30,672 nt of DNA from Nitrospinales bacterium. GTDB taxonomy: Bacteria > Nitrospinota > Nitrospinia > Nitrospinales > JAJDAT01. Of this stretch, positions 1 to 30,672 are shown piece by piece. Each line of letters starts with the position of its first letter. Positions within the stretch are counted from its first letter, which is position 1. The notes below the pieces were generated by a model. The model was not told the DNA's origin, made no database searches, and worked only from the letters and a program-made list of their open reading frames with translations. Made by a program: the position numbers and the translations under genes. The stretch is from NCBI GenBank assembly GCA_046757665.1, contig JBHHYO010000028.1, positions 1-30,672 on the forward strand. The letters run 5' to 3'.

Positions 1-581
1 ACCGAATGTCCGAGATGATTCAGATAAATTATTACGCCCTCTTTTCTTGAAAATTTCATGATCGGGATAAAATCCTGATCCCCGGTAATCAAAACAATCC
101 TATCGACGATTTTTTTTATCGATAGCCATGCAATATCCAACCCTATCTTCATATCAACCTGTTTTTGTTTCATATCGGGAATGAGGTCGTTTCCGCTTAT
201 TGTGGGAGAAGTTTCGTTTTCCATCCGTTTTAAAGCCGCATCACCCAGCTTCCATCCATGCATCATCAGACACCCCTTCCTCACGGCAAATGATGGCTCC
301 AATTCCAATTTGTCAAGTATTCGTTGATTTTGAGAGGCGGATGGGGAAGCGCCGAAATCTTTTTTCTGCTTGGTAAAAGGGTGCGTCTTCTGCCCCTGGT
401 AAGGGGGACAATCGTAGTAATAAATTCTAAACAGCTCCAACTTTGTCAACTCATCGGATTTTCTAAGTTCGTTGCAATAGCCAACAATATCTTCGGCTTG
501 AATTACTTTTTTTTGGAGTCTCTGGCGGAGTTTTTTCTTTAAGAATCCGGCATCAATTACAATTGCGTATTTTTCGCTCAT
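1..581 (-). CDS. NYN domain (LabA/DUF88, PIN-like fold) putative ribonuclease; 3' end runs off the window
   Basis: Manual translation from ATG at 581 is open to the window edge: MSEKYAIVIDAGFLKKKL...LFRIYYYDCPPY...DMKQKQVDMKIGLDIAWLSIKKIVDRIVLITGDQDFIPIMKFSRKEGVIIYL. Contains the NYN acidic motifs IDxGF, YYYD, QKxVD and TGDxDF. Absent from the ORF track because there is no stop codon in the window. Confidence 0.92.
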   Translation of the reverse strand, partial: MSEKYAIVIDAGFLKKKLRQRLQKKVIQAEDIVGYCNELRKSDELTKLELFRIYYYDCPPYQGQKTHPFTKQKKDFGASPSASQNQRILDKLELEPSFAVRKGCLMMHGWKLGDAALKRMENETSPTISGNDLIPDMKQKQVDMKIGLDIAWLSIKKIVDRIVLITGDQDFIPIMKFSRKEGVIIYLNHLGHS

Positions 582-668
582 AAAAAAAGGTCGACCCCTT
601 CCTCACGCGGAGCCAAAGCTCTCTTATATCAATGGGCGTAAAAAAGGGGTCTGGTGTCATCAATTTCT
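582..668 (-). ncRNA. Structured leader RNA or candidate small RNA upstream of the NYN gene
   Basis: Minus-strand RNA: GACCCCUUUUUUACGC (651-636) pairs fully with GCGUGAGGAAGGGGUC (608-593), 16 bp including 3 G-U pairs. The 27-nt loop holds an inner hairpin GAGC-UUUG-GCUC (621-610). Followed by GACC-U7 and then AUG. Confidence 0.6.
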
Positions 669-674
669 AATTCC

Positions 675-704
675 ATAGTATCGGCCAACCTGCGAAAAAG
701 TCAA
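675..704 (-). promoter_or_regulatory. sigma70-type promoter for the leader RNA and NYN gene
   Basis: TTGACT (704-699), 18-nt spacer, TACTAT (680-675). Confidence 0.65.
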
Positions 705-1013
705 GCTTTTCCGCTTTGACCGCAGGATAAAAATGTGGGAATGCACTGACAGGACAAATTAAATCTCGACGAGATAATCGGCGCAAACCCTCAACTTTTC
801 GGGCCACCGAATATTCGAACTGACTGATAAGTGAACAGATTCGCCTAAAAAGGCCAGCAACAAAATTTCGAGGTGAAGAAGATATCGGTTGGCTTAACTC
901 TCGCACAATGCTATCATCAAGCCATATCCAAACAAAATTTTATCATTAAATAACAATTAGTTGTGCCTTGACGGCATTCACCTGAGCCCTCATCTCGGCA
1001 ACGCTGGCCTGAA

Positions 1014-2471
1014 ATGCGGAACAATTCTCTGAAAAAAGAATCGGTAAAAGGATGGACGGTTCAAAACCGGTTGAATCTCCTGGTTTGCATCCTCATATTT
1101 GCCTCGGCTATGGCCATTGTTGGCGGAATCCAAATTTACAAGGGGGCTAAATTCCACCAGTACAATTTTCTACACGTCAAATACAATCATCAGTTTCACT
1201 CCGAAGTCGATGCCTTCAAGGCTGGGCAAGAAAATATTTCCGCTATTCAATCCGTGATCCAAAAAGTGCAGAAGCAACCGCTCGACTGCCTTGACGAAGC
1301 CACTATCGTCGAGCGTTCCATGATGAAACTGATAGACACCGACCGGGCTATCACCCTCTGCGAAAACGACATTGCCCTGGGAGACCGGACTCTGGCCGAT
1401 TTGAATAACTACAAAAAAGGATCCATTACCAGAGAGAAACTGATTAAAATCCTTGACAATGCCATGACCGGGTTCTTCGCCAATTCGGCCGAATTCTCTC
1501 CGCTGATTGCTCAAACCGTGTCATTCATGAAAAATGTCATGCTGGGCCTCATGGCGTTTTTGGCATCTATTTTCGTGATTCTGGGATTCTTTGTTGCCCG
1601 AAGCGTTTCCAAGGATTACGATCGTTCAAAGGAAATGCAACGCGCCTTGAAGAAATTGAATCAGGACTATTTGTTTATCCAAAAGAAACTCGAAGAGGAT
1701 ATTAAAAAGAGAAAGCAACTTGAGGAACAAAGGCAAACCATATTGGCCGACCTGGAAGTGACCAACCGCAAACTCAGCCAGTCCAACCAGAATTTAAACG
1801 AGTTCGCGTCGATTGCCTCGCATGATTTGCAAGAGCCGTTGCGCAAAGTCATTATCTTCGGAGACCGGCTGAGGGATGAATCGACCCATCTGGACGGCCA
1901 GAGCCTGGATTACATAACCCGCATGCAAAAAGCCACCGCGCGAATGCAAGCGCTCATCGAAGGTTTGCTGGAATATTCACGGATCACTGTCAAGGCCAGA
2001 CCTTTTCAATTGATCGACCTGAACCAGATCGTCAACGAGGTGTTTATCGACCTCGAAACCCCGCTTGAAGAATCAAAGGCAACCGTTAATATTGTCAGTC
2101 TGCCTAAGCTGAATGCCGACCCATTGCAAATGCGCCAGTTGTTTCAGAATTTGATCGGCAACGCCCTTAAATACTACAGAAAGGACACCCATCCTATAAT
2201 CAACATTACCAGTCGGGCAAGCGGGAGCGGTCATTTTAAAATCAGCGTTGAGGACAATGGCATTGGATTTGACGAAAAATACAAGGATAAAATTTTTCAA
2301 CCCTTCCAGCGGCTTCATGGAAAAAGCGCTTATGGAGGGACGGGAATGGGATTAGCCATTTGCAACAAGATCATTAAACGGCACAATGGGAAAATAGAAG
2401 TCAAAAGCACCCTGAACGAGGGCACCACATTCACCCTCACCCTTCCCCAAAAACCGTCTAATGTCGATTGA
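1014..2471 (+). CDS. Membrane sensor histidine kinase (two TM helices, periplasmic domain, coiled coil, HisKA, HATPase_c)
   Basis: H-box FASIASHDLQEPLR, N-box QNLIGNALKY, G1 EDNGIGF, F-box IFQPFQRLH, G2 GTGMGLAIC. Two hydrophobic segments flank a ~130-aa extracytoplasmic region. Confidence 0.93.
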   Translation: MRNNSLKKESVKGWTVQNRLNLLVCILIFASAMAIVGGIQIYKGAKFHQYNFLHVKYNHQFHSEVDAFKAGQENISAIQSVIQKVQKQPLDCLDEATIVERSMMKLIDTDRAITLCENDIALGDRTLADLNNYKKGSITREKLIKILDNAMTGFFANSAEFSPLIAQTVSFMKNVMLGLMAFLASIFVILGFFVARSVSKDYDRSKEMQRALKKLNQDYLFIQKKLEEDIKKRKQLEEQRQTILADLEVTNRKLSQSNQNLNEFASIASHDLQEPLRKVIIFGDRLRDESTHLDGQSLDYITRMQKATARMQALIEGLLEYSRITVKARPFQLIDLNQIVNEVFIDLETPLEESKATVNIVSLPKLNADPLQMRQLFQNLIGNALKYYRKDTHPIINITSRASGSGHFKISVEDNGIGFDEKYKDKIFQPFQRLHGKSAYGGTGMGLAICNKIIKRHNGKIEVKSTLNEGTTFTLTLPQKPSNVD

Positions 2472-2489
2472 GGTTGATCATTCACCATC

Positions 2490-3173
2490 ATGACTAAACA
2501 AGCGGTCATTTTACTGAGCGGCGGGGTGGATTCCACCACCACGCTGGCCATCGCCAAACACGAGGGATTCCAGCCGGTGACGCTCAGTTTCGACTACGGC
2601 CAGCGGCACGCCGTGGAGTTGCAGAAGGCCAAAGCGGTGTCCCGAAGCTTTGGCGTGGCGGAGCATCGCGTGGTGAAAATCGGCTTGTTTGGCGGCTCGG
2701 CCCTCACCGGCGACATGCAGGTGCCCAAGCAACGCGGCACGGCGGAAATGGCCTCCGGCATCCCCGCCACCTATGTCCCCGCGCGCAACACCATTTTTCT
2801 TTCCTATGGCTTGGCGCTTGCCGAGGTGCGGGGCATCGGCGACCTGTTCATCGGCGTCAACGCGATTGACTACAGCGGCTATCCCGACTGCCGCCCGGAA
2901 TACATCGCCGCCTTCGAGACCATGGCAAACCTTGCTACCAGAGCCGGTGTCGAGGGCAAGACCCGGCTGAAAATCCACACGCCGCTGATCCGCCTCACGA
3001 AAGCCGAAATCATCCGCAAGGGCCTGGAACTGGGAGTCGATTACCGGCTGACCCACAGTTGCTACGACCCCGACCCGGACGGCCGCGCCTGCGGCGCCTG
3101 CGACAGTTGCCTCCTGCGCCTGAAGGGATTCCGCGAAGCGGGCATGGAAGACCCCGTGGAGTATCGGGTATAA
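2490..3173 (+). CDS. queC: 7-cyano-7-deazaguanine synthase
   Basis: [10 protein letters not shown]-loop, [19 protein letters not shown] and C-terminal Zn motif SCY...CGACDSC. Confidence 0.96.
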
Positions 3174-3244
3174 TTATTGGCGCCGGTTATTATTGGCGGA
3201 AGGGAAAGACTCTTTATGAAAAAGGAAACCAAAAGAAAAGCTAA
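3170..3244 (+). pseudogene. C-terminal remnant of a BrnT-like toxin
   Basis: Reads [24 protein letters not shown], resembling the recalled C-terminus (IIGAGYWRKGKxxYE) of a BrnT/DUF497 subfamily. It has no start of its own and begins at the queC stop codon. Confidence 0.65.
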
Positions 3245-3347
3245 ATACACGAACGAACCGCTGGAGTTAAAAGCGATACCGGATTTTCTCCCACCTCCAA
3301 AAGGCCTCGTCCCCACGCGGAGCGCGGAAACGAGACAGAGGGCTTAG
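3216..3347 (+). pseudogene. Truncated BrnA/CopG-like antitoxin (N-terminal 43 aa)
   Basis: MKKETKRKAKYTNEPLELKAIPDFLPPPKGLVPTRSAETRQRA*. The KYTxEP...DFLPPP..L pattern matches the N-terminus of CopG-family antitoxins paired with BrnT, but the ribbon-helix-helix half is missing. The ATG overlaps the toxin remnant's 3' end, as is typical of TA operons. Confidence 0.65.
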
Positions 3348-3348
3348 A

Positions 3349-4266
3349 ATGCAACAACAATGCGCCGACATTAAGAGCCACTATTGCTTCACCGAGGCTG
3401 ATGAGAAATTGCTGTCCCAGATGGAGCCGCAGTTGGAATCATGCGCCGATGAGTTTCTGGACGGGTTCTATGAATTTATTTTGAACTTTGGCCAGGCGGC
3501 GGAGTTTCTGAAGGATGACGTGGTGATCGCCCGGCACCGCGGCATGATCCGGAAATGGTACCTGGACCTGTTCAAGGGCGCTTATGGCGTTTCTTATTTC
3601 ATGAAACTTTATAAGATCGGTGAGGTTCACGTCAAATTGGGCCTGCCGACGCATTATGTGAACGCGGCCTTTAATTATGTTCGTGTTTTTGCCCTTAATT
3701 GTATCCAGAAACAATACCGGGACGATCCCAGTCTGGCAGACAGGATCGAAGCCGTTGAAAAAATCATCGATATCAATCTGGATGTATTGACCAGCTCCTA
3801 TCGAGAGGAGGAAATACACCGCTTTTTATCTCTCTCCGGCGTTGAAAAAACCTTGCTGGGTTTTCTGCAAAAGATCAGTTCATACTTTAATTATCTGCTG
3901 GCGGCGGCGTTGGTGATGGTGGCGGGTTTTGCCATTGGATTGTTCGGATATGATGTTTATCTGTTAGTTTCCGGACGCACCAGGATAGAAGAGGGAATTT
4001 TAACAACATTGGGCAGTCTCCTGATCCTGTGGGCGGCGATTGAACTGATCCATGAAGAAATAAAACACCTGCGCAGTGGCAGTTTTGCCCTGGAGGCATT
4101 TATAACGCTTGCCATTGCGGCATTGATTCGGAAAATACTGATCTTTTCTCTTTCACCTGAAAAAACGGTGGATATTTTGACGTATGGAGTCTTGGTACTT
4201 TTTCTAAGCATTTCTTACTGGGTAATTGCATCCAAGGCGAAACCTCGGAAAAAAGAGACGCCTTGA
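3349..4266 (+). CDS. Protoglobin (globin-coupled sensor) domain fused to a PsiE-family 4-TM domain
   Basis: N-terminal globin features (FTEADEKLL, FYEFI, IGEVHVKLGLP with candidate proximal His, KIIDINLDV). C-terminal four hydrophobic helices with LILWAAIEL and AIAALIRKIL, typical of PsiE. Confidence 0.85.
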   Translation: MQQQCADIKSHYCFTEADEKLLSQMEPQLESCADEFLDGFYEFILNFGQAAEFLKDDVVIARHRGMIRKWYLDLFKGAYGVSYFMKLYKIGEVHVKLGLPTHYVNAAFNYVRVFALNCIQKQYRDDPSLADRIEAVEKIIDINLDVLTSSYREEEIHRFLSLSGVEKTLLGFLQKISSYFNYLLAAALVMVAGFAIGLFGYDVYLLVSGRTRIEEGILTTLGSLLILWAAIELIHEEIKHLRSGSFALEAFITLAIAALIRKILIFSLSPEKTVDILTYGVLVLFLSISYWVIASKAKPRKKETP

Positions 4267-4344
4267 CCCTCTTGCGGCAAATCACGGACACCGCCCCCTC
4301 CTTGTTTGTCAACCCGCCAAACCAAAAGAGTTTCCGGTCAGGTA

Positions 4345-4375
4345 CTGTCATGGTTCGACAGGCTCACCCTGACAG
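4345..4375. repeat. REP-like extragenic palindrome between convergent genes
   Basis: CTGTCA-TGGT-TCGACAGGCTC-ACCC-TGACAG is an imperfect inverted repeat with a GGTTCGACAxGCTCACC core recalled from dispersed bacterial palindromic repeats. Single copy in this window. Confidence 0.55.
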
Positions 4376-4401
4376 GGTAGCGGGAAAACCCAAGGGTGAA
4401 A

Positions 4402-5865
4402 CTATTTGAGCTTGCCGAGGATTTTGTTGACGGTCTGGGTGGTGGACAGGCCCTTGACGATAGGCACGAGTTCGACACGGGCGCCGTAGCCTTCGACGAT
4501 TTCCCGTCCGACGACTTCATTGATTTTGTAATCGTCTCCCTTGGCCAGGATGTCCGGGCGGATTTCCCGAATCAGGTTCTCCGGGGTGAGTTCGTCGAAC
4601 GTCGTGATGTAATCGACGTATTTCAGGGCGGAAAGAATATTGGCGCGTTCCTCCTGGGTTTTGATGGGCCGGTCGTCGCCTTTCAGGGCGCGCACGGATT
4701 TGTCCGTGTTGAGGCCGATGACCAGGATGTCGCCCAGCTTTTTGGCGCGTTGCAAAAACTCGATGTGGCCGCCGTGGATGAGGTCGAAACAACCGTTGGT
4801 GAACACGACGGTTTTGCCGGTGGCCTTGGCCAGGCTGACGAGCTTTTTCAGTTCGTCGAGCTGGAGGAGGGGTTGCGAGGTGCGGAGCATTTCCTCCTGA
4901 AGGAATTCGTTGATCTCCTGCAAGGTGACGACGGCGGTGCCGATTTTTCCAACGACGATACCGGCGGCCATGTTCGCCAGGGTCGCGGCCTCCTCGAAGC
5001 TGAATCCGCAAAAAACCGCCATGCCAAAAACGCTGATGACGGTATCGCCCGCGCCGGTGACATCGAACACCTCCCGGGCGACGGTGGGGATATCGACGGG
5101 CTTGCGGTTGTTCTGATAAAGGGTCATGCCGTTCCTGCCGCGGGTCATCAGGAGGGCTTCCGCCTTGGTGAGTCCGATCAGGTATTCCGCGGTGCGCTCC
5201 ATATCCGGCTGGCTGGCGATTTTGATGGGCGACGCTTCCTCCATTTCTTTCTGGTTGGGAGTGATGATGCCGGCTCCCTTGTAAAGGGAGAAATCTTTGC
5301 GCTTGGGATCGACGATCACCCGCTTTTTGCAGGTCTTTGCGCGGCGCATGAGGGCGCTCATGATTTTTTCGGTACAGATTCCCTTGTTGTAATCGGAGCA
5401 GATGACGCCATCCATTGCGGGCAAAACCTTGTTGATGTATTGAATGATTTTTTTCTGGGTTTCCTGCATGTTGGGGCGGGTGTCTTCCTTGTCGATCCGC
5501 AATACTTGCTGGTTATGGGCGATGACGCGGATTTTGCTTGTGGTGGGGCGATGCGCGAAGCGGAAAATGCCGTCGGCGTTGATCGAGCGGTCGTGAATCA
5601 ACTCGAGGAGCTGGCGGCCTTTTTCGTCTTGCCCGACGGCGCCGACGAGGTAGACGCGGCATCCGAGGGCCACCAGGTTGTTGGCGGCGTTGGCCGCGCC
5701 GCCCATGGCCATGTTCTCCGACTTGGACTCCAGCACCGGCACGGGCGCTTCCGGAGAAACCCGGGTGACGCTTCCCCAAATGTATTCGTCGAGGATCAGG
5801 TCGCCGACGACCAGGACTTTCGGGCGGACTTTGTTGTCGAGAAAAAATTCAAACTTCGCTTTCAT
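4402..5865 (-). CDS. hldE: Bifunctional heptose-7-phosphate kinase / heptose-1-phosphate adenylyltransferase
   Basis: PfkB domain (GDLILDEY, RVSPEAPVPV, GGAANAA, DVTGAGDTV) plus cytidylyltransferase-like domain (FTNGCFDLIHGGH, KGDDY). Confidence 0.96.
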   Translation of the reverse strand: MKAKFEFFLDNKVRPKVLVVGDLILDEYIWGSVTRVSPEAPVPVLESKSENMAMGGAANAANNLVALGCRVYLVGAVGQDEKGRQLLELIHDRSINADGIFRFAHRPTTSKIRVIAHNQQVLRIDKEDTRPNMQETQKKIIQYINKVLPAMDGVICSDYNKGICTEKIMSALMRRAKTCKKRVIVDPKRKDFSLYKGAGIITPNQKEMEEASPIKIASQPDMERTAEYLIGLTKAEALLMTRGRNGMTLYQNNRKPVDIPTVAREVFDVTGAGDTVISVFGMAVFCGFSFEEAATLANMAAGIVVGKIGTAVVTLQEINEFLQEEMLRTSQPLLQLDELKKLVSLAKATGKTVVFTNGCFDLIHGGHIEFLQRAKKLGDILVIGLNTDKSVRALKGDDRPIKTQEERANILSALKYVDYITTFDELTPENLIREIRPDILAKGDDYKINEVVGREIVEGYGARVELVPIVKGLSTTQTVNKILGKLK

Positions 5866-6427
5866 GGGTCACGGCGTGTTCTATGAGTTCGCAGATGATG
5901 TGTCCGATGGTAATATGCGCTTCCTGAATGCGGGCGGTGTCGCTGGAAGGCACCACCAGGGCCAGGGCGGCGTGTTGCCTGGCGCGGCCGCCTTCATTGC
6001 CCAGCAGGGCAATGGTGACGGCGTCCAGTTCGTTGGCCCGCTTCAGGCCGCGGATGATGTTTTCGGAATTGCCGCTGGTGCTGATGCCCAACACCACGTC
6101 GCCGGGTTTGACCAGGGCCTGGATTTGGCGCTCAAAAATGTATTCAAATCCGTAATCGTTTCCGAGCGCCGTGAGCGACGAGGAATCGACGGTCAGGGCA
6201 ATGGCGGGCAAAGCCTTGCGCTCCGCCTTGAACCGGCCCACCAGCTCGGCGGCGATGTGCTGGGCGTCTCCGGCGCTTCCGCCGTTGCCCATGAGCAACA
6301 GTTTGCCGCCTTGCGCCAGACTGCGCTGAATCCATTGCGCGGCTTGAAGAATGTCCGGTGAAAGCGTTTCCGCGATCCGCCGCTTCAAGTCCGCGCTGGC
6401 GTATAGAAATTGTTTGACTCGTTCCAT
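5849..6427 (-). CDS. gmhA: D-sedoheptulose-7-phosphate isomerase
   Basis: GNGGSAGDAQHIAAEL, GNDYG, GISTSGNS, TARIQEAH; adjacent to hldE. Confidence 0.96.
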   Translation of the reverse strand: MERVKQFLYASADLKRRIAETLSPDILQAAQWIQRSLAQGGKLLLMGNGGSAGDAQHIAAELVGRFKAERKALPAIALTVDSSSLTALGNDYGFEYIFERQIQALVKPGDVVLGISTSGNSENIIRGLKRANELDAVTIALLGNEGGRARQHAALALVVPSSDTARIQEAHITIGHIICELIEHAVTHESEV

Positions 6428-6463
6428 GTTGGCGTAACAGTTAACCTGTTATTCCCAGCGGAT

Positions 6464-7189
6464 TCAAAGCAGGCCCTCGTCGGCGAAGCTGTAGAATCCG
6501 CGGTTGCCGATAATAATATGGTCCAGCAGTTTGATACCGATGATCTCGCCGGTCTTGCTCAACCGGTGGGTAATTTCGATATCGGCGGAACTGGGAGTGG
6601 GATCGCCGCTGGGGTGGTTGTGAATCAGCACGAGCGAAGCGGCGGATTCCTTGATCGCCGGGATCATGACTTCCCGCGGATGAACGATACTGCTGTTGAG
6701 ACTGCCTTCGGAAATGGTGATCTCCTTGATCATTCTTAATTTGGGGTTGAGCAGGGCCGCCTTGACAACTTCTTTTCTCAGGTTTTTCAAAAAGGGGGAA
6801 AAAAATTTAACGAAATCCTGACTGCATTTCATTTGTTGATTGTCGCTGGCGGGCTGGGCGGCCAGGCGCTTCCCCAACTCCAGCGCCGCCTTGATTTGAG
6901 CGGCTTTCGCCAGCCCGATGCCCCGCACTTCGCAAAGCTCGTGAATCGTCGCCAGGTCCAATCGACTCAAGTCGCCAAAGGCCAGCAAAACGTCGCGGCT
7001 GAGGTCAACCGCGTTTTTTCTCGACCGCCGGTCGCCGGAGCCGATAAGAATACCCATAAGATGCGCATCGGAAAGCATACCGCCGCCATGCTTGATCAGC
7101 CGTTCACGGGGACGCTCATCCGCCGGCCAGTGTTTGATTGAATAGGCATGGAGATCATCCGGTTTTGAGTTTTCAGGTTTTTTCGACAC
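6464..7189 (-). CDS. radC: RadC/UPF0758 JAB-domain protein
   Basis: ERPRERL, Hh[36 protein letters not shown]. Start uncertain: GTG at 7189 preferred over the track's 7213. Confidence 0.93.
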
Positions 7190-8117
7190 TGAGCTTCTGC
7201 TTGAAATAACCAATGGTTGCCGCCAGCCCTTCTTCCAACCCCACCCGGGGTTCCCAGTTCAGAAGCCGGCGGGCGTTCTCGATATCCGGCTTGCGGACCT
7301 TGGGGTCGTCTATCGGCAAGGGTTGGAAAACGATTTTACTCCTGCTCCCGGTTGCTTGCAAAATTTTCTCCGCAAGTTCCAGGACGGAAAACTCGCTGGG
7401 GTTGCCGATATTGACCGGCTCGTTGATGTCGGACATGAGGAGACGGTAAATGCCTTCGACCAAATCGTCAACGTAGCAGAAACTGCGTGTCTGGCCGCCG
7501 TCTCCATAGGCGGTCAGGTTTTCCCCGGAAAGAGCCTGGCGCAAAAAGTTCGGGATGGCACGGCCGTCCTTGATCCGCATCCGCGGTCCGTACGTGTTGA
7601 AAATCCGGACGATCCGGGTCTCAATGCCGTGGTAACGGTGATAGGCCATGGTCATGGCTTCGGCAAACCGCTTGGCTTCATCGTACACGCCGCGGGGACC
7701 GACGGGGTTTACGTTGCCCCAGTAACTTTCTTTCTGCGGATGCATCAGGGGATCGCCGTAAACCTCCGAAGTAGAAGCCAGCAGGAACACCGCCTGCTTT
7801 TTCTTGGCCAGGCCCAGCGCCTTGTGGGTGCCCAGGGAACCCACTTTGAGCGTCTGGATGGGAAACTCCAGATAATCGATGGGACTGGCCGGCGAGGCAA
7901 AATGCAGAATATAATCCAAATGGCCTTCGACCTCGATGTATTCCGTGACGTTGTGGTGAACGAAGCGGAAGTTTTCGCTGTCGATGTGGGCGATATTGTC
8001 CATCGCTCCGGTGATCAGGTTGTCCATGCAGATAACCTCATGCCCCTTGGCCAGGAGAAAATCGCACAAGTGGGATCCCAGAAACCCTGCTCCGCCGGTG
8101 ATCAAAGTTCTTGGCAT
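7173..8117 (-). CDS. UDP-glucuronate decarboxylase family extended SDR
   Basis: [53 protein letters not shown]. Confidence 0.92.
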
Positions 8118-8179
8118 GTTCGCGTGTTTTTTTTAACGGTTCGTGTCATCCGATACCTTGCCGGTTTCATTGATATTCA

Positions 8180-9136
8180 CTAAGCGGCATTGGTGGTTTC
8201 CGAGTGCGGCCAGGGGTCGAACCGGTCGCCTTTCCGCATGGCGTGCCCCTGGAGGAAAGCTTGGGCGCGCATGATTTTTTTGCCTTCCGGTTGCAGTTCC
8301 GTTATCACCAGACGGCCGGCGGCGGTGCCGACCTCGATGCCGTGATCGGAGACGCGCGCGATGGCGCCCGCCTGGTCTTCCGGCGCTCCCGGCGCCGTCT
8401 CGGCCCGGACGACGCGGATCCGCCGGGATTTGAAAAACGTAAACGCGCCCGGCCAGGGGACCAGGCCGCGCACCAGGTTTCTGATTTTCCCGGCCTCCTT
8501 GTCCCAGAAGATTTGTCCGTCTTCTTTTGTCAGTTTGGGTGCATAGGTTGCCTGCGAATGGTCCTGCGGCGTCGGGATGAGGGAATGATCTTCCAGCTTG
8601 CTCAGGGTTTCCAGTACCAGCGAGGCCCCTGCTTCCGCCAAGGCATCGCGGAGAGTTTGAGCGTCATCGGATTCGCCGATCTCGATTGTTTGTTTCAACA
8701 AGATGCCTCCGGTGTCCAGTCCCCGGTCCATTTTCATGGTGGTGATGCCCGTTTCCGAATCGCCATTGATGATCGCCCGGTTGATCGGCGCGGCGCCCCG
8801 GTACCTGGGCAAAAGAGAGGCGTGCAAGTTCATGCAAAACCAATGATCGACAATCGCCGGTTTGAGGATTTGACCGAAAGCGGCGACGATGATGCAGTCG
8901 GGCGCCAGGGAGCGAAGTATTTCGACAAATTCGGGAGCCCCGGCGTTGGCCGGCTGGAACACCTTGATCCCGGCGTCTACGGCAAACTGTTTGACCGGCG
9001 GGGCCTGCAATTCACGTCCCCGGCCCCGGGGCCGGTCCGGCTGGGTGACCACGCCGAGAACCCGATGCCCGGACCGGCAAAGCGCCTGGAGCGTGGGCAG
9101 GGCAAACGCGGGCGTTCCCATGTAAACAATCTTCAT
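8180..9136 (-). CDS. fmt: Methionyl-tRNA formyltransferase
   Basis: MGTPAFA, VTQPDRP, NLHASLLPRYRGAAPI, GLDTG; follows def. Confidence 0.96.
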   Translation of the reverse strand: MKIVYMGTPAFALPTLQALCRSGHRVLGVVTQPDRPRGRGRELQAPPVKQFAVDAGIKVFQPANAGAPEFVEILRSLAPDCIIVAAFGQILKPAIVDHWFCMNLHASLLPRYRGAAPINRAIINGDSETGITTMKMDRGLDTGGILLKQTIEIGESDDAQTLRDALAEAGASLVLETLSKLEDHSLIPTPQDHSQATYAPKLTKEDGQIFWDKEAGKIRNLVRGLVPWPGAFTFFKSRRIRVVRAETAPGAPEDQAGAIARVSDHGIEVGTAAGRLVITELQPEGKKIMRAQAFLQGHAMRKGDRFDPWPHSETTNAA

Positions 9137-9648
9137 CGGTTGACCGTTTCTTTTAACAGTTTTTTGAACTTGCGCTTCAAGATGTCGCGTTTCACTTTGC
9201 CCAGCTTGTCCCAGAACAGGATGCCGTCAAGATGATCCAATTCGTGTTGCAGGGCGCGGGCAAGAAAATCCTCCGCCTCGAGGCGGATATCCTTGCCGTC
9301 AAGGTTCACCCCTTTCAACTCGACTCTCTGGGCGCGTTTGACCTCCGCGAAGAGTTCCGGGATGCTCAGGCAACCTTCTTCGGCGACCACCTCGCCTTCC
9401 ATGGCGGTGATCCGCGGGTTGACGATGGTGATGGGTTCCTTTTTATCCGTTTTGATCCCCAGGTCCACCACGATCAGCCTTGAGGAAACGCCCACCTGGT
9501 TGGCCGCGAGACCGCCGCCGGGAGCGTCGAACATGGTTTCCGTCATGTCCCGCGACAAGGTAACTAACGTACCGTCGATATTTTCAACGGCGTCGCACTT
9601 GCGGCGCAAAACGGGGTCCAGGCAATTTAATATAGTTAGAACAGACAA
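9133..9648 (-). CDS. def: Peptide deformylase
   Basis: GGGLAANQVG, EGCLS, QHELDHLDG motifs; TTG start. Confidence 0.96.
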   Translation of the reverse strand: MSVLTILNCLDPVLRRKCDAVENIDGTLVTLSRDMTETMFDAPGGGLAANQVGVSSRLIVVDLGIKTDKKEPITIVNPRITAMEGEVVAEEGCLSIPELFAEVKRAQRVELKGVNLDGKDIRLEAEDFLARALQHELDHLDGILFWDKLGKVKRDILKRKFKKLLKETVNR

Positions 9649-9770
9649 GGCGGTTTCCGGTTGTTGAAATTAATGGGTTGCCGAAAGATGGCCGACGCGC
9701 CGGTTGGACCGGGAGAATTCAAGCGCGGACAACGGTATCGACAATTTTAGTATAGGGGTCGCAAAATGTC

Positions 9771-9799
9771 ATTATAAAAGGAAAACGGAAAGGCGTGAA
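9771..9799 (-). promoter_or_regulatory. Possible sigma70 promoter for the def-fmt operon
   Basis: TTCACG (9799-9794), 17-nt spacer, TATAAT (9776-9771). Confidence 0.4.
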
Positions 9800-9834
9800 G
9801 ACCCAAACGGGCAACGGGTTGCCCGCGTTTCATC

Positions 9835-11043
9835 TCAGGAAGCGTATTCGGCGTTGATCCTGACGTAGTCGTAGGACAGGTCGCAGGAATACACTTCCGC
9901 GTGCTCCCTACCGGAGTTCAAGCCGATCCGGATGAGAATGGTTTTTTTCCGCATGATTTTTTTTATCCGCTCCGGAGAGGTTTCCGGAACGGGCGCGCCG
10001 TTTCGCACCAGCGGTATGGAGCCCAGAGAGATATCGACCCGGTCCGGCCGCAAGGGCACTCCGGCGTTGCCCACCGCGCAGATGATGCGTCCCCAGTTGG
10101 GGTCTTCTCCGAAGACAGCGGTTTTGACCAGGTTGGACGTGGCGACCGAAAACGCCACCTTGCGGGCGGCACGAGTAGATTTCGCGCCCTCGACGCGGAC
10201 GGTGATGAACTTGGTGGCGCCCTCGCCGTCCTCAACAATCTTGCGGGCCAGAATGCGGCAAACCTCGTTCAAGGCGTCCGCAAAAGCGTGAAACCCCTTG
10301 CTGTTTTCGCCGACGCGCGGATTCGCCGTCCTGCCGCCGGCCAGACAGATTACGCTGTCGTTGGTACTGCAATCGCCGTCCACCGTGATGCGGTTGAACG
10401 ACCCGTCAACGGCTTGCTTGAGCGCGATTCGCAACGCGCCGGAATCGATGGCGGCGTTGCTTTGGATAAACGCCAGCATGGTTGCCATGTTGGGATGAAT
10501 CATTCCGGAACCTTTGGCTATTCCCCCGACAACGATTTTCTGTCGTCCCCGCCCGTATTCGACGCGGGCCGTCTTGGTGGTCAGGTCGGTGGTGCGGATG
10601 GCCAGGGCCGCCCGCCTCAGGCCATTCATGGACAACCGGCGCACCAGTTGCGGAAGCGCACCGATTATTTTTTCCCGCGGCAAAGGCACGCCGATGATCC
10701 CCGTGGACGCCACAAGGATCTCTTGCGAAGGCACACCCAGCTCCTTCCCCAGGCAACGGGTGATGACGCGGCAGTCCTCCAGGCCCTGGGGGCCGGTGCA
10801 GGCGTTGGCGTTGCCGCTGTTCACAAGAACGGCCTTGACGGTCCGGGCTTTCGCCAGGTTCGACCGGGTCACCTTGACGGACGGAGACTGAATCTTGTTT
10901 TGCGTGAAAACCCCGGCGGCTACGGCTGGACTTTCGGAAACAACAAGGGCAAGGTCCGTCTGCCCTTCCGGCTTGATGCCGCAGGCGATGCCCGACGCCT
11001 TGAATCCGGGAACGGAACCGACACTGTTCAAAACGCGCTTCAT
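9835..11043 (-). CDS. argJ: Ornithine acetyltransferase / N-acetylglutamate synthase
   Basis: NSGNANACTG, STGIIG, KGSGMIHPNMATML autoproteolysis motif, DGEGATK, PNWGRI, YVRINAEY. ATG at 11043 avoids overlap with argC. Confidence 0.96.
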   Translation of the reverse strand: MKRVLNSVGSVPGFKASGIACGIKPEGQTDLALVVSESPAVAAGVFTQNKIQSPSVKVTRSNLAKARTVKAVLVNSGNANACTGPQGLEDCRVITRCLGKELGVPSQEILVASTGIIGVPLPREKIIGALPQLVRRLSMNGLRRAALAIRTTDLTTKTARVEYGRGRQKIVVGGIAKGSGMIHPNMATMLAFIQSNAAIDSGALRIALKQAVDGSFNRITVDGDCSTNDSVICLAGGRTANPRVGENSKGFHAFADALNEVCRILARKIVEDGEGATKFITVRVEGAKSTRAARKVAFSVATSNLVKTAVFGEDPNWGRIICAVGNAGVPLRPDRVDISLGSIPLVRNGAPVPETSPERIKKIMRKKTILIRIGLNSGREHAEVYSCDLSYDYVRINAEYAS

Positions 11044-11050
11044 AATGTTT

Positions 11051-12097
11051 TCAGGGGAAAATACCGGGGAAGTCCAGGGCGGTTGTCTCATCAATGCCCA
11101 GCATGATGTTCAGATTCTGCACCGCCTGCCCGGACGCTCCCTTCATCAAGTTGTCGATGGCGCTGGTGATGATGATCCTACGGTTGCGGGTATCGACCTG
11201 CAATCCGATGTCGCAGTAGTTGGAGTGAGCAACAAAATGCGTGTTGGCGTATTTGCCGGGATCGAGGATCCTGACAAACGGTTCGTTTTTGTAAAACTCC
11301 CGGTAGCGGCCGGCCAGGTCGTCCAACGCCACGTCCTGGACCATGTTGACGTAAACGGTGCTCAGCAAACCCCGCGTCATTGGCACGAGATGCGGGGAAA
11401 AGGTGAGGCGGATTTCCCGTTTCGCCAGGGCGCTCAGCTCCTGCTCGATTTCCGGCGTGTGGCGGTGGCCGGCGAGGTTGTAGGCGGACAGGCCTTCATT
11501 GCATTCCGCGAACTGGGTGGACTGGCTGGCTTTTCGGCCCGCCCCGGAAACGCCCGATTTTGAATCGGCAACGATGGAACCCGAATCCACCCAATCGGCA
11601 TTCATCAACGGCGCCAGCGCCAGAATGACGCTCGTCGGGTAGCATCCCGGATTGGCCACCAGGCTGGCCGAGCGGATTTCGTCCCGATGCAGTTCGGGCA
11701 AGCCGTAAACGGCCCGGGCAAGGTGGTCCGGCGTTTGATGCGGCGTATGATACCATTCCTCGAACACCCCGGCGTCATGCAGGCGGAAATCGGCGCTCAA
11801 GTCAATCACCTTGCAGGAATGCTCGAGGAAGACGGGGACGTCCGCCATGGCCGCGGTGTGCGGCAGGGCCAGAAACAGGATATCGCAGGAATCGGCAATG
11901 TCCGGGCTCAGCGGCGCCAGTTCATGGTCCGCCCAGCCCTTCAAAGAAGGAGCGACGTCGGAGATCCGCCGGCCCGCGTAGGTTTCCGAGGTCAGCGTGA
12001 CAAGTTCCACCGCGGGATGCCGCGCCAACAGGCGGACCAGCTCCAGGCCGGTATAACCGCTCGCGCCGGCAATGCTTGCTTTAACACGGTTTGCCAT
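11051..12097 (-). CDS. argC: N-acetyl-gamma-glutamyl-phosphate reductase
   Basis: GASGYTG, DLSADFRL, ANPGCY, SGVSGAG, HRHTPEI, DNLMKGASGQA. Confidence 0.97.
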   Translation of the reverse strand: MANRVKASIAGASGYTGLELVRLLARHPAVELVTLTSETYAGRRISDVAPSLKGWADHELAPLSPDIADSCDILFLALPHTAAMADVPVFLEHSCKVIDLSADFRLHDAGVFEEWYHTPHQTPDHLARAVYGLPELHRDEIRSASLVANPGCYPTSVILALAPLMNADWVDSGSIVADSKSGVSGAGRKASQSTQFAECNEGLSAYNLAGHRHTPEIEQELSALAKREIRLTFSPHLVPMTRGLLSTVYVNMVQDVALDDLAGRYREFYKNEPFVRILDPGKYANTHFVAHSNYCDIGLQVDTRNRRIIITSAIDNLMKGASGQAVQNLNIMLGIDETTALDFPGIFP

Positions 12098-12111
12098 CGG
12101 TTGTTCCGCCC

Positions 12112-12160
12112 TCAGCCTTCAGCTTCAAAACGACACTGACGACTGACTGCTGAAAGCCGA
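12112..12160 (-). other. Stem-loop between rpsI and argC
   Basis: Minus-strand UCGGCUUUCAGC pairs with GCUGAAGGCUGA (12 bp, 2 G-U). No U-tract follows. Confidence 0.5.
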
Positions 12161-12170
12161 CGGTAACAGG

Positions 12171-12560
12171 TTATCGTTTGGAAAATTGAAATCGTTTTCG
12201 GGCGCCGGGCTGACCGTATTTCTTGCGCTCGACCACCCGCGAGTCCCGAGTCAGGAATCCGGCTTGCTTGAGGGGCAGGCGGAGATTGGGATCGCTTTGC
12301 AACAGGGCTTTGGAAATCCCCAGACGAAGAGCGCCGGCCTGTCCGGACAAACCGCCGCCGCGGACCCTGGCCTTGATATCAAACGACTCCAACTTCTGCG
12401 TTATGGCCAAAGGTTGGCGAACAATCATTTCCGAACTTTCCCGCTGGAAATAGTCGCCGAGTGACTTGCCGTTTACAGTAACCTTGCCTTCTCCAAGGGT
12501 CAGCCAAACCTTGGCGATGGCTTCTTTCCTCTTGCCCGTGGCGTAAAATCTTTCTTCCAT
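12171..12560 (-). CDS. rpsI: 30S ribosomal protein S9
   Basis: [44 protein letters not shown]. Confidence 0.98.
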
Positions 12561-12641
12561 AAATAAATGATCCCGATTAAAGTTCCAGTATTCTTGAATG
12601 TCGAAACCGCCGAGAGGGGGGACCCCCCTTGCGGAAACCCG

Positions 12642-13070
12642 TTAAAGAGAGACCTGCTCCGGATTCTGTCCGGCATGAGGATGACTTTCGGCCTCATAGA
12701 TTCTAAAGTTACCCAACAGCGCCCGGCCCAGACGGTTTTTGGGCAACATGCCACGAATGGCTTTTTTCAACAGCTCCGTCGGTTTGCGTTGCAACAACTC
12801 CCCGGCGGTCAGGGATTTGAGACCACCGTGGAAACCCGTGTGCCGGTAGTAGATTTTTTTATCCCACTTGTTGCCGGTCAACCTGACTTTCGCGGCGTTG
12901 ATTATGATCACGTTATCGCCCATATCCATATGGGGAGTGAAGGTGGGTTTGGTTTTGCCGCGGGCAATGGCAACCGCCCGGTCGGCCACACGGCCCAAGA
13001 CCTTGTCCTTGGCGTCAATCAGGACCCATTTTTTTTGCACGTCACTTTTTTTTGCGGAAAAACTTCTCAT
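12642..13070 (-). CDS. rplM: 50S ribosomal protein L13
   Basis: WVLIDA, LGRVA, KPTFTPHMDMGD, YYRHTG, AIRGMLPKNRLGR, HPHAGQ. ATG at 13070 follows GAAAGGA. Confidence 0.98.
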   Translation of the reverse strand: MRSFSAKKSDVQKKWVLIDAKDKVLGRVADRAVAIARGKTKPTFTPHMDMGDNVIIINAAKVRLTGNKWDKKIYYRHTGFHGGLKSLTAGELLQRKPTELLKKAIRGMLPKNRLGRALLGNFRIYEAESHPHAGQNPEQVSL

Positions 13071-13127
13071 TATCGTCCTTTCACCTGCGTTCTGATATCT
13101 GTTTGGGCATGGATAAAGCAATTTTCC

Positions 13128-13156
13128 ATGCTAATAAAACCGGCCCCCATTGTCAA
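13128..13156 (-). promoter_or_regulatory. sigma70 promoter of rplM-rpsI
   Basis: TTGACA (13156-13151), 17-nt spacer, TAGCAT (13133-13128). Confidence 0.7.
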
Positions 13157-13224
13157 TGGCAAAATACCTTTCGGGCTTTAGAACCTGTCCCAATGGGAAG
13201 GCGGGAGCAGAAAATCAGTTTGCG

Positions 13225-16645
<3,421 letters not shown>

Positions 16646-16759
16646 GATGGAGAGAAACGGGAAACAGCACAAAGCAACCCGCGCCGCCCCCTGAAGGAAA
16701 ATTCAAGAACCTTTAAAAATCACAACAGATCGAAAAAATCCGGGGAAAGGCCAGACCTC

Positions 16760-18220
16760 CTAATCCAATTTGATCGCGATAAAAACAGAAGTGCTTCCCC
16801 GTCGCACAAGCAACAAAATCGTTTTCTTCTTGGCCCGGGAAGTAAATTTGTGGAATTCCGCGGCATTATGAACTGGTTTCCGGTTCACTTCGGTGATCAC
16901 ATCTCCCCGGCGCAGGCCCGCTTCACCGGCGGGGTCACCGGGGACGACATCCGAAACCAGAACGCCTTCATTGCTTTTCAAGTTGAGGGATTGCGCCAGT
17001 TCCGGAGTGATGTCCTGCACCCGGAGGCCCAGGGTCTCGCCAAGGGACGCCAGTTTTTCTTCTTCATCCTTGAGGACGTCAATAGTGATATTGAGCTTTT
17101 TATCTTTTCCGTCGCGGATCACCCTGATTTCCACGCTTTTGCCCGGCGGCGTGCCCGCAACCACCTTGGGCAGTTCATCCATCACCTTGATCTTGTGATG
17201 ATCGAATTCGACAATCACATCACCACGCTTGACCCCCGCGATGGAGGCGGGGCTGTTGGGCATGACATCGCCCACCAAGGCTCCCTCGCTGTGCGCCAAA
17301 CCAAACGATTTTTGCAGGTCCGGCGTGATCTTCTGGATCATGACTCCGAGCCAGCCGCGGGTAACTTTTCCTTTTTCCTTAAGGTCCTTGAGAATGCCCT
17401 TGGCAAGGTTGATCGGGATAGCGAATCCGATGCCGACGTTGCCGCCGGCGCCACCGGAAATGATAGCGGTGTTAATACCGACCACTTCTCCCTTCACGTT
17501 AAACAGAGGTCCGCCGCTGTTTCCCGGATTGATCGAAGCGTCGGTCTGGATAAACTCGTCATACCGCCCCGACCCGATATTCCGTCCCTTGGCGCTGACC
17601 ACACCGACGGTCACCGTTTGGCTCAGGCCAAAGGGGTTGCCGATGGCGACAACCCACTCACCCACTTCCAGCTTGTCGGAATCCCCCATTTTTAAATACT
17701 GAAAAGGCCGCGTGTCGCCTTCTTTGCGAACAAGCTTGAGGAGAGCAATATCCGTTTCCGCGTCGGAACCAATTAACTTGGCTTTGTATTTTTTTTCGTT
17801 TTGCAGTTGGATATCGATCTCATCGGCTCCCTTGACAACATGAAAATTGGTCAGGACAAGGCCTTCGGCATCAATGATAATTCCCGAACCCATTCCCGGA
17901 CGGGGTTGTCTCTCCCGGTCCCTGCCAAACCGGTCAAAAAACTGTTCAAACGGGTTGGGGATCGGGCCTCGATCTCTTCCCGGAGGAGACCCGAACCGCG
18001 AATCCTCACTGTTGACCTTGGTGCTGATGCCCACCACGCCCGGTTTGTAAGCTTTGGCGATTTTAACAAAAATATCGGCCGGCAGAGGCGCCGATTTGTC
18101 GCTTAAAGCATAAGCGGTTTCAGCGAAAGGAAGACCGGCTCCGCCTGTTTGCAAACTCAGCAGACCCAGCGTTGAAAACCATAAAACGATAAGGGTTATC
18201 CTGAATGCCTTGCAATCCAT
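16760..18220 (-). CDS. HtrA/DegP/DegQ-family serine protease (trypsin domain plus 2 PDZ)
   Basis: GSGIII, TNFHVV, TDIALL, QTDASINPGNSGGPL, RGWLGV, two PDZ domains and a signal peptide. Confidence 0.94.
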   Translation of the reverse strand: MDCKAFRITLIVLWFSTLGLLSLQTGGAGLPFAETAYALSDKSAPLPADIFVKIAKAYKPGVVGISTKVNSEDSRFGSPPGRDRGPIPNPFEQFFDRFGRDRERQPRPGMGSGIIIDAEGLVLTNFHVVKGADEIDIQLQNEKKYKAKLIGSDAETDIALLKLVRKEGDTRPFQYLKMGDSDKLEVGEWVVAIGNPFGLSQTVTVGVVSAKGRNIGSGRYDEFIQTDASINPGNSGGPLFNVKGEVVGINTAIISGGAGGNVGIGFAIPINLAKGILKDLKEKGKVTRGWLGVMIQKITPDLQKSFGLAHSEGALVGDVMPNSPASIAGVKRGDVIVEFDHHKIKVMDELPKVVAGTPPGKSVEIRVIRDGKDKKLNITIDVLKDEEEKLASLGETLGLRVQDITPELAQSLNLKSNEGVLVSDVVPGDPAGEAGLRRGDVITEVNRKPVHNAAEFHKFTSRAKKKTILLLVRRGSTSVFIAIKLD

Positions 18221-18300
18221 TTCCAACCTTTACGATGCGGTCAACGGAAAAACCGCTGAACCATTGGATATCAATTCGATGGAGATTCTATGATTTCATT

Positions 18301-18328
18301 ATTATATGATTCCTGCCGGTATTTACAA
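18301..18328 (-). promoter_or_regulatory. Possible sigma70 promoter for the protease-ligA unit
   Basis: TTGTAA (18328-18323), 16-nt spacer, TATAAT (18306-18301). Confidence 0.4.
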
Positions 18329-18480
18329 TATCAAAACTCGAATAAATGAAAATGCTTGTGGCGGCCGAAGGGACGGCTCTGCCCGGCCCCGGACCGGCCC
18401 GGCAAAAATAAAAGGACTGGAATTAACCCCTGTTTCGTGCTAGGTTTTCTTGAATTTCATAACGGTCTGAAAGCCGGTGA

Positions 18481-18675
18481 ATGATGAGCCTTTTTTTGTC
18501 CGCGCTGGGCTTGATGATGATTTTTGAAGGTATTCCTTATTTTTGCTTTCCCGCCAAAGTCAAGGAATTGGCGCAGAAGTTGCTGGAAATCCCGGACGGC
18601 ACGTTACGCTCTGTTGGTTTCATTCTGATGGCCCTGGGATTATTGGTCGTCTATATAGGGAGGAACTCGATTTAA
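18481..18675 (+). CDS. DUF2065 (YjeT-like) small membrane protein
   Basis: ALGLMMIFEGIPYFCFP...LRSVGFILMALG pattern; two TM segments; 64 aa. Confidence 0.88.
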   Translation: MMSLFLSALGLMMIFEGIPYFCFPAKVKELAQKLLEIPDGTLRSVGFILMALGLLVVYIGRNSI

Positions 18676-18676
18676 C

Positions 18677-19144
18677 ATGTTTCAGCGTCTCCGATTCCTC
18701 ACCGGCTTCTTGCCAGTTTATTTGTTTATCGCTGTCTTTTTTGGGTGCGCGACTCTGGACACGGATACGGAGGAGTCCGCCCAGGCCCCGGTTGCGGGCG
18801 CCGATAAAGGTTTGAGCACGGTTGAAGAGCCCCAATTCCCCACAGGATTCCCCGACGTACCGGTCCCTGAAAGTTTCGAATTCAACCGTGGAAAATCCTT
18901 CATCTATGAAGCGGGCAGTGGAACGGTCAAGGTCGGACACTTGTTTTTCTCCGGATGGCCCAAACTCGACAAAGTGATCACCTTCTACCAAAATGAAATG
19001 GTCAACAAAGGATGGAAGCTCGTCCAGACTATCGAGCGGGAGATAACGACCCTGCAGTATGAAAAAGAAGGTCTGGTTTGCCGGGTGACCCTGGAAGCCT
19101 CGTTGGGGAAAACCATCATAGAAATTGTAATCGGCCCGAAATAG
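18677..19144 (+). CDS. Putative lipoprotein of unknown function
   Basis: Signal peptide ending FFG-C, then a globular region (FPDVPVP, FYQNEMVNKGWK). Starts 1 nt after the DUF2065 stop. Confidence 0.75.
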   Translation: MFQRLRFLTGFLPVYLFIAVFFGCATLDTDTEESAQAPVAGADKGLSTVEEPQFPTGFPDVPVPESFEFNRGKSFIYEAGSGTVKVGHLFFSGWPKLDKVITFYQNEMVNKGWKLVQTIEREITTLQYEKEGLVCRVTLEASLGKTIIEIVIGPK

Positions 19145-19219
19145 TCCCACTTTTCCCCACCCCGCCGGAAGGGAGACCGTCCTGAACACCGCACCGGGCC
19201 GGGACGCGCATGGTGAAGC

Positions 19220-19963
19220 ATGTCCGAAAAACAACTCCAGGCCCGCCAGCTGGTATTGAGTTTCCCCGTTCATCCAAAATACGACTTCTCCGGTTTTGTC
19301 GTTTCCGAAGGATCGCGGTTCGCCTTTTCCATGGCCCATCGTATTTGCACCGACCGGTCTTTCAATATGCTGTATCTTTCCGGCGAAAAGGGCCTGGGAA
19401 AAACACATCTGCTGATGTCCATCGGCAACTACATCGCCGAAAATTTTCCGGAGCGAAAGGTGTTCTATCTGGATGGCGGGAATTTCGCCAAAACCATGGG
19501 AAATGCCGACTCGGCTGAGCAGGCGTTGAAGCAAATCCTGGGCACGGATTATTTTTTGTTGGACAACATCGAGCAGATTTCGGGCCACACCGCCGCCCAG
19601 GAAAAGCTTTACTTTGTTTACAATTCACTGATGGAAAAGAAAAAGTCCCTTGTTTTTGCCGGGGATCGGCCCCCGGACCATTTGCCGGACATCGCGGATT
19701 ACCTCACGTCCCGGTTTCAATGGGGGGTCATGGCTCGACTCAAACCGATCGACGATGCGACGACGGCAAAGATCATCAAAAAACTGGGCCGCGACCTGGA
19801 TATCGAAATTCCCGACAACATCATCACTTATCTTCTGAACCATATTCCGCGGGATTTTCAATCGATCCAAAGCGCCGTTTCCCAGATAAACCGGGCGTCG
19901 TATGAGCAAAAAAAGAAGATCACCCTTCCCCTGGTTAAAGGCATTTTGGACCTGGCCGGTTGA
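19220..19963 (+). CDS. hda: Hda-like DnaA-family AAA+ protein
   Basis: N-terminal QLVLSF clamp-binding-like motif, YDFSGFVV, Walker A GEKGLGKTHLL, LTSRFQWG, PRDF; no DnaA DNA-binding domain. Confidence 0.8.
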   Translation: MSEKQLQARQLVLSFPVHPKYDFSGFVVSEGSRFAFSMAHRICTDRSFNMLYLSGEKGLGKTHLLMSIGNYIAENFPERKVFYLDGGNFAKTMGNADSAEQALKQILGTDYFLLDNIEQISGHTAAQEKLYFVYNSLMEKKKSLVFAGDRPPDHLPDIADYLTSRFQWGVMARLKPIDDATTAKIIKKLGRDLDIEIPDNIITYLLNHIPRDFQSIQSAVSQINRASYEQKKKITLPLVKGILDLAG

Positions 19964-20025
19964 GCAACGATTTTATGCCGGCGCCACGAACACCCAACAG
20001 ACCATCAGCCGAATCCCGCCGAACA

Positions 20026-21675
20026 ATGGACAAACTCTATTTTAATATCGGAAACCGATTGGAGGAACTGGCGGAAGTCATTCCTGAAACTCCTGCCATC
20101 ATTGTTCCCCGCGGCAACCGGTGTAGTCGAACCGGTTTTGCGGGTCTGCGGCGGGAAATCCATCGGCTGGCCTCCGGCCTGTCTCTATCGGGCATAACCC
20201 AGGGACACCGCATTTTGTTGATGGTGCGCCCCGGCCTGGAGTTTATCGCGCTGACCTTTGCCTTGTTTCGGGTCGGCGCCGTCCCCGTCCTCATCGACCC
20301 CGGGCTGGGCAGGAAAAACATCCTGGGCTGTGTGCGGGACGCGGCGCCCGACGGCATGGTGGCCATTCCTCTGGCCCACGCCGCACGGCTCCTGTTTCCC
20401 AAACCCTTCAAAACCGCCCGCATTTTCATCACCGTCGGCAACGCCTGGTTTTGGGGAGGCAACACGCTGGCGCAGGTCAAGGAAATGGGGCACGAGCATT
20501 TTGAATCGGCAAAAACGGCGCCGGAAGACCCGGCCGCCATTCTGTTCACCAGCGGGAGCACCGGCCCTCCCAAGGGAGTCGTTTACACGCACGAAATGTT
20601 CGCCCGCCAGACGGATATCCTTGAAACCGTTTTCGGTTTCAAAAAAGGCGGGATCGACCTGCCGACCTTTCCCCTGTTCGCTTTGTTCAGCGTGGCGCTG
20701 GGGATGACGTGCGTGATTCCGGAAATGGACTTCGCCCGGCCCGCCGCGGCGGACCCGCGAAAAATCGTCGATGCGGTCAGCCGCTTCGGCGCCACAACCG
20801 GTTTCGGCTCACCGGCGCTGTGGGACCCGGTCAGCCGGTATTGCCTCGACCAAGGCATTCGGTTGCCGACGCTCAAGAGGATTTTAATGGCCGGCGCTCC
20901 CGTTCCGGGAACCCTTCTTCGCCGATTCGAAACCATCCTGGATCAAGATGCAGATATCGCCACGCCCTATGGCGCCACGGAGGCCCTCCCGGTCGCTTCC
21001 ATAAGCCGTCGGGAAATTCTGGGGGAAACCTGGGAAAAAACGGAGCAGGGAGCCGGGGTCTGCGTCGGCCAGGCAGTCCCCGGAATGGAGATCAAAATCA
21101 TCCGGATCACTGAGGAACCCATTGCCCATTGGGAAGAGACCCTGGAACTGCGCCGGGGAGAAATCGGTGAAATTGTCGTCAAGAGCCCTTGGGTGACGCA
21201 ACAATATTTTCAACACGAAACCGCCACCGCCCTGGCCAAAATCCAGCAGGGCTCAACTTTCTGGCACCGCATGGGCGACATCGGCTATCTGGATAACGAT
21301 AACCGCCTATGGTTTTGCGGACGGAAAAGCCACTGCGTCCGCACGCCGGAACAAACGCTGTACACTCTTCCCTGCGAGGCGATCTTCAACCGGCATCCCG
21401 GGGTAAAACGCTCCGCACTGGTTGGCGTGGGGCCGCGCAACGCCCAGCAACCCGTGATCATTATCGAACCACAAAACGGCAAAGTCCCTCGAAGCGAACA
21501 GGCCCGCGATCAATGGATTGCAGAATTGCGGGCGCTGGCGGCAGGCAACCCCCTGACGCGCAACATCCAAAATGTGTTGTTCCATCCGTCCTTCCCGGTG
21601 GACGTTCGGCACAATGCCAAAATCTTCCGCGAGAAACTGGCCCTTTGGGCGGCGGGCCAGCTCAAGAGAGGTTAA
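20026..21675 (+). CDS. OleC-like AMP-dependent ligase (beta-lactone synthetase family)
   Basis: LIDPGLG, FTSGSTGPPKGV, TFPLFALF, TPYGATEALPV, WHRMGDIGY, WFCGRKSH, and the C-terminal FPVDVRHNAKIFRE motif characteristic of OleC-type enzymes. ATG at 20026 preferred. Confidence 0.8.
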   Translation: MDKLYFNIGNRLEELAEVIPETPAIIVPRGNRCSRTGFAGLRREIHRLASGLSLSGITQGHRILLMVRPGLEFIALTFALFRVGAVPVLIDPGLGRKNILGCVRDAAPDGMVAIPLAHAARLLFPKPFKTARIFITVGNAWFWGGNTLAQVKEMGHEHFESAKTAPEDPAAILFTSGSTGPPKGVVYTHEMFARQTDILETVFGFKKGGIDLPTFPLFALFSVALGMTCVIPEMDFARPAAADPRKIVDAVSRFGATTGFGSPALWDPVSRYCLDQGIRLPTLKRILMAGAPVPGTLLRRFETILDQDADIATPYGATEALPVASISRREILGETWEKTEQGAGVCVGQAVPGMEIKIIRITEEPIAHWEETLELRRGEIGEIVVKSPWVTQQYFQHETATALAKIQQGSTFWHRMGDIGYLDNDNRLWFCGRKSHCVRTPEQTLYTLPCEAIFNRHPGVKRSALVGVGPRNAQQPVIIIEPQNGKVPRSEQARDQWIAELRALAAGNPLTRNIQNVLFHPSFPVDVRHNAKIFREKLALWAAGQLKRG

Positions 21676-21886
21676 ATCTCAAGTTTTCGGGCCAAACGGT
21701 CGATGATTCAACCGGTAACGACAAGATGCCGGAAATTGCCGTCAATCTTTCAATCGACTACCTTTCGCCTATCGCATCCTTTATAATGACACTTTGAAAA
21801 AAAGTCGGCCGGCGCCGCTTTTTCCTTCAATGTAATGGCACAACCGGGTCGCACAACGCTCAAGTGAGAGGAGAGCCCGACAATTC

Positions 21887-22963
21887 ATGAAACGATTCGC
21901 CGCAACCTCCAAGGTTGCTTTATTTTTGGGGCTTTTTTGGATTTTAGCCACAGTTTCCTGTATATCCAAGCCCAGGACCCCTACCGAAAAATTCATTGAT
22001 TCAAACCGGGCGATTTCCCTGGACAGTCGAGGGGGAGTTGCCTCATTCGTGTTTTTCCCGGATTTTCGGAAAAACACCATCGAAGGATATGTCATCGTCC
22101 AGCACGGCACACTCAACTGGGATGCCTCCGATCTTCATTTTCACCAGGGTAGAAAATCTTTCAATCCCAAACCGCCCCGGCAAATCACCATGGTGGGTCA
22201 TGGCCCCCGCAGAGCCAGGCTCAAAGAAAACGAAACGTTAAATTATCGAATCCTGATTCCGCGAAAAAAGATTAATATCCGCAAGCCCTTCACCTTTTAT
22301 TACCGGACTCCGATCAGCGGACAGAAAATGACCCTGAGAGAAAACTTGAGACGGAAAGGCAAGGCCTTGTTCCAGACGAGAAAAAAGAGGCGGCCCCGTC
22401 CGGCACAACGAAAAACCGCGCCCAGACAAAATACCCGAAAACAGGCAAATCTCAGTTTTTCAGACCTGATTCCCAAAAACCCGGGTAGTAGCGATATTCT
22501 CACACCTAAACAGGAAAAATTCCTGAACTCCCTGACCGGCGGGTATAAATTCGGAATGTCCACGGAAGAAGCGGACTCCGTCCGCGTCAACGACCAACTG
22601 CGGAACTGCAAGGACTCGCAACCCGGCTCGGAATTTTGCCTGGAACGGGATATCGCCTTTTTAGGTGAGCGGGCCAAGCTGAGCGGCTTGATTTCCTCCA
22701 AAACACAAACGTTAAACAATATTACTATCGAGTTTGACCGGCGGAAAGAAAACACGAAGGACCTGTCCAACGATTGCCTGAACATCCAGGATTTGCTGAC
22801 CAGAAAAATTACGCCTCTGTTCGGCCAGGCGGAACTGGATTTCAACCGTTATGTGAAAAACTTCATCTGGCACCTAACCGACAAACGGGAATTGCGGGTA
22901 ATCGCCTTATGCAAGACCAGCGACTCCGGCGTCATTTTGTTGCAATACCGGCAAGTGCCCTGA
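21887..22963 (+). CDS. Hypothetical exported or lipoprotein
   Basis: 358-aa ORF with SD GAGAGGAG, a signal-like N-terminus ending TVS-C, and two globular regions joined by a basic linker. No family recognised. Confidence 0.7.
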   Translation: MKRFAATSKVALFLGLFWILATVSCISKPRTPTEKFIDSNRAISLDSRGGVASFVFFPDFRKNTIEGYVIVQHGTLNWDASDLHFHQGRKSFNPKPPRQITMVGHGPRRARLKENETLNYRILIPRKKINIRKPFTFYYRTPISGQKMTLRENLRRKGKALFQTRKKRRPRPAQRKTAPRQNTRKQANLSFSDLIPKNPGSSDILTPKQEKFLNSLTGGYKFGMSTEEADSVRVNDQLRNCKDSQPGSEFCLERDIAFLGERAKLSGLISSKTQTLNNITIEFDRRKENTKDLSNDCLNIQDLLTRKITPLFGQAELDFNRYVKNFIWHLTDKRELRVIALCKTSDSGVILLQYRQVP

Positions 22964-23076
22964 AAATTCCGGCGCATCGCAAAAAAATCTTGCGCAAGAA
23001 CCCATTTTTGCCGATAAGAGCTTATAATAGAATATTCCGATTGTTTTTCTTGTCCATTAGAAGCAGGATATTTTCC

Positions 23077-24303
23077 ATGAAAAAGACCATTCCTCTTTAT
23101 TGTGCATTGGGCCTGCTGGTGCTGGCGGGGACCACCGGCTGTTCCTTTTCTTTGAAGGATTTGATGTTTTGGAAGAAAGGTGGAACGGAGCAACCCGAAA
23201 AACCGCGCCCCAGCCTGGCCGCCGACACGCCGCTTCACCTGGCCGCCATGCAGGGCAACTTGAAGGAAGCGGAATGGTATCTTCAACGGGGCATGAATGT
23301 GGATGTGGAAAACAAATATGGTTCCACGCCCCTGCACTGGGCGGCGGCCAGCGGGCAAACGGAGATGGTAGCGTTTCTCATCGACCAGGGAGCCAACATA
23401 AACGCCCATGACTGGGCCGGTTTTACCCCGGCGCATCATGCGGTCTTGAAGGGCCGCCAGGAAACACTGGAACTGCTTCTCGACCGGGGCGTCGACGTGA
23501 ACAGCAAAGACCGGGACGGGTTTACGCTCCTGCACCTGGCCTCCAGGAAAAACCGGAAATCAATCGTGGAACTGCTCATCGCCAGGGGCGCCCGCATCGA
23601 CGCCAAGGACAAGTACGGCGTCACCCCCCTGAAACTGGCCTCCAAAAAGCGTCTCAAGACCGTAACGAAAACCCTGATCCGCAAGGGAGCCAACGTGGAT
23701 CAAAAGGGAAGTGACGGCATCGCCCTGTTGCACCGCGCCGCCGGCGACGGCAACCAAGCCGAAGTTCAGCGGTTGATTGCCGAAGGAGCCGACGTCAATT
23801 CGACAGACAACAGCGGACTTACCCCTCTGGATTGGGCCGCCCGCTCAGGCAACCGTTTCGTCGCCGAGTTCCTGATTGACCGCGGCGCCTCACTTCAGGA
23901 GAAAAACCGGCTCAGCCCCCTTCACCTTGCGGCCATGCAGGGGCATACCAACGTCATCGAGATGCTCCTCAGAAGAGGCGCCAACATCAATGCCGGGGAC
24001 AACGCGGGCAGAACCCCCCTGCACTGGGCCGTCATGAAAAACCGGCCCGCCGCCGCCAAACTGCTGATCGACAAGGGAGCCAATATCAACGCCCGGGACC
24101 ATGCAGGCCGCACACCGCTTCATATGCCAGCGTTGACGGGCCAAACCGCCATGGTGCAACTGCTGATTGATCGAGGCATCAACGTCAATGCCAAGGCCGC
24201 AAACGGGGCCACGGCGCTGGGTATGGCCACCCTCGGCGGTCACAAGGACCTGGTGCGAATGCTGATGGGCAAGGGAGACGAACTCACCCGCAAAAGAAAA
24301 TAA
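23077..24303 (+). CDS. Ankyrin-repeat lipoprotein (about 11 repeats)
   Basis: MKKTIPLY...LAGTTG-C signal followed by repeated TPLHxAA...GANINA units. ATG at 23077; the track's 22774 start overlaps the upstream gene. Confidence 0.93.
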   Translation: MKKTIPLYCALGLLVLAGTTGCSFSLKDLMFWKKGGTEQPEKPRPSLAADTPLHLAAMQGNLKEAEWYLQRGMNVDVENKYGSTPLHWAAASGQTEMVAFLIDQGANINAHDWAGFTPAHHAVLKGRQETLELLLDRGVDVNSKDRDGFTLLHLASRKNRKSIVELLIARGARIDAKDKYGVTPLKLASKKRLKTVTKTLIRKGANVDQKGSDGIALLHRAAGDGNQAEVQRLIAEGADVNSTDNSGLTPLDWAARSGNRFVAEFLIDRGASLQEKNRLSPLHLAAMQGHTNVIEMLLRRGANINAGDNAGRTPLHWAVMKNRPAAAKLLIDKGANINARDHAGRTPLHMPALTGQTAMVQLLIDRGINVNAKAANGATALGMATLGGHKDLVRMLMGKGDELTRKRK

Positions 24304-24354
24304 ACATCCGCAAAACCAGCGACCCTCTCATTCCGCTCGAACACCATTCCGCCC

Positions 24355-25065
24355 TCAGGTTGTCCCGGCCCTGTCTCCTTCAACTTTTCTGCCGCGAAAA
24401 TAAACGGCGCCCGCCAAAACATGATCCTCCTCGGGCGTGAATTTGAATTTTTCCAGGTTAAATTTGATGCTCCATGAAAAAAACCGGTACACCAACCTGC
24501 CTCTGAGTTTCTCCCAAAATGGAGTCTCCTTGTCCCGGTAAACCCTTTTCAGCATTTTTTTGTAATTACCGATAATCTGCCTGAGCGCGTATGCGGAACC
24601 CAGCAACACGCCGGACTCCAGTTCCCGGAAATCTTCAAAAAGCGTTCTCACTCCGCTGACCGACATGTTGAAATAATGATCCGGCACATCATGATAAGGA
24701 AACAAAAACGGGACGCTGATGTCCACAATCCCGCCGGACCGCAACACTCTTTTGATTTCCTCGCTCGCCGCAAAGGGTGAGGGAACATGCTCCAAAACGG
24801 CATGACAAAACACCGCCTCGAAAACACCTTTTTTGAACGGCAGCGCCAGGGCATCTCCCAGGGCGTTGGTATTGGCATAGCGAAAACAATCCAGTTGTAT
24901 CAGGTGCGGATGGCTGATGGCGGAGTTCCCGGAGCCCAAATCCAGAATCAGACCGGTGGGGTTTTCCTCGAGGAATTGCAGAATTCTTTCATTTTTTTTT
25001 GACGGCAGGTTGGTTTTATTTAGCGTTTTGCGGTCATCGAACTTTGAATAGGGATTAGCAGTCAT
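24355..25065 (-). CDS. Class I SAM-dependent methyltransferase
   Basis: ILDLGSG, GDALALPF, AVLEHVPSP, RVLRSGG, PFLFPYH. Confidence 0.88.
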   Translation of the reverse strand: MTANPYSKFDDRKTLNKTNLPSKKNERILQFLEENPTGLILDLGSGNSAISHPHLIQLDCFRYANTNALGDALALPFKKGVFEAVFCHAVLEHVPSPFAASEEIKRVLRSGGIVDISVPFLFPYHDVPDHYFNMSVSGVRTLFEDFRELESGVLLGSAYALRQIIGNYKKMLKRVYRDKETPFWEKLRGRLVYRFFSWSIKFNLEKFKFTPEEDHVLAGAVYFRGRKVEGDRAGTT

Positions 25066-25130
25066 GGCGAGGGCGGGGGCATTGGGTTGGGAAAAATTCT
25101 GATGTGCGCCGGAATCATGTTAACGCCGCT

Positions 25131-25189
25131 AAACAAAAAGCCAAAACCAAGCAATCGGGGAGTACCCGCCGTTCACTTGATTTTGGCTT
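25131..25189 (-). terminator. Intrinsic terminator downstream of the cupredoxin-like gene
   Basis: AAGCCAAAAUCAAG pairs with CUUGGUUUUGGCUU (1 G-U) and is followed by UUUGUUU. Confidence 0.55.
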
Positions 25190-25214
25190 GACTGTCGGAA
25201 AAGCTTGAACCCGC

Positions 25215-25245
25215 TCCGGCTCCGCCCGATGAGGGCGAAGCCGGA
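25215..25245 (-). other. GC-rich stem-loop just after the stop codon at 25257
   Basis: UCCGGCUUCGCCC-UCAUC-GGGCGGAGCCGGA, 13 bp with 1 G-U. Confidence 0.6.
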
Positions 25246-25256
25246 AACCGGTTGGA

Positions 25257-26195
25257 TTACATACCTGCTACGGTGCGTTTCGCTTTTTCCTGGCTTACTT
25301 TAACATCCCGCACCGGGAATTCCCAATTTACCTCGACGGTTCCACCGGCGGTAACTTCGATTTCCTTCTCGATGATATGAGGCTCGTCGTAAACGGGCCG
25401 GCTGTCAGCGGCGAAATGATCGATGTTGTAACCCTCATGCCATCCCACCAAGGTGTATTTCCCGGGGGGAACCTGTTTGATCTCGTAGGCGCCCTTGGCA
25501 TCCGTAACGGCAAAATAAGGATGGTCAAATCCGAACATCCAGCCGTTCATGTGAATATGGGTGTCGCACTGATACCGGGCCAGATCCTTGACGCGCTTGA
25601 CTTTCTTTTTCACCAACCGGTTCTGGTCGGGAAGCGGAAAGTTGAACAGGGTCGAACCTTCCGCGGTGAAAGCGTGCGGGTTGTGCAACAGGTCTTCCAG
25701 GTTGTACATGGCAACGGGGCGGGTGCGAACTACCGGCCAGATATGCTCCTCGAAATTGCAAAGCTGGCTGTCAGGCCGCTGATCCGCATCTCTCCCGGCA
25801 TGGAGAACCTGGGACGAACCGCCAATGGGATACACCGTATCTCTTTTCAGTTTCATCTTTTTCTTGGGAAGAGCCGCTCCCTCCATGATTTTGCCCTTCA
25901 GGTAGACGACGACGAATTTAACCCCTTTGGAGCCGTTGTCCACTTGTAGCGCGGGGTTGTAAACCTCCTGCCCGCATTTGTCCATGTGCTTGAAAACAGT
26001 TACTTTCGGAAGAGTGGGAATATCGCCTTTCCACTTGGCAACACCTTTAATCGTCCCCCCGTTTTTCACATCGATTTCCTTGTACTTGGCCTTTTTGGCC
26101 GCCGACGTGGAAACGGTCAGCGCAACCGTAGCCATGGTGACAACCGTCCCCGTCAGAATGGTTTTTAATACCTTGCGAAATGATTTACTAAACAT
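25257..26195 (-). CDS. Exported cupredoxin-like protein with a carboxypeptidase-regulatory-like beta-sandwich
   Basis: Sec signal (…STSA-A), GGTIKG, HNPH, CDTHIHM (C-x2-H-x2-M), HPYFAVTDAKGAYEI...PPGKYTLVGWH. Confidence 0.8.
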   Translation of the reverse strand: MFSKSFRKVLKTILTGTVVTMATVALTVSTSAAKKAKYKEIDVKNGGTIKGVAKWKGDIPTLPKVTVFKHMDKCGQEVYNPALQVDNGSKGVKFVVVYLKGKIMEGAALPKKKMKLKRDTVYPIGGSSQVLHAGRDADQRPDSQLCNFEEHIWPVVRTRPVAMYNLEDLLHNPHAFTAEGSTLFNFPLPDQNRLVKKKVKRVKDLARYQCDTHIHMNGWMFGFDHPYFAVTDAKGAYEIKQVPPGKYTLVGWHEGYNIDHFAADSRPVYDEPHIIEKEIEVTAGGTVEVNWEFPVRDVKVSQEKAKRTVAGM

Positions 26196-26277
26196 ATTTT
26201 AATCCCCCATTTTAATAAAGTTACTTCCTCAAAACCAAATCCACACCCTGGTTTCAACTAACCAACCTTGAGCAGAA

Positions 26278-26318
26278 AACCCCTCCTCGATGACCGCAAG
26301 GTCAAATGAGGAGGGGTT
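26278..26318 (-). promoter_or_regulatory. Long hairpin in the 5' leader of the cupredoxin-like gene
   Basis: AACCCCTCCTC / GAGGAGGGGTT perfect 11-bp inverted repeat plus an inner TGACC-GCAA-GGTCA stem, located between the promoter and the ATG. Confidence 0.65.
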
Positions 26319-26336
26319 CACTATCCGAATAGATCA

Positions 26337-26365
26337 ATTATATAAAAAAACCTTCTTCTTTGCAA
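26337..26365 (-). promoter_or_regulatory. Near-consensus sigma70 promoter
   Basis: TTGCAA (26365-26360), 17-nt spacer, TATAAT (26342-26337). Confidence 0.75.
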
Positions 26366-26398
26366 AAAACTTTCCCCCGCCTTTTTTGCTTGTCTCGA

Positions 26399-28063
26399 TT
26401 AGAAGACAAACGCCGTGCCAAGCAGGATCACCAAGTGCGGCGAGGGGCCCTGTGACGGCGCCGAAACGCGGACCAAGGCGTTGGCGGTCATCCTGATAAC
26501 GGGATCGGGGGAGTATACGATCCCCGGCCCAATCAGGTTAGTCCAGCCGTGCCGGAACGTTTTGCGTGCCGGCGCAAAAGACCCTTGAGGCGGCGGCTGA
26601 CCGGTTTTCACGTTGGACACGAAATCCGCGCTTCCCGGCAGGGCAAAATTGCCACGATAGGAGTCCGCCTTCTGCAAGATATTGATACTGCTGAACTGAA
26701 GCGAAACATAATCCTTGTAAACCGGCACGACGTAGTTCGCTACAAATTTATATGTGTTGCCGGCATCCACTCCATCGGACTCAAAATTAAAGCGCGCAAT
26801 ACCACCAATATGGAGAGCGGAACGGTCGAACGGGGTGCCCGCCAGAAAGTTGGGCATATCGCCAGGCACAAACTGTTTGCTGAGAAAACCGGCAACCTGG
26901 TAGGAAAAGGTGCCTTTACCCGGTTGCAGGCCGATGGGCAAACGCCCGTCGTCGGTGAACCGCTTGAAAACGGGGCGTCTGAAACCCGGCGGTCGCAACA
27001 GCTGGCCATTCTGAGTAAACAATTTGTTGCCGTTCTCGTCGAAATTGTCCAGCGGCCCAAGGCCCGAGCCAATACGGAACGCCCGGAAACTGGGAGGACA
27101 CCCGGTGCCCGCTTCCCCACGTGCTGTACCGTCAGGCTTCAGGCTACCAAATCCCGTGGGATTGATGCTACCTTCGCACCGGATGGTGATACGTCCATCG
27201 TCTCCCGCTTTCTCATCGTTACTGCCGGTCGGGAAAAAGACGCCGGCGGCCACGGCCAGACCAACCGGATGGTTGGCCTGATCCCATATTTTCTTTTTAA
27301 GGAACAGACTGACATCGCCCAAGCCTTCGGCGGTGCCACCGTTGTTGACGATCGTATTGAAAGCAAATCCGTTGCCGGGACCGGCGCTCGTGTTTCGCTT
27401 CTTAATATTGTTCAGAAGTACAGAACCTCTGGCTTGAGAGAACTGATAGGGGACGTTCACGATAGCTACCCAACTGTGCAAGAATTTGCGGTTCAAGTCG
27501 AAACCGCGCTTAAGCGTCAAGTTGAAAAACAACCGGTTTACGCTCCTATTGATGTAATTCTCAGTATCGAGCTGACCGTTGCTCCTGAAGTCAGTGGGCG
27601 TTATCGTGGTAAACTTCAACGAGGTAGCCAGCGCCCACAGGCCGGGCGGCAGGGTGAAAGCGTGAACCGGGTTACCTGCGGGCACGAGCAGGGGCGGAAT
27701 AAACGTCTTGACCTGCGCGGCAATCAGGTTGCGCTCGAGAACCTCGAATTTCGGCTCACCATGCTCCACGGCCCCCAAATCCAGCAGGCGTTGCTTGAAC
27801 TGTTTCCCGAAATAAGCGCCACCTTTCAGCGGATCGGCGGCCTCAACCTCGGGATGTTCAACGGGCATTTCCCCCTCACCCGAAAACGCCTGCGAGGCCG
27901 TTTGGGTGATTTCCGTGATCAACTGATCATTATCGGCAAGCGTGTCCACCCACGGCTTCTCTTCGGCCGCGACCGAGGCCGAGCTTAAGAGGAGCAGGGA
28001 AGCCGCGCTCAACATAGCCCCTTCTCTTCCGACACTTTTGAAACCCTTCAGTTTTAACGTCAT
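26399..28063 (-). CDS. Predicted outer-membrane beta-barrel (COG4313/'transporter'-like)
   Basis: SD GAGGGAG before ATG 28063, Sec signal (SVAA-E), GLGDVSL...FPTG...LQPGKG motif series, amphipathic strands, and a C-terminal Phe (GTAFVF). Confidence 0.7.
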   Translation of the reverse strand: MTLKLKGFKSVGREGAMLSAASLLLLSSASVAAEEKPWVDTLADNDQLITEITQTASQAFSGEGEMPVEHPEVEAADPLKGGAYFGKQFKQRLLDLGAVEHGEPKFEVLERNLIAAQVKTFIPPLLVPAGNPVHAFTLPPGLWALATSLKFTTITPTDFRSNGQLDTENYINRSVNRLFFNLTLKRGFDLNRKFLHSWVAIVNVPYQFSQARGSVLLNNIKKRNTSAGPGNGFAFNTIVNNGGTAEGLGDVSLFLKKKIWDQANHPVGLAVAAGVFFPTGSNDEKAGDDGRITIRCEGSINPTGFGSLKPDGTARGEAGTGCPPSFRAFRIGSGLGPLDNFDENGNKLFTQNGQLLRPPGFRRPVFKRFTDDGRLPIGLQPGKGTFSYQVAGFLSKQFVPGDMPNFLAGTPFDRSALHIGGIARFNFESDGVDAGNTYKFVANYVVPVYKDYVSLQFSSINILQKADSYRGNFALPGSADFVSNVKTGQPPPQGSFAPARKTFRHGWTNLIGPGIVYSPDPVIRMTANALVRVSAPSQGPSPHLVILLGTAFVF

Positions 28064-28173
28064 GTCAACTCCCTCTTGGTGATCGGCATTTCTGTTATCT
28101 AAATGGCCTGAAGCTGCTGAAGCTTCGGTTAACGATGGAAGCAAAGGGGCTCGGCCCTAAACTTCATAGCGAC

Positions 28174-28201
28174 ACTATACACAATATTCCCTTTTGGTCA
28201 A
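28174..28201 (-). promoter_or_regulatory. sigma70-type promoter for the beta-barrel gene
   Basis: TTGACC (28201-28196), 16-nt spacer, TATAGT (28179-28174). Confidence 0.55.
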
Positions 28202-28662
28202 GTTTTTTCTAGGCTTTTTATTTTGACCGCTGTAACCCATCTCCCCAAAAGCATACAGGATAACGGAGGAGCCCAAACCGGCTCCAGCAACCAAACGCAA
28301 ACGGCGAAATTTTGCCGGAGTATATTCCTTTCGCTGGAGAATTTCAAGACCCAAATCCAAAAATTCTCGGATAGGCCGCAGGCGCCTTCCCTCTTTCAAA
28401 TCCGGCCTGCAAATCCATCACATCCCGGGCTGGCTGGGCGCGCCTACACGCAGACGCCCTTCCAAGCCTCCAAAGACACGATTGCGGTTCTTTTACATCA
28501 AATTCCCGAAAAATGCAAGGGGTGGAGCGGCTGAAAACCAAAAAAAATTCTTCAGAAGGGAAACAGCATTTTGCAGTCAAACTAAAACTTTCGTTCGATC
28601 GCTATCGAACGCTTTCGGACCGCATCTCCTCCGCAGGGCGAAACCGGGCGGCAAAGCAAAAT

Positions 28663-29763
28663 TCACCTTGCTTCGGCGAGGTGCGACAGCACCGTATTCA
28701 GCAGGCTCTGAGAAAACAGCTTCCCCGTCAGGTTTTCCCTGATCACCGCGCCGGCGCGATGAAATTCCCTCAACTCCTCGGGAGAAGGGGCTTGAGACAA
28801 AGCGACGCCGCTTTTCAAAATCACCTGCATGGACTTCTCATTATCCCGCCTGGTTTCCCGGACCAGCGTGCGCAGGAAATCCCGGCTCAAATCCCTCAGA
28901 ACGGCCTGTTGCTCCGCGGAAAGCGCGTCGAACTTTTTTTTGCTCATCAACACCCCGCCGGTGCCGTATCCCATACGCACCCGGGACATATACTTGACCT
29001 TGGAGAACCATTGCAGGGCCAGAGCGCCCAAGGGCGAGGAATACACGGTTTCGATCAAACCGGTCTGCAGGGACATCAGCACATCGGTGATGGAAAGCGG
29101 ATAAGGCGTCACCTTGATCACCCGGTACGCTTCTTCCACCAGCGGGTCGCCTTCCCACATCCAGGCTTTGGTTTGTCTGAGGTCATCGAGGCCGCGGATT
29201 TCCCGCCTGGAGAAAAAATGAATCCACCCGACCGGAACCCATCCCAGCAGAACATATCCCTTCTCTTCAAACCTGGCGGCAAAGTAATCCGCCATTTTCC
29301 GGTAAACGAATTCGACCTCCTGATCCTTCTCAAACAGGAAGGGCAGGTCCAAGACCCGGACTTCGGGCAAAATCTGTCCCAACCCCACTCCGGTAAAACC
29401 GGCGGCATGAACCTGGCCGATCCGCATTTTCCGGATGACGTCCTTCTCATCGCCGGAAATTCCCCCCGGATAAAACTTGAAAGAAACCTCGCCGCCGGTT
29501 TTGGCTCTCAGCTCCTTGTCCAGTACCCGCAGAACTTTCATCCAGTTCGAGCCTTCGGGAGCCAGGGTAGCGAATTTGATCCGGATACCGCCCGCATGAG
29601 CCGGAGCAAAGACCCCGGCAATAATCCAAACGGACAAAACCAGCGCCGCCACTCGAAGCCAACCGATTCCGAACCACCGGGTTCCGGAAAATCGCGGCGT
29701 TGACCGGAGAAAAACCCGGCGGCGGGAAGAACGCCGGCAGGCCCGCAACTCAAAACAGTTCAT
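28663..29763 (-). CDS. dctP: TRAP transporter substrate-binding protein (DctP/TatP type)
   Basis: IKFATLAPEGSNW, YPGGISGDE, KMRIGQVHAA, LPFLF, SLQTGLIE. Start uncertain. Confidence 0.9.
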   Translation of the reverse strand: MNCFELRACRRSSRRRVFLRSTPRFSGTRWFGIGWLRVAALVLSVWIIAGVFAPAHAGGIRIKFATLAPEGSNWMKVLRVLDKELRAKTGGEVSFKFYPGGISGDEKDVIRKMRIGQVHAAGFTGVGLGQILPEVRVLDLPFLFEKDQEVEFVYRKMADYFAARFEEKGYVLLGWVPVGWIHFFSRREIRGLDDLRQTKAWMWEGDPLVEEAYRVIKVTPYPLSITDVLMSLQTGLIETVYSSPLGALALQWFSKVKYMSRVRMGYGTGGVLMSKKKFDALSAEQQAVLRDLSRDFLRTLVRETRRDNEKSMQVILKSGVALSQAPSPEELREFHRAGAVIRENLTGKLFSQSLLNTVLSHLAEAR

Positions 29764-30607
29764 CGGCTGACTCCAAAAGTTTTTTGGCTTTGACTTTTGC
29801 CACCTGGTTGGCCAGGCGCTGTCCGGGCAGAATACCGGCGGGGGCGCTCAAAACCCCTTTCAAAAGAGTTTCGAACAACTGCCGGTCCTGGGTTTGGACC
29901 GCATAGGTGCGGGCATACATGACCTGATTCAACAAAAACCGGTTCTCCGTCAGCGCCAGGCTTTGTTCAAAATGCCGGCGCGCCTTCTCCGGGTTCCCGC
30001 CCAACAGCCGGGTTCGCCCACCGTAAAAACTCCCCAGAAACATGTGAGGCCCGGCATAGTGATAGGAAGGATCCAGTTCCAAAACCCGTTGCATGATCTT
30101 TTCGACCTTGGAAACATCCGCGAGCGCCGCAACGTCATCCAGGTTGAGCATCACCCACCCTCCCCAGCATTGCCCCAGCCAGAAAAGGGAAGGCAGGGCC
30201 GTGGCACGATGCAAAACGTTTTCCGTTTCCTCCAGGTTGCCGTCCAGTCCCGTCACGCCTCCCATGTCCTTTTCCAGGGCGAGCCGGGCGTACCGCCTGC
30301 CCCGCAGGTATAAAGCAGAGGCGCGGGCCTTGTCCTTGTCCTCCACAAAACTGAAGGCGTATCCGCAAAACCCTTCCGCCAACCTGTCAAGAAGTCGGAC
30401 ATTGGCCCCGTCGGCTTTCAAAAATCCTTCCAGCATTTTTAACTGGGCGGGGATGGCGTGCTCCGCCAGAACCGGGTCCTCCTCTTCCAAAAGGGAAGCC
30501 TGCTGATCCTCGACCAGCGGCAACGTGAATTTCACCGCCAACTCACGAACCGTGCAACCGTGAAAAACAAACATCACCAACCAAAAACCAATTATCTTCT
30601 TAGCCAT
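29750..30607 (-). CDS. TRAP-associated TatT-family TPR-like lipoprotein
   Basis: Lipoprotein signal (FHG-C), EEDPVLAEHAIPAQLKMLE, YAFSFVE, LYLRGRRY, LGGNPEKARRHFE, NQVAKVKAKKLL; directly upstream of dctP. Confidence 0.87.
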   Translation of the reverse strand: MAKKIIGFWLVMFVFHGCTVRELAVKFTLPLVEDQQASLLEEEDPVLAEHAIPAQLKMLEGFLKADGANVRLLDRLAEGFCGYAFSFVEDKDKARASALYLRGRRYARLALEKDMGGVTGLDGNLEETENVLHRATALPSLFWLGQCWGGWVMLNLDDVAALADVSKVEKIMQRVLELDPSYHYAGPHMFLGSFYGGRTRLLGGNPEKARRHFEQSLALTENRFLLNQVMYARTYAVQTQDRQLFETLLKGVLSAPAGILPGQRLANQVAKVKAKKLLESADELF

Positions 30608-30672
30608 AAGAGCACAATACTAGTACTTAATTGCGTAATTTAGAGTATTTTTTATAAAGTTGTTTTTGAGTA

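Follow-up and report, generated by a model that had tools for sequence, protein, structure and literature searches.

The left end of the window (by which we mean the whole stretch of 30,672 nucleotides analysed, from a Nitrospinales bacterium) raises the question whether the structured RNA encoded between a promoter and the gene of a predicted NYN ribonuclease is a partner of that nuclease or only a control element in front of it. We propose that the locus belongs to a mobile two-part module, in which a NYN/PIN-fold ribonuclease is bound and restrained by a small structured RNA in the manner of the type III toxin-antitoxin systems, and we would assign to this reading a probability of about 0.6.

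In the window a promoter, a structured RNA, a U-tract and the ribonuclease gene follow each other in one predicted transcription unit on the minus strand, which is the arrangement of type III toxin-antitoxin loci. The sigma70-type promoter (675-704, minus strand) consists of a -35 box TTGACT (704-699), an 18-nt spacer and a -10 box TACTAT (680-675), or alternatively GATACT with a 16-nt spacer. The original prediction had placed it at 704-675, where it is present as sequence with 9 of 12 consensus positions; this score alone is at the level of chance, 4 such sites being seen in positions 1-3000 and 3.6 expected. A score of at least 9 was found at the same position in 33 of 69 homologues having the RNA type of the window (type A, see below) and in 0 of 73 coding windows. 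The predicted small RNA or leader has a length of about 87 nt with putative ends (582-668, minus strand), and its calculated folding energy was -30.2 kcal/mol (z -3.9), a stability reached by 0 of 200 shuffled sequences; the z value of the plus strand was -2.1. Folding and covariation both support the P1 stem, in which the 5' arm (651-636, minus strand) is paired with the 3' arm (608-593) by 13 Watson-Crick and 3 U-G pairs, as well as the P2 hairpin (610-621, minus strand), which has 4 bp and the sequence GAGC-UUUG-GCUC. The 27-nt loop closed by P1 is made up of a 14-nt single-stranded junction (622-635, minus strand), P2 and one unpaired C, so the 16-bp stem with three G-U pairs and the loop with a hairpin of its own had been described correctly. 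The junction contains the motif AUAUAAG (629-623; family consensus AU-N-Y-AA-G/C), which we propose as a candidate protein-binding or pseudo-substrate site. As had also been noted, a U7 tract (582-588, minus strand) runs directly into the ATG at 581. Four nucleotides (GACC) separate it from P1, a spacing uncommon in strong terminators; judged from the sequence it is probably a leaky one. The 3' arm of P1 (593-608) contains the only purine-rich, Shine-Dalgarno-like stretch ahead of the start codon. A 14-nt exact repeat of this arm within the coding sequence (272-285 compared with 594-607) was considered and rejected as chance, since a match of that length occurred in only 1 of the 193 loci described below and matches of at least 11 nt were as frequent with unrelated loci. 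With 41-44% the G+C content of positions 1-1013 is lower than that of the adjacent histidine kinase gene (1014-2471, 46%) and that of the genome (54.8%), which fits a recent acquisition.

The gene itself (1-581, minus strand) is partial, because the contig end cuts it after codon 193; a 93% identical homologue, P0003, has 208 amino acids. The only Pfam domain found in the window protein is NYN (PF01936, E 3.7e-6, 27.9 bits against a cut-off of 24.2), and P0003 matches PHROG 5783, a family of unassigned function, over its full length (E 5e-54). A structure model of a family protein (pLDDT 96) has a PIN-like core with an insert of about 70 residues (residues ~60-135), which forms a large beta-hairpin with invariant basic residues. 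The best solved structure found by Foldseek was 2qip (VPA0982; E 1.3e-5, 16% identity, TM 0.50), and a PDB sequence search gave no match. In all 193 distinct loci D10, R52, R101, G103, Q139, D143, G147, D149 and D168 are invariant, D170 is kept in 192 and D203 in 190. The intact acidic motifs that the original prediction attributed to the protein are borne out for D10, D143, D149, D168 and D170, while D203 lies beyond the contig end. The family protein is a predicted ribonuclease with an intact acidic active site.

For the comparison of upstream regions three collections, with 583, 554 and 381 confirmed relatives, each supplied their best 80 loci, and 193 distinct loci having a full start and 110 nt upstream were kept, the window included. 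The 100 nt upstream of the gene gave a z value below -2 in 126 of the 193 loci, compared with 27 of 144 control genes of the same loci. Type A comprised 73 loci and a further 11 variants recognized by eye; 36 loci were of type B, 30 of type C and 11 of type D, and 32 were left unclassified. Types B, C and D were assigned by patterns written after inspection of the sequences, and one type C call (L143) is probably false. Most of the 18 unclassified loci that were inspected had some hairpin or an inverted unit.

Type A RNAs share the order P1, a junction of 11-14 nt with AU-N-Y-AA(G/C), P2, one nucleotide and the second arm of P1. Hand-cut stretches were aligned by sequence only, blind to structure, and the two type A subgroups were treated separately since a joint alignment (A2, 65% paired) set them off by one column. 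In the alignment of 32 RNAs 82.1% of the cells were paired, against 40-48% with slid partners, and 18 of 20 pairs showed compensation; in that of 25 RNAs the values were 92.9%, 37-56% and 12 of 17. P2 varies from 3 to 12 bp and is free in sequence, yet 93.6% of its cells are paired and all 4 of its pairs show compensatory change. In the junction motif A, U, A and A are invariant in 64 of 64 aligned RNAs. Thus the main claim of the original prediction, a covarying stem and a conserved loop upstream of the homologues, held in structure-blind alignments; what is conserved of the A/U-rich loop it emphasized is more specific, namely the AU-N-Y-AA(G/C) motif of the junction, AUCCAAG being its most frequent form (29 of 69). 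The terminator expected between RNA and gene is represented by U7 in the window and is not universal in type A: a script found a U-tract in 39 of 69 loci and three U or fewer in 22, of which about 7 were artefacts of the script, so that about 15 of 69 RNAs have none. Two tandem copies of the motif occur in L017, and otherwise there is mostly one.

The specificity of the RNA was examined with a covariance model (R1) built from the 32 type A RNAs. It recovered four held-out enterobacterial loci at E < 1e-7, and its strong matches in 181 sources lay only at gene starts of the family, with the exception of a single 27-bit match in L072; weak hairpin matches were seen in L071 and L154. In the window genome R1 found one site only. 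Of the 120 genomes examined in the phylum Nitrospinota, that of the window is the only one with the gene, and in the 119 others R1 gave no match (41 candidates scored per genome). Neither the window nor the leaders of 20 loci covering all four types matched any Rfam family, the abiF motif RF03085 included. Judged by these comparisons, the predicted structured RNA is specific to the nuclease gene, conserved, covarying and uncatalogued in Rfam. The exceptional match in L072 (7910-7971, minus strand) is situated about 2.3 kb downstream of a type B gene, off any NYN start examined.

In type B the sequence AUCCG(A)AC stands at the predicted transcription start and is followed by the hairpin GCCGG-UAGG-CCGGC and then by a separate terminator. 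The hairpin was 96.5% paired, against 9-43% in the controls, and 4 of 5 pairs were compensated, two mis-cut rows being included in these values. Comparison of types A and B thus reveals a single-stranded AUCC-like word beside a small hairpin, placed inside the terminator loop in one case and before the terminator in the other. In type B loci such as L045, L058, L094, L156 and L167, AUCC(A/G) could be seen by eye twice, at the 5' end of the RNA and in the terminator loop; this repeated word is a candidate recognition or cleavage word.

The relation between RNA and protein was followed on the protein tree. Over 161 classified rows the RNA class changes 5 times, whereas 200 shuffles of the labels gave at least 63 changes; since kin share labels, the tree demonstrates long co-inheritance and not binding. 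The types cut across hosts, A occurring in five phyla and B in nine, with both present in Acidobacteriota and Gemmatimonadota. The four predicted RNA folds follow the protein tree and not the host phylum.

A different kind of evidence came from loci whose RNA unit, still upstream, is encoded by the other strand and directed away from the nuclease gene, namely L033, L083 (with its twin L084), L085, L020, L059, L009 and L155. These occupy four places in the tree (L033; L083/L085; L009/L020/L059; L155), beside relatives that are not inverted. Promoters directed into the inverted RNA were found in L083 (10/12), L085 (9/12) and L059 (11/12) and weaker ones (7-8/12) in L009, L033 and L155, while L020 has a TTGACA-17-TAGGAT site recognized by eye. 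A test made on a quick tree of 24 chosen rows rejected a single origin of the inversion, the p-AU value being 1e-51 for all seven and 7e-5 for the three of type A. Since a purely cis-acting leader would lose its motif after inversion, and the inverted units keep it, we infer from these sequences that the RNA can act in trans.

This observation speaks against the strongest of the rival explanations, according to which the protein only autoregulates itself in cis, binding or cutting its own leader in a negative feedback, and would be a mild, non-toxic RNase to which the RNA is no antidote. Such a role would agree with the position of the RNA as a 5' leader in most loci (at a median of 18 nt from the start codon), with the many RNAs having no U-tract, and with the few intact genes that have no visible RNA: in L010, L013, L016, L088 and L116 no clear RNA was found within up to 260 nt upstream, and the catalytic residues are intact. 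However, at least four lineages have the RNA encoded by the other strand and directed away from the gene, with its motif kept and with clear or weaker promoters of its own, an arrangement in which a cis target is unworkable. We therefore regard autoregulation alone as unlikely. A second alternative, that the RNA is an activating cofactor or a sensor, in which case RNA and protein together would form the active enzyme or else a latent switch that a phage molecule opens, draws on the strict match of RNA fold to protein clade, on the dispensable U-tract and on the large beta-hairpin insert with its invariant basic residues. The RNAs, however, contain no variable unpaired segment resembling a guide, P2 is always paired, and a stem with a U-tract between promoter and gene fits an RNA made in excess over the protein; we consider this alternative less probable still. 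The remaining possibility, an ordinary attenuating terminator or host-factor site that travels with the gene and is never touched by the protein, is suggested by the terminator-like P1 and U-tract and by the fact that weak expression control is common ahead of mobile nuclease genes, but it is very improbable, since termination needs neither an invariant unpaired motif nor a covarying P2, the folds track the protein across host phyla, R1 finds nothing elsewhere in the window genome or in 119 relatives, and inverted copies persist.

In the RNA-antitoxin reading that we prefer, the layout suggests that one promoter would give an abundant RNA of about 85 nt together with limited read-through into the gene. 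The read-through mRNA would be poorly translated, since P1 sequesters the purine-rich stretch. The RNA folds, as the covariation shows, into P1, the single-stranded AUNYAA(G/C) and P2. Motif and hairpin would be the parts that bind the nuclease, with the active site and the invariant basic residues R52, R101, K140, K176 and R179 as the probable contact sites on the protein. Action in trans is what the independent inverted units point to. If the supply of RNA dropped, for example upon phage shut-off of host transcription or upon loss of the element, the RNase would become free and, by analogy with ToxIN and AbiF, might cut cellular or phage RNA and arrest growth, which would lead to abortive infection or to maintenance of the element. 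By the same analogy, we lean towards the view that the protein is toxic and would be neutralised by the RNA.

The family is distributed over prophages, plasmids and scattered chromosomes. A profile search yielded 556 representatives at E <=1e-30 among 1.84 billion, and relatives were present in 65 phage records and 166 plasmid records; intact type A cassettes occur in E. coli prophages in 6 of 5426 complete genomes at 80% cover. The 347 neighbouring proteins formed 298 clusters without a conserved protein partner, i.e. no protein antitoxin was found, and the largest clusters were integrases (21; 2 of 2 checked) and S24 repressors (5; 1 checked). The genome loci have 139 immediate neighbours, of which the longer 91 were submitted to PADLOC and 1 was matched, so that the chromosomal copies appear as solitary insertions and not as residents of defence islands. 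In prophages the gene occupies accessory slots, directly after cI in the lambdoid phage ev099 and between repressor and integrase in Javan85. Such slots are typical of accessory genes and are suggestive of an anti-phage role, for which we would put the chances slightly below even.

The ev099 member (L244:3004-3861), in the slot taken by rexAB in lambda, follows a promoter of its own and a hairpin RNA of another kind. It is present at full length in 74 of 5426 E. coli genomes, and matches of about half length occur in many O157 genomes. The member found on Campylobacter pTet is preceded by a promoter and a long hairpin (L246:2370-2420), which R1 does not match. In the strain of PMC3656092 the plasmid carries no family gene between the helicase and the next gene, thus its sRNA tables are uninformative for the pTet member.

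PIN-domain toxins are known with protein antitoxins. The ToxIN, CptIN and TenpIN systems have a toxin of the ToxN fold and an RNA of tandem pseudoknot repeats that the toxin processes. Here the toxin family of these systems was not matched, Pfam giving only NYN and the fold search 2qip, and a tandem repeat array is absent from positions 1-1100 of the window. Features shared with ToxIN/AbiQ, CptIN and TenpIN are the order RNA, terminator, RNase gene and the location on mobile elements (PMC13064643, a 2026 review, cited throughout for its accessible text). That text lists ToxIN/AbiQ, AbiF and AbiV as type III systems and contains neither NYN nor PIN as a whole word. The closest parallel in layout is AbiF/RCd22 (Saunier et al., 10.1101/2025.04.15.648962, likewise cited for its accessible part), with one promoter, a structured ncRNA, a terminator, a solitary RNase gene and a prophage location, and with an RNA antitoxin that is reported to act in cis and in trans by direct binding. 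AbiF, however, belongs to the HEPN RNases and is accompanied by the abiF motif RF03085, while the protein here has a NYN/PIN fold and its RNA has no Rfam match. AbiV is also an RNase inhibited by an RNA antitoxin, but it belongs to the HEPN superfamily (PMC13064643), and the HEPN toxin that marks AbiF/AbiD and AbiV was not found here, where Pfam gave NYN and the fold match was 2qip. Since both the toxin fold and the RNA family differ, the module stands outside the ToxIN/AbiQ, AbiF and AbiV families. The LabA/DUF88 NYN proteins (PF01936; 2qip, VPA0982) share the fold and the acidic active-site residues with the present family, which differs from 2qip (16% identity, TM 0.50) by the insert of about 70 residues and by the RNA partner; in the literature searched no RNA partner was found for LabA-type proteins.

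A pairing of a NYN nuclease with an RNA was described neither in Rfam nor in the full-text literature searched, which covered chiefly main texts and few of the subscription papers; a term search of PMC5737381, 10.1101/2025.01.08.631966 and PMC11381338 also gave none. The RNA-nuclease module is real and apparently undescribed. RNA antitoxins have been tied to ToxN-type and HEPN RNases, and AbiF has been proposed as the ancestor of Cas13, in the accessible parts of 10.1101/2025.04.15.648962 and PMC13064643. If the proposed reading is true, the class of RNA antitoxins would be extended to a PIN-fold RNase restrained by a small RNA, an uncatalogued RNA family would be added, and the spread of a solitary, fully conserved nuclease through prophages and plasmids with no protein partner would be explained.

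A second NYN subfamily, represented by WP_001399740.1 (PHROG 7929) on 4.6-kb E. coli plasmids and called NYND here, was considered as a member of the family and rejected as belonging to another subfamily (BLASTP E 0.04, PHROG 7929). In plasmid NZ_CP145651.1 its gene (L253:2708-3355) is preceded by a leader on the minus strand (L253:3375-3560) with a promoter, four tandem hairpin repeats and a terminator, a layout resembling that of ToxIN. Among relatives at 38-40% identity two of three (L254, L256) have hairpin-rich leaders and L255 lies in an operon; no relatives of this subfamily were found in viral contigs. The four-repeat leader hints at more than one origin of RNA partners among NYN nucleases. 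In its broadest form our proposal is that anti-phage RNA-antitoxin systems based on the PIN/NYN fold make up a widespread class, so that this fold would join ToxN and HEPN as the third used by such toxins; PHROG 5783 would contribute at least four RNA architectures that are interchangeable, and PHROG 7929 a ToxI-like four-repeat array. The RNA module would then be one that can be moved from a terminator loop to the 5' end of a transcript or flipped into a separate gene, and would offer a tractable model for the capture of nucleases by RNA partners. This broad form we hold more tentatively than the anti-phage role of the module itself.

The NYND unit was scored non-defensive in the DefensePredictor study (PMC13092281, cited here for its accessible part). 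Since it represents a different subfamily, this negative result is no test of the PHROG 5783 family. In addition, the forward primer with which the unit was cloned in PMC13092281 is identical to a part of repeat 3 and has one mismatch to repeats 1-2; all of these sites are downstream of the apparent promoter in NZ_CP145651.1, so that the published negative test may have lacked the promoter. The same source describes DS-3, a single-gene PIN anti-phage system whose catalytic residues are needed for defence and which, like the present family, has a split PIN domain and no protein antitoxin. DS-3 was rejected as a family member, because this VapC-like protein of 340 amino acids has, by eye, neither the RIYYYD nor the QKxVD motif. 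Family motifs were recognized by eye in another protein of that study, WP_116651624.1 (supplementary file 5, row 1711), which is listed as a predicted novel defence gene with a log-odds of 8.0, as a prediction only.
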